64,000 nt of DNA from Rebecca billardiae RCC1528. Lineage: Eukaryota > Protista > Haptophyta. Below, in pieces: positions 1-64,000 of the stretch. The position numbers were made by a program, and so were the translations under genes. Below the pieces are notes generated by a model. The model saw nothing but the letters and a program-made list of their open reading frames with translations. It was not told the origin of the DNA and did not search any database. The stretch covers positions 1,602,845-1,666,844 of the forward strand of contig OZ251239.1 of the NCBI GenBank assembly GCA_965240325.2, in the 5' to 3' direction. Every line of letters starts with the position of its first letter. Position 1 is the first letter of the stretch.

Positions 1-1274
1 CGCAGGCGACGAAGAGCGGGGCAATGCACTCATAGGACGCCGTACACGCGCCCAATGCGGCCGCCTATCACGCGCATGTGCGCTCACTGTCACGTATTCG
101 AGCTCATTTCTGCTTGTCGTGCATTCATCGATCAGCTTCCTTCAACAGCTTCACGGGATGGGACCGGGCCCATGCGCGGCGGCGCGAGGCAGCATGGCGC
201 GCGTCTATAGTATGCGAGCCTCGCCCGATGGCCCCGACCGACTCGCGCCGACCAGACCGCGCACCACACATGCGCGGGCGGCTGCCGATTGCCCGAGGCT
301 GGCTCTGGAGGCGGCGCACGCGTGCGCGCTGGCCTGAGGTGCGGCGAAAGCGGCGGCGAGCAAGGCGCGCGGCGTGGGAGGGCGACATACACTCCTTAGC
401 ACCTGCCCAGCCACGCGCGCCGCCTCCGCGCGCGCGTACACGGCCACAGGAGCTCGCGCCGTGCGCGCCCCACTCGCCCCCCAGGGCGGGCGCCCACGAG
501 AGTTAGTCGCTGGAGCGAGGCCGCGCAGCGACGAAGCGGCGACCAACCTCTGCCACCGCCGCCACTGGGAGTTGACAGCCCTTACCGCCCTTGGTGCTTG
601 GAACCTCTACGCCGATTGCCGTCATCAAATTGCAGAAATTGATGAAATCATCCAATCATCTGTCAGTGATGACGTGTCGTGAAGATCGACGAACGACGTC
701 CGCCCTATCTACTTGATCGACCGCAGCGGCACGCAATACCCGCATGAGAGTAGGCGCGTTTACTAGCCGTAGTATTGATACGTAGATAGGTCTAATTCAC
801 CGACTGTTTTCCGTCACGCGCGCCCCGACGCGACGGTCAGCTGAGCACAGCGACACTGAGCGGCGGCGGCTCACGGCGCGCACCGGGACGCGTCTGCAGC
901 CCAGCGCGGCCCGGGCCGGCGCCGGCGGCGCGAGTAGCGGCGCGCGCCACGGCTGACCGCCGGGACTTGTACTCCGCCCGTCTCACGGCCGCCTGCACTC
1001 GGAATCGGCGAGTCCGGCGGCAGCGCACGGCGGCGGTCGGGCCGCGGGCGGAGAGCACCCGTGGCGCAGCATGCGGCGGGCTCAGAGAGGAGCGGGCCCG
1101 CAGAAGGCACGATGCACATGCGGACAGGAAGAACTAGCCGCGCGCAGATCGAGGGCGTGCGGCGGGCGGTACGCCGAGGCGGCACTCGCCCGCCGCCCGG
1201 CCGGAGCAGCGTGGGCGCGCTGCCGGCGGGGGCGGTACGGGCCAGCCCCAGCGGGCGGGCGGGCGGGTAGCGGC

Positions 1275-2132
1275 TCACGTCGAGCCGAACGGCCGCGGCA
1301 TCCCCCCGTGCGGGTTCGGCGCGTTGCTCGCCTGCCCCTTGTCCGGCCTCGAGCCGATGATCTTCTCCGTCGCCGTCATCGTCTGCGCCACCATCATGTA
1401 GGGCACGATGTCGGCGGCGTCGCCCTCGGCGTTCGCGTTGTGCGCGTCGCGCATGTGCGCCATGTCGGCCTCGAACTGGCGCTTGTACGCGTCCACCTCC
1501 GCCTGCCTGCGCGCCAGCTCGCCCGGGTCCGTCACGTTCGCCATCGCCGACTCGAGCAGCGTGAGCGAGGCCACAAACTGCTCGTGCTTCTCGTCGACCT
1601 CGGTCTGCAGGCACTCGAGGCAGACCTTCTTGAGCTCGCGCTGGCACTCCTCCGCGGTGGGGCTCGCGGTGGAGCGGTTTTCGCGCTTGCTCCGCACGAT
1701 GTTGCTCAGGAACATGCACGACTGCGCGCACGCGCGCGCGGCGCCGCGCGCGTGCGCGAGCGGCGCGCCTCAGCGGCGGCGCGCGGCGGCGCGCGGGGGC
1801 GCGCGGAGCGCGCGCGCCGCGCGCGGCGCGCACGCGGGCGCACCTTGGCGAGCTTGGACCAGAGGGTGGACACCTCGTTCTGCAGCCGGTCCCGGTCGGC
1901 CTTCACCGTATCCACCTCCTGCTGCAGCTGGCGCACCTGGTCGACCAGCCGCAGCATGTCGTCCTCGCGTGGCCGGTGCTGGAGGCTGCACCGGCCCCGG
2001 TGGCCGTTCTCCTTGACGCACTTCTCGTCGCGGGCGCAGCGGACGCGGACCTCCGGGAGCGGCGGCGGCCGGCGCAGCACCACGTACTGGTCGCTGAGCA
2101 CGGGGTGCGCTGGGTTGCGCATCGCGCCGGGC

Positions 2133-2165
<33 letters not shown>

Positions 2166-2317
2166 ATCGGCTGCTGCATCGGCTGCATCTGCTGGTAGCC
2201 CTGCTGCTGCATGGGCTGCATGGGCATCTGCTGCATGGGCATCTGCTGCATCCCCTGCTGCTGGTCATACCCCGGGTGGTAGATGAAGCCCGGGGGCGGC
2301 CCGTACGACGGCTGCAT
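1275..2317 (-). CDS. Hypothetical protein: Gln-rich N-terminus, C-x5-C-x5-H-x3-C motif and coiled coils; 2 exons (2317-1844, 1721-1275)
   Basis: ATG at 2317 (MQPSYGPPPG). Donor AAG|GTGCGC and acceptor GCGCAG define intron 1722-1843, joining ORF 1706..2410 in frame to ORF 1275..1715. Motif CARDEKCVKENGHRGRC is followed by the heptad-like LVDQVRQLQQEVDTVKADRDRL. Confidence 0.7.
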
Positions 2318-5269
2318 GGCGGCGTGTGCTGGGCTCGGAGCCGAGCGCGGGGGGCCTCTTTCGCTCTTGCACGCAGATAAAGCGTGCAACCTGTTCAATA
2401 TTGCGGTCATCGGGGGAGGGCTTCATCCGAGCGCCGAGGACCCCTCTTCTTTCGATCCAACTTGAAGACTGGATCGTGTGGGTAAGAAGCGCGCCGGGCA
2501 CTCGCGAGAAATCGCGGCAGCCCACACATAAGCGGCCGAGAAATCGCTGCGGCCGACCGGCGTGTTCTGGCCTTGCACCTCCCCGTTGCTGCGCGGGCGA
2601 CGATGCCGCGATGCCGCCGCCGCCCGCCCGCTCCGGCCGGCGACTCTGGCATCGTGGCCGGAGTGACGGCTAGAGCAGAGCGCCGCGCGGCAGAGCGCTG
2701 CGCAATCCGCTTGCTGGCCTCGGGCCCCATCGCCGCTGCGCCCGTCGCCGTGGCCAGCGTCGCGCGCCGTGCACTCACGCACGAGCCCGGCCCTGCCGGC
2801 GCGGCGGACGGAACTGCTGCCGGCCGCCCGGGTCACCGCGGGAGCGAGCGGCGAGCAACGACGGAGAGCTGCACCGCAACGCGCGTGTTCCGGGTTGACG
2901 CATCGCCCCCATGCTCTGCGCTGTTGCGCCCAACCCCACGCGCATCGTCCTGGCGCGCTGCAGGTGTGTCTCGTCACCCAGCACGCGGGGTAGTGTCGCG
3001 CGCGAGGACTGCGCGCGTGCACATCGAGGGCTGGCGGGCCCGACGGATGGGGCCCGAACGAAGGGTGCGACGCGGCGATCTGCCCGAGGTCCAGTCCGAA
3101 GCTCACCGCCCGTGCGCGCGCGCTGCCGGTGCGCACAACCGCCCCCGCGAAGGCGCGGCGCCCGACGCCATGCGAGGGTGCCGCCGAGAGATGGCTGCGT
3201 GCGCCCTGCGCGTGGCCGCCGCGCTCCAATGCGGTTTGTCGCGAAGACGCCTTGGCTCTGGGTCCAGCTCCGAGAGTGGAGAGATTTTACCGGCGAATGC
3301 GGGTCGGCCGCTCACTAGCTGCGCGTTCATCTCCCAGCGGTGGTAGAATTACAGAATGAGATCGTCAGTTGGAAGCATGCACGGATGGCGCGAGCCGATT
3401 GGCTGGGAAGGACGTCGCGACAGCCAGTTTCAATTTTCGCGGGCACAGATAGGAAAGAGAAGCGTGGGCATCGCGCCGAGGACGCAATCCGAAGATTTTA
3501 ATCACGTTCGGAAAAGGCGCTCCGCGGCCAATCGCAGCGGGCGCAATCGCGTTGGTCGTGTGGCTGAAGCGGTAAATTGCTCGCAGTTTTGGTGATCCAT
3601 TCAAGATACCTTTATCGGGCCTGAAGAATCCAGCCGGCGAGCAAGTGACGAGTCGCACGCACTCAAGATACCCTTGCGAAACCATTTCCGGAAAAGTCGT
3701 CCGTTATTTGCCGGATTGTGCGGTCCGTGCCAAAAATAGACGCGCATTGACGATGCATGCCGCCGGGCGTTGAGCGACTGGCGAGGTCGCCGAATCGCGT
3801 GGCGTGGTCCCAGAGAAGGCTGCTGCCAGCCCTGACCAGCTCGCTAGCCATGTCGGTCGATGATCGCCCTGCCGTTGACAGGCGCGCACACGCCACGCGT
3901 ACTGCTTAATGCGCGGGCCGGCAGCCGTGTCGGACACGGGCCGGTCGCACCGGCCACGACTTCCGCGCAGCCAACATTCAGATCGTCAGACTCACGGCAT
4001 GTGAGGGCAGACGGAACATTGGTAGGTCTGCGCCCTCGCATGGCATGTCCCAGGTGTCAGCACGGCCTCCAGAAGGGTGATATTCGCCCACCACTTACCC
4101 ATCCTTCCCATTGGCACAGCCTCAGCCCTCACGTAAGTCCGACGGCGGCGGCGGCGTAATGCCGGGTCGCGCGAGGGCGTGGACGTGGACACGAGAGTGG
4201 TCGAAAAGTCGGAAGGGAAGCTGTCACTCACGCACACGCGCTCGTATGACCTCACCAACCTGCCTGCACCACACACACCCGGTGACCCGGCCGTGGCGCT
4301 GGGGCCTTGTCTGGGACGGCGCGACACTCTCCGCGAGCTCGGCGCCCGCCCGCCCAGCCCAGACGGCGGGTACTAGATAACTAGCCGTACTGAGACTACT
4401 GTGAGGGGCCCCCAGCCGCAGGGCCAAGGCCAGTATGAGTAGTACAGTAGCCCCGAGTAGGCGCGTGCGGCCGTGCGGCGAGTGGGTCAGTGATGCGCCC
4501 TGAGACCGCGCGCGCGGCGCCCACGAGCCCACGGGCACGGTCGAAGATGCGGGCAGCCGAACCGCTCACTTAGAGCTAGTTAGATCACATATACATATAC
4601 ATATATATGTATATATATATACTATACATACTATATATAGTATATATAATAATCCCGATTACTGCCGAGTATTGCATGCGCATATCATCATCATATACGG
4701 GCCTCTGGGCCGCCACTATCCGAGGAGGGACACGGCGACACGGTTCTGTCGCGGTTACGCGGGTTACGGGTTACAGCAGCCCGCCGGCGGGCCGGGCTGC
4801 GGCATCGACTACAAACTCATCTGCTTCATCGCCCAGAGCGCGCTAGGCGGCGCGCTCACTCTCCAAGCCCCTCTTCTGCAGCTGCGCGCCGCTTGGCCGG
4901 CGCGCGGCGACGCGTACTACGACCTCACTTCCTCATCCAGGCGCCCACGCGGGCGCACGGGGGCGACAGCCGCGGCTGCCGCTTGCCGGAGCTACTCGCC
5001 GCTAGGTCGGCGGGCGGCGACATCGACTACGACCTCACCCTCATCCAAGTGCTCCGGAATAAGGCGCTCGGCCGCGGCGGCATCTGTCGTCGCCGCCGCG
5101 TGCCCCAGGCCGAGGCGGTGCTCCACCCCCGCGGTCCCCGTCCCCGCTCCCGTATGGGGGCAGGGCTGCGGGTGGCGCACTGTCTGACCTGGACGGAAGG
5201 CGCGGATACGCATTCTATGTGTCTGCTGCACTCTGAGCCTGACGCTTGTTCGTTGCTGCCGCCACGTCG

Positions 5270-5272
<3 letters not shown>

Positions 5273-5358
<86 letters not shown>
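5273..5358. repeat. (AT)n microsatellite, about 43 units
   Basis: Perfect AT run read directly; a second, imperfect AT tract lies at about 4587-4650. Confidence 0.97.
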
Positions 5359-5363
<5 letters not shown>

Positions 5364-5431
5364 TATTGAGCAGTGACGGGCCGCCGCGGAATCGGATCAG
5401 ATTCGTGCCACTCAGCCTGCGACGCCGCCGC

Positions 5432-6856
5432 TCAGAAGTCATAGGGCGGCTCGTCATGCCAGCGGCCTGCGGCGGGATCGGCGCCGCGCTGCAGATGCTG
5501 CTGCGGCTGCTGGCTGGCCCGCGCCTCGAGCTCGCGCAGGTACTGCAGCGTGGCCTGGTGCTCAGCCTCATCTCGTGTCGCGGGGCCGCAGCGTGTGCCG
5601 CCGCCCGGTGGTGCACCAGTGGTCTCGGCCTCGCCCTCCATGACCAAGCGCAGCACGCGCAGGTGCGACGGGTCGGCCGCCTGCTCGGCGAGACGCAGCC
5701 GCATGCGCGCGCGCACGAGCTCGGCGCGCATGCGCTCGGTGGCGGCGCGCTCGGCGGCGAGCTCGGCGGCAGCGTCGGCGTGCCGCGTGTCCACGGCGGG
5801 CTCGACCAGCCGGCCGAGCAGCGGGGCAGCTGCGGCATGCTCCCCGCTGCCACTGCCGCCTGGACCGTCAGCAGGCGGGGCAGTGCGCAGGGCGGGCTGT
5901 GCGCGCGCTGCATGCGTCCTGCTCGGCCCCGCGCGCTTGCCCGGCCCATCGCCGCGGCTGTGCAGGCCAGTGCCGCCCCCGGCAGCAGGGCGACGCGGAG
6001 GGCGAGCCTCTGCGCGAGCCGTGGCCTTCGGTGGCTGTGGGTGCGGCTGCGCGCTGGCAGCAGCGGCAGCTGCTGCTGCCGTGCTGCCACCGTCCCGCTG
6101 CAGGCGCCTTCGCTTTACGCTGCCGCCCTGCTGAGGCTCAGGGGCTGCAGCACGCTTGCGCTCGCGCATGGCGCGATCGCTGATCATGCCGGCCAGCTTG
6201 TGTTTGGCGCAGCGACTGAGACGTCTGTCACCCGGCATGCCAAAGGACGGCACCTTGTCACAGCCGGCATGCTCGCACATGCGGTGCTTCACGTCGACCA
6301 TGCCGGCCAGCTTGTGCGTGGCGCAGCGGCTGGCACGTGTGTCACCCGGCATGCTGAAGGACGGCACCTTGTCACAGCCGGCATGCTCGCACCTGCGGTT
6401 GTGCACGTTCACCATGCCGGCCAGCTTGTGCGTGGCGCAGCGGCTGGCACGTGTGTCGCCCGGCATGCCGAAGTGCGGCCGCTTGTCACAGCCGGCATGC
6501 TCGCACCTGCGGTTGACCACGTCGACCATGCCGGCCAGCTTGTGCGTGACGCAGCGGCTGGCGCGTTTGCCGCCCGGCATGCCAAAGGACGGCACCTTGT
6601 CACAGCCGGCATGCTCGCACCTGCGGCTCCTCACGTCGACCATGCCGGCCAGCTTGTGCGTCGCGCAGCGGCTGGCGCGTGTGGCGCCCGGCATGCCGAA
6701 GTGCGGATGCTTGTCGCAGCCGGCATGCTCGCACCTGCGGCTGACCACGTCGACCATGCCGACCAGCTTGTGCGTGGCGCAGCGGCTGGCACGTGTACCC
6801 GGCTTGCCAAACGAAGCATACTTGTCACAACCAGCTCGGCCGCACGTGCTGGGCAT
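5432..6856 (-). CDS. EsV-1-7-like cysteine-rich repeat protein: six 37-38 aa C-x4-C...C-x2-H repeats, basic NLS-like patch, C-terminal coiled coil
   Basis: Intronless 474-aa ORF with tandem CEHAGCDKxPxFGMPGxxRASRCATHKLAGMVDVxxRR units (114-bp DNA period, about 6180-6844). This matches the EsV-1-7 repeat pattern. VKRRRLQR lies downstream. Confidence 0.85.
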   Translation of the reverse strand: MPSTCGRAGCDKYASFGKPGTRASRCATHKLVGMVDVVSRRCEHAGCDKHPHFGMPGATRASRCATHKLAGMVDVRSRRCEHAGCDKVPSFGMPGGKRASRCVTHKLAGMVDVVNRRCEHAGCDKRPHFGMPGDTRASRCATHKLAGMVNVHNRRCEHAGCDKVPSFSMPGDTRASRCATHKLAGMVDVKHRMCEHAGCDKVPSFGMPGDRRLSRCAKHKLAGMISDRAMRERKRAAAPEPQQGGSVKRRRLQRDGGSTAAAAAAAASAQPHPQPPKATARAEARPPRRPAAGGGTGLHSRGDGPGKRAGPSRTHAARAQPALRTAPPADGPGGSGSGEHAAAAPLLGRLVEPAVDTRHADAAAELAAERAATERMRAELVRARMRLRLAEQAADPSHLRVLRLVMEGEAETTGAPPGGGTRCGPATRDEAEHQATLQYLRELEARASQQPQQHLQRGADPAAGRWHDEPPYDF

Positions 6857-7417
6857 CCTCGCGCGCGTCAGCCACGCCGTAGCGTATGCGCCGTGCTACT
6901 CGAAGGGAAGCGAAGATCAAGGATAGATCTAAGATCTTGCTGGAGGCTGCCGAGGCGAGGCCGCCATCGTGCGCCTGGCTTTTGCCTTTCGTTTTTCGAA
7001 TTTCGCTGGCGGTGAGTGGCGGGCCCTGGCCAGCCTGGCGCAACCTGATTGGCTCTTCACTCTTCCCTCAGACCCTCTCCCCAAGTCCCCAACCGCAGTA
7101 CTGTCACCCCGGCCGCCAAGGCTGCGGACACCGCGTCAATAAAGGCGGTAGTGCCTGCAGTGCTTCGCGAGCAGCTGCAGGCCCAGCGCGCGATTGAGTC
7201 GGGACACTTATGTCTACAATGATCCGCGGACCGCCGGCGGCGGCGCCAAGCTGCGTTGACGCCCGTGTTGGTTACACTGCCGTGTTGACCGCCGACTCAG
7301 AGTCTCAGTACACGGCCGGCACTCGGCTTGAGCAGACAGTCATTGGAGGCTCTGGACGTGCCGCGAGCACCGGCCCGACAGGCGGGGTCGCGCCGCCTGG
7401 CGCGCACGCGCGCGCGC

Positions 7418-7493
7418 CTAGTCGAACAGACCGAAGCCCGTGTCCTCCTCCTCCTCCGACTCCGGCTCGGGCTCGGCCGCCTTGGCCGCGGCC

Positions 7494-7535
<42 letters not shown>

Positions 7536-8549
7536 ACCGGCGCCGCGGCCGCCGCGGCCGCGACGAAGGCCTCCGGGTTGTCGATGATCTCCTTGACCTT
7601 CTCGATCTGCTCGAAGATGTAGTCCGCCGCGAGGCCGACCGCCGCCAGCTCCTTGAAGCCGTTGAGCACCGAGTAGGGCAGCGACGCCTCGGTCGGGTAG
7701 CCGGTGACGAGCGAGACGGCCGCCACGTTGCCGCAGCCCTGCATGAAGTAGCCGAGAAGGTCCGCCTCGGAGATGTCGAGGACGGACGGGTCGAAGACGG
7801 AGCCGCTCTCGTACACGTGCTTGATCACCAGGCCGTAGTTGAACGGCTTCTTGCCCAGCTTGTTCAGCAGCGCCGCCTCGGACTGGCCGACCTGCGCAGC
7901 GGCGGCAGCACGGCGGCGCACGGGCGGCGGCGGCAGGCGGCAGGCGGGGCGGTGAGGCGCGCGGCCGCGCCCGCAGAGCGCGTGCCCCCAGGCGGCCCGG
8001 CCCGAGCAGCGCCCGCCCGCCCCGCGCGCTGCGCCCGCTGCGCCTTTTGTGCGCACGCACCCGCGTGTCCTTCTTGACGACCTGCACGTCCTGGATGATC
8101 TCAATGGCGCCCTTGTTGATCTTGGTCGGGATGTTGAGCGCCTGGAAGAAGGAGGTCTGCGCCGGGTCGAGGCCCGTGGGGCCGGACGGGATGAAGACGT
8201 CGACGGGCGCCATCGCCCCCGCGCGCGCCGCGGCGGGCACTTGGTTCTCGTCGATCACCTTGCGCACGTCGCCGAGGTCGCCGTTGGTCATCACGAACGC
8301 GAGGTTGGTCTTCATGATCTTCACGATCGGCGTGAGGTCGGGGCGCTCGTCGAGCATGTTGCTCAGCGCGCGGCGGATCTGGGTGTTCTTACCGTTGAGC
8401 ACCTCCGCCTTCCCGCGCAGCGTGATCTTGATGTCCTGCATCTGCTTCGAGCCGACGTTGTCAACGCCGACGATGAACATGCGCTCATACGTGCCGAACA
8501 GCTTCTCGAGCTTGGCGAAGTACTTCTCCTTGCGCGCGCGCGACGGCAT
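7418..8549 (-). CDS. RPLP0: 60S acidic ribosomal protein P0 (uL10); 2 exons, intron 7892-8060
   Basis: Motifs VGVDNVGSKQMQDI, GKNTQIRRAL, AAARAGAMAP and GPTGLDPAQTSFFQALNIPTKINKGAIEI; acidic C-terminus EEEEDTGFGLFD. Splice sites CGG|GTGCGT and GCGCAG|GTC restore the frame. Confidence 0.97.
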
Positions 8550-8919
8550 GGCTGCGGGCTGTGCAGGCGGGTGTGCTGCTCGGGAGCTTCGGGGGCGGGC
8601 GTCGGCACGCGGTCCACGGGCGAGACAGGCGCTTGGCTCTCTGCCGCCGTGCGCGGGGCAGTATGCTCTGGCGCTGTGCCTTGCTCTTGCTGCGTGAGCG
8701 CGCGAGCACGTGGCTGCCACCCGCTTGCTGCTGAATCGCTGCCCACACTTGGGCGTCAGCATGGCGGCCGTCCGCCATGCTGGAAAAGGATGGGATCACG
8801 TGCTCTTGATTCGTCATCGCTTTTGCCTGCGCTCGCGGCCACAAGCCCGGGCTTGCGTGGAAGTCGGGGCCGACCGACGAGACTCGCGCGCTCGGGAGCG
8901 CGCGGCGCGGCGCAGGGCG
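8550..8919. promoter_or_regulatory. Probable bidirectional promoter between RPLP0 and dyskerin
   Basis: 370 bp separate the divergent ATGs of two ribosome-related genes. Inferred from geometry only. Confidence 0.5.
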
Positions 8920-10443
8920 ATGGCGGAGAGCGCCGAGAAGAAGGGCAAGAAGAAGGCGCGCACCGACGCCGCCGACGCCGACGCCGCCGAGTTCACCATC
9001 AAGCCCGACGCCAACCCGCCGCCGATTGACTCGTCGAGCTGGCCGCTGCTGCTCAAGAACTACGCCAAGCTCAACGTGCGCACGGGGCACTACACGCCGA
9101 TCCCGTGCGGCCACTCGCCGCTGAAGCGGCCGCTGCGCGAGTACCTCAAGTACGGCATCATCAACCTCGACAAGCCCGCCAACCCCTCCTCGCACGAGGT
9201 CGTCGCGTGGCTGAAGCGCATCCTGCGCGTGGAGAAGACGGGCCACTCTGGCACGCTCGACCCCAAGGTGACGGGCTGCCTGATCGTGTGCATCGACCGC
9301 GCGACGCGGCTGGTGAAGTCGCAGCAGAACGCGGGGAAGGAGTACATCGCCGTCGTCCGGCTGCACGAGGCCATCTCCGGCGAGGCCGAGCTCGCCAAGG
9401 CGCTGACGACGCTGACGGGCGCGCTCTTCCAGCGGCCGCCGCTCATCTCCGCCGTCAAGCGCCAGCTGCGCGTGCGCACGATCTACGAGTCGAAGCTGCT
9501 CGAGTACGACCCGGAGCGCAAGCTCGGCGTGTTCTGGGTGTCGTGCGAGGCGGGCACGTACATCCGCACGCTCTGCGTCCACCTCGGCCTCGTGCTCGGC
9601 GTGGGCGGGCACATGCAGGAGCTGCGGCGCAACCGCTCGGGCACGCTGCACGAGGGCGCGCACATGGTCACGATGCACGACGTCCTCGACGCGCAGTGGC
9701 TGTACGACAACAAGAAGGACGAGGCGTACCTGCGCCACGCGATCAAGCCGCTCGAGCTGCTCCTCACCAACTTCAAGCGGCTCGTCGTCAAGGACTCCGC
9801 CGTCAACGCCATCTGCTACGGCGCGAAGCTGATGCTGCCCGGGCTGCTGCGCTTCGAGTCGGGCGTCGAGGTGGGCGAGGAGGTGGTGCTGATGACCACC
9901 AAGGGCGAGGCGGTGGCGGTGGGGATCGCGCAGATGACGACGGCGGACATGGCGCACTGCGACCACGGCGTGGTCGCCAAGATCAAGCGCGTGATCATGG
10001 ACCGCGACACGTACCCGCGCAAGTGGGGCCTCGGCCCCAAGGCGCAGGAGAAGAAGGCACTGATCGCCGCGGGCAAGCTCGACAAGTTTGGCCGGCCCAA
10101 CGAGAGCACGCCCGCCGGTTGGACGCAGGGCGGCGCCGCCAACGGCGCCGCGGCGCCGCCGACGCCGGCGGCCGGCGAGGGCGCCGCGCCGGCGCCCACG
10201 CCCGACGCCAAGAAGGAGAAGAAGGAGAAGAAGTCGGAGAAGAAGGAGAAGAAGGACCGGGAAAAGGTGCGCGCGGCGCGCGCGCGCGCCCGACCGCGCG
10301 CGCGCGCTGGCTGGCTGGCTGGTGCTCACCGCGGCGGCGCGGGCCCCGGCACGCGCGCGCTCGCGCCCACCTGCGCGCAGACGGACGCGGACGGTGGCAG
10401 CGCCGAGCCCGACAAGAAGAAGAAGAAGAAGGACAAGGGATGA
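8920..10443 (+). CDS. DKC1: H/ACA snoRNP pseudouridine synthase Cbf5/dyskerin; in-frame intron 10267-10380
   Basis: [17 protein letters not shown], catalytic [26 protein letters not shown] region, [15 protein letters not shown] and a Lys-rich tail. Intron AAG|GTGCGC ... GCGCAG is 114 bp. Confidence 0.97.
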
Positions 10444-10829
10444 TGCCCGCGCCCGCGGCCCGGCCGGGGCCGTACGTCGCGGCGTGACGTAGTGGCTGAC
10501 GTGCGGCACTGGCGTGCGGTGTGCCACTGGGTGTGTGCGTACAGTCGTGTCATTCACTCCAGTGCTGAGCGACGCCAGCGCTGATGAGCGCATCAATCGT
10601 CTATGACGACTACGCGATTACTATATTTAAGTACGTACTCGCACTGCCGAATCTGCATGCCGATCTCACGCTGTGGCAGCTTGAGTCACTGGCGGGTCCA
10701 GCGGCCAGATTAATTTTCGAAAAATTACTATGCGCTGCGCGCGCGCCCCTAGGGGGCGGCGCGCGCGCGCGGCTGGTCCCCCCTGCATGCCCGCACCGTC
10801 AGCTGCCTGATTGCCGCTACCCAGCCCCG

Positions 10830-13629
10830 CTACCGTCGCGCGCGACATCCGCGCCGTAAATCACCGTCACCGAGCGGTCCTGAGCGCGCCGCCATCAATT
10901 TGCTCCTGAGTGATGCCGAAAACTCCTTCTCCGGAAGCCCAGCCTCCTCGCGCAGGAGCTTGCGCGCCGTCATGCACTCCGCGATCAGGTCGATCGCGTC
11001 GGTCTCCGCCCTGCGCTGCCATTCGCCTGCCGCTTGGCGTACTTCTTCAGCCAGAGCCGCCGCACCTTGTCGCCGAACTCCTCTGCCCACGTCGCAAGCG
11101 ACACGCGGCGCACGAGCTGCGCGACCGTCGAGATGTGCGGCTCCGCCGTCGACTTCTTCCCCTCGGCGTACTCGCGGACGAATGAGTCGAGTGACTTGCG
11201 CGCGTGCACGAGCGGCATCGCACGCTTGGTCACCTGCACGAAATGCCCCTGCACCTGCTCGTCCGCGAGCTGCACGAGGCGCCCCCGCCGCCTGAGGCGA
11301 GACGCCGTCTGCGCCCGCCTCCGTGACCGCCCAGACGTTGAAGCGGAGCGGTGGGACGTTGTGCGAGCCCTGGCCGGCGAGGCTGGCGAGGCTGACGTAA
11401 GCGCCGGTGCACGCCACGATGGCCTTCTGCTCCTCCGCGTAGTCGGCCGCCTCGGCGCCGCCGCCAAAACCGCCGCCGGCCGCGCTGCCGCCTGCCGAGG
11501 CAGTGCTGCCACCGAGGCCGCGCTGCTGCGCGCCGCCGCCGGCCGCGCCGCCGCCGGCCGCGCCGCCACCAGCCGCACCACCACCCGCACTGTCAGCCGC
11601 GCCGCTGGCCGCGCCACATGCCGCGCCACCGGCCACGCGGACGCCAGCACCGGCTGTGCCGCTAGCCACGCCGCTGCCACTGCCGGCCGCGCCGCCCACG
11701 CCGCCGCCCGCGCCCGCGCCCGCGCCCGCGTTGCCAGCCGCGCCCCCGGCCGCGCCGCCGGCCGCGCCGCCGGCCGCGCCACCGGCCGCGCGGACGCCAG
11801 CGCCAGCGGTGCCGCCAGCCACGCAGCTGCCGCTGCTGCTGCCACCAGTGCTGCTGCTGCCGCCCGCACCGGCCGCGCCGCCGCCGGCCGCGCCGCCGCC
11901 GGGAGCGCCGCCGCCGGCCGCGCGATCGCCAGCGCTGTCAGCCGCGCCGCTGTCCGCGCCGCCGGCCGCACCTCCGGCCGCGCCTCCAGCCGCGCGGACG
12001 CCAACGCCAGCTGTGCCGCCAGCCACGCCACTGCAGCTGCCGCCCGCGCCGCCCGCGCCGCCGCCAGCACCCGCGCCCGCGTTGCCAGCCGCGCCGCCGG
12101 CCGCGTCCGGCCGCGTCGCCGGGCGCACCGCCGCCTGGCGCGCAGTTGTCGGGCGTGCCGCCGTCGGGCGCGCCGCCACCGGGCCCGCCATCGCCCGCGC
12201 TGTCAGCCGCGCCGCCGGCCGCGCCGCAGGCCGCGCCACCGGCCGCGCGGACGCGAACGCCGGCTGTGCCGCCAGCCACGCCGCTGTCGCTGCAGCTGCC
12301 GCCGCCGCCGCTGCTGCGGGCCGCGCCGGCCGCGCGCGGCCGCGCCGCCGGCCGCGCCGCCGCCGGCAGTGCCGCCGCCGGCCGCGCCACCGCCCGCGCT
12401 GTCAGCCGCGCCGCTAGCCGCGCCGCCGGCCGCGCCACCGGCCGCACGGACGCCAGCGCCGACTGTGCCGCCAGCCACGCCGCTGCCGCTGCCGCTCGCG
12501 CCGGCCGCGCCGCCGTCCGTGCCCGCGGACGCGCCCGCGTTGCCAGCCGCGCCGCCCGCCGCGCCGCCGGCCGCGCCGCCGACCGCGCAACCGGCCGCGC
12601 GGACTCCAGCGCCGGCGGCACCGCCAGCTACGCCGCTACCGCTGCCGCTGCCGCCGCTGCCGCCGGCCGCGCCGCCGGCCGCGTCGCCGGCCGCGCCGCC
12701 TGCAGCGCCGCCAGCCGCGCCGCCCTGCCGCGCTGGCCACGTGCAGCGGCGGCAGCTGGCGGCGCCGGTCGCGGTGGGAGCCGGCCGCTCCGGATCACGT
12801 CATTGATCCCGTCGGCGTCCGCACTCCATAGCTCGGGCATGTCCGAGTCCGGCCGCTCCGAGATGGCGATCGCCTCCGACGACGCGAGCGCAACACCCTC
12901 ATAGTTGCGCACGATGGCGATCGTGGCCGAGCGCGAGTGCGCTGCGTTTGGCCCGTGTCCGCCGAGAAGAGGAGGACATGCGGCTGCCCGCGCGGACGCG
13001 CGGACTTGCCGTAGTGCTCCAAGCGATCCAGCACGGCGCCCACGGCCTGCGCCCACGGCCGCGCCGCCGACTCGCTGCCGATCATCATCACGCCCGCGCC
13101 CGCGTGCTCGCGATTGCGCAGCGCGCTCTCACGTGAGCCAGCCACCGGCGGCGGGATCGGGTGGCGCATGCCCAGGTTGAGCCACGTCGAGAACTCTCGG
13201 GCTGGCGCGAGCCCACGATGCGCAGTGTGCGGTCCTTCTCGCGCGCCTAGTGCACGACGCCCTCGTCGTCGAGCTAGGTGCAGGCATGCAAGACGAGCGC
13301 GTCTCACGAGAAGAGCCGCAGCTTGGCTACACGCAGCAGGTTGTTCTTCTTCCGCTGGGCCTTGATGGCGGCGAGGCTGTTGACGCTGCGCTTGACCTCC
13401 GCCAGGTAGTTCTCGTTCGGCATGATCGAGTGGTCCACCTCGCTCGCGGCCTCGCGCGCGCGCAGCTTGAGCATCTCGTGCGGCTGAGCGCCGCGGCCAT
13501 GCGCAGCCATGCAGATGCGGCAGAGACGTGGCGCCCGATGCGTTAGGCACCTTTGCGATGCAGCTTGAGCTTCCTAGGCTTCGCGCAGGAACGCTTGCCC
13601 TTGCCCACGGTGAGCACAGCCGTCGTCAT
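10830..13629 (-). pseudogene. Frameshifted, apparently intronless ORF of unknown family with a central Gly/Ala repeat (pseudogene or TE-derived ORF)
   Basis: Protein-like blocks alternate among the three minus frames (ORFs 13304..13510, 12795..13550, 12628..13056, 10830..12239, 10985..12070) with no splice signals seen at the switches. Confidence 0.45.
11450..12730. repeat. Imperfect GC-rich tandem repeat, about 6 composite units; minus strand reads GVAGGTAGAGVRAAGGAAGGAA
   Basis: cggacgccagc...gtgccgccagccacgccgctg recurs near 11640, 11790, 11995, 12247, 12447 and 12600, separated by ccggccgcgccg runs. Confidence 0.8.
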
Positions 13630-15120
13630 TGCTGCGCGCGGCGAGCGTGGTCCCGCGCGGCCGTGCCGGGCGCAGCGCCGCCGCAAGTTAGTCTGATACA
13701 AATTCCCGGTCACCCATACAAAAGTAAGCGTTCCCGCTGCGCATGTGCGTGGATCACGAGTAACCCGCCCCCTGAATGTAAACTCCGCGCCTGTGCTTCC
13801 TGCATCCCCGCGCGCGGCGGCGTGCGTGCGGGCGCGAATTCGCACCGTGTCACGAACAGACCTAGCAAAGTAGATCGGTGTGGCGCGTCGGGACGCGGAG
13901 CGGGTGCGGGGCAGGCGGGGGATAGGTTGGGGAACACCCGCGATTAGAGCACCGGTGGCGCGCAGCGGCGACGTGGACGCCGCCACACGCGGCACGCACG
14001 GCGCGCGCTCGCACCGCGAGTCGAACGTCCGCTCGCCAAGCCCTCCGCTCGGCGTCCGTGCGACGCCGAGCGACGAGCGCTCTCGGGATTTTGCCCGGAC
14101 CACCAGATTCAACCGTTAACGGCCGAAAATCAATTTGTTGGAGTTTCCTTAACGGCCGCTTTAAAAAAGAAATCGTTGCTGTGATGCGATATGATGACAC
14201 AATAATCTCCCGACGAAATATCGAAATATATGCCCGCCATTATAAATATCTCGTCCTCGGTTATAATTGGTAACTGTTTGAGTCGTCCGTTTAAGTTCGT
14301 TTATATAGGCTTATAATAATTCCAGGCCCAGGGAATGTAGAATCCGCCTGCGGCATGTGCCAATTTCAGACTGCCAAAAGGCAAAATGGGATCTAGACAG
14401 CAGGTGCGATTCTGGTCAGCATTCAGCATTAATAGCGAGATCACCTTGGAGATCGCGTGTATCTCCCCTACTAATGTTGCCGAGATCGCGTCGAGATTGA
14501 GGTCGTACTCCAGTATATATATGTGACATTTTTTCGCAAAACTTGTCCGAGCGTGACCCCAGCTCATTTCGTCAGGCGAATATTGACATCCGCCCGTCGA
14601 AGGCGAAGTTTATTCAGTTTGAGAGCCTCATCTCACTAGACGCGACAGGAAGTTGCTTGTAGATATAGTTATTTATATTATTGATAGCGTGGGCCACGCT
14701 AATTCCCCCCAGTGGCCGCTACTCAGTGCGGGGCTCTGGGCCCCTCTAGTCAGTGAGTGCCAAAGTTGATGACGACAGTAGCTGCCAGCCGCCACCGTCA
14801 GCAGTAGCGTCAATAACGTCGTGGCGGTAACACTGACATACAGCGCGACGTTGCGCGCCGCTGTCTTTCGTCCGCGTTCGTCAGACGTGAACGTGAGCAC
14901 CGCCACCGGCGGGTCGAATGTCGCGAGCCCCAGAATGCCCAGCGCCAGCCCTCGGACAGCGGTGGACGCTCAGCCGGCGGCTGCTTGACTCGCGCCCTCC
15001 GTCCCGACCGCGCCATCAAAAGTCGGACGCGGCAACGCGACGCCGCGCCTCTGGACCGCGGCATCACCACTCGGCTCCTCGTCTCAGTACAGGCGTGTGT
15101 GCGTGTGTGCACGGCGGCGC

Positions 15121-15467
15121 TCAGGAGAGCTGCCTCGCCAGGTAGCCGTGCACCACTTTGAGCGCGTCGTTCCACTGCTGCGTGACGTTTCGCTCCACCT
15201 CCGTGTGCAATCGGCTCGGCAAGGCCTGTGCGCAGCACGGCGCGCGCACGCGCGCGGCGCGGTGAGCACGCGCGGCGCCCAGGTGGGAGGCGCGCGCACG
15301 GTCGGGCGCGCGCGCACCGCCGGCTTTGTGCCGGACGAGACCACGGCGGGGGAGGGCGAGACGTGCCGAGCTATCTCGTCCCTGCTCTTCCACACGGCGT
15401 GGTACATGTGGAACGTGCCCACCGCCGCGGCGGCGGCGCCCGTCGCCATCGCGGTGAGCGCCTGCAT
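15121..15467 (-). CDS. Small single-TM protein of 84 aa, MICOS Mic12/QIL1-like; intron 15226-15317
   Basis: Spliced product MQALTAMATGAAAAAVGTFHMYHAVWKSRDEI...VERNVTQQWNDALKVVHGYLARQLS. An N-terminal hydrophobic helix plus a C-terminal WN-containing amphipathic helix fits Mic12-like proteins. The family call is tentative. Confidence 0.6.
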
Positions 15468-15693
15468 CGCGGCCCCGCTGCGCTTGCTCAGCGAAAGGGC
15501 TGCCGCAGCGCGCCAGACCTCATCAGCAGCAGGACTTGCAAATCCGATGTCCAAAAGAGTCCGGCCAGGCCAACGCTCAATCGCTCATCGGAATGGCGGC
15601 CGTCCACTCACTAACTCAGCTGATCTACGCTCGGCCAGGCCCGCCACGCGGCGTGCAGTGCGCCCCGGCGACGTCTGGGCGGGCACCTCCGCC

Positions 15694-18600
15694 TCACACC
15701 ATCTCGAGGCCAGCCTCGCCCGCCGACGCGCCTCGCGGCACCGAGCCGCCGCTCGCGCGATGAGCCGCGCCGAGCGCAGCCGTCGAGCTCGACGGCCGCC
15801 TCTCGCCCAAGGGCGGCGCAGGCGCCGCGGTCTGGACCGCGCTCCCGCGCGCCTCCGCGGCCCCGTCCTCCAGGTAGTCCGCGGCGTCGACGAACACGTC
15901 GCCCTCGCCCTCGGCCGCCACGCCGCCCTCGGCCGCGCCGCTCGGCGCGCGCGGCCGCGCAGCGGCGCCGTCCGAGCCGCGCGCCGAGCGCGCGCCGAGC
16001 GCGCCCGCGGCTAGCGCGGCGGGGGAGCGCGCGCTCCGCGAGGCGCCCGCGCCGCGCCCACTGCCGCTGCCCGAGCGCTCCCGCCTGCCGAGTGAGCTCG
16101 AGGCGGAGGAGGCTGCGCTGAGCAGCGCGGAGAGGTGCCGCCCGAGCGCCGCCCCGAGCGCGGGCGGCGGGAGCGGCACAAAGGGCGCGCGCGCGTCCTC
16201 CTCCGCCTCCTCCTCCGCCTCCTCCTCCGCCTCCTCCTCCGCCTCCTCCTCCGCCTCCTCCTCCGCCTCCTCCTCCGCCTCAGGCATCTCGGCGGCGGCG
16301 GCGGCGGGCGCGCCGCCGGCCGCGTCGCCCTCGTCGCCGCCGCTACCGCGCGGCGCGGCGCACGCCCGGGGCTTGCCCGCGCCGCCGCGCGCGGGCGGCG
16401 GCGCAGCGGCCTCGGCCTCGGCGCCGGAACTGGGCTCGTCGGCCAGCTCGGCGCCGAGCAGGTGCTGGGACGCCGCGCCTACGGCCGTGCGCGCCAGACT
16501 CTGCACGGCGGTGCCGCGCGCGCGCCAGCCGCCGCACGCGGCCGCCTCGCGCCGCGCGCCGGGCTCGAGCCCTGGGCCCTGCGGCTGCCCCAGCGGCCGC
16601 CCCGGCGGCTGCCCCTGCCCCCGGTGCGGCTGCCGCTGCCCCCGGTGCGGCTGCCGCTGCCGCCGCCTTCGCTGGAGCTCGAGCACGCCGAGCACGTCCG
16701 CGCGCGGCGGCAGCGCGCCCGAGGCCAGCGCCCAGCCGCTGAGCTTGGACACGGCCACGAGGGCGCACAGGGAGAGCAGCACGATGGCGGTGCGGAAGGG
16801 GAAGAGCTGCGGCGAGTCCGACGGCGCGGGGCCGGTCGGCACGAGCGCGTTGAACCACGGCCAGCGCAGCCGCGCGCGCACGCCAAAGCGCGGCTCGCCC
16901 GAGAGCACACGCAGCGCGCCGCCGAGCGCGAGCGCGGCCGCGCCGCCGTACGCGTTGGCGTCCGCGCAGCCGAGCGCGCCGAGCAGCGGCGGCAGGAAGA
17001 GCGTGTACGTCACGTCCTCCGCCGCGTACACGAGCGCCTCCACCTCCGCCGAGGAGAGCGCCAGCGCCAGCCCGCCGAGCGCGCACGCCGCCATTGCCAG
17101 CCGCGCGACGTGCGCCAGCGCCGAGCGGAGCGCCGCGCGCTCGGCCGCGTGCCGCGCGGACGCGCGCGCGGCGCGGCGGTAGCTCGTGCGGCCGAAGGGC
17201 AGCCAGAAGAGGTTCCACGTGAGCAGCGCGGAGCACGCCAGCACCAGCGAGTCCATCGACGAGATCATCGCCGCCACCACGCCGCCCACGCCCAGCCACG
17301 TCACCCCCGCGGGCGCGAGGTACCGGATGGCGCACGGCGCGCGCAGCGCGGGCTCCGACACGCACGCGCGCGGGACGGCCGGCACGGAGGGCCAGTCGGC
17401 GCGCGCGCCTGCCGCGCCGAGGAGCACGCACGCGCAGCCGAGCGCGAGCTGCAGCGCCGCCGCCACGAGCGACATCCGCCGCGCGGCCGCGGGCGAGCTG
17501 GGCGGCGCGCGGCGCGCGGCGCGCGGTCAGCCGGTGGCGGGTGGGCGGTGGCGGGTGGGCGGTGGCGGCGGCGGCGCGCGCGGCGGGCGCGGCGGGGGCG
17601 TACCGGGCGGCGAGCACGCGCTGGGCGTACATGGGCGAGATGGCCGCCGAGGCGAGCAGCATGAGCACGCGGTCGAACCAGACGTAGCTGCGCCGCGCAC
17701 ACCGCCGCGCACACCGCCGCGCACACCGCCGCGCGAGGGTCCGGAGGGCGAAGGGTGTAGGTAGGGTTAGGGTTAGGGTTAGGGTTACACCCCCGCGCGA
17801 GGGTCCGGAGGGCGAAGGGCAGCGAACGCGCGCGGGGGGCGGTGTGTGCTGCTGCGGCGGCGGCGGCTGCTGCTGCGGGGTGTGCCGCGCGCGCGACCGG
17901 CGCGGTGCGCGGGCGGGCGGGGGCGGGCGGCGGCGGCGCGCGATCGCGCACCTCAGGTCGACGTACGCCGCCACCGCCGCCTCGCCGCAAGACAGCTCGC
18001 ACACGCCGGTCGGCCCGCAGCGCGTGCGCTCGTCGATCGCGCCGCCGCCGGGCAGCAGGCAACCGAGCGGCGCGTGCGACACGCGCGCGCGCCAGCTGCC
18101 CACCCACTCGGGCACGGCTGCGGTGGCGTCGTCGGGCGCGAGCAGCGGGCGCGTGTACGCCGAGCCCAGCGCGAACGGCAGGAGGACCCCCAGGGAGAGC
18201 ACAAACACGCACAGCTGCAGCACGTCGGTGAGCGCCACCACGCGGAGGCCGCCCGCCACCGTGTACGCGAGGGCGACGGCCATCGAGACGCCGAGCGCGG
18301 GGCCGCGCGGGATCTGCAGGCAGACGAGGAGCGTGGCCGAGAGCGAGTTGAGGATCGCGGCGAACCACACGACCGCTGAGAAGACGAGAGGCAGCAGCAG
18401 CAGCCCGCCCACCAGGTGCCCCAGCCGCGCCTGCACCGGGTCGAGCACGGTCGTGTACTGGCGCGCGCGCAGCGTGGGCGCGAGGAGCAGCCCGCCCAGC
18501 GCGAAGGAGGCCGCCCAGCAGAAGGGCGCCACCGTCCACACCAGCCCGTACCGCGCGATGCCCTCCGCCGTGCCGTTGATCAGACCGGCGGACGTGAAGG

Positions 18601-18941
18601 ACGCGACGAGCGAGCACGCGCCCACGCCCACCGACATCGAGCGGTCGGCGACGAAGTAGGTGAGCGCCTGGAGACGGAGCGCGCCGGGGGGGACGCGCCG
18701 GGCGTCGGCGCGCGCGCGGCAGCGTGGGCGCGCGTGCGTGCCGGCGCGCGCGTGCCGTCACGCCGGACGAGGAGAACATGCGCGCGGCGTGCGAGGCGCC
18801 GAGGCCGGCGACGAGCATGGCGAGGGCGAAGATGATGAAGAACGCCTGCCCCTGCCACTGCTCGCCGTGCTGCCCGCTGTCGTCCGGCAGCGAGAGGAAG
18901 CCAAACGACGACAGCAGCCCGCCGCCGCCGGACGCCGCCAT
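15694..18941 (-). CDS. Na+/solute symporter, high-affinity choline transporter (SLC5A7/CHT1)-like; 4 exons, long acidic low-complexity tail
   Basis: INGTAE, GLVWTVAP, LGGLLLA..LRARQYTTVLDP, VVALTDVLQL, QRVLAA, AAMISSMDS, LRVLSGEP and QLFPFRT parallel CHT1. Introns: about 18668-18756/18762 (GC or GT donor), 17688-17951 and 17498-17603. Confidence 0.88.
16197..16280. repeat. 12-bp coding tandem repeat encoding (EEEA)n in the transporter tail
   Basis: cctcctccgcct is repeated about 7 times. Confidence 0.9.
17729..17819. repeat. Interstitial telomeric tract flanked by a 27-bp direct repeat, inside an intron
   Basis: ccgcgcgagggtccggagggcgaaggg at 17729-17755 and 17793-17819 brackets tgtaggtagggttagggttagggttagggttacaccc. 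Confidence 0.9.
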
Positions 18942-19188
18942 CGCCGCCGCGCGCCGCCCAGGCCGGGCGCGCTCGTTGGCACGCGCACAGACTACGGCGT
19001 GTATGTCTTCAGTCTTGGACGGATTTACGGTATCGTAAAGTAGTGTTTTTCTCTACTCGTCAATTCACCACAATTACTGTGCGCATGCGTGCGCATTGCG
19101 CCAGTGCTGATCAGCAGATGATGATGCAGCTTGCGCATCATGGGCTGACTACGACGGATCCGATCGGATGCCTCGCCGCCCAAGCTGG

Positions 19189-20757
19189 TCAGCCCGCCGC
19201 CGCGGAGGCGCCCGCCTCGGCGGAGGCCGCGGGGGCGGCGCGCTCGCCTGCGAACGCGAGCAGCGCGCACAGCCCGGGCCCGCCCTCCGCCGCCTCCAGC
19301 CGCACGCGCGCGCCCGCGCCCACGAGCAGCGCCAGCCCGGCCAGGGGCAGCGCCCACTCGGCGCTCAGCAGCGGCAGGGGCGCGGCGGGGGGCGCGGCGG
19401 GAGGCGGGGCCGTCGTGACGCGCACGCTGCCCAGGCCGGGCGGCTCGCCCGCCGCGCCGCCGTCCGCCGGCAGCGCGAGCAGCAGCGCGGGCACGCGCAG
19501 CGGCTGCAGCGCGCGCGCCCCGCCCGGCGCCAGCCGTGTGTGCTCGAGGCAGTAGCCGCCCGAAGGCTGCGCGGGCGCGCGGCAGCGGTACACGCGCGGA
19601 GCGTCCGGCGGGGGCGCGGGTGTGGCGAGGCCGGCGGTGCCGGCGCCGGCGCCGGCGCCGCCGCTGCTGCTGCCCGCCGCCGTGTACTCGAGCATCGCGC
19701 ACAGCGCCTCGGGCTGCGCCGCCTCGCCGTCCGTCAGCCCGCCGAGGGCGGCGCCGCCGCCGGGCGCGCCGCCCGCCGCGGCCGCAGAGTGCGCGCCCTC
19801 GCGCGGGCCGAGCTGCGCCGCCTCGCCGCGCAGGAGGGCGTGCGCCGCGCCGCCGGGCACGAGCAGCGCCTCCCCGCGCCGCAGCGTGCGCCGCGCGAGC
19901 AGCAGCGGGCACAGCACCGCCCCGCCACCCCCCGAGCCGAAGCGGCGCGCGAGCGCCAGGCACGCGTCCTCTGCGGCACTGCGCAGCGGCGCGGCCGTCG
20001 CCTCCACGCGCGCGGCGAGCGCGGCGGTCGCGGCGGCGGCGGCGTGCGGCGGCGCGCAGAGCAGCGCGCGCGTCGCCGCCTCGAGCGCGCGCGCGCGCGC
20101 GCCCTCGGCCGCCGCGCCGCCGCCGCCGCCACCGCCGCTCCCAGCGCCGCCGCCGCCGCCGCCGCCGCCGCCGTCGGCGCCGGCCGTGCGCGCGGGCGGC
20201 GGCGCGGGCGGCGCGTCCGCCGCCGCCTCGAGCTGGTCGATGGCGGCGGCGAAGGCGGGGAGGTGCTCGAGCACCTCGGGGCACGCGCGCGCGTACTCCA
20301 CGATCGCGCGCGCGTGCGCGAAGCCGCACAGCACCTCCACCTCGCCGCCGAGCGCCAGCAGCACGCTCGGCGGCGCGGCGCGGCCGTGCGCGTGCAGCGG
20401 CGTCGGCGACGCGACGGCGAGGAGCTTGAGGGCGAAGGGGAGCGCGGCGGCGGGCGGCGCGCGGGAGAAGACGCCGCACAGCGCGGGCCGCTGGCGCAGC
20501 AGCTCGAGCAGCGGCGTGGGCAGCGGCGTCGTCTGCGCGAGCGCGTGCGCGCGCGGGTGCGACGAGAACGTGAGCGCGCCCACTGCGACACCCGCCTCGT
20601 CCGCGTCGGCGGGGAGCGCGCCCGTCGCGCCGGCGAGGCGCGCGGCGAGTCCGCCGCGCGCGCCGCGCGCGCCCCACGCGTGCAGCTCCGCCACGCCGCG
20701 CAGCGCGAACGAGCGCGGCGCGGCGGGGTCGTCGTCGGCGTCGTCGCGATCCGCCAT
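19189..20757 (-). CDS. Mannose-6-phosphate isomerase class I-like protein, probably catalytically degenerate
   Basis: Type I PMI landmarks appear in order: HAWGARG, LPFALKLLAVASPTPLHAH, LCGF, LRRGEALLVPGGAAHALLRG, GLT, LCAMLEY. The HKPE and NVVRAG motifs are not conserved. Confidence 0.75.
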   Translation of the reverse strand: MADRDDADDDPAAPRSFALRGVAELHAWGARGARGGLAARLAGATGALPADADEAGVAVGALTFSSHPRAHALAQTTPLPTPLLELLRQRPALCGVFSRAPPAAALPFALKLLAVASPTPLHAHGRAAPPSVLLALGGEVEVLCGFAHARAIVEYARACPEVLEHLPAFAAAIDQLEAAADAPPAPPPARTAGADGGGGGGGGGAGSGGGGGGGAAAEGARARALEAATRALLCAPPHAAAAATAALAARVEATAAPLRSAAEDACLALARRFGSGGGGAVLCPLLLARRTLRRGEALLVPGGAAHALLRGEAAQLGPREGAHSAAAAGGAPGGGAALGGLTDGEAAQPEALCAMLEYTAAGSSSGGAGAGAGTAGLATPAPPPDAPRVYRCRAPAQPSGGYCLEHTRLAPGGARALQPLRVPALLLALPADGGAAGEPPGLGSVRVTTAPPPAAPPAAPLPLLSAEWALPLAGLALLVGAGARVRLEAAEGGPGLCALLAFAGERAAPAASAEAGASAAAG

Positions 20758-20876
20758 GGGGCCAGCAATGGCAAGTACTTACCCCGGTGGTTAGAAGCCG
20801 CCGGCGGCGGAAAGGGCGTCTGGAAAGCGATCGACGAAACACGCCGTTGCTGCTGGTGGCTGCAGCACTCAGAGAT

Positions 20877-21977
20877 CTACTGAGACGCGAAGCGCGCGCG
20901 CAGCCGGCGCATGTGCGCGTGGAAGCGCGCCTCGCGCTCCTCGGGCGTGAGCGCGCCCGTGAAGACGTGCTGCCGCACCCTCGGCTCCACCTCCGCCCAG
21001 CTCGCGCGCGCGCTGTGCGCGCGCGTGCACAGCAGGGTGCCGAGCAGCTCGTCGTACGCCCGGACAAAGCCGGCGTCGAGGGTGTCCTTGCAGAAGCGGG
21101 TGAGGCCGGCGCAGCCGAGGATCATCGCCGCCTCCGCCGCGCGCCACGTCCCGTCCGCCGACGGCGCCACCGCCCCGTCCGCCGTCAGCTCGACCGCGGC
21201 CGCGCCCGCGCGCGGCGCCGCGCGCGTCGCGCCCACGCCGCCCGCGTGCGCCGCGCGCGCGAGGAAGGGCAGCACGCGCTCGCGCAGATCGCGCTCGAGG
21301 ACGGGCGCGCCCGCGGGCCCGCGCTGCGCCGGCGTCGGCGCACCGTCCGAGAGGCCGTCAGGGGTAGGGGTAGGGGTAGGGGTAGGGGTAGGGGTAGGGG
21401 TAGCGAGCGCGTCCGCCTCCAATGGCACAAAGTCCGAGAGGAGGCAGAGGCGGCCGGAGGAGGCGTAGCGCGAGACCTCGTCGGGCGGGAGGTCCCGCGC
21501 CATCCACGCCAGCACGTCGCGGCGCACCTCGTCGTCCAGCGCGACGAGCAGGTCGTACGCCCACAGGTCGCCCAGGCAGAGGGACGCGCCGGGCGCGGCC
21601 GCGCGGATCGGGCAGAGGCCGAGCTCGGCGCACGCGGCGCGGGCGGCGGGCGGCGCGGGCGCGGCGTCGAAGTCGCCGAGGCTCGCCGCGTGCGGGTACA
21701 GCCACCACCCCGCGTCGGCCCACGCCGCCACGCGCTCGAGCAGCCCCTCGGCGACGCGCGCGCGCGCATTGTCGTCGTCCACAAACAAAATCTGCAGGTG
21801 GTAGCGGGAGGGGTCGACGGAGGCGGCGGCGGAGGAGACGCGCGCCTGGCGCCACGCGCGGAGCATGGCGCTGGGCGAGGCGGGCGACGCGTCGGCACAC
21901 GCGCCGGGGCGCGCGCCGCCCAGCGCGGCCGCGGCGCAGCAGAGCAGGGCCGCTCGCCGGCGGAGGGCGGCCGCCAT
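20877..21977 (-). CDS. LMW protein-tyrosine phosphatase/ArsC-fold protein lacking the catalytic Cys, with a signal/plastid-type leader
   Basis: ILFVDDDNARARVAEGLL corresponds to VLFVCxGNxCRSxxAE. DLWAYDLLVALDDEV and RLCLLSDF also fit. Hydrophobic N-terminus ALLCCAAAALGG. Confidence 0.72.
   Translation of the reverse strand: MAAALRRRAALLCCAAAALGGARPGACADASPASPSAMLRAWRQARVSSAAASVDPSRYHLQILFVDDDNARARVAEGLLERVAAWADAGWWLYPHAASLGDFDAAPAPPAARAACAELGLCPIRAAAPGASLCLGDLWAYDLLVALDDEVRRDVLAWMARDLPPDEVSRYASSGRLCLLSDFVPLEADALATPTPTPTPTPTPTPDGLSDGAPTPAQRGPAGAPVLERDLRERVLPFLARAAHAGGVGATRAAPRAGAAAVELTADGAVAPSADGTWRAAEAAMILGCAGLTRFCKDTLDAGFVRAYDELLGTLLCTRAHSARASWAEVEPRVRQHVFTGALTPEEREARFHAHMRRLRARFASQ
21361..21402. 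repeat. (GGGGTA)7 coding hexamer repeat (Thr-Pro linker)
   Basis: Read directly; in frame within the LMW-PTP-like ORF. Confidence 0.9.
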
Positions 21978-22063
21978 TGCTGCGCCCCGCGTGCTTCGGG
22001 AAGCGCCCGCCGCGCTTATTCGGCTGTGTATTTCGTACTGTGGCGACGGCTTCATGGGCGGTG

Positions 22064-23148
22064 ATACTGCGGTCATGTTGAAGCCCCCCCCCCCATGTCC
22101 TTCTGTAGGGGGTAGGTGCACCCTGCTCGAAGGGCTGATGGGCTGCAGGGGGGGGGGGTGCAACCTGCTCAAGCTCTAGGCTGGCAGGCTGCAGCCGCAG
22201 GGGGCGGGGTGCAGGCACCCCGACTTCAGCAGGCCCATGGTTGGGTGCTTCGCGCAGGCGCGCGCCGCGGGCCCGGGCCGTGGCTGTCACAGTGTAGCAA
22301 GTGGTACCAGAACTCTGGAGAGCGCGCCTGCGGCGCAGGGAGTGACCTTCATATCATAGTAGTCTTCATCACGTATCCACCACCTCACGATATGCGCCTG
22401 CCCAGGGGCCACCGCACCTGCCTCGTGTCGGCGCGGCCCACCGTGCCGTCCGCGGACTGGCGACCGCAATCGTCGCCCCTGCCAGGGACTCAGCCGCCGA
22501 CTCGGTATTCATGAGCGGCACCCTGCCTAGGGTGGTCGGCGCGTCGCTGCTCGCAAAGTGCCCACCCAAGCAGACGCCCCAGCCCGGCCCAAGCTCGGCC
22601 ACTGCCATGCCACCGCGTGGCGAGCGCAACCGGTGCGCTCTGGGCTGACCAAGCCCGCAACGGCCGGGAGCGGCGCGGACGCCGCGCCACCGCGTCTGCC
22701 TGCCGTCGCGGTTGGATTGAGCACGGACCGTAGCACGAAGACACATGGCGTGCCAGCGCGCTGCCAGCCCACCAGCGCTCTCTGTTGCACGTACGCGCAC
22801 AACGCACGGCTTGGCCGGGCGGCCGGGGGCCGCGGGGCGGAATCCAGCGCCGCCATCGTCTTGCTTGGGCGCGCCTTCGGCGATGCTGTTCTGTTCCGGT
22901 AGGAAAGCGCGCCAAAAAGGGCCAAAAATTTTCTTCGCCTCGGGCCGGCGGGGCCCCGGGGGAGGCCCCCCGGACCCCCCGCTGTGGGTCCGGGGGCTGG
23001 CGCCCCCGGACTTCCGGTGCAGGGGGGGGGGGGGGGCTACCGCCTCGGCGGGCCGCGAGACGCTCAGGAGGGGGTTGGTGCAACCTGCTCACACCCAGAA
23101 GGGCCCACAGAAGGACACAGTGGCCGGGTTACAACATGACTGCAGTAT
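22064..23148. mobile_element. Putative non-autonomous TIR element (MITE-like, about 1.1 kb)
   Basis: 22064-22080 atactgcggtcatgttg matches the reverse complement of 23132-23148 at 16/17. 22096-22106 tgtccttctgt is the exact reverse complement of 23107-23117. Internal G/C palindromes at 22950-23010. No clear target-site duplication. Confidence 0.6.
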
Positions 23149-23408
23149 GACACGGTGGCGGGCGTCAATCTCGCCTGCCTGAGCTGTGTGCGTCTCTCAT
23201 TCTTAGTAAACTGTAGTAATAAGTATAACGCGAGTCGTCACGCGCGCGGCCGCATCACTTCCGGTGATCGTCATCGTCGTCGCCGCGACGAGTTTCTCTA
23301 TCGACCGCCTATCGGCCTGCCTCGTCGGGAGGCCGCTGCGCGCCGCGCGTTCATGCATCACGGCGCTCCGCGCCGCGCTCAGCGCCCGCGCTCCGCCAGC
23401 TGCTGCTG

Positions 23409-26219
23409 CTACAGGCGGTCGCCGCCCGCGGCCGCGCTCGTCACGGTCTGCGGCCGGCTCTCGCGGTGCGAGTCGCCGCCCGCGCCGTCCGCGGGCGCGC
23501 GCATCGGCCCGGGCACGCCGTGCGCCATGTGCAGCCCGGGGACGAGGATGGGCATGGGCACGCCCTGGTCGCGCGGCTTGGTGCTCACGATGCCGTACAG
23601 CGTGAGCACCTGCCGCCGCTGCGCCACCAGCGGCACGCGCGTGCCCACCACCGCGGGCGGCGGCTCGTCCGGCTCGGCGGCGGCGCCGGCCGGCCGCGCG
23701 CCCGCGAGCCCGCGGCGGGAGCGGCCGGGCGGCGGCGCGCGCTGCGTGACAGCGCTGACCATCTCGGCGGTGCGCGCCTCCATCCAGCGGTAGTACTGCT
23801 CCTTGAGCGCCCAGCGCTGCTGCCGCCGGCTCTGCAGCGTCTCCATCCGGTGCAGGAAGCCTTGCAGCTGCGCGCCGCACACACACACACGCGCACACGC
23901 GCACACGCGCACGCGCGCACACGGCAGGCGGCGAGACAGCGAGGGATCGGGCGCGGATCAGACGTGGCGCGCGCAACGGCGCGCGCGCGCGCGATCGGAG
24001 TGCGCGCACGCGCGGGCACGGCGCACGCGAGCGCGGGCGGCGCACCTGCGACCCCTTGGGCGCGACGGCCGCCTGGCGCGCCGTCCTTGCGCGCTCGATG
24101 CTGGCCGCGAGGCCGTGCAGCGTGGCGGAGACGCGCCCCTCGCGCATGCGCTGGTTGTAGGTGACGAGCTGCAGCGCCTCCTCGCGCACGCCGAGGGGGA
24201 GGTGCGCGGCGCCGTGCTCGAGCCCCGCCGAGAGCAGCGCCGTGTTCGACGCCTCCAGCGAGCGGTTCGCCGCGCGCAGCGACTCGGTGAGGCGCAGCGT
24301 GTCCGCCAGCGTGCCCGCGGTGAGCGCCGTCTGCGCCTCCGCGTCCGCCGTGCCGCCCAGCCGGTGCGAGGCCGAGCGCGCGAGCGCGCGCTGCGCGGTC
24401 TCGTCGAGCGCGCCGAGGCCGCGGCTCGCCATCGCCGCCACCGCGTCCGCCGAGAGCGTGCTGCCCGAGGGCAGCGCCATCTCCAGCTCGCTCCGCTGCC
24501 GCGTGGGGCTGGCCGCCAGCGCCAGAATCTGCAGGGCGCGCACGCAGCCGGGCAGCCAGCCAGGCACGCGCGGACGGCAAGGCGCGAGCGCGGGCGCGGG
24601 CGCGTGAGTCTCGCGCGGGCGCGAGGCGGGGCGCGCGGGGCGACGCGGGCCGGGCCGTGCGCGCGGCGGTGCGCGGCGTGCCCCGCACCTGCTGCACCCA
24701 CTGCGGCTCCGGCAGCGGCGCCACCGCCAGCGCGGGCGGCCGCGCGCCGCCGCGGCCGCCGCCGCCGCGCGGCGCGGGGTGGCGCGCGGCCGAGGGCCCG
24801 AAGAGGTGCCACGGCGCGTTGTACGCCTCGGGGTCAAAGTCGTCGTCCTCCTCCTCGCCCGCCGCCTCGCCCTCCTCCTCCGCCCAGCCGCCCCCGCGCC
24901 GCCCCCACAGGTCGGCGCCGCCCGCGGACGCGCCGTCGGCGCCGTAACCGTCGGCGTAACCGTCGGCGTAACCGTCGGAGTCGCTCGCGGCGGGCTCGAG
25001 GGCGGCGGCGGCGGGCGCGGCGTCGCGCGGGTCCGCGCCGCCCGCGAGCGCCGAGAGCGCGCCCGCGCCCGCCGCCCACGCGGGCGCCGGCCCCTTGCTC
25101 GGCGCCGGCGCCGAGCGGCGCGGCGCCGGGCCGGCGCGCGCGCGCGCCGCGCCGTCCACAATCGCCTCTGCGCGGCTGCGGCGGCTGGGCGTGCCGGCGG
25201 CGAGGGAGGAGCGCGAGGAGACGGAGCGGCGGAGCGGGAAGCTGGCGCCGACGTGCGGCGCGGCGAGCCCGCCGCCCTCCGCCCCCGCCCCGCCCAGCCC
25301 CTGCCCCACGAGCGCCAGCCCGCCCAGCTCCGCGCCCTGCCGCTGCTGCGCCGCGCGCTGCCGGTGCTCCGCCTGCATGGCGGTGAGCACGGCGACGGCG
25401 CGCGAGCCGGCGGGGGCGTTCTGCGCGCGGCGGGCCTTGACCGCGGCGCGCAGCTGGTGCAGCGCCGCCACCTCCTCGCCCAGCTCGTGCGCGCCCGGCG
25501 GCGCCTCCGCCGGCGCGGCGCTCGCGGGCGCGCCCGCGCCCGCGCCCGCGTCCGCGCCCGCGTCCGCGCCGGCCGCCTCGGCGCGCGCGCCGAGCACGCC
25601 AAGCGCGCCGCCGGGCGATGGCGGCGCGGCGGCGTGCGCGGGGTGCGCGGCGGGCCCGAGGGGCTGCCCGCCCACGCCCGGCCCCCACTGCACCACGCCC
25701 GCCCGCCTCGCCGCGGGCAGCACGTCGCTGAGCAGCAGGTCGAGCGCCAGGCTGAGCGCGTCCTCCTGTGCAGACGCCACCGCCGCCTCCAGCGACCCAA
25801 ACGCCGAGTCGTGCCGCGCCTCCACGCCGATCAGCGCGGCGCCGAGGGCGGAGCGCGCGCCGTTGGCGAGGGCGAGCGCGCCGCCCTCCTGCTCGAGGCC
25901 GGGCGGGCGCGCCGCCGCCCCCTCCGCCGCGCCGACCACGCCGCCGCCGGCCTCGGCGGCGGGCGCGGCGGCGGGCGCGGCGGCCGCGGCCGACGCCGCG
26001 CCGGCGGCGGCGGCGGCGCGCGCCGACGCGTCGAGCAGGGGCGAGGCGGCGGCGGCGCTCACCTCGGCGACGACGTCGCGCGCGCTCTCCGCCTGCGCCC
26101 ACTCGCCCACCTCGCCCAGCGCCGCCTCCGCCGCGCCGATCAGCGCGTTGAGCCGCACGAGGTCCGCCGCCTTGAGCGCCAGCGGCTCGGCGCCCACAGC
26201 GCCGCCCGCGCCCGCGCCC

Positions 26220-26262
<43 letters not shown>

Positions 26263-26649
26263 GCCCGCTGCGTCCGAGCCGCGCGTCGAGGCGGCGCGCG
26301 GCGGCGCTGGCCGCGGCGGCGCTCGCGTCCTGCAGGCAGCCGATCGTGTAGTCGAGCAGCGCGTGCGTGCGCTTCGAGCGCACGCCCAGCGCGGCCGCGC
26401 GGCGCGCGCGCTCGGCGCGCAGCTCGAGGGCGACGTCGGCAGCGCCCGCGCGCACGCCCGCGCTCAGCGCGGTCGCGGCCGCGGCCGTGAGGCGCGCGCC
26501 GGTCTCGCGCGCGGCGGCGTCGGCGGCGGCGGCCTCGCGCGCGGCGAGGAGCGCGCGCAGCTCCGTCCCGAGCGCCGAGTCCTCCGCCACCAGCTCCGCC
26601 GCCGTCCGCGCGCCACCGACGCCGCCGCCGCCGTCGCCGTCGCCGCCGC

Positions 26650-26680
<31 letters not shown>

Positions 26681-29257
26681 GCCGCCGGTCGAGCGGCGCG
26701 GCGCGAGCGGCGGCGGCGGCGTCTGCGCGCCGCCGGGCGCGGGCGCGGCGGCGGCGAGGGCGGCGCGCGCGAGGCGGAGCTTGTGCGCCGCGAGCTCGAG
26801 CCGCGTGCCCTGCCCGCGCAGCCGCGCGTCGAACGCGCCCGACAGCCGCTCGAGCTCGGCGGCGAGCGCGACCACGCCCGCGGCCGCCGCGTCGGCGCTG
26901 CCAATGCCCGGCGGCGCGCGCAGGTTGGGCGGCGTGCGCCGCCCGGCCATCGGCGAGCCGTCGGCCGAGCCGGCGCGGCGCCCGCGGCCGCTGGAGCGCC
27001 GCGCCGGCGGCGCGTCCACCACCGTCGCCGTCGCCCCCGCCTGCGAGGCCGCCGCCGCCGCGGCCGCCGCGTCCGCCGCCGCGTCCGCCGCCTCTTGCTC
27101 GGCGGCGCCGAGCGCGGCGCATAGCGCGGCGCGCTGCGCGGCCGCGGCCGCGGCCGCGTGCGCGCCCGCCGCGTCGGCGTCGGCGAGCGCGGCGCCGAGC
27201 GCGGCGGCGCGCGCGCGCGCGGCGTGCTTCGCCTCCTCCGCCTCCTCCAGCGCCTCCCGCGCCTCCGCCAGCCCCGCCCGCAGCCGCCCCAGCTCGAGGT
27301 GCATGGCGGTCAGGTCGTACTCCGGCTCGTCGTCGGAGGGGGAGCCGCCGCCGTCGGCGCGGCCGAGCGCGGCCGCGGCGAGCCGCGCGGCCTCGGCGGC
27401 GGAGAGCGGGGGCGGGTGGGCGGGTGCGAGGGCGGTGGCGGCGGCGGGCGCGGCGGCGCCGCCCTCGCTCCCGCCCTCGCTCTCCTCGCCCTCCTCGCCG
27501 CCGCTCCCGCCGTCGGCGCCCGGCGCGTGCGTGCGCGCCGCCTGCCCCTGCTGCAGTGCCGCGCCAAACGTGGCGCGCGCCGCGCGCACCATCGCGCCCT
27601 CGAGGCGCTGGCGCAGGTCGGCGTTCTCGAGCTGCGCCTGCTTGGCGCGCGCGGCGGCGAGGCGCGCCTCCTCGCGCGCCCCCCTCAGCGCCTGCTCCGC
27701 CTCGTCCGCGCGCACCCTCGCCGCCTGCGCCGCCGCGTGCGCCGCTTTGGTCCGCTCCGCCTCCGCGCCGACGTCGCCGACGATGGCGCAGAGGTGCGCG
27801 CGCGATGCGCCGTGCGTCTGCAGGGCGGCGAGCGCCTCGAGGGGCGCGCGGCGCTCGTCGAGCACGCCGAGCAGCGCGCCGCGCAGCTCGGCGTGCCGCG
27901 CGCGCCACCGCTTCGCCTCGCGCTCCGCTTCCCACACGTGCTCGTCCGCCGCCTCGAGCGCGCGCTCAAAGGTGCCGTCTCGCCCGCCCACCGCGTCCGC
28001 CTCGGCCGCGGCGACGGCGGCGGCGGCGCGCTCGCGCGTGAGCTCGGCGCGGGTCTCGGCGTGGCGCTCCTCCTCGGCCTCGGTCGCGGCGCGCGCCTCC
28101 TCCAGCGCCGCGCCCACCGCCTCCTTCTCCTCCGCCTCCGTGCGCAGCGCCGCCTTCAGCTTCGCCGCCAGCGTGCGCGACTGCTCGAGCTCGGCCGCCA
28201 GCCGGTATCCCTTGGCCACGTCCACCTCGTTGAGGATCTGCTCGCGCACCTGCGCGCGCAGCAGGTCGAGGAGGCGGATGTGGAGCGCGCGCGCGCGGTC
28301 GGCGGAGCGGCGGGAGCCCTGCTCCGTCGCGCGCGTCAGCTCGAACACCAGCGCGCGCACGGACTCGAACTGCTTCAGCTGCGCGTCGAGCGACGCCTCG
28401 TCGCGCACCGACGCGCGCCGCAGCCGCGCCGCGCCCACCGCCGCCGCCATCGCGCCGCGCGCGCTGCCGCCGCCGAGCTCGTCGGGCGGCGGCGGGTCGG
28501 AGCCGGTGGCGGAGTACTCGCTCATCCCGTCCGCCCCCTCGCGCAGCGCCGCCGCGCGCGCCGCCGCCGCCACCGCGTCCAGGCTCCCTCCGTCTGGCTG
28601 CTGCCCCTGCCCCTGCCCCGCCGCCGCCTCTGGCTGTGGCGCGCGCTCGTGCACGTACTCGGCCAGCGCGTCGTGCACCGCCTCGCGCGCGGGGGCGCGC
28701 GTGGCGTGCGCGGCGACGACGGCGAGCACGGCGGAGCGGCGCGCGGCGCGCGCGCGGTCGAACGCCTCCACGTCCTCCCACATCGACTCGGCGTCCAGGC
28801 CGCGCGCGCCGCCGCCCTGCGAGCCTCGCTCGTCCGCGTCCGCGTCCGCGCCGCCGCCGCCGTCCGAGCACGAGTCGCCGCCGTCCGAGCCGCCGTCGGA
28901 GGAGGAGGAGGAGGAGTCGGCGCCGGCGGTCTCCATGCCGGTGATGAACGAGACGCGCGCCGCCCCCTCGATCCGCCGCGCCTCGTGCTCGTACGCCTCG
29001 AGCGCCTGCGCCATCTCGGCGTGCACTTGCGCGAGCTCGGCGTTGGACTCCTGCTGCTCCTTGCGCGCCGCCAGCTGCGCCTCCGACACGAGCCGGTTGA
29101 TGGACGCGCGCAGGTTCTCGCCGACGGAGGCGGCCTTGAACGCGTTGTACGGCGAGAGCGCCGCCATCGGGTCGTCCGCCGCGCCCGCGCCCGCGCGCTT
29201 CGCCAGCCGCATCGCCTCGCGCGTGATCGCCGCGCGCGAGCGAGGCGGGCCGCCCTT

Positions 29258-29298
<41 letters not shown>

Positions 29299-29809
29299 CG
29301 CCGCCGCCGCCGCCGCCGCGCCGGCGGCGGCCGCGGCGCGACTCGCCCGCGATGGTGGAGGTGGCGTCCTCCGTGTACGCCCCGCCGTCCAGCTCGGCCG
29401 ACGCGCCGGGCAGCACGCCGCCGCCGCCGCCGCCGCACGCGCCGCCGCCGCCGAGCGCGCCGCCGAGCGCGCCGCCCGCGGACGCGAGCCCGCGGCCGCC
29501 CGGCGGGCTGGCGAGGCTGGGCAGCCCGCCCGGCGGCGGGCGGCGCGCGCCGCCGCCGCCGACGAGCGCCGTCGCCGCGCGGCCGTCCGCCGCCCAGCCG
29601 CCGCCCGCCGGCGCCGAGATGGCGAGCCCGTCCGCGCGGGTGCGCAGGTACCGGCTCAGACCCGGCGCGCGCGACGCGTCGTACGAGGCGCGCGGCTCGG
29701 AGGCGGCGCCGACGGCGTGGCGCACGCCGACGGGCAGCACGTTGCCCACGCGCGGCAGCGTCGCGCGCTCCACCGCGTCGAAGTCGGGCTCGAGGTACGG
29801 GCCCATCAT
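23409..29809 (-). CDS. Large Ala-rich coiled-coil hypothetical protein; introns 24529-24688 and 23868-24045
   Basis: Long ORF with E/A/R helical blocks such as QLKQFESVRALVFEL and LAAELEQSRTLAAKLKAAL. Two GT-AG introns link ORFs 23585..29938, 23203..25800 and 23409..23912 in frame. Confidence 0.75.
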
Positions 29810-29998
29810 GGCGCCTCGTCGTCGGAGGGGGCCACCACCGCCGCCCTCGCTCGCAGGTCGCCGTGCCGTAACGTCGTTTCTCGCCGGGGGCACGCGTAAC
29901 AGTCCGCGGCTGCTGTTCATTGCCGTATGCGACGACATTTTTAATCCCTGAAGGTTGAAATTCCTCGGCGGCGCACGATGGCGCCCTTCGATTGTCGG

Positions 29999-32900
29999 TC
30001 AGTCGAAGCGCATCCGGCCGGGCGACGGCGCGTGCATGGCGGGCGAGTCGCGCGACGGCTCGTCGACCGCCTCGCCCACCTCGCCCGGCGCCGGCAGCTC
30101 CTCGTCCTCCACCTCATCCGCCGCCTCCGCCGCCCCTGCGCTCGCGCCGGCCGGCGCGGCGTCGGCGGCGCCGCCCGCGCTCGGTGGGTGCGCGCCGCCG
30201 TGCGGCTCGCCAAACGAGGCGCGCGCCGGCCGCGCGCGGCTCACCAGGCCGATGGCGGTCTGCGGCGCGGGCCAGAGCTCCGCCACCTCGCCGCCGCCGA
30301 GCTCGCCCCCCGCCTCGCCCCCCGCGCCCTCCGCGCCGATCGAGGCGGGCACGACGACGTGCGAGACGCGGCGCGAGGCCACGCGCGAGGGCGGGCGCGA
30401 GCCCGTCGTGGGGCGGCTGGCGTCGGAGGCGCTGAGGCCCTCGTCCGCACCCTCCTCGATGGGCGCGTCCGCGCCGCCGCCCCCGCCGTCGTGCTGCGCC
30501 TGCGGCCGCGGCTGCTGCTGCGCCTGCTGCTGCTGCTGCTTCTTGGCCGCCTCCGCCTCCTCGTCGTCAGACGCGTACAGGCGGTCGTCCCACCGCACGC
30601 CCTCCGACGCGTCGCGCTCGGCGAGCAGCTCCTGCGGGCGCAAAGGGGCGCACGGGCGGGCGGGCGCGTCCGTGAGGCGGTGCGCGCGCGCAGCGGGGCC
30701 CCGCGCAGCGCAGCGCAGCGCAGCCCCGCGCCGCCCCTTCCCCTTCCGCGCGCGCACACACACGTTGGTGCGATGCGCAATGTCGGCCAGCCTCGAGCTC
30801 ATCTCGAGTCTGTACGGGTGCGCCCCCGCCTCCAGCCCGCCGGAGAGGGAGCAGCGGTACCCTGAAAGCACAGCACGCGCGCGCAGCACGCGCGCGCGGC
30901 GGGGCGGGCGGCAGGAGGCGGGGCGGCAGGAGGCGGGGCTGAGCGGGGCGTCCTGCCTGTCCGCGCGCGCGCACCTGCCACGCCACGCGCGCGCGCACCT
31001 GCGCCGAGCGTCTCGCCCGTGAGGTCGTCCGTGTGCGCAAACTCGGCCCAGCCCGCGGGCAGACCCGGCCGCAGCGCGAGCACCCAGCCCGCCAGCCACA
31101 CGCGCTCCGGGTGCGCGGGCAGCTCGAGCTCGAGCGCACCGCCCGCGATGTAGAGGGCTGGTGCGCACACGCACGCCACACGCACGCGCGCGCGCGCGCG
31201 CAGGGGCAAGGGCGGGCGGGCGGCGCGTCAGCGGGCCGAGGCGCGCGGCGGCGCGCGGCGGCGCGCGGGCGGGCGCGCGCGCCGCGCGTGCGCGCGCACC
31301 GGGCAGGCCGAGCGGCCGCAGCCGCAGCGCCTCGGCGCGCATGCGCGCGTGCGGCGCCGCCGCCTCGCGCGTCGCCTGCGCGCCCAGCTGGCGCAGCAGC
31401 GCCGCCCTCTCCTCGCGCTGCGCACAGCACGCGCCGCTCAGGCGGTCAGACGCACACGCGGCGGCGCGCGGCGCGAGGAGCGCGCGGCGTGCACGCGCGC
31501 GCGCGCACCATCACGCGGCGGTGCGTGCGGATCACGTCCGAGGCCAGGCCGGCGCGCGTGCCGCGCGGCCGCTCGCGCGGGTCGGACGAGTGGCGCAGGG
31601 CGAGCGACGGGGCGGCGCCGACGAGGCGGTTGCGGCGCATCATCGCCTGCGGCTGCGACTGGTGCGCGCGCACCAGCCTGCGCCGCCTCACCTGCGGCGC
31701 CTCCGCGTCCGGCAGCGCAAACTCGGGCGCGAGGCCCTCCTCCGCGCCCTGCGCCGCGACGGCGCGCGCGCGCGCGTCGCGCGGCGAGCCGTCCGCCCCG
31801 GCGCGCGCCGGCGGCTGCTGCTGCGGCCCCGGCGGCGGCCCCGGCGTGGGCGTGGGCGTGTGCGCGTGACACAGCGAGGCGAGGGCGACGCTCTTGCCGT
31901 CTGGCGCGCTCAGCACCACCCACTCCTCCAGGTGCGCCTGACGGCAGCGCAGCGCGCAGCAGCGCGCAGGGCGGGCCGCGCGTGAGCGCTGGGCGCGCGC
32001 GCGCGCGCGCGTGGCGGCTGTGCGCGCGCACGCACGCACGCGGCGCTGCGCGCACGCACCCACTTGCGCGCGCGGCCGCTGCGCCTGCGCTCCGCCGCGA
32101 CGTGCTGCTCAAACGCGGGCAGTAGCGGGTGCTCCTCCAACGTCTCGCCCGTCAGCTCGTGCACGTACGACACGTACTGCCCCTCGGCAGCGCCGCCGGC
32201 GGACAGCGCGCCCAGCGGCACGCTCAGCCGCCGGCCGGCGCCGCCACCGGGCGTGCTGTGCACCGAGCCGCCGCACCCGCCGCCCTTGGCGGAGAGCACG
32301 GAGGAGCGGCGGCGGCCGGAAGCGGGCTGGCCGGGCGCGGGCGGCGGGATGGCGAACGGGTCGGCGCCGTCCGGCACCACCTCGCGCCACAGCGCGGGGA
32401 GCGGCGCGACGAGCGCCTCCGCCGCCAGCCACGCCAGCCACAGGTCGGCCGAGCCGGGCGACAGGTCGATGCCCAGCCGCACGCACATGGCGCGCAGCGC
32501 GGACGCGGAGACGCGCGCGCGCGCCGAGGCGTGCACGGACGGGCGCGGGCGCATCTGCGCGCACGCCTTCACGCGCAGCCACGCCGCCGTCTGCCGCGAG
32601 AGCCCGGCCGCGTGCTCGTCGTCGTCGAGCAGCCCGAGCGAGCCGGTCGAGAGAGCGGCGGCGGCGGTGGCGAGCCGCGCCACCAGCCGCTTGTGCGCGA
32701 GGTAGCGCTCGCGCGGCGCCCAGCCCTCCGCGGCCGAGGGCTCGGGCAGGCGCACCTGCTCGCCCGCGCCGTGCGGCAGCTCGGGCGCCAGCGCGCGCAC
32801 GGCCGCGTACGCCGTGCGCAGCTGCGCCTTGATGCGCTTGCGCCCCGCGTACAGCGGCGCGTACCGCGCCACGACCTCGGCCGGGGGCGCGGCCGCGCTC

Positions 32901-33085
32901 GCAGCCTCCGCCTGCGCGCGCGCGAGCGCGGCAGGGAGCCACGCGCGGCCGGCGCGCGGGTCGGAGCGCGGCGGGCACGCGCGGTCGAGCCCGCCGAGCG
33001 CCTCGGACGCGCCCGCCGCGCGCCACAGCCGCAGCTTGGCGGCGTGCAGCTCGGACGCGCCCGGCTCGTCCGCGCCGCCGGGCTC

Positions 33086-33134
<49 letters not shown>

Positions 33135-34270
33135 GTGAGCCCGCCGCCCGCCGACCAGTCGCCGCCGTGCACGCCGCCGCCGAGCTCGGGCGCGCCGCGC
33201 GAGGCGGCGTCGGCGAGCGCGCGCGCGCACGCGGCCGGCTCGGCGGGCGGCACGCCGCCCGCGCACACCGCCGCCGCCGCGGACGCGAGCCGCGCGCCGT
33301 CCGCCTCGGCGCGCGCGCCGCGGCGCGCGGCGTGCCGCGCCGCGCGCGCCGCGCCCACCGCCGCGGCCGCCTCGTCCGCCTCGCGCCGCGCGCGGCCCAG
33401 CGCGTCGGCGAGGTACTTCTTCACGTTGAGCTCGGCGTACTGCGGCGTGTGCGCCGCCGCGAGGCTGACCGCGAGGTCGGACGGCACGAGCGGCTTGCCC
33501 GGCGTCGCGAGTGACAGCGCCTCGGCCGTGCCGCTCAGCTGCAGCTCGCCCACCGCCGCGGCGTCGAGCGCGCGCCGCAGCTCCTCGACCACGGCCGCGG
33601 GCTCGCCCAGGTGCTCCGACTGCGAGACGGCGATGCGGAACGGCACGTCCGCGCCGCCCTCGGCCGCGCCGCCGCCGCCGCCCTCGGCCGACGGCGCGTC
33701 GGCCGCGGCCGAGAGCGGCGGCACGAACCAGCGCATCTCTGCGGGCGGGCCGCCGTCCGCGCGCCCCGCGGGGCTGAAGCGCGCCTCGTCCACGCCGATG
33801 TACGCGGCGAGCTCGTCGAGCAGCGCGGCCACCGCCGCCGCCTTGAGCTCGGCGCCGTCCCTGCGCACGCCTCGGCGCGTCGCGCTGGGCGAGAGGGCGA
33901 CGCGCAGCACCGCCCACGTCGGCGGCACGCGCGCCGCGCGCTCGAGCTCGCCGAGCGCGGCCGCGGCGCCGGCGAGCCGCTCGGCGGCGGCGCGCGCGGC
34001 CTTGAAGCGCGGCTTGATCGTGCCCGAGACCGTCAGGTCGGCGAGGCAGCGCACGCGCCAGCGCTGCAGCTCCTCGTACCGGATCGCGTCGGCCGCGCCG
34101 CCGATCGCGTCGTCGACGCGCGCGCGGCCGCCGAGCGCCGCCGCCTCGGCCTGCAGCCGCTGCACGGCGCCAAAGCGCGCGCACACCTCGGACGCGCCGC
34201 CGAGCGCGCCGCCCGCGCCGCCGCCCGCCGCGCCGTGCCCCGCGCCGCCGTGCCCGCCGCCGTGCGCCTG

Positions 34271-34305
<35 letters not shown>

Positions 34306-36644
34306 GCGCGCCGAGCTGGCCCGCTGCCGCCTCCCTCTGCTCGAGCAGCCGGCGCGCGCGCGCGAGGATCACCTTGGGCGTGTACTTGGCGCGGCGGCCG
34401 ATCTCGCGGACGAGGTCGGTGAGCAGCTCGCGCGCGCCGCGCCGCGTCTCGTGCTCGCGGCAGAGCGCGAGCAGCGAGCGCGCCGACGGCGCCGCCGCCT
34501 CGGCGGCGCGGCACTCGCCGAGCGCGCGCGTGAGGTGCGCGCGCGCGCCAGCGAGCAGCTGCGGCGCCCACGCGCCGTGCCGCGCGCACAGCGCCTCGAC
34601 CTCGGCGAGCGCGCCCGCGAGCGCGCGCAGCTGGCCGACGCGCGACGCGCGCTCGGCGAGCACGTGCTGCAGCGCGGCGAGCGAGAGCGGCGACGCCTTG
34701 CCGCCCACGTCCACGCGCGTGGCCACGGCGCCCTCCGCCTCCACGAGCGCCTGGCAGCGCGCCAGCCACGCCAGCGGGGCGTTGAACTCGTCCGGGCCGC
34801 CGCCCGAGCCGCGCTTCGGCGCGGCGGCGGGCGCGGCGGGCTTGGCGCCGCCGGCCGGCGCCGCCGGCGCGGCGCCGCCGGCCGGCGGCGGCGCGGCGAA
34901 CTCCCTGAGCCCGGCGAACGCGCCCGTGTGGGTCAAGAAGCCGAGCGCGCCGCCGCCCAGAGCGCCCGCGCCGAGCTCTGCGCGCGCGCCGCCCTCGTCG
35001 CGCGCCGCCGCCGCCTCCGCGCCCAGCCGGCCGAGCGCGGCGCCGCCGTGGGCGTGGTGCGCGGCGCCGTGGTGCGCGCCGCCGCCGTGGTGGCGCGCCG
35101 CGTGGCGGTGCGGCGCGTGCGGCGAGGCGCCGTCCGCGTCGTGCGCGCCGCCGCCGCCGCCGCCGCCGCCGTGCTGCGCCTCGGCCGCCGCCCTCGCCGC
35201 GCGCGCCTCGCCCATCGACGCGACGTACGCGGCGGCAGCGGCGGCGGCGGCGCGCGCGTCGGTCGCGGCGACGACGGCGGCGACGTCGGTGCCGCCGAGC
35301 GCGTGCGCGCCCGACGCCACGAGCTCGTCCAGCGCCGCGCCGATCGGCGCGCCGTGCGGCGGCGGCTGCGCGCCGCCCGCGCCGCTCGGCCGGCGCGAGC
35401 CGCCGCCCGCCACGGAGGGCGGCGGCGGCGCGGCGGCCGAGCCGCGGCGCGAGGCGGCGCGGGAGAAGGAGCCGCCGCCCTCCCTGCCGGGCGGCGCGTG
35501 CGCCGGCTCGCCCTCCGCGTGCGGCCCGTGCCCAAAGTGCGCGAGCAGCGCGCGCAGCACGCGCGTGGCGCCGTCCGCGTGCGCGAGGCTGCCGAGCGCG
35601 CGGAAGAGGTCCGGGCCTGCGGACGCGGCGTTGGGCAGCCGCGCGGTCTCGCGCCGGATGGCGGCGAGTGCCTTGGCGTGCGCGGCGCGCTGCGCGTGCG
35701 CCGCCGCCTGCACCTCCGCGCACGCCCCCACCAGCGCGCGGCCGAGCAGCGCGCTTGGTCCGACCACTCGGTTGTACTCCGACCACAGCAGGTCCGAGGC
35801 CTGCGCCCACCGCCGCACCGCCGCCTGCCACGCGACGGTCTGCCGCTCGAAGCGCCGGCCGATCTGCGCGACCTCGTGCTCGAACTTGTGCCGCCGCGCG
35901 CGCACCGCGCCCATCCGCCGCGCCGCGAGCGCCACGCGCATCTGCACCTGCAGCCGCAGCACCGCCTCGTAGTAGGAGGGCAGCCGGTGCAGCGCCACGC
36001 CGAGCGCGTGCCGCCGGCGCGAGACGAGCGCGCGCCGCTCGGCCGCGCTCGCCTCGAGCTGCGCGCGGCGGCGCACGTCGCCGCGCACGCGGCGGCGGTA
36101 CTGCTCGCGCGTCTCGCCCGACGCGGCGAGCAGCTGGTCCAGCAGCCGCAGCCGCAGCATCCGCTTGCGCCAGTGCCACTGGATGAGGCGCGCGACCGCC
36201 TCCACGCGCGCGCCGCGCTTGCCCGACGCGCGGCGCGACACCACGCACCGCCGCCACGCCATCGCGAGGCGCGAGGCGGCGGACTCGCGCAGCGCGACGA
36301 GCGCGCGGCGCGAGGCGTACTCCGCCGTGCCGCCGTGCAGCAGCGCCGCCGCCGCCTCCCACTCCGCGCGCGCGTCCGGCGGCAGCGAGTCCGGCACCGA
36401 CGCCTCGAGCGCGCGCAGCCGGCCGAGCCGCGCGCGCCCGAGCACGCGCGCGTGCAAAAACGCCTCGGCCTCGCGGAAGGCGGCGAGCTCGAGCGCCGAG
36501 TAGAGCGGGGGCGGCTCCGCGCCGCCGCCGGCGGCGCGCGGCGTGTCCAGCCGCGCGGCGAGCGCGAGCGCGCGCGACGTGCCCGCCGGCAGCGCGCGGC
36601 GCGCGGGCGACGCGCCAACCTCGGCCGCCGCCGCGCCGCCACTC

Positions 36645-36680
<36 letters not shown>

Positions 36681-38179
36681 ACGGCGGCGGCGAGCGCGGC
36701 GCGCGCGGGGCGGCGCGTGGGCACGACCTCCGCGCCGAAGAAGCGCAGCCCGAACGGGTCGCTCGCGCACGGCAGCGGCAGCCGCCAGAAGTCCGAGAGC
36801 GCGCGCAGCAGGAAGTTGAAGCCGTGCCACAGCCCTGCGCTCTCGCGGCCCAGCGGCGCGCCGTGCGGGCTGCCCTCGACGTACCGCAGCGAGTAGAGGG
36901 AGAGGAGGCGCGCGGTGGCGCCCGAGCCGCCCGGCGCGGCGCGCAGCCCGTCGCCGCCCGCCGCGGCGAGCGCCGCCGCGCGCGCGAACGAGAGGTGCAG
37001 CGGGCGCGGCAGGCTGGTCGCCTCGGCGTGCGCGACCGCGCGCTGCGTGCGCACGCGCACGAGCGAGCGCCCGCGCGCGCGCGCCGCCGAGGCCTCGGCG
37101 GCGTACCCGCCGCCGAAGGCGGGCGCGCCGTCGGGCGGCGGGGCGTCGGAGCCCGCCGAGCGCAGCCGGCGCGCGGGCGGCGCGCCCTCCTTCCCCGCGC
37201 CGCTCGCGACGATGTCCGAGCTCGCCGCCCACAGCGCGTCCGCGTCCGCGCCGCCGCCGCGCGCGCCGCCGCCGCCGCCGCCGCCGACGGCGCGCCGGCT
37301 GCCGCCGCGCGAGGGCGGGCGCAGGATCGAGCCGCTGTGCCGCGAGGAGGCCGAGGTCGCGCGCGAGAGCGCGCGCCCACCCGGCGGCGACGCCGGCCGG
37401 TGCCGCGCCGCGGGGAGCGTGGGCGGCTGCGGCTGCGGCGGCGGCTGCGGCGCGGCCGTGGGCTGGAAGATGGGCGCGCGGCGCAGCAGCGAGGCGTCGA
37501 GCTCGTCGGCTCCCGCGCCCTCGTGCGCGTGGCGCAGGAGCGCCGCCATCACGCAGAGCGAGACGCGCAGCTCCGCCACCAGCCGCGCCGCGTCCGCCTG
37601 CATCGGCGCGGGCGGCGCGTGCGCGCCGCCGTCCGCGCGCGCGCCGCCGCCGCCGCCGACGTGCGCGGGCGAGCGCGCGCGCACGGTGGCGCCGGCGGTG
37701 GCAGGCGCGGCGCCCGCGCCGTCGAGCACCGCCTGGTTGTGCAGCACCAGCTTCCAGCGCAGCGCGAGGTCGAGCAGCGCCTGCAGCTGCGCCTCGTAGT
37801 TGGCCGCCGCCTCCGCAAAGCGCACCACCACCGTCGAGCGGCGCGCGCGCCACTCGCCCTTGCGCAGCGGGTCGTCCGCCTTGGACGAGCTGGGGCGCGC
37901 GCGCTCGGGCGAGGGGCTGCGCCCCGTCGGGATCGCGCGCGACGACGGCGGCACCGTCGGCGCGCGCCGCAGCCGCTCGTAGTCCGCCTCGGACAGCCGC
38001 GGCACGCGGTGCGCGCGCGCGCCGTCGCTGCCGCGGCGGCGGCGCGCGCCGGGCGAGGGCGAGCGCTCGTCGGCGGGCGACAGCGCGCGCGGCGCGCCGC
38101 CGCCGAGCGTGCTCGCGCGCCGCCGCGCCGCCGCCGAGCGCGGCGGCGGGTGCGGCGGCACCCAGTCGCGGATGAGCAT
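29999..38179 (-). CDS. Very large multi-exon protein with IQ-like motifs and CEP164-type WW modules (possibly basal body/ciliary)
   Basis: IQ-like VARLIQWHWRKRMLR and VLRLQVQMRVALAARR. LGIDLS..DLWLAWLAAEALVAPLPALW...YVHELTGETLEEHP resembles the CEP164 N-terminal WW module. A second module reads VWLAGWVLALRPGLPAGW...AHPY. Introns 30862-30998 and 30632-30763 were resolved; those between about 31150 and 32060 were not. Confidence 0.7.
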
Positions 38180-38310
38180 GGCGGTGCAGATCTAGAGCCT
38201 CGGCCCCACACGCGGGCCTTGGCCTTCCGGGGCGGCGAAACGAAACGACGACGAACGTCAAACGAACGCGCTCGCCTCCGTTTCGGATTGTTGTAACGAG
38301 CAGCCACACG

Positions 38311-39576
38311 ATGGCGCCGCCGCTCGGCCGCCTCGCCGCCGTGCTGCTCGCCACCGCCGGGACGGCGCTGCCGGCGGCGGCGGTGGGCGCGTGGCTCGTC
38401 CGCGCGCTCGGCGAGGCGACCGTGCTGCGCGCCGCCGGCCTCGCCGCCGGCGCGCGCGGCCTCGCCGCCGCGCTCGGCGCGCTCGCGCTCGGACGGCTCG
38501 CCGACCGCGGCGGCGGCGCGCGCGCGTGGGCGCTGCTCGCGCTGTGCGCGGCGGCGCAGGCGGCGCCGAGCGCGGCGATGGCGTGCGCCGCCGGCGCGGG
38601 CGCGCCCGGCCGCGCGCCGCTCGCCGCCTACCTCGCCGCCACGGCGCTCGCCGCCGCCGCCGCCGCCGCGCCGCTCGCGCTCGCGAGCGCGGCCGCCGCG
38701 CGCGCGGGCGCCGGCCTCGGCGGCCTCGGCGCGCTCGGCGGCGCGTACGCCGCGGGGCTGGCGGGCGCGCCGGCGCTCGGCGCGCTGCTCGCGCGGCGCG
38801 CCGGCGCGCGCGCCCTCTTCGCCGCCGCCGCCGCGCTCTGCGCCGCCGCCGCCGCGCCGTGCGCCGCCGCCGCGCGGCGCGAGGCGCGCCGCGCGCCGGC
38901 GGGCGGCGCGGCGCTCGCCGCCGCGCGCGCGCCGCTGCTCGACGCCACCGCCGCGGCGCCGGCGGGCGACGCGCGCCCGCCGCCGCGGCTGCGCGCCCTC
39001 TGCGCCGTGTGCGCGTGCAACGCGCTCGCCGAGCAGGCGCTGCTGCCGCTCGCGCCGCAGCTGCTCGCGACGCTCGCGGCGCGGCGCCGCTGCGACGAGG
39101 CGCGCGCCGCCGCCTCGTTCGCCGCGCTCGCCGGGTGCGCGTGCGCGCTCGGGCTGTGCGCGGGGCCCGCGCTCGCGCGCGTGGCGCGCGTGCGCGAGCG
39201 CGCGCTGCTGCGCGCCGCGCTCTGCGCCAACGCCCTCGCCGTCGGCCTGCTCGCGCGCGCGCGCACGCCCGCGGGCGCACGCTGGGCGTGCGCGCCGCTG
39301 CCGCTCGCCGTCCTCGCGCACCCCGCGCTGACCGCGCTCACCGCGGAGCGCGCGGCGGCGCGCGCGCGCGGCGGCGGTGGCGGCGTGGCGCACGGCGCGG
39401 CGCAGGGCGCGCTGTGCGCCGTGCGCGCGCTGTGCGAGGCCGTCGCGCCGCCCGCGTGGGGCGCGGCGCTCGCCGCCGCCGCGGCGGGCGGCGGCGGCGG
39501 CGCGCCGCCCGGCTGGCCGCTGGGCGGCGCCGCCGGCTGCGTGCTGCTCGGCCTCGCCGCGAGCGCGGCCCTGTAG
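38311..39576 (+). CDS. Major facilitator superfamily transporter (DHA1/TetA/HIAT-like), extremely Ala-rich
   Basis: 421 aa with many hydrophobic segments. Motif A-like LGRLADRGG, motif C-like GGAYAAGLAGAPALG, and C-terminal HGAAQGALCAVRALCEAVAP. Confidence 0.75.
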   Translation: MAPPLGRLAAVLLATAGTALPAAAVGAWLVRALGEATVLRAAGLAAGARGLAAALGALALGRLADRGGGARAWALLALCAAAQAAPSAAMACAAGAGAPGRAPLAAYLAATALAAAAAAAPLALASAAAARAGAGLGGLGALGGAYAAGLAGAPALGALLARRAGARALFAAAAALCAAAAAPCAAAARREARRAPAGGAALAAARAPLLDATAAAPAGDARPPPRLRALCAVCACNALAEQALLPLAPQLLATLAARRRCDEARAAASFAALAGCACALGLCAGPALARVARVRERALLRAALCANALAVGLLARARTPAGARWACAPLPLAVLAHPALTALTAERAAARARGGGGGVAHGAAQGALCAVRALCEAVAPPAWGAALAAAAAGGGGGAPPGWPLGGAAGCVLLGLAASAAL

Positions 39577-40585
39577 CAGTGGCGTAGCAGCAGCCGCCGC
39601 CGCCGTCGCCGTCGCAGCACGCAGCACGCCGTGCCGCCGCCGCCCTGACGCGCGTGTGGCCGAGTACTTGACGATCTGAGTCACGGAGCAGGCTATAACT
39701 CGGTCAGTACTAGACGAGGCTGATTTCGTCAATCCGGTACTACGACGTACTCGTAATATAGCGTATTATTAGTAGTCGGGTACGCGGTGGCGCCGAGTGG
39801 CGGATTATTGACCACATATACACTCCGCGGCGCGGCAGCAGGTATAATACTGGGAGCCGGCTGAGCGGCTGAGTGAGCGGGCGGCGGCGCGGACGATCGA
39901 CAGCACTAAGAGACGCGCCGGACGCGAGAGACTATATATATAGCGCGCTATATATATATGCGCACGGTTTATTCATCACAGTCGTCGACGTCGCGCGCGG
40001 TGTATATATCGGATTTATTACTGTATCGGAAGACGCGGACCGTGCCGCCGGGCCATTTGTCAGCGGAATCCGGGCGCCTGCGATCCGGGCCCGCTGCCGC
40101 TAGCGATATCGATTCGTCCGCCGCCGCTACTTATATTGACGACTATGATCTGCTGCTCTGATGAGACTACGATGATGAATGACGATGCTGACGATATATA
40201 GCATCAGTCTCCCAATAAGCATCGAGCTGAAGCAGGCAGCGGCGGGCCGGGCGTTAATCGCGGACCGTGCGGCGCAGTCTCACAGCAGCGTAAGCGTTGG
40301 CGGCGACCGGCGCGGGCGCGCCAGCAACGTATCATAGATGTAGACAGTCCGACCGTCGTTGACGATCGTGACGCCGGAACCGGGCGCGGGCGACGCCCGC
40401 GTCACGGCGCCGGGCATGATGGAGGCCGCGCAGCAGAGCTGCCTGCGGCGATGGCGATCAGCAGTCGCGGCCGACTGCTGCAGCGCACACGCGCTCCCCG
40501 GCGCTCCGGGGCCGCGGCCGCAGCTCGGACCGAGCGGACGGCACGCGCGAGGCGGCAGCACAGCCTGCAGCGGCGCAGCGAGGCG

Positions 40586-42730
40586 CTACTCCCCGCTGCC
40601 GTCGTCCGGCGTTGCGTCGGGGGCCGAGTCGAGCCACGCGCGCACCGGCTGCACGCACGCGAGCACCAACGCGCACCTGCGCGCGCACGGGGGGCGAGGG
40701 GCGGCCGCGTCAGCCGGCGCGCGCGCGCTCGGCCGCGCTCGGCCGCGCGCCCGCGCCCACCTCTGCGCCTCCACGCGCCGAGCGATCGAGCCGGCCGCGC
40801 TCTCGTCCGCCGCGCGCGCGCCCAGGCTGCCCAGCCACGCGCGCACGCCCTCGGCGCTCCACAGCTCCTGCGCGCACGGCGCGCGCAGGGCGGGCGGCGC
40901 GCGTCGGCCGCGCCGCGACCGCAGGGGCGCGCGGCGTGCGCGCGCGCGCGCAGGGCGCGCGCCGCGCGCACCAGCTCGAGCAGGCACACGCACACGGGCG
41001 CGAGCGCGGACGCAGCGGCGGCGCACGCGCCGTCCTCCGCGCCCGCGCCGCGCTCGGGCGCGGCGACGCGCAGCTTGGCGCGCGTGTGCAGCGCCTCCGC
41101 CGCGCGCACGGCCGCCGCCTCCACCACGCCCGCCTGCGCTCGGCGAGGCGCGCACGCGCGGGCGCGGCGGCGGTCGGGTCGGCGCATGGCGCACGGCGCG
41201 CGCGGGTGGGCGGCGCGTGGCGCGCGGGAGCGCATCTGCACCGCGCCCTCGGGCGCGCACCGTGCACTCGTCTGCGGCGTGCACGCCCGCCGCCGCCTCG
41301 GCGCCGCGGCGCGCGCGGCCGAGCAGCAGCGCGCGCGCGCGCACGGCGGCCGTCGCGTTGGTCAGCTCGGTGCCGATCGCCGCGCGCAGCAGCGCCGCCC
41401 CGACCTTGAGCCACGCCTCGCCCTCCGCCTCGCCCTCCGCCTCGCCCTCGTCGTCGCCGTCGTCGTCGTCGTCGCCGTCCGCCCCGGCCCCGGCCTCGGG
41501 CTCGGGGCGCTCGCGCCGCGCGCAGTCGCAGAGCTGCTGCACGCCAAGCAGCGCGCGCGCCTCGTCCGGCTCGGCGAGGAGCACCGCGGCCGCCGCGTCG
41601 AGGTCGGGCTCGGCGCCGGCGCCCAGGCCGGCGGCGGCGCGCGCGGCGCGCACGGCCGCGCGCCGCTCGGCGGCGGCGCGGCGCGCGGCGGCGCGCGCCT
41701 CGGCCGCGGCGGCGGCGGCGGCGGCGGCGTCGGCTGCGCGCCTCTCGGCGGCGGCGGCCTCGGCGGCGCGCGCCTCCGCCGCGGCGGCGGCGGCGGCCTC
41801 GGCCTCCGCCGCCTCCGCCTTGGCGCGCGCGTGCGCCTTGAGCCGCTCGCGCTCGCGCTGCCGCTCCTCCTTCGACTTGGGGCCGCCGCCGCCGCCGCCG
41901 TCGGCGCCGTCGGCCGCCGCCGCCGCCGCCGCCGCGCCGCCGGCGGCGCCGTCAGCGAGCGCCTTGCGCTGCGCCTTGGAGAGCTGCGCGCTGGCCTCGG
42001 CCTCCTCGGCGTGCACCGCGAGCTGCTCCTCCAGGTACTCGCGGTACTCGAGGAAGTCGCCCCGCCACACGTGCACCTTGTTCTCGTCGAGGATCCAGAT
42101 CTGCTCGCACACGTCCGAGATGAGCTGCACGTTGTGCGTGATCACGAGCACGCCGCCCCTGTACTGCTGCAGCCCGAGGATCAGCGCGTCCACGGTCTCG
42201 AGGTCGAGGTGGTTGGTGGGCTCGTCGAGGAGCAGCACGTGCGACTTCTGCAGCCCGAGCTCGACGAACACGACGCGCGCCTTCTGCCCGCCCGACAGCG
42301 TGCCGATCAGCTGCTCGTGGTGGTGCCCCTCGAGCCCGAACTTGCCGAGCGTGTTGCGGATCTCCTGGTAGCCGAGCGCGGGGAAGCGGTGCTGCAGGTA
42401 GGTGACGGGCGTCTTCTCGGCGTGGAGCTGCTCGGCGGAGTGCTGCGAGTACACGCCCACGCGCACGCCGCGCGCCGTCTGCACGCTCCCGTCCGTCGGC
42501 GCGAGCTCCTCCGTGATCAGCTTGAGCAGCGTGCTCTTGCCCGTGCCGTTGGCGCCCACCAGCGCGACGCGCGAGTCGACCGCGATGCCAAACGAGACCT
42601 GCTCGAAGAGGAGGCGCGCGCCGGGGTAGCCGAAGGTGACGTCGGAGAGCGAGATGAGCGGGTGCGCCACCTCGCCCCCCGTGCCGAACGCGATGGTGAT
42701 CTTGTGCTCGCGCAGCGGCTGCAGCAGCTC

Positions 42731-42771
<41 letters not shown>

Positions 42772-43148
42772 CGTCGTCCGAGTCGCCGCCCTCGCGCATC
42801 AGCTCGTGGCCCTTGCCGCCCGCCTCGCGGAGGAGCTTCTCGCGCTCCTTCTTCTTGGCCTTCGAGTCGTTGCGCGACTCCTTGTCCACCGCCGTCGTGA
42901 TCTTCCCCGCCTTCTTGAGCGCCTTGAGCTTCTTCTGCTGCTTCTCGTAGTCGCGGCGGTACTCGTCGAGCTTGGAGGTGAGAACCTTCTCAAACACGTC
43001 GTAGTTGCCCTTGTAGTGCACGAGCTTGCGCTGGAAGATGTGCAGCGTGTCGGTGGTGACCTGCGCGAGGAAGTTCTTGTCGTGCGAGACCACCACGAGG
43101 ATGTTCTTCCAGCGCGTGAGGTACCCCTCCAGCCAGATCACCGCGTGC

Positions 43149-43185
<37 letters not shown>

Positions 43186-43828
43186 GCCGCGGCCGGCGGA
43201 ACAGCGCGCGCGCGAGCGAGATGCGCATGCGCCAGCCGCCGGAGAAGGCGCGCGTGGGCCACGCCTTCTGCTCCTCGGCGAACTGCAGCCCCGACAGGAT
43301 CGCCGACGCGCGCTGCACCGCCGAGTCCGAGCCGATCGCCTCGAGGTCGGCGTACAGCTCGCGCAGCCGCTCGCCGATCGCCGTCTGCTCGAGCAGCGGC
43401 ACGGACTCGTCGACCTGGCGCGCCTCGAGCGCGTCGACCTCGGCGAGCATCTCGAGGCGGCGCGCGTCCGAGTTGACCACCGTGTCGATCGCCGACATCT
43501 CCGACGCCGCCACCTCCTGCTCGACCAGCAGGATGTCGAGGTGCTTCGGGATCCCCTTGCCCACCTCCTCCTCGCGCCCGCCGATCGCGCGCATCAGCGT
43601 GGACTTGCCGCAGCCGTTGGGGCCGACGAGGCCGTACCGCTGCCCGTGCACGAGCGAGAGCCCCGAGTCCTTGATCAGCCACTTGCCCCCCGCCGTGAGC
43701 GAGAACTTGTGCACGTACACGTCGTTGCCCTCCGCCATCTTGGATGCGCTGTGGGGCGCGTGGCCGGCGCCCGTCCGAGTCGCAGTCTTCTTCCTTGGGT
43801 CCGGCTGGAGAGCCTCGCGCACGACCAT
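40586..43828 (-). CDS. ABCF-family ATPase (ABCF1/GCN20-like) with a C-terminal W2/eIF5C-like extension; introns 41134-41260, 40868-40971, 40677-40760
   Basis: Two NBDs (GPNGCGKST/FSGGWRMR/LLLDEPTNHLD and GANGTGKST/LSGGQKAR/LLLDEPTNHLD), YKGNYD linker, no TM domain. An alternative ATG lies at 43738. Confidence 0.93.
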
Positions 43829-43965
43829 TCTTCGGTTGAGCTGATGAATCCGGGTGGGTGGTGAGCAGTGAGCAGTGAGAGCAGCGCCGCCGCCGAGCTG
43901 AGAGCCGGCGCTTGCGGCAGTGGGGCTGGCTGGCTGGCTTGGGCTCGCCGCCCTGACTGACTGAG

Positions 43966-45656
43966 ATGCCGCACGGCCGCGGCGCCGAGGCGGCGCCCGC
44001 GCCGCGCAAGCACACGGTGGTGCTCCAGTCCGTGCCGTTCGAGGTCGACGTGCGGTACACGCCGACCAAGCTCATCGGCCGCGGCGCGTACGGCCTCGTG
44101 TGCGCCGCGCGCGTCGAGCCGCCTCTGCGCGACCCTCTGTCCGAGGACGGGCTCGAGCGCGAGGTGGCGATCAAGAAGATCCAGTCGATCTTCGCGCCCG
44201 ACTCGAACATCGTGGAGGCGAAGCGCACGCTCCGCGAGATCTGCCTCCTCCGCTCGATGGCGCACGAGAACGTGCTGAGCATCCGCGACGTGCTGCTGCC
44301 GCTCGACGTGCGCACCTTCTCGGACGCGTACATCGTGGTGGAGAAGATGGACTCGGACATGCACCGCATCATCCAGTCGAAGCAGGCGCTGTCGGCCGAC
44401 CACACCCGCTTCTTCGTGTACCAGCTGCTCCGCGGCCTCAAGTACATCCACTCGGCCGGCGTGATCCACCGCGACCTGAAGCCGGGCAACCTGCTGCTCA
44501 ACGCCAACTGCGACCTCAAGATCTCCGACTTTGGGCTGGCGCGCACGATCGAGCCCGAGTCCGAGGCGAAGCTCACGCAGTACGTGGTGACGCGGTGGTA
44601 CCGCGCGCCCGAGATCCTGCTGCTCGCCACCTCGTACACCACCGCCGTCGACATCTGGTCCGCGGGCTGCATCTTTGCAGAGCTGCTGGGGCGCAGGCCG
44701 CTGTTCCCCGGCCGCACGCACCTGCACCAGCTGCAGCTCATACTCGCGAGGCTGGGCACGCCGAGCGCGGACGAGCGCGGCGCGGTGCCCGAGCAGATCC
44801 GCTCGGCCATCGAGACCGCGCTCTCCACCACGCGCGGCGGCGGCGGCTGCGCGGAGGGCGCGTCCGAGGGCGGGGGGCTGCACGCGCTGCTGCCGGACGC
44901 GCCGCCGGGCGCGCTCGAGCTGCTCAGCCAGGTGCGCGCGCGCGCACGCGCACGCGCACGCGCGCGCGCACACGCGCGTGGCGCCTCACGCGGCCACCCC
45001 CGTGCGCGCGCGCGCGCGGCCGCGCAGATGCTGCGCTTCGACCCGCGCCAGCGCATCACCGCCGCGGAGGCGCTGGCCCACCCGTACCTCGCCGACCTGC
45101 ACGAGGAGGAGGCGGAGCCGAGCGCGCCGCACGCGTTTGCCCTCGACGAGCTGGACGGGCCCGAGGCGGAGGACCTCGACTGGGGGGTGCGCGCGAGACG
45201 CGGGCGCGGAGGCGGGCGCGCCACGCCGCCCCGCGGCCGAGCCCCTCCCCGCCCCACCCCACCCCCCCGCCCCGCTGCGCGCAGGCGCTGCGCCGCGCGT
45301 ACGTGGAGATCGCGGCAGAGTACGCCCAGGCACACCACGCGCCGACCGCGGACGCGGCGCCGCCCTCGCCGATGAAGCCGCTGCCGCCCGCGGCGCGCGC
45401 GGTGCTGGGCGGCGCGGCGGCGCCGGCCGCGGACGCGCCGCCCGACAGCACGCGCAGCGGCGCCGCGCGCACGGGCGGTGGCGCGGGCGCGGGCGCGGCG
45501 CCCGCCGACGGCGGCAGCGGCATCGGCTCCTCGCGCGCGCGGCGCGCGGCGGCGCGCACGGCGAGCCTCGAGGCGGGCGGCGGCGCGAGCGCGATGAGCG
45601 CGAGCGCGCTCGGCAAGCGGCCGCGCGGGAGCGGCCGCTCCGACGGCGCCACATGA
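43966..45656 (+). CDS. Mitogen-activated protein kinase with TQY activation motif; introns 44932-45027 and 45187-45284
   Basis: IGRGAYGLV, VAIKKI, AKRTLREI, HRDLKPGN, DFGLAR, TQYVVTRWYRAPE and the CD-domain-like HPYLADLHEEEAEP. Confidence 0.95.
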
Positions 45657-46119
45657 GTAGCGCGCGCGCCGTGCCTGGCCTAGGCGGGGTTTTCAAGATA
45701 CTGTTCGCGCTACGATACTACTGATATCGTCGCATTATAATAAACGTGTAGTATTTAAAATAATACGCGCGCATTATTTTATACTACTACTATAGTCTAA
45801 ATATTACTGCTGTACTACACTATTATATTAAATTATATAATATATATATAATATATATATGTTATAAATAAATATACGAAGTCCTATTAGATGACGAAGT
45901 AATTTTTAAAAAAGGACGTGGCCGCGCCATTATTGCATGACGACGACGCGATATACTATTATAATTATATGACGAGCTCGGCCTTGGCTCCTAAGCATGG
46001 CGGCCGCCGAAGCCTCGTCATCGTCATCGTCGTCGTCGCGTGCTGATCATGCTGGATGCGCTCGTCAAGCACGGTCCCCACGCCACGCGCGCGCGCGCGG
46101 CCGAGCGACGGGCGCGCGC

Positions 46120-47837
46120 CTAGGGCGCGCTGAAGCCCTGCGGCAGCCCCGCCTCGTTCTGCAGCATCTGCTCCAGCGTCTGCCGCGCGCGCACGACGTG
46201 CGGCTCTCCGTCCGCGTCGAGCAGCACCTCGGCGCACTCGGGGAACGCGTTGTAGTTCTTCGCCGCCATGCCTGGGCGCGGCGCGCGCAGGGAGGGGGGG
46301 GGGGGGGAGTGGGCGCGCGCGCGGGGGGGGGGGGGGGGGTGCGCGCGCGGGGCGCGCGCGCACACCCGCGCAGTAGGCGCCCGCGCCGTCGACGACGACG
46401 AGGTCGCCGAGCTGCGGCTGGCGCAGCGCGCGCCGCTCGAGCGTCTCCGCCTCGCCCGGCGCGCAGGTGAGCAGGTCGCCCGACTCGCAGCAGTGGCCCG
46501 AGACGATGTACTCGCGCACCGGCGCGGCCGCGTCCGCGGGCAGCGTCGCGATCGGGTGCCGCGCGCCGTACAGCGAGGGGCGCAGCAGCTCGGTCATGCC
46601 GGTGTCGAGCTTGAGGAAGTGGTGGCCCTGCGCCCCGGTCGAGGTCGCGTCCTGCACGCGCGCGAGGATGGCGCCCGCGTTGCACACGAGGAAGGTGCCC
46701 GGCTCGATCTCGAGGTGGAGCGCGCGGCCGTGCTCCTGCGCGAACGCCTCGAACGCCGCCTTGACGGGCACGCCCACCGTCGCCATGTCCGTCGACGCCT
46801 CGCCCGGCACGCGCCCCACCTTGAAGCCGCCGCCCAGGTTGACCGTCGCCACGTCCGGCAGCTGCGCGGCCAGGCCGAGGGTGAGCTCGGCGACGGCCTG
46901 CCACACCGCGGGGTCGGAGCCGCTGCCGATGTGCGTGTGCACGCGCTCGCACGTCAGCCCGTGCTCCGCCAGCGCCGCCTGCGCCTCGGGCAGCAGCTCG
47001 TGCCAGATGCCGAACGAGGACGAGGGGCCGCCCACGTTGGTCTGGGGCAGGGGGCAGCACAGGGGCCAGCACAGGGGGCAGCACAGGGGGCAGCACAGCA
47101 CAGCGCAGCACAGCGCAGCACAGCGCAGCACAGCGCACACCGACCGCACACCAACCGCAGAGGGAAGGCAGGAGCGCGCGTGAGCGCGCGGGCGCGGGCG
47201 CGCGCGCGCGCGCGCGGCGCGGCGCGGCGCGGCGAGGGGCAGCGCGCACCTTGCCCGTGCCGCCCGAGCCCACGCCCGGGTTGATGCGCAGCCCGACGCG
47301 CGCCCCGGCGCACGCCTGGCCGTACGCGCGCAGCTGCGGCACCGAGCACGCGTTCACCTTCACGCCGAGGCCGACGATCTCGGCGAGCTCGGCGCCGGTG
47401 GGCAGCTCCTGCGAGGAGAGCGAGATGTGCGCCGCCGGGATCCCCGCGAGCATCGCGCGGCGCACCTCGTGCACCGAGCTCGCGTCGATCTGGACGCCGA
47501 GATTGGACAGCAGCTGCAGCAGCGCGCGGTTGGGGCACGCCTTCATGGCGAAGCGGACGGTGAGGCCGTGCGCGTTGGGGAAGGCGAGCGCGGTGCGCGC
47601 CTGCGCCACGATCGACTTGGCGTCGTACACGTAGCACGGCGTGCCCGCCAGCGCCGCCACCTTGGCCGCGGTCGGCAGGTCGAGGAAGTTGGGCGTGTGC
47701 ACCGGCAGCGCGGACGCGCGCGCGCCGCAGCGCGGCGAGGCGGGCGCGGCGGCGGCCCGCGGCGCGCGGGCGGCGCGGTGGTGCGGCGGCGAGAAGGCGA
47801 GGAGCGCGGCGGTCAGCGCGGCGGCGGCGAGCGGCAT
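46120..47837 (-). CDS. lysA: Diaminopimelate decarboxylase with probable plastid-targeting leader; introns 47042-47249 and 46272-46365
   Basis: GTPCYVYD, PLP lysine in FAMKAC, LRINPG, HTHIGSG, NLGGGF, IEPGTFLV, LLRPSLYGA, CCESGD and GAYCAGM.AKNYN. The signal peptide ends LLA-F and is followed by an Arg/Ala/Pro transit-like region. Confidence 0.95.
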
Positions 47838-48078
47838 GGCGAGCGGCGCGTCGTCGGTCGTGCGGCGCGGCGCGGCCGTGCAGGCCGATGCAGCTTTTTC
47901 CCGAATATCCGCTCGGCCACGCGGACAAGTCTGCGGCCGGGCAAACTCGCGAGCGGCACCCCGGTGAGTTTCATGCTTTCATTTTCAATTTGCGCTGCGT
48001 GTGTTTTTTCGCCGGCCCCTCGGGCGGGGTGCATTTTCGCGCGATAGCTTCGGGATCGTCGGCGCGCGCGGGTGCGCG

Positions 48079-48442
48079 ATGTCCGCGCTCGGCCTGCTGC
48101 TCAAGGCGGCGCAGGACTGCCTCGAGCCGCCGTCGACGAGCGTGGGGCGGTACACGAACGACTTTGAGCTCGTCGTGCGCGCGTCCAAGGAGCTCGAGGA
48201 CGTGCTCGAGAAGCGCTTCGGCGCGCCAGACGGCAAGGACTCGGGGCTGCACGACAAGATCAGCGCCGCGCGCACGCCCGACGGCGAGCCGCTACCCGAC
48301 GCGCTCATTCGGCGCATGCGCTTCGTCGTGACGGTGCGCAACAAGCTCGTCCACGAGCGCGAGTTCAACGCGCTCGAGGACCGCGCGGGCTTCGTCGAGG
48401 CGTACGACGCGATCGCGGCCGAGCTCGAGCAGCTCGCGCCGT

Positions 48443-48474
<32 letters not shown>

Positions 48475-48489
48475 TGCGCCGTCATGTGA
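48079..48489 (+). CDS. HEPN-superfamily (DUF4145-like) protein with C-terminal CaaX box, 136 aa
   Basis: All-helical-looking domain ELVVRASKELE..LE..F...GLHDKI...VTVRNKLVHE with an RxxxxH motif (48337-48354). Poly-Gly linker, then CAVM-stop. Confidence 0.75.
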
Positions 48490-48727
48490 GTGCTCGCCGC
48501 CGGGCGCGCGCGGGTGGGCGCGGCCGCCGCGCGCCTCCGCGGAGCCTCGCGGCCGGGGATACTGCAGGCCCTGGCCGCTCCCCGGACCATCTGGTCCTAT
48601 AGTCGACACTGTCGACACTATGAGACTTGGCATCCGCGCCGTTTCAGTATCTCCGTGCTATCGTTAGTACGTTACACGTCATCAAATAACGTCGGCTCGC
48701 GAAGGGGCGCGCCTGTTGGAGCAGTCC

Positions 48728-49429
48728 ATGGCCGCACGGGGCGACGGCGGCGCGGCGGCGGCCGCGGCGCTCGAGCTCGCCGCGGCGCGCCCGCTGCTCG
48801 CCGACGCGCCGGCCGCGCGCAGGCCGCCGGCTGCGCGCAGGCGCTGCGCGCTCGCCGCCGCGTGCGCGGCCGCGCTGCTGCTGTGCGCGGGCGGCGCCCT
48901 CGCGTACGTGCTGGTGAGCGTCGAGGCGCGCGCGGCCGGCGCGCGCGCCGCGCCGGCGGGCAGCGTGGGCGCGTGGACGAACGACTTTGAGCTCACGGTG
49001 CGCGCGACCAAGGGCCTCGAGCACGCGCTCGAGGCGCGCTTCGGCGCGCCGGACGACAAGGCCACCGGGCTGCAGGGCAAGATCAGCGCCGCGCGAACGC
49101 CGGCGGGGCGGCCGCTGCCCGACGCGCTGACGCGGCGCATGCGGTACCTCGCGACGGTGCGCAACCAGCTCGTGCACGAGCCGGGCGTGGACGCGCTGCC
49201 CGACCGCGGCGCGTTCGTGCAGGCGTGCGACGCCGTCAACGCCGAGCTCGAGCGGCTCGCGCGCGGCGACGAGGCGGACGACGACGACGACGACGACGAC
49301 GACGACTCGTCCGGCGGCGGTGGCGGGTGGGCGGCGGGCGAGGGCAGCCCCGGTCGGGTCGCCCCGGCCGGGCGCGCGTCCCGAGCCGCGGCGGCGCAGC
49401 ACCCGCTGGGCCCTGGCCCGCGGCGGTGA
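48728..49429 (+). CDS. HEPN-superfamily (DUF4145-like) paralogue with N-terminal TM anchor and poly-Asp tail, 233 aa
   Basis: Clear paralogue of 48079..48489 (SVGAWTNDFELTVRATKGLE...ATVRNQLVHE; RxxxxH at 49160-49177). RRR precedes the hydrophobic CALAAACAAALLLCAGGALAYVLVSV. Confidence 0.75.
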   Translation: MAARGDGGAAAAAALELAAARPLLADAPAARRPPAARRRCALAAACAAALLLCAGGALAYVLVSVEARAAGARAAPAGSVGAWTNDFELTVRATKGLEHALEARFGAPDDKATGLQGKISAARTPAGRPLPDALTRRMRYLATVRNQLVHEPGVDALPDRGAFVQACDAVNAELERLARGDEADDDDDDDDDDSSGGGGGWAAGEGSPGRVAPAGRASRAAAAQHPLGPGPRR

Positions 49430-49527
49430 CACGCACTGTGACGACGCAGCGTCGTCGACTGCTCGTCGCGTATTTTGACGAATTACTCTGCGGACCCATG
49501 CATAAAAAGCAAGGCACATCGGGCACG

Positions 49528-50493
49528 ATGGCGGCGACGCGCACGCTTTTGCTGCCGGCGGCGGCGCTCATCGTCACGGCGGCGGCGGCGGCGCGCGCGG
49601 ACGGCGCGCGCCCCGCGCCCGGCGCGCGGCTCGCCGCGTGCCGCTGGTCCGCCGGGCTGCGCGCGCTCGAGTCGGAGCGGCTCGACTGCGCGTTCCACGA
49701 CCCGCTCGCGCGCGCGCTCGCGCGCGGCGTGCCGTACCGCGAGGAGGCGCGGCCGCCGCGCGGGCAGGTGGGGCCGGTCGTGGCGCGCGCGATGATGATC
49801 GACGCGGCCGTCGCGCGCGCCACGCGCGCGGCGCACGGCCCCAAGCAGGTCGTGCTGCTCGGCGCGGGGTGCGACACGCGCGCGCAGCGGCTGCGCCACC
49901 TGCCGGGCGTGCGCTTCTTCGAGGTGGACGGCGCCGCGGCGCTGCGGCGGAGGCGCTGGCTGCTCGGGCGCGCGGAGCCGCGCGACGCGGGCCGCGCCTG
50001 CCTCGACCTCGGCCGGCGGCCCGAGCGGCTGCTGCCCCGGCTCGCGCGCTGCGGCCACGCGCGGACCGCGCCGACCGTGTGGGTGGCGGAGGGCGCGCTC
50101 ACCCAGCTGCCGCCCGGCAGCGCGCGCGCGCTGCTCGACGCGCTGCCGGCCGAGCCGCCGGGGAGCCGTGTGGTGTGCGCCGTGCCCAACCGGCGCATGC
50201 GCACGCCGCCGCGCGGCGCCGCGCGCGCGCTGCTCGCGCGCGCCTCGCCGAGCGCGCGCGCGCTGCTGGGCGCGTGCGCGACCGACGCGCAGCAGCTGCG
50301 CGAGCAGCTGCCGCCGCACTGGCGCGTCGCCAGCGCCGCGCGCACGTTCACGCGCGGCGGGCTGCGCCGGTACGGGCTGCTCGACCGGCGCGCGGGCGTG
50401 GCGCGCGTGCACCGCGCGGGCGGCCTCGCGCGCGCCGTGCGGCGCGGCGGCACCGAGGTGGTGCTCGAGCTCACGCCCGCGCGGCGCGCCTGA
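49528..50493 (+). CDS. SAM-dependent methyltransferase, LCM/mycobacterial ML2640-like family, with N-terminal signal peptide
   Basis: AGLRALESER...FHDPLARALA, VARAMMID, QVVLLGAGCDTRAQRL, FFEVD and PTVWVAEG. Confidence 0.85.
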   Translation: MAATRTLLLPAAALIVTAAAAARADGARPAPGARLAACRWSAGLRALESERLDCAFHDPLARALARGVPYREEARPPRGQVGPVVARAMMIDAAVARATRAAHGPKQVVLLGAGCDTRAQRLRHLPGVRFFEVDGAAALRRRRWLLGRAEPRDAGRACLDLGRRPERLLPRLARCGHARTAPTVWVAEGALTQLPPGSARALLDALPAEPPGSRVVCAVPNRRMRTPPRGAARALLARASPSARALLGACATDAQQLREQLPPHWRVASAARTFTRGGLRRYGLLDRRAGVARVHRAGGLARAVRRGGTEVVLELTPARRA

Positions 50494-51009
50494 GCCGATC
50501 CCTCCCTCCGACTGGCCCGCGGTGGTCAGCACGCGGAGCGCGCGCCGACGACGGCGCCGTCGTTCCCTGGCGACGCGACGACGCTGGCGCCGCCATGAGC
50601 GGCCGCCGATGCAAGCCCCCGTCAGCGGGCCACCCGTTCCGACTGTTGGCGCGCAAATTACGATGACGCTGCAATTACGAATTGATAAAGCACAAACCGT
50701 ATACCCGCATGTATATCAAATTCTCGTTGGAGTACGGTGTTAGGTCGCCGACGGTCATTATCATATATGATTTACGGTTGCATAAGTGGCTATTAGCGGC
50801 CTGAAAAAGCCTCCGGGTTTAGACCAGGTGATGACGCCACGTCGTTCGGACGCGATGGGCTGGACGATGGGCCGACGGCGCGTGGTGCCAGTTCTCCAGC
50901 CATCATTTTGCCTCCGAACAGGCACGCACGCCGCTGCACCACCACCCTGCGCGTCCGAACGTTGGGCACAACACCGAACATCACGACGAGCGTCCAGACG
51001 GGCGCGCCG

Positions 51010-53082
51010 ATGCCGCGCCAGGGCTCGCGCGGCCATCGCGGCCGGCGGCACTCTGACGAGCCCGCGTACCACCGCGGCGCGCGGCCGTGCGCCGAGCCGG
51101 CGCGCGCCGGCGGCGCGGACGACGAGGCCGAGCCGCTCGCGCCGCCGGCGGCCGCGGCGCTGCGGTGGGACGGCGAGCTGCGCGACCGCGCGCTCGAGGC
51201 GGCGTACCGCCGCGAGGAGGCGCGCCCCCCCGCGCTCGGGCGCTGGGCGCTGGGCGCGGCCGCGTGCCGGCTCGTCGCGCCGGGCGCGCTCGCCGGCCCC
51301 GGCGCCGCCGTGGCCGTCGGCGTCCACCTCGGCGGCGCGGCGCTCGCGGCGCGGCGTGGCGCCCCGCCGTGGTGCGCCGAGGCGCTGCTCGCGCTCGGCC
51401 ACGCGCTCCTCGCCGCCGCGGCCGTCCTGCAGCGCGGCGCGCCGCCGGCGGAGCGGCTGCTGTCCGGCGCGCTGTGCGCGGCGCTGCTGCCGCTCTGCGC
51501 GCCGCCGCCGCGCGCGGCGCTGCTCGCGCCCGCGCTGCTCGCGCCCGGCCTGCTCGCCGTCGCCGACGCCGCCGCGCCCGGCGGCGACGCCTCGCTGCGC
51601 GGCGCGCTGCTCCTGCTCGCGACGTGCGGCGCGCTGCTGGGCGCGCACGTGCGGCTGGGCGCCGCGCGCCGCGCCGCCTTTTGCGCGCGGCGCGAGGCGG
51701 CGGCCGAGCTGCGGGCGCGCGCGGCCGAGGCGGCGCGGCGCGCGCGCTCGCGGCTCATCCGGTGCGCGATGCACAGCCTGCGCTCGCCGCTGCTCTCGGC
51801 GAGCCAGCTGGCCGACGGGCTCGCGTCCGACGGCGACGGCGCGCCACCGAGCGCGGACGACGCGCGCGAGAGCGCGCGCGGGCTGCGCGCGTGCATGGCG
51901 CGCATGCAGCGCGTGGTGGACGAGCTGCTCGCGTTCGAGCAGCTCGACGCGGGCCGGCTGCGGCTGTGCGCGGCGCCGCTCTCGGTGGGCGCGCTGCTCG
52001 AGGGCGCGCTGCGCGAGCACGGCGCGCGCGCGGCGGCCAAGGGCGTGGCGCTGCGCGCCGAGCCGCTGCCGCGCGCGCTGCGCGGCTCCGAGCACGTGGG
52101 CGACGCGCGCCGGCTGCGGCAGTGCCTCGACCACGGCGTGGCCAACGCGGTGCGCGCGCGGCCCTACGCGCGCGTGCGCGCGCGGCCCTACGCGCGCGCG
52201 CGCGGTGGCGGCGGCGGCGCACAGCTCACGCGCGCCCTGCCCCGCCTCGCCCCGCCTCGCCCCCCGCAGCTCGAGTTCACCGAGGCCGGCGGCAGCGTCA
52301 CGCTGCGCGCCGCCGCGCGCGCCGGCAAGGCGGGCGACTGCGTGTGCGTCGAGGTGGTGGACACGGGCTGCGGGCTGAGCGCGGCCGAGCTGCGCGCGCT
52401 GCGCGACGCCGAGCCCTTCTCGCGCGTGGGGCGCGGCCAGCTGCGCGGCAGCGCAGGCGCCGGGCTCGGGATCGCCGTGGTGCGCCGGCTGCTCGCGCTG
52501 CACGGCGGCTGCCTCCGCGTGCACTCGGACGGGCCGGGCCGAGGCGCGACGTTTGGCATGCACCTCGTGCTGCCGCGCGCCGAGGCGGCGGCGGAGGCCG
52601 GCGCCGCGCCCGCGCCGAGCCCGCCGGCGCGGCTGCGCTTCCCGGCGGACTTTCGAGTCCTGTACGCGGAGGACGACGCGCTGCTGCGCCGCACGGTGCA
52701 GCTCAAGGTGCTGCACCGGCTCGGCGTGCCGCACGACGTGGCGGAGGACGGCGCGGCCGCGCTGCGGCTCGCGGCCGCCTATGCCTACTCGCTCGTGCTG
52801 CTCGACAACCAGATGCCGACCGTCACGGGCGAGCAGGCGGCGCGCGCGCTGCGCGCGCGCGGGTACGACGGGCTGATCGTCGGCATGACGGGCGACCCGA
52901 GCGGCTGCGCCGAGCGCGAGGCGTTCGAGGCCGCCGGGCTGGACGCGTGCCTCGACAAGGACAGCGCGGGCGTGCGCGCGCTCGTCGCCGCGCTCGAGCG
53001 GTGCGCGCAGCCGCCGCCCGCCGCCGACGCCGACGGGCGGGCGGCCGAGGACGAGGCGAGCAAGGCGGGCGGCGGCGGCTGA
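51010..53082 (+). CDS. Membrane hybrid sensor histidine kinase (TM region, HisKA, HATPase_c, receiver); in-frame intron 52150-52269
   Basis: H-box MHSLRSPL, N-box GVANA|LEFT, G1 VVDTGCG, G2 GAGLGIAVV..L..LHGG. Receiver VLYAEDD...LVLLDNQMP...VGMTG...LDK. Confidence 0.9.
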   Translation: MPRQGSRGHRGRRHSDEPAYHRGARPCAEPARAGGADDEAEPLAPPAAAALRWDGELRDRALEAAYRREEARPPALGRWALGAAACRLVAPGALAGPGAAVAVGVHLGGAALAARRGAPPWCAEALLALGHALLAAAAVLQRGAPPAERLLSGALCAALLPLCAPPPRAALLAPALLAPGLLAVADAAAPGGDASLRGALLLLATCGALLGAHVRLGAARRAAFCARREAAAELRARAAEAARRARSRLIRCAMHSLRSPLLSASQLADGLASDGDGAPPSADDARESARGLRACMARMQRVVDELLAFEQLDAGRLRLCAAPLSVGALLEGALREHGARAAAKGVALRAEPLPRALRGSEHVGDARRLRQCLDHGVANAVRARPYARVRARPYARARGGGGGAQLTRALPRLAPPRPPQLEFTEAGGSVTLRAAARAGKAGDCVCVEVVDTGCGLSAAELRALRDAEPFSRVGRGQLRGSAGAGLGIAVVRRLLALHGGCLRVHSDGPGRGATFGMHLVLPRAEAAAEAGAAPAPSPPARLRFPADFRVLYAEDDALLRRTVQLKVLHRLGVPHDVAEDGAAALRLAAAYAYSLVLLDNQMPTVTGEQAARALRARGYDGLIVGMTGDPSGCAEREAFEAAGLDACLDKDSAGVRALVAALERCAQPPPAADADGRAAEDEASKAGGGG

Positions 53083-53623
53083 CGCGGCGCGCCAGCAGCC
53101 TGGCGGCTGGTGGTAGCAGTCGTTCGTTATGTGCTCGCGCGGTACGGCGGTCGTCAGAAACTGCTACTCGTCTCAGCAGCAGTTAAGTATGCACCGGCTA
53201 CTACGCTGGCTACTTGCGCGTGAGAGTCAAGAGCCGAGAGTAGCAGACGAGAGTGAGCAGAGACGCGACGAGAGAGATTATACGCTGAGGGTGACGATGA
53301 CTGCGCGACGACTACTACGTGTAGTACTACTCATCATCATGGCCCGCGGTGTAGGGCGGAGCGCGTAGCGTGGTAGGTCCATCAGATTAAATTGATTTTT
53401 GATTTCTTTTCTTTTCATTTTCAGAACTTGTTCGGCGTGTTTTCGCGATCGGCAGATTCCAAATCCGCGCTCGGCTGGCCCCGGCGCGGGAGCGGAGCTC
53501 TGAACGGGGTCGGCGAGGCTGATGGCCCTCGTCGACGGCCGTCCGCTCGCCGTTGGGCGCGCCCACCTCGGCGCAGGCGCCTCGCCGAGCGGCTGGGCGG
53601 CTGCGAACAGGTAGCCATGCTTC

Positions 53624-54943
53624 GTGTGGACCGGGCTCTCGCTGGGAGTCGCTGGCCGGTCGACGCTCGTGCTTCATGATTTGAATATGCGTGCTCAACG
53701 TGTGCTGCCCGCGACCAAGGAGCGCGTCCTAGGAGCACGTGCAGGCGAGCAACGCGGAGACGAACATGCGCAACGCGGTGGGATAGGCATCGGCAACGAC
53801 TCGACGCTGTCTCCTTCCCCACCCGACGCTGCCTTCTCGCCCTCGGACGTGCCCGCGACGCCTCTGCCGCAAGGGCCAGCTACCGCCGACCAACTTGCGG
53901 ACCGCTGTGCCGGGCATGACGAGGTCCAGGGCGCGGCAGATGATGATGCACGCGTGCCCATGGATGTGTGCGACCCGCCCGAGGTCCCCGCCGGCACCGC
54001 CGAGGGGCTCGCCTCCTCCGCGGACGGCCTCGGCTGTGTGCAACCGTGCAGGCCCGAGCTACGGCCTGACGTCAACGTCAGCGCGCAGCAGCTCGAGGAG
54101 ACGGCGGTGGCGGCGCGCGCCATCCACGTGCTGCAGCCCTTGACCGGTCGGTTCGTGGCCGGCACTCGCCCGCGGTACGCATCGGTGCTCAACTTCATGC
54201 TCCTCGACCTCCTCCGCACGCTCATGGACCTCATGCTCGAGAACTTGAAGAAGCACAAGCCGTTGGTCAGAGTGTTCACCCCGGCGTGCGCCCAGACCGC
54301 GCGCGACGGTGGGACGAAGAAGCCCAATGCGCTCGCGCTCGTCTGCGCGGATGCGCTCGGCATCTCGGCGCGCCACGACTCGCCGCTGCTGGAGGTGATC
54401 GGCATCTGGCTGATGACCGTGCACAGGTGGTGGAAGGGCAAGAACAAGGACATGGAGCGCATCCTGAGCCGGAAGCAGGGCGCGTCGGCGGCGGAGAGGA
54501 AGGCGGAGCTGGATGCCGACGACACGTCGCTGGGCGCCGGCGACGACAGCTGCCCCTTCCGCGACCTCTACTCGCCCCCCGACGCCGGCGCGCCGCGCGC
54601 GTCCGCAGCAGGCCGCGTGCAGGTGCTGCTGCACGAGCAGCGCGTGACTCCTGCTGAGCACGCGGTCATCTTGGAGCAGCAGGTGCGCCTGACGGAGCAG
54701 CAGGTGGAGCTGGACTCGTCGCGCAAGGCGACCGCGCGCGCCGTCGCCGACGCTGCGCGCGCCAGCTTGCGCGCCGACGCAACCGAGCGCAGCGCGCGCG
54801 GGGGCACAGATCGCGCTGCGGCCGAGCGGGCTGCCATGGCTGCCGACTGCGTCCAGTTCGAGCGCGAGAGGAGAGCGGCGGAGCTCGAGGGCGAGCGCGC
54901 GGCGAAGCGCGCGCAGTCCGCCGCAGTACCGGTGGACCGGTGA
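53624..54943 (+). CDS. Intronless ORF of unknown function with C-terminal coiled coil (start uncertain; possibly TE-associated)
   Basis: 439-codon ORF with a globular-looking core (YASVLNFMLLDLLRTLMDLMLENLKK, LLEVIGIWLMTVHRWWKG). No family recognised. Confidence 0.45.
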   Translation: MWTGLSLGVAGRSTLVLHDLNMRAQRVLPATKERVLGARAGEQRGDEHAQRGGIGIGNDSTLSPSPPDAAFSPSDVPATPLPQGPATADQLADRCAGHDEVQGAADDDARVPMDVCDPPEVPAGTAEGLASSADGLGCVQPCRPELRPDVNVSAQQLEETAVAARAIHVLQPLTGRFVAGTRPRYASVLNFMLLDLLRTLMDLMLENLKKHKPLVRVFTPACAQTARDGGTKKPNALALVCADALGISARHDSPLLEVIGIWLMTVHRWWKGKNKDMERILSRKQGASAAERKAELDADDTSLGAGDDSCPFRDLYSPPDAGAPRASAAGRVQVLLHEQRVTPAEHAVILEQQVRLTEQQVELDSSRKATARAVADAARASLRADATERSARGGTDRAAAERAAMAADCVQFERERRAAELEGERAAKRAQSAAVPVDR

Positions 54944-56108
54944 CGGCCTCGCGTGGGCTGGGGTACGACGAACGGCGACGACGCCGGTGACACAGAGCAC
55001 GGGCACGGAAGTCGCCGAACGGCCGCGGCAAGCTCGGCGGCGGCGATGACTGCTAGTCTGCGCACGCAAGCGTCGATGGCGGAGGACTCCTTCACGACTA
55101 TGGGGATGGTGGCATGCTCAGAGGTGCGCTTGGTAGTGTGCTTCGGCACGCAGCCCGCCGCCCGCATCAGGTCCGTCCGGGCCTGCTGCGGGACGGTTTG
55201 ACGGTGGCATGAGCCCGCCGTCACTCCGCGCGGCGGCGCGGCCTATTCGGATGACCCAGCACGAATAGTGAACAAGGTACCCCCATATTGACACCACCCT
55301 GAATATATATTTAAAACCCACCCGCATTGTATAATAAACGGGTGGGTAAGTGCATATATACGGGTACATGTCTCTAATTAAATGGGTAACATGCTCGATC
55401 TTGGAGTAGTTTTTCCTCGCCCTCTACGCGCACTCATCGTGCCTACTAAAATTTAGCAAGTCCACCTTAATTTTGTTGGGGCGGGTTGCAACGGTTATGA
55501 ATAAGTAAGTCCGACGACATACCGTCATTTAGCCGCCATAACAAGTCGTTGACGTTTGGCTGAATCTGTATGTGACACAGTGGCGCAGCTGGCGTGCGCG
55601 CACGACCGCGCAACGACGCGCGGAGTCGGTTTTGGGTGCTTCTGACGGCTGGGCTGGGTTCCAGGACATATTTGTGGGTGCCTCCGCAAGCGCCACGCTC
55701 GTCAGACACCTAAATCGCATGGTTGTCGAAAATCACAATTCAGTGGGCTGCTGTCATGGACCCCCTAAGCGTGGAGCCCCGCCGGGGGCCCTCACTACGT
55801 TGTCAAAAAGATCTTATTTTGATCAAAGAAAAGGGGACGGGGGACGATTTTGAGGGGTGTTGGTGGGTGAGTTTTCGCTTTTTCGAGGGGTACGTTGGCC
55901 CATAGTGCTCTGCATTAGCAACTACGCGCTTGACGAAATAAGCGCGCCCACTCCATTCCGCATAAGTCGATGGACGGACGTGGGATCAGATACCCCGGGG
56001 GTGAAACAAGTGCTGAGTATTTTTGTCATTCTTGTATGCTGGAGTACGAGTTTGCCGAGCGACGTTTGATTGTTTTGGGTCGAAAACAGCTATGAGGCCA
56101 GATGCTTC

Positions 56109-56360
56109 TGAATAGCGCTTTGTTTAAACAGCTACCCGCCTGTCTCGATGGATGAACCGCCTTATAATATTAACAGAGACTCTTTTGAATAGCGCTTGTT
56201 CAACTACCACATTACCCGCCTGCCTCGATGGATGAACCGCCTGTGCACTAATGTTAAACGAGATTCTTTGAATGGCGCCTATGGCGGCTTGTTAAAACGT
56301 AACAAGTTATATACCCGCCTACAAACCGGGCCTAAGCGCAATCTTTTGAAAGTGCATGTT
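56109..56360. repeat. Degenerate AT-rich tandem repeat of about 77-83 bp, about 3 copies
   Basis: Units start tgaatagcgc-like at 56109, 56186, 56269 and 56347. The first three share tacccgcct; the first two share ctcgatggatgaaccgcct. Confidence 0.8.
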
Positions 56361-56915
56361 GATGTGCATGGTCAGGGTCCTCCTCAACTACTGCATGTCG
56401 GCGTACTGCGTGCGCGCGCGGCGCGCTGTTATTTACCGATGCATCACTTGGTGCTGGAAACATAGGCCACACACGCGCACTTGGAAGTGATCAAGTTTTG
56501 CTACTTATTCGCAAAACAGATTTTAGATACGCGAATAAGTTGGATACTCGGAGCCGCCAGGCGCGCGCGCGGCGCCGTATATTTATTCGAACGAGACGTC
56601 GACGGCCCTTGCCCGAGCGTAGTAGCGAGTAGCGACTCAAGCGAGCGAGTCCCCACGGCTGCTCGCTCGCTCGTTCGCGTTCGTCGCTGCGGCGCCCTGG
56701 CCGGGGACGTGCGTGTCGGCGCCGCGTACGCCGCGGTGCGCGCGCGGTGGCGGGAGCCGGCCGGCCGCTGGTCTCCCCCTCGCGCTCTGCTCTCGCCCTC
56801 GCGCTCCGCTCCGACGGCTCTCCCCGAGGCGTCGCGCGCGTCTCGGTCCGCGGTCTCGCCTCAGAGTCTCGCCAGGCCGTGCCGACGGCGCGCACACAGC
56901 GCCCCGCTGCAAAGC

Positions 56916-58010
56916 ATGCGCGACGAGATCGCGGCGGGGGCGGCGAGATCGCGGCGGAGGCGGCGGTCAACAGCCTGCCCGCGGGCGCGTTCGTCGCTCG
57001 AGGAGGAGCGCGCAAGGGCGAGCCGAGTCCGGAGCACGCTCACGAGCTCGTTGGCGACGCCTTGAGGATCGGAGCGCGCCCGGAGCCACGCAGCGGAGAT
57101 GAGCCGGATGCGCCCGGAGTTCGCGCAGCTGAAGGGCGAGCTCGAGCACGCGAGCTCGCTCCTCGACGCCGAGCGCGAGCTCCTCCTCAACTCGGTCGAC
57201 GGCGGCGCTGAGGTGCAGCAGCGTGAGGACGAGCAGCGGACGGCCAGTGCCGAACGCTCGCATGAGACACTGCTGCCACGCGAGCGCGGCCTGAGCGCGA
57301 GGAGCTGCGAGGGGAATGCGCCGCGCGCGTCGACGCGGCGATCACCGGGCTGCAGGCCTCGGCCGTCGACGCGTTGCGCACCCTCGCCGCCAGCCGCGAC
57401 GAGTCCGCCGTCGAGCTGCAGCCGAGCTGCAGCCGAGCTGCGCGCGCACGGATGGGCGGCGTCACACAGACACTGATGCCAGAGACTAGAGTCTAGAGAG
57501 GCCGTGCTGCATGCCAGCACGTGTGCGCGGAGGCGCTGTGCGCCGAGCTGGCGAAGCGCGGCGCCGAGCTCGACGCGCTGCGCGACGCGGCGACGGACGC
57601 GCTGGGCGCGCGCGGCGCCCTCGTCGCGACGCCCCGTGCAGCAGCTCGAGCAGCCAGCTGTGGAGTAGACGGCAGTCGAGGCGATCGGCGCCGGTTGAGC
57701 GCGCACGGGCTCCGAGCCTGCCGCTGGCTGGCCGCCGCCGTCTTCGAGGCCGCCGACGCGGCGGAGGAGGCGGCGGGCGAGCACGGCTGCGCGGTGGAGC
57801 AGGCGCGCACGCGCGGCGGCAGGCGCGACGCCCCGCTCGCCTCGTTCCACCCCGAGCTCCCGCTCGGTCTCGGTGCGCGGCTGCGCAGCGGCAGGCAGGG
57901 GCAGCCGCGTGGCGCGCGCTCTCGCTCTGCCGGCACGAGGCGAGCCGGCTGAGCGACCAGCGGCCCGTCGTCGAGCGCATGGCGCAGCGCGAGCACCTCA
58001 AGCAGGTGCG
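56916..58010 (+). pseudogene. Frameshifted coiled-coil gene remnant in the subtelomere
   Basis: Helical protein-like blocks jump frames: SSLEEERARASRVR, FAQLKGELEHASSLLDAERE, CAELAKRGAELDALRD and ERMAQREHLKQ, the last followed by a CAG|GTGCGC donor. Confidence 0.4.
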
Positions 58011-60849
58011 CCCGCACGCGCGCACGCGCGGCCCGCGCCACGGCGGCCGCTTCCCCGCGCGGCCCGGGCGGCGCGTGGGCGTCGGCGACAGTGACTCGGC
58101 CCGCCGGCCCGGTGGGCGGCAACTGAGTTGGCGGTGGCAGCTCAGGCGAACTGTTACGCATGTCAGACTGACAGCAGCCGACGGAGGGTGCACCGCCGGC
58201 CCCTAACTGCGTTGGTTCTACGGAAGGACCGCGGAACGCGGTCATATCGTCGTCAATGCTGATGACTGATGACTACAATCGAGTACGAGTACTACTACAT
58301 ATCATCGTCGCGTATATAGGCGTTCGACGAGCCTGACGAGCGCGCATGCGAGGCGTGGAGCCCAGCGGGCTGCCCGCCGTCCGAGGGCGCACGCGACGAC
58401 CGCGAGCCCGCCTTGTGCCGCCGTGCGGCTGCGGCAGTGAGGCTAATGTGTCCGGAGCCGTGCCGTCTGCGCCGAGCGCGGGCCGCGTCGCGCTGCCAGC
58501 GGCGCGCTCGCGCCCCGCTCGGCTGGGCTCTGCGCAGCACACGGCCCCATTGCCGAGTTCAAGGCGTGGCGCCCCGCGGCATGCTCGAGCAGGCCCGCAC
58601 GGGCTGCCCGCGCCCCAGGCTCGCACCGACGCTCCATCGGGGGCAGCGCGCGCGGCCGCCACCGGCTGTTCCTCGCCTGCCTGCGCGGGTGAGATGGCGA
58701 CGCGTGGGGCGGTGCGAGCCAGCCCAGCGACCGCGGCGCATGCTGCTCGGCGGCGCGTGGCGCGAGCGCGTCGCGGCAGTGTCCAGCGCAACGCACCAGC
58801 CCAAACTGCCTCCGCCCCCGCGCCCCCATCTTCCACCTCGTCCGATCTGCCTCCGCTGCGCGCCATCACTGCCGCGAGCCGCCGACGCGCAGCTGCTGCA
58901 TGCCGCTGGTCGCGCACGCGCCTCACGTCGAAGGAGCGGCCGACCCTGGACGTGGCGCGTGCGCGTGCCGGTCGGTACGGGCCCACTCGAGCGCGGTCAG
59001 CGTGTCAGCAGTGGCGAGCAGGAGCCGCGCAGCCTTTGTGTTGGACGGCCGCGCGCGCGCCGCGGCCGAGCTCTGCGCGCAGACTTGGCAGCTGTTCGCG
59101 TGTTGCTGACGGGCACCACGCACTGCGCGGCGTCGTGCAAGCGACGGAAACGCGAGTGCATCCCCCCAGTACGCGCGCTCGACCGCTCGGCAGTGCACCC
59201 GCGCGGCCACGCGCGGCCGGCTGCGTTTGCGTGGCAGCGCTGCCGAGCGAGGGGCTGGCGGTGCGCTCGCGCCGCGATGGCCGCGCGTGGGACGTGGCCA
59301 GCTGGCCGAGGCGCGCGTGCTTTGACGGCGCGTGGATCCCCTCGCGCACCACTGCGCCGGCGTGCGCACGCACGCGACGCGCACGCCGCCTTTGGCGGAC
59401 GGCGGGGATGCAGTGCGGCCGCTGGTCTTTGAGGCCGGATTTGTCTCGCGATCGGTTGGTATTTGTTTCGCGACGTCACCGACGACCGTTGGTCGCGGCG
59501 GCGCGCGAATTCAGCATGGCCTCTCCCCACTGGGACGAGTCTGCATCCCGCGGCGCCGATGGGCGCGAGCCCGCGTCGGACGGGCTGTCGTGCGCCTGGA
59601 GGTACGTGCGTGGAGTGCCGTATCCGCCCCTGCGCCTGCACCAGCCCAAGGGTGCCCCCGCCCCCGCGCCCCCCCCCCCGTCTCACTCGTCGTCCGACCT
59701 GCCTCCGGCTAGCCCGCAGCGGGCTCTCCAACAGCTGCGCCCGGCGGTTCGGGCGGGGGATCCGCGATGCTGGGCGTCCACAGGCGAGCCATCGATGCAT
59801 CGTGAGCGTCGTCTCGTCGGCAGCCGTCACCCGCGCCCGCGCCCGCCGCCGCCATGTGGAGTCTCAGTCGCTGCTGCCTGCAGGTAGTGTGTCCCGCTGA
59901 CCACTCGGCAGCTGCCGCTGGCTTCTGCCTTTCTGGCTGGCTAGGTGTGCGGTTAGGCCAAGCGTGGCGCAGCACGGCATGATTGTGTGCTGGCAATCGG
60001 GCCACTTGGACTACGGCCGAATAGTGGTGGGTGAACGGGCCACGCCCGCGAGGGCATCCCCGCGTGCAGCAAGGGCGGCCCAGTCAGGGCTGGAGCGCGG
60101 CCGCGCCTGGCGACGCGTCACGGCTGCCGATAGCACGGCTCTTGCGCGGTGGAACGTGCGTGAGCCCCGCCGCGCGCGCTCCTGCGGCGCCGAGGCTGCC
60201 GCTCCGCGCCTGAGCAGATCGCGCGGCGCGCGCGGCGGCGCCTGCCGGGTGCTGCTGCAGTGGCAGCTACCGCCGAGCGCTGCTGGCTGGGCCGCGCCGG
60301 AGAGGCGGGCCGCGCGGCCGGGCGCTGCGGATGTGGAGCGCAGCAGCCGGCCCAGCGCCTCGCACCGATCGATGCTGCCCCCGCCCCGGCCCCCCATCTT
60401 ACCCTCCATCAAGCCTGCGCCTGGTGGGCCGCGTAGTGAGCGCGGCAAGCAGCAGGGCGCTCCTCATCGCGCGCGAGCCCCCGCACATCTGCGCACGGCA
60501 GTCCCACTGCGGTGCGGCTGGGCGCGCGCGCGCCTCGCGTCGATGGAGCGGGCGCGCCTTGCCGCGGCGGCCGAGACGAGCACTGCCGAAGCACTGTCGA
60601 GCGCGATCATCGCGGCGGCGAGCAGCGGTCGTGGCTGGCGCAACGCACCGGCCCAGCCCGCCGCCCCGCCCCCGCCCCCCATCCTTCACCTAGTCCGAGC
60701 TGCCTCTGGTGCGCGCCATCACGGCTGCGCTGCGCACGCCCGCACACGCGCCTCGCTTCGAGGGAGCGGCCGTCCCTTGCCGTGGGGCGTCCCGGTCGAG
60801 ACGAGCGCACACTCCGGCGCCCATGATCACCGCGGGTCGGCGGTGGCGA

Positions 60850-62260
60850 ACTCGGATTTTTAACCGCCAGCCAGGCGGGCCGCCGCAGGCGCGGTGCGGC
60901 GCGCGCGCCGGCTGAATGCGAATGAATAATGGCCTGCGCCCGCGCGCGCTGCCGAGGACACCCCCTGGGCCGATATCACGCGAGAGGGCAGCGGATTATT
61001 CATCCGTCCACGCCGGGTGCGACGCACTGCTCGAAAATCGAAGGTTTAACCGCCAGGCGGGCCGCCGCAGGCGCGGTGCGGCGCGCGCGCCGGCTGAATA
61101 CAAATGAATAATGGCCTGCGCCCGCGCGCGCTGCCGAGGGCACCCCCTGGGCTGATATCACGCGAGAGGGCAGCGCATTATTCATCCGTCCACGCCGGGT
61201 GCGACGCCCACCTCGAAAATCGGACTTTTAACCGCCAGGCGAGCCGCCGCCGGCGCGGTGCGGCGCGCGCGCCGGCTGAATGCGAATGAATAATGGCCTG
61301 CGCCCGCGCGCGCTGCCGAGGGCACCCCCTGGGCTGATATCACGCGAGAGGGCAGCGCATTATTCATCCGTCCACGCCAGGTGCGACGCCAACCTCGAAA
61401 ATCGGACTTTCAACCGCCAGGCGGGCCGCCGCCGGCGCGGTGCGGCGCGCGCGCCGGCCGAATGCAAATGAATAATGCCCTGCCCCCACGCGCGCTGCCG
61501 AGGGCATCCCCTGGGCCGACATCACGCGAGAGGGCAGCGCATTATTCATCCGTCCACGCCGGGTGCGACGCCCACCTCGAAAATCGGACTTTTAACCGCC
61601 AGGCGGGCCGCCGCAGGCGCGGTGCGGCGCGCGCGCCGGCTGAATACGAATGAATAATGGCCTGCGCCCGCGCGCGCTGCCGAGGGCACCCCCTGGGTTG
61701 ATATCACGCGAGAGGGCAGCGCATTATTCATCCGTCCACGCCGGGTGCGACGCACTGCTCGAAAATCGGATTTTGAACCGCCAGCCAGGCGGGCCGCCGC
61801 AGGCGCGGTGCGGCGCGCGCGCCGGCTGAATGCGAATGAATAATGGCCTGCGCCCGCGCGCGCTGCCGAGGGCACCCCCTGGGTTGATATCACGCGAGAG
61901 GGCAGCGCATTATTCATCCGTCCACGCCGGGTGCGACGCACTGCTCGAAAATCGGATTTTGAACCGCCAGGCTGGGCGCCGCCGACCAGCCGTGGTGCTG
62001 CGCGCCGGCTGAATACGAATGAATAATGGCCTGCGCCCGCGCGCGCTGCCGAGGGCACCCCCTGGGCTGATATCACGCGAGAGGGCAGCGCATTATTCAT
62101 CCGTCCACGCCAGGTGCGACGCCAACCTCGAAAATCGGACTTTCAACCGCCAGGCGGGCCGCCGCCGGCGCGGTGCGGCGCGCGCGCCGGCCGAATGCAA
62201 ATGAATAATGCCCTGCCCCCGCGCGCGCTGCCGAGGGCATCCCCTGGGCCGACATCACGC
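60850..62260. repeat. Subtelomeric satellite, 182-186 bp unit, about 7.7 copies
   Basis: The anchor (t/c)gaat...aatgaataatg starts at 60913, 61095, 61277, 61459, 61641, 61827, 62010 and 62192. Confidence 0.97.
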
Positions 62261-62284
62261 TAGGTTTAGGGGTTAGAAGTATGT

Positions 62285-62397
62285 TTTCTCGAGATTGACC
62301 GAGCCGAATCCTCTCAAAATTGGAGGGCCTCTAGCCCTTCCCATTTCCATGGCAGAGCCCAAGTCTCGTTGAAATCGGTTCGGTCAATCTCGAGAAA
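62285..62397. other. Hairpin spacer with a 23-bp inverted repeat
   Basis: tttctcgagattgaccgagccga (62285-62307) pairs with tcggttcggtcaatctcgagaaa (62375-62397) with one mismatch. Confidence 0.9.
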
Positions 62398-62418
62398 TTC
62401 CCATTTTAGTACCGGCGA

Positions 62419-63070
62419 CCCTAACCACGACCCTAACCCTAACCCTTACCACGACCCTAACCCTAACCCTTACCACGACCCTAACCCTAACCCTTACCAC
62501 GACCCTAACCCTTACCTGCGCCCTAACCCTTACCTGCGCCCTAACCCTTACCTGCGCCCTAACCCTTACCTGCGCCCTAACCCTTACCTGCGCCCTAACC
62601 CTTACCTGCGCCCTAACCCTTACCACGACCCTAACCCTTACCTGCGCCCTAACCCTTACCTGCGCCCTAACCCTTACCTGCGCCCTAACCCTTACCACGA
62701 CCCTAACCCTTACCTGCGCCCTAACCCTTACCTGCGCCCTAACCCTTACCTGCGCCCTAACCCTTACCACGACCCTAACCCTTACCTGCGCCCTAACCCT
62801 TACCACGACCCTAACCCTTACCTGCGCCCTAACCCTTACCTGCGCCCTAACCCTTACCTGCGCCCTAACCCTTACCTGCGCCCTAACCCTTACCTGCGCC
62901 CTAACCCTTACCTGCGCCCTAACCCTTACCTGCGCCCTAACCCTTACCTGCGCCCTAACCCTTACCTGCGCCCTAACCCTTACCTGCGCCCTAACCCTTA
63001 CCTGCGCCCTAACCCTTACCTGCGCCCTAACCCTTACCTGCGCCCTAACCCTTACCTGCGCCCTAACCCT
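62419..63070 (-). repeat. Inverted variant-telomere array of 18/24-bp units built from CCCTAA, CCCTTA and CCTGCG or CCACGA
   Basis: Read directly: (ccctaacccttacctgcg)n with interspersed ccacga units. The C-rich strand is on +, opposite to the terminal telomere. Confidence 0.97.
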
Positions 63071-63258
63071 TAGGGTTAGGGTTAGGGTTAGGGTTAGGGT
63101 TATAGGGTTAGGGTTAGGGTTAGGGTTAGGGTTAGGGTTAGGGTTAGGGTTAGGGTTAGGGTTAGGGTTAGGGTTAGGGTTAGGGTTAGGGTTAGGGTTA
63201 GGGTTAGGGGTTAGGGTTAGGGTTAGGGTTAGGGTTAGGGTTAGGGTTAGGGTTAGGG

Positions 63259-63299
<41 letters not shown>

Positions 63300-64000
63300 G
63301 GTTAGGGTTAGGGTTAGGGTTAGGGTTAGGGTTAGGGTTAGGGTTAGGGTTAGGGTTAGGGTTAGGGTTAGGGTTAGGGTTAGGGTTAGGGTTAGGGTTA
63401 GGGTTAGGGTTAGGGTTAGGGTTAGGGTTAGGGTTAGGGTTAGGGTTAGGGTTAGGGGTTAGGGTTAGGGTTAGGGTTAGGGTTAGGGTTAGGGTTAGGG
63501 TTAGGGTTAGGGTTAGGGTTAGGGTTAGGGTTAGGGGTTAGGGTTAGGGTTAGGGTTAGGGTTAGGGTTAGGGTTAGGGTTAGGGTTAGGGGTTAGGGTT
63601 AGGGTTAGGGTTAGGGTTAGGGTTAGGGTTAGGGTTAGGGTTAGGGTTTAGGGGTTAGGGTTAGGGTTAGGGTTAGGGTTAGGGTTAGGGTTAGGGTTAG
63701 GGTTAGGGTTAGGGTTAGGGTTAGGGTTAGGGTTAGGGTTAGGGTTAGGGTTAGGGTTAGGGTTAGGGTTAGGGTTAGGGTTAGGGTTAGGGTTAGGGTT
63801 AGGGTTAGGGTTAGGGTTAGGGTTAGGGTTAGGGTTAGGGTTAGGGTTAGGGTTAGGGTTAGGGTTAGGGTTAGGGTTAGGGTTAGGGTTAGGGTTAGGG
63901 TTAGGGTTAGGGTTAGGGTTAGGGTTAGGGTTAGGGTTAGGGGTTAGGGTTAGGGTTAGGGTTAGGGTTAGGGTTAGGGTTAGGGTTAGGGTTAGGGTTA
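63070..64000 (+). repeat. Terminal telomere (TTAGGG)n, about 150 units
   Basis: Continuous TTAGGG to the end of the window, with occasional TTAGGGG/TTTAGGG variants. Confidence 0.99.

Follow-up and report, generated by a model that had tools for sequence, protein, structure and literature searches.

Tandem minimal HEPN-type proteins with different candidate membrane signals in the haptophyte Rebecca billardiae

Two adjacent genes in the analysed window, a 64,000-nucleotide stretch of Rebecca billardiae RCC1528 contig OZ251239.1, encode paralogous proteins that probably represent a tandem duplicate within a widespread and apparently undescribed branch of HEPN proteins, in which a minimal domain is held at membranes and acts as a homodimeric RNase; copy 1 would be farnesylated and copy 2 re-addressed. 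We favour this explanation with fair rather than high confidence, and from sequence features, fold likeness, anchor conservation and a predicted dimer we infer the activity, lipidation, topology, substrates and role. The features of the two genes are as follows.

48079..48489, + strand: copy 1 gene, 136 aa (ORF and sequence)
48139..48438, + strand: HEPN-like domain of copy 1, aa 21-120 (fold matches topped by HEPN proteins)
48337..48354, + strand: RNKLVH of copy 1, R87-H92, the Rx4H motif ending helix 3 (family-invariant R, N and H)
48445..48474, + strand: (GGC)10 poly-Gly linker of copy 1, from the domain to the CaaX cysteine (sequence)
48475..48486, + strand: predicted CaaX box CAVM of copy 1, farnesyl type with X = M (family conservation)
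48728..49429, + strand: copy 2 gene, 233 aa (ORF and sequence)
48836..48922, + strand: RRR (aa 37-39) and 26-aa hydrophobic segment (aa 40-65) of copy 2, a candidate signal anchor or signal/targeting peptide
48962..49261, + strand: HEPN-like domain of copy 2, aa 79-178 (alignment to copy 1, AF2 model)
49160..49177, + strand: RNQLVH of copy 2, R145-H150 (sequence)
49277..49306, + strand: (GAC)10 poly-Asp run of copy 2, D10 at aa 184-193 (sequence)
49307..49342, + strand: S-S-G5-W-A-A-G-E of copy 2, tentatively a decayed CaaX remnant (comparison of 3′ ends)

Copy 1 consists of a 20-aa N-terminal extension lacking an MG start, the HEPN-like domain, a G10 linker and CAVM before the stop, and copy 2 of an Ala/Arg-rich N-region, the hydrophobic segment, the HEPN-like domain, the D10 run and a disordered tail. 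The ORFs located on the + strand bear out the original observation of adjacent paralogues that share a domain of about 100 aa with both RxxxxH motifs intact, of a poly-Gly-CAVM-stop end in copy 1, and of RRR, a hydrophobic segment ahead of the domain and a poly-Asp run in copy 2, the segment measuring 26 aa. The two domains align without gaps at 68/100 identical positions (68%, E 3e-45), homologues match copy 1 at 58-60% identity, and copies 1 and 2 were the sole family copies found in the 72-Mb assembly. The genome of the host alga is very GC-rich. In the family tree the two copies group with the MMETSP transcript P0005 (SH-aLRT 94); judged by their sequences, they appear to be a lineage-specific tandem duplicate, with copy 2 a lineage-specific derivative of a CaaX-type ancestor.

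The assignment to HEPN comes mainly from the predicted fold. The AF2 model of copy 1 is a four-helix bundle with core pLDDT >90 (helices 28-46, 57-63, 74-92 and 102-119), in which the helices run up and down and helices 2 and 3 are separated by an insert, as is typical of HEPN bundles. In the copy 2 model the domain has pLDDT 91-97 and a long helix spans residues 34-70; the tail from aa 181 onwards has neither secondary structure nor a confident fold. A VIA-align search of 48,161 PDB chains placed mostly HEPN-superfamily proteins at the top ranks, with 2hsb best at Z 9.1 and further matches to 1wwp, HepS, YutE, HepT 5yep, sacsin, Roquin, Csm6 and the HEPN-related MtlR; DrrA/SidM (Z 8.6) was the one non-HEPN protein among the top matches, and Z values of 7-9 are modest, being within the range that helical bundles can reach by chance. 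Foldseek returned HepS (probability 0.96), HepT and Csm6 as best matches, and the shape matches in the ESM Atlas were to PF05168 HEPN, HepT, Csm6_HEPN, MtlR, DUF4145 and HEPN_Apea at TM 0.55-0.65.

Sequence comparison pointed in the same direction at lower strength. No family member reached a Pfam or NCBIfam cut-off, direct scans of copies 1 and 2 against both collections gave nothing meaningful, and a profile search found no PDB sequence at E up to 10. Several members nevertheless had sub-threshold matches to HepT-like, RiboL-PSP-HEPN, DUF4145, DUF3644 and HEPN_Apea profiles, together with weak matches to HepT_toxin (NCBIfam) and to Cas13a and Csx20 HEPN (PADLOC). A Variovorax member that matches copy 1 at E 3e-12 is named 'DUF4145 domain-containing protein' in RefSeq, and hhalign matched the family to HepT at P 1.8e-5, placing R87-H92 onto the R-x4-H of HepT. 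In the AF2 model R87-N88-x3-H92 closes helix 74-92, which fits the motif-placement rule described for HEPN domains (Anantharaman et al., 2013, PMC3710099). The models, the PDB and Atlas fold matches and this placement support the HEPN fold and motif position originally proposed, and with them a HEPN-type domain in both copies.

From bacteria to eukaryotes, R, N and H of the motif do not vary, and 239/259 sequences contain it; among those that do not, many are fragments. Copies 1 and 2, despite 32% divergence, both retain the 18 alignment columns that are the same in 24 family members (18/18), a retention that by our own sequence-based estimate would occur by chance with a probability of roughly 1e-3. 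These patterns bear on whether the domain is a non-catalytic HEPN module of the MtlR or sacsin type, with RNA, nucleotides or another protein as its binding partner at membranes. In the fold search the HEPN domains of MtlR, sacsin and Roquin score level with the RNases, and motif conservation by itself is no proof of catalysis; the invariance of the three residues and the near-universal motif nevertheless argue against such a module, as non-catalytic HEPN domains have usually lost this motif (PMC3710099), and we hold this reading to be very improbable.

The preferred reading, an active RNase, gains from the predicted quaternary structure. The copy 1 homodimer was predicted with ipSAE 0.70, compared with 0.01 for the best control; three runs shared 100% of contacts and the partner pLDDT was 93. 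The score mark applied was reached by 21/30 proteins solved as one-chain pairs and by 0/23 solved as single chains, and solved HEPN dimers remembered by the model may account for the score. The predicted contact surface is made up of residues 27-41 and 88-97, N88 and H92 among them, V91 meets V91 of the partner chain, and the RNxxxH motifs come to lie at the two-fold interface, so that the facing motifs anticipated for a HEPN dimer were recovered in the predicted homodimer. Most likely, the minimal domain of ~100 aa pairs as a symmetric homodimer, and its two R-N-x-x-x-H motifs would be joined into one metal-independent endoribonuclease site that would cut RNAs approaching the membrane.

The family comprises 548 cluster representatives, and its members almost always carry membrane-tether signals. 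The usual eukaryotic form, found in haptophytes, diatoms and oomycetes, is ~115-135 aa long with an MGxxxS start and a farnesyl-type CaaX end. CxxX ends occur in 82/157 family proteins, with I, V, L or M at position a2 in 82/82 and M, C or S as X in 73/82, and in homologues the linker between domain end and Cys has a median length of 15 aa. Among the small MG-starting proteins, 58/64 have Ser at position 6 and 55/64 also have a CaaX end. These signals suggest that the ancestral eukaryotic form was doubly lipidated, with a predicted N-myristoyl and C-farnesyl group, a pattern that the first reading of the DNA missed. The bacterial connection suggested for the domain was confirmed by relatives in Planctomycetota, Vibrio and plasmids, which have a C-terminal transmembrane helix in place of lipid signals (75/80 bacterial genome members, and plasmid-borne members too). 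The tether would be this helix in bacteria, and N-myristoyl plus C-farnesyl in haptophytes, diatoms and oomycetes. A diatom-type clade carries a plastid-type bipartite presequence. Plastid-directed paralogues arose independently in other lineages of the family.

Copy 1 has the CaaX features (Cys at -4, aliphatic a2, X = M), which copy 2 does not have, and the host genome encodes NMT, prenyltransferase beta-type and ICMT-like genes. An M-G-x-x-x-S/T start is absent from both proteins, copy 1 starting M-S-A-L-G and copy 2 M-A-A-R-G, and no upstream ATG-GG exon candidate for copy 1 was found in the preceding 240-bp gap. From these sequences, copy 1 appears to have lost the myristoylation glycine. 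With its farnesyl box kept and that glycine lost, copy 1 would be expected on the cytosolic face of endomembranes through a single lipid anchor, and its membrane affinity may be weak because it lacks the second membrane signal of nearly all relatives. In the survey of homologues suggested for the CaaX and TM anchors, the CaaX box proved to be a real and conserved element of the family, and no orthologue with the N-terminal TM architecture of copy 2 was detected; homologue searches with the whole of copy 2 and with aa 79-180, probably hampered by low-complexity words and the length filter, gave no matches and carry little weight. The apparent N-terminal TM of homologues P0043, P0107 and P0023 was not counted, as it came from over-extended ORFs upstream of an internal MGxxxS start.

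The hydrophobic segment of copy 2 has a Kyte-Doolittle value of 2.26 over 19 aa. An equally hydrophobic 19-aa stretch occurs in 0.6% of 75-aa ORF chunks taken from all six frames of the 64-kb window, and the segment is therefore not a by-product of GC content. The flanking charges are net +4 on the N side and net +1 on the C side; hydrophobicity and charge difference fit a signal anchor, and a signal or targeting peptide is also possible. By the charge rule copy 2 would be N-in, which agrees with the type II orientation first suggested, and the luminal position of the domain is an extrapolation from the same rule. The further suggestion that the alga displays the same nuclease on both faces of one membrane was not substantiated, as it follows from that rule and a cleavable signal or organellar targeting is equally possible. 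In the proposed mechanism, a CaaX-type ancestor of copy 2 gained the Arg-flanked 26-aa hydrophobic segment, and the CaaX box is absent, possibly decayed; the nuclease domain would be re-addressed via the secretory route, most likely to a luminal or exoplasmic position with the N-terminus cytosolic, or sent onward to an organelle.

Should the segment be a cleavable signal peptide or an organellar presequence of the bipartite kind (plastid-type or mitochondrial sorting), copy 2 would be a soluble HEPN nuclease in an organelle or the secretory lumen and would not lie opposite copy 1 across the same membrane. This possibility deserves weight as a minority reading. Relatives of 300-350 aa form a well-supported clade (SH-aLRT 95) in which a signal peptide is followed by motifs of the ASAF, ASGF, ATGF or SAW type and by RPV..ARHAS..VAI as a conserved stretch, the pattern of the diatom-type plastid presequence, and P0035 combines a plastid-type leader with a leftover CaaX box. 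In our reading, A-L-A followed by Y at aa 57-60 of copy 2 obeys the -3/-1 rule, the +1 residue being aromatic, and the neighbouring decarboxylase has a similar leader ending in AF. However, copy 2 falls outside the plastid-type clade, its n-region of 39 aa with three acidic residues is atypical for a cleavable signal peptide, and cleavage would leave only ~20 aa as a transit peptide.

Downstream of the domain, the (GAC)10 of copy 2 occupies the linker position where copy 1 has (GGC)10, and the poly-Asp run is not conserved in homologues. The idea that the acidic tail is an autoinhibitory RNA mimic was rejected on these grounds, an unconserved repeat in a linker. The S-S-G5-W-A-A-G-E that follows can be compared with P-S-Gn-C-A-V-M-stop of copy 1, with TGC changed to TGG and the stop lost, in low-complexity sequence that MAFFT aligned otherwise; a decayed CaaX box is possible on this comparison. 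Whether copy 2 as a whole is a decaying or neutral duplicate, its hydrophobic N-terminus, poly-Asp run and read-through tail being accidents of GC-rich, repeat-prone DNA and copy 1 alone being functional, was weighed against the state of its reading frame. The apparent loss of the CaaX box with a shifted stop codon, the trinucleotide repeat expansions in the copies and an architecture without a detected orthologue would all suit decay. The dN/dS of 0.67 between the copies is not clearly purifying and would suit it too, but is uninformative, as a GC3 of 0.96 compresses dS. Against decay, copy 2 retains all 18 family-invariant residues, has an open frame of 233 codons with in-frame GC3 of 0.96 like coding sequence and a confidently modelled domain, and carries a segment of a kind rarely found in the spurious ORF chunks of the window. 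No in-frame ATG was found between 48728 and the copy 2 domain. We consider decay quite unlikely, and the preferred reading remains that of a re-addressed, functional copy.

HEPN nucleases play central parts in the defence of prokaryotes (Cas13, Csm6, HepT, HepS) and in the stress and antiviral responses of eukaryotes (Ire1, RNase L), and in those systems they are controlled by sensor domains or antitoxins. The bare domain described here appears to be controlled by the location of its tether alone, and that tether has been exchanged several times: bacteria have a TM tail, three major protist groups the predicted myristoyl-farnesyl pair, a diatom-type clade a plastid presequence, and the present alga a new hydrophobic segment at the N-terminus. 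If active, the domain would be the first lipid-anchored HEPN RNase as far as found, and a compact model for how a potentially toxic nuclease is kept in check by its location. It would also be a candidate RNA-decay or immunity factor of ecologically dominant algae and oomycete pathogens. As diatoms such as Cyclotella have family members, orthologues are probably to be found in tractable model species of that group. A bolder proposal, which we regard as speculative and doubtful, is that a minimal HEPN ribonuclease with two lipid anchors, so far unrecognised, is common to haptophytes, diatoms and oomycetes and polices RNA at the cytosolic membrane face, for example at membrane-bound replication sites of RNA viruses or on membrane-translated mRNAs, and that anchor swaps have repeatedly produced plastid or lumen paralogues, the tandem pair being a snapshot of this process that would put one nuclease into two compartments.

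Of the named families, DUF4145 (PF13643) is nearest; it belongs to the HEPN clan, is of the same fold class (Atlas TM 0.59) and is common in bacterial restriction and abortive-infection contexts. Some members of the present family are so named automatically in RefSeq and the Atlas, and sub-threshold HMM matches span positions 20-86 of the 88 in the profile. However, the cut-off of 23.1 bits was not reached (best 18.3 for P0151, 14.5 for the Vibrio member, no match for the window proteins), hhalign gave only P 1e-3, the sampled DUF4145 proteins mostly have G-N-x-x-x-H compared with R-N-x-x-x-H here, and the present family is distinguished by a stand-alone domain of ~100 aa with a membrane anchor. 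HepT/DUF86, the type VII MNT-HEPN toxins, gave the best profile-profile match, with aligned R-x4-H motifs at the P value given above, and HepT 5yep a fold match of Z 8.1; both are small dimeric HEPN proteins, the dimer being predicted here. Scores nevertheless stayed below the HepT cut-offs (Pfam 20.3 vs 23.5 bits; NCBIfam 17.5 vs 60). The R-x4-H-x-Y of HepT is replaced by H-E-R, with R or another residue, not Y, two positions after the His; an MNT antitoxin gene adjoins HepT (PF01934 / NF047751), whereas no MNT gene lies near the present loci, and the membrane anchor is a feature of the present family.

Ire1 KEN, RNase L and C6orf70/ERMARD are likewise membrane-associated dimeric HEPN nucleases of eukaryotes, as is predicted here, and the Ire1 active site also reads R-N-x-x-x-H; these are large multidomain proteins that add sensor or kinase modules and are anchored by protein TMs, whereas the present family has a bare domain, lipid anchors and no sensor. 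RNase E (amphipathic helix) and RNase Y (N-terminal TM) are membrane-surface endoribonucleases whose location shapes the transcripts they meet; they are functional analogues only, their folds being unrelated and a housekeeping role of the present family being unsupported so far. For TM-bearing C6orf70, RNA degradation at the ER membrane has been predicted (PMC3710099). The same survey (section 15) described three bacterial TM-linked HEPN groups, inner-membrane proteins whose HEPN domains are cytoplasmic, and proposed membrane-side RNA cutting. Its planctomycete group, with an N-terminal HEPN, two TMs and a Zn-ribbon, may overlap the longer bacterial members of the present family; the survey does not mention a HEPN domain with a single C-terminal TM or eukaryotic lipidated or plastid-targeted forms, the words alga, diatom and stramenopile do not occur in it, and lipid is never used there of protein anchoring. 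A literature search for lipid-anchored HEPN proteins found no paper.

The role of the family was considered in the light of gene neighbourhoods. Where the function of a minimal HEPN RNase has been solved, it is mostly that of a toxin or defence effector (HepT, HepS, Csm6, Cas13), the active-site residues are intact in the family, and tail-anchored members on small Col-type plasmids of E. coli adjoin an HTH protein gene. The family might be a stress- or infection-triggered toxin or antiviral effector of abortive-infection type, harmless under membrane sequestration until released or clustered. We judge this unlikely, and the antiviral or toxin system first proposed found no support. No PADLOC family matches the two window proteins, the Vibrio member, the plasmid-type query or the long forms; relatives are absent from 50,697 phage records (tblastn) and from IMG/VR viral contigs; and across 80 bacterial loci no conserved antitoxin-like neighbour and no partner gene shared across phyla was found. 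In Vibrio the gene occupies one conserved chromosomal locus in >25 species, like a core gene. The window neighbours encode a DAP/ornithine-type decarboxylase and an LCM-family methyltransferase with no visible link to the pair, and neighbour genes in eukaryotes vary between contigs. A Dps gene adjoins the family gene in 10/39 Planctomycetota loci and lies within ~2 kb of it in 5 Vibrio loci, an arrangement that we judged to be lineage synteny instead of a functional link.

A profile search of the whole assembly (72 Mb, 41 contigs) recovered only two members of the family, copy 1 and copy 2. Both are encoded on the + strand of the window, arranged head to tail, with the following features.

Features of the gene pair (window positions, or residues of the protein)
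48079-48489, +: copy 1 gene, ORF of 136 aa
Copy 1 N-terminus, +: extension of 20 aa, beginning M-S-A-L-G
48445-48474, +: copy 1 (GGC)10 poly-Gly run, after the ~100-aa domain
Copy 1 C-terminal end, +: C-A-V-M, then the stop codon
48728-49429, +: copy 2 gene, ORF of 233 aa
Copy 2 N-terminus, +: Ala/Arg-rich region of 39 aa, R-R-R at its end
Copy 2 aa 40-65, +: hydrophobic segment of 26 aa
Copy 2 aa 79-178, +: HEPN-like domain, counterpart of that of copy 1
49277-49306, +: copy 2 (GAC)10 poly-Asp run

The two domains are identical at 68 of 100 positions without gaps (E 3e-45) and at 79% of their DNA, and the in-frame GC3 is 0.96 in both genes. Their dN/dS is 0.67, with dS compressed by extreme codon bias. 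All 18 invariant columns of a 24-member family alignment are retained in both copies, which argues for function. The same post-domain linker has undergone different trinucleotide expansions, (GGC)10 in copy 1 and (GAC)10 in copy 2. Past the poly-Asp run, the copy 2 tail shows neither conservation nor a confident model, and no support was obtained for the earlier idea that the poly-Asp tail is an RNA mimic.

Neither protein directly matched Pfam, NCBIfam or PDB sequences. AlphaFold2 modelled both cores confidently (pLDDT > 90 in copy 1, 91-97 in copy 2), with copy 1 helices at residues 28-46, 57-63, 74-92 and 102-119. Exhaustive alignment to 48,161 PDB chains gave best fold matches mostly from the HEPN superfamily, namely AF_0298 (2hsb, Z 9.1), 1wwp, HepS, YutE, HepT (5yep), sacsin, Roquin, Csm6, Cas13, AbiA and the HEPN-related MtlR, together with one non-HEPN protein, DrrA/SidM (Z 8.6); since a Z of 7-9 does not decide the matter in a helical bundle, the weight rests on the enrichment for a single superfamily. 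Supportively, the best Foldseek matches were HepS (probability 0.96), HepT and Csm6, and the shape search of the ESM Atlas returned, behind the family's own clusters, PF05168 HEPN, HepT-like, Csm6_HEPN, MtlR, DUF4145 and HEPN_Apea. Sub-threshold matches of individual members fell on five different HEPN Pfam families, on HepT_toxin and on the Cas13a and Csx20 HEPN models. Profile-profile comparison with a HepT profile built from 23 collected sequences placed R87-H92 over the catalytic R-x4-H of HepT (P 1.8e-5, probability 78%), and the match to DUF4145 was weaker (P 1e-3); a Variovorax member (E 3e-12 to copy 1) is named 'DUF4145 domain-containing protein' in RefSeq. In copy 1, R-N-x-L-V-H ends helix 74-92 and a conserved G-L-H-[DE]-K lies within helix 57-63; in HEPN domains the motif likewise closes helix 3, and helix 2 bears a conserved acidic residue (PMC3710099). 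We conclude that the domain is a HEPN domain, in line with the original reading, and forms a separate family near DUF4145 that is included in no curated family.

The homodimer prediction for residues 20-122 scored 0.70, compared with 0.01 for the best control, and its three runs shared 100% of contacts with a partner pLDDT of 93; among proteins of solved structure, 21 of 30 pairs of one chain and none of 23 single chains reach the pass mark, and the pass may stem from the predictor's memory of solved HEPN dimers. The predicted interface comprises helix 1 (27-41) and residues 88-97, including N88 and H92, with V91 of one chain touching V91 of the other across the axis, and is in line with the expectation that the RxxxxH motifs meet at a HEPN dimer interface.

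An exhaustive HMMER search (E up to 1e-3) yielded 548 cluster representatives, and anchors were counted in 157 family proteins. The commonest architecture spans 115-135 aa and starts M-G-x-x-x-S: among 64 small MG-starting forms, Ser occupies position 6 in 58 and a CaaX box is also present in 55. C-x-x-X ends number 82, all with I, V, L or M at a2, and with M (27), C (24), S (22) or L (5) at the X residue; the CaaX box is accordingly kept in eukaryotic homologues, as the original reading required. The MG...CaaX pattern fits N-myristoylation plus, mostly, farnesylation, and the genome under study holds two NMT loci, several prenyltransferase-beta loci and ICMT-like genes. Atlas clusters of this form are labelled Haptophyta (122 members), Bacillariophyta (50) and Oomycota (57), the cluster nearest to the window pair carrying the Haptophyta label. 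One named match is from Cyclotella, and another match, P0005, comes from an MMETSP transcript, which shows expression of the family in a relative.

Relatives of 300-350 aa form a well-supported clade (SH-aLRT 95), listed as proteins P0047, P0051, P0056, P0065, P0067, P0074, P0075, P0084, P0087 and P0111 and loci L005 and L006. Their N-terminus, a signal peptide followed by an ASAF-, ASGF-, ATGF-, ACF- or SAW-type motif and then a conserved RPV..ARHAS..VAI stretch, reads as a diatom-type bipartite plastid presequence, which makes the clade a candidate HEPN nuclease of the plastid or periplastid compartment. A C-terminal [DE]-[VI]-[YF]-R-A is common (7 of the 10 listed proteins), P0074, P0075 and P0111 ending otherwise. 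One further protein, P0035, combines a plastid-type leader with a retained CaaX box.

The hydrophobic segment of copy 2 has a Kyte-Doolittle value of 2.26, which only 0.6% of 1,177 ORF chunks of 75 aa, drawn from the window in all six frames, attain; it is thus not a by-product of GC-rich DNA. AF2 modelled aa 34-70 as a single long helix. Under the positive-inside rule, copy 2 would have its N-terminus in the cytosol and its domain on the luminal or exoplasmic side. The type II topology claimed for copy 2 agrees with the flanking charges (five Arg and net +4 on the N-flank, net +1 on the C-flank) and is made less certain by A-L-A followed by Y at aa 57-60, where signal peptidase could cut ahead of an aromatic +1 residue, as happens in plastid presequences; such a cleaved or organelle-routed leader would accord with the repeated re-addressing of relatives to the plastid.

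The domain tree, built from 175 sequences, joined the two copies with the relatives P0005/P0169 and P0040 (SH-aLRT 94), within a set of MG...CaaX forms from eukaryotes and apart from the plastid-type clade. This position indicates that a lipidated ancestor was duplicated locally and recently. Copy 1 has lost the MG start and kept CAVM, and no ATG-GG start was found in the 240 bp up to the divergently transcribed decarboxylase. The N-terminus of copy 2 is new, and the exhaustive family search found no orthologue with this architecture. After (GAC)10, copy 2 reads S-S-G5-W-A-A-G-E, compared with P-S-G10-C-A-V-M-stop in copy 1, and may be what is left of a CaaX box after decay (TGC to TGG, stop lost), a tentative reading because the stretch is of low complexity and the MAFFT alignment differs.

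Bacterial members (~115-125 aa) carry the domain from residue 1 and then a single C-terminal TM helix. Scanning 185,579 species genomes gave 80 bacterial loci, mainly from Planctomycetota (39) and Pseudomonadota, largely Vibrio (39), with a C-terminal TM in 75. The Vibrio gene occupies a single conserved locus; further members are plasmid-borne, in Variovorax (a megaplasmid), in Alteromonas and in E. coli (Col-type plasmids of 2-4 kb), and the tail helix of the bacterial form recurs in both that were translated, the Variovorax one and one from an E. coli Col plasmid. A defence or toxin effector is possible, but the antiviral or toxin system originally proposed found no support, since no defence-system model matched, no phage or viral copies were found, the bacterial loci held no antitoxin-like neighbour and the Vibrio gene behaves core-like. 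We consider it most likely, with fair confidence, that the protein is an endoribonuclease: the domain would pair into a dimer and cut RNA in a motif-dependent way, restricted to membrane-proximal RNA, with copy 1 sitting on the cytosolic membrane face and copy 2 sent elsewhere by way of the secretory route.

TM-linked HEPN proteins covered by the 2013 HEPN census are three groups from bacteria and, from eukaryotes, C6orf70 and Ire1; the census has nothing on algae and names lipids once, regarding membrane perforation by aegerolysin domains, and never as protein anchors (PMC3710099). Full-text literature searches tying HEPN or DUF4145 to myristoylation, prenylation/CaaX/farnesylation, diatoms or haptophytes returned nothing relevant. 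The present proteins would make up a HEPN family whose mark is a membrane tether that can be exchanged, predicted dual lipidation being one of its forms.

The 80 bacterial loci share no conserved partner gene. In 10 of the 39 loci from Planctomycetota, the gene directly downstream of the tail-anchored HEPN gene, in tail-to-tail orientation, encodes Dps, a ferritin-like stress protein (L010, L011, L016, L023, L031, L032, L035, L038, L042 and L063); in five Vibrio loci (L041, L061, L072, L077 and L078) a Dps gene lies 1.3-2 kb upstream. This may reflect lineage synteny or a stress-related link. The mobilisable Col-type E. coli plasmid NZ_CP145633.1 (L134, 2078 bp) has only two genes, for a 144-aa tail-anchored member and a helix-turn-helix protein, a layout resembling an addiction or exclusion module. 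On a 141-kb metagenomic, diatom-like contig (L128, 3947-8363), an MG...CaaX HEPN gene lies just downstream of a SMUBP-2/IGHMBP2-type RNA/DNA helicase with an R3H domain, a single case.

In the window, the pair is flanked by two genes with which no functional link was seen.

Neighbours of the pair
45965-47837, -: DAP/ornithine-type PLP decarboxylase, upstream
49528-50493, +: LCM-family (leucine carboxyl methyltransferase) protein, downstream (PF04072, E 1.7e-25)

The decarboxylase occupies two reading frames, with an intron or frame change near 47150, and its signal-peptide-like leader, with A-F at its end, is consistent with plastid targeting. The LCM-family protein has a hydrophobic, signal-like N-terminus, unusual in a normally cytosolic family. 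GC content falls sharply to 0.35-0.44 at 45650-46100 and is 0.70-0.87 elsewhere in the window.
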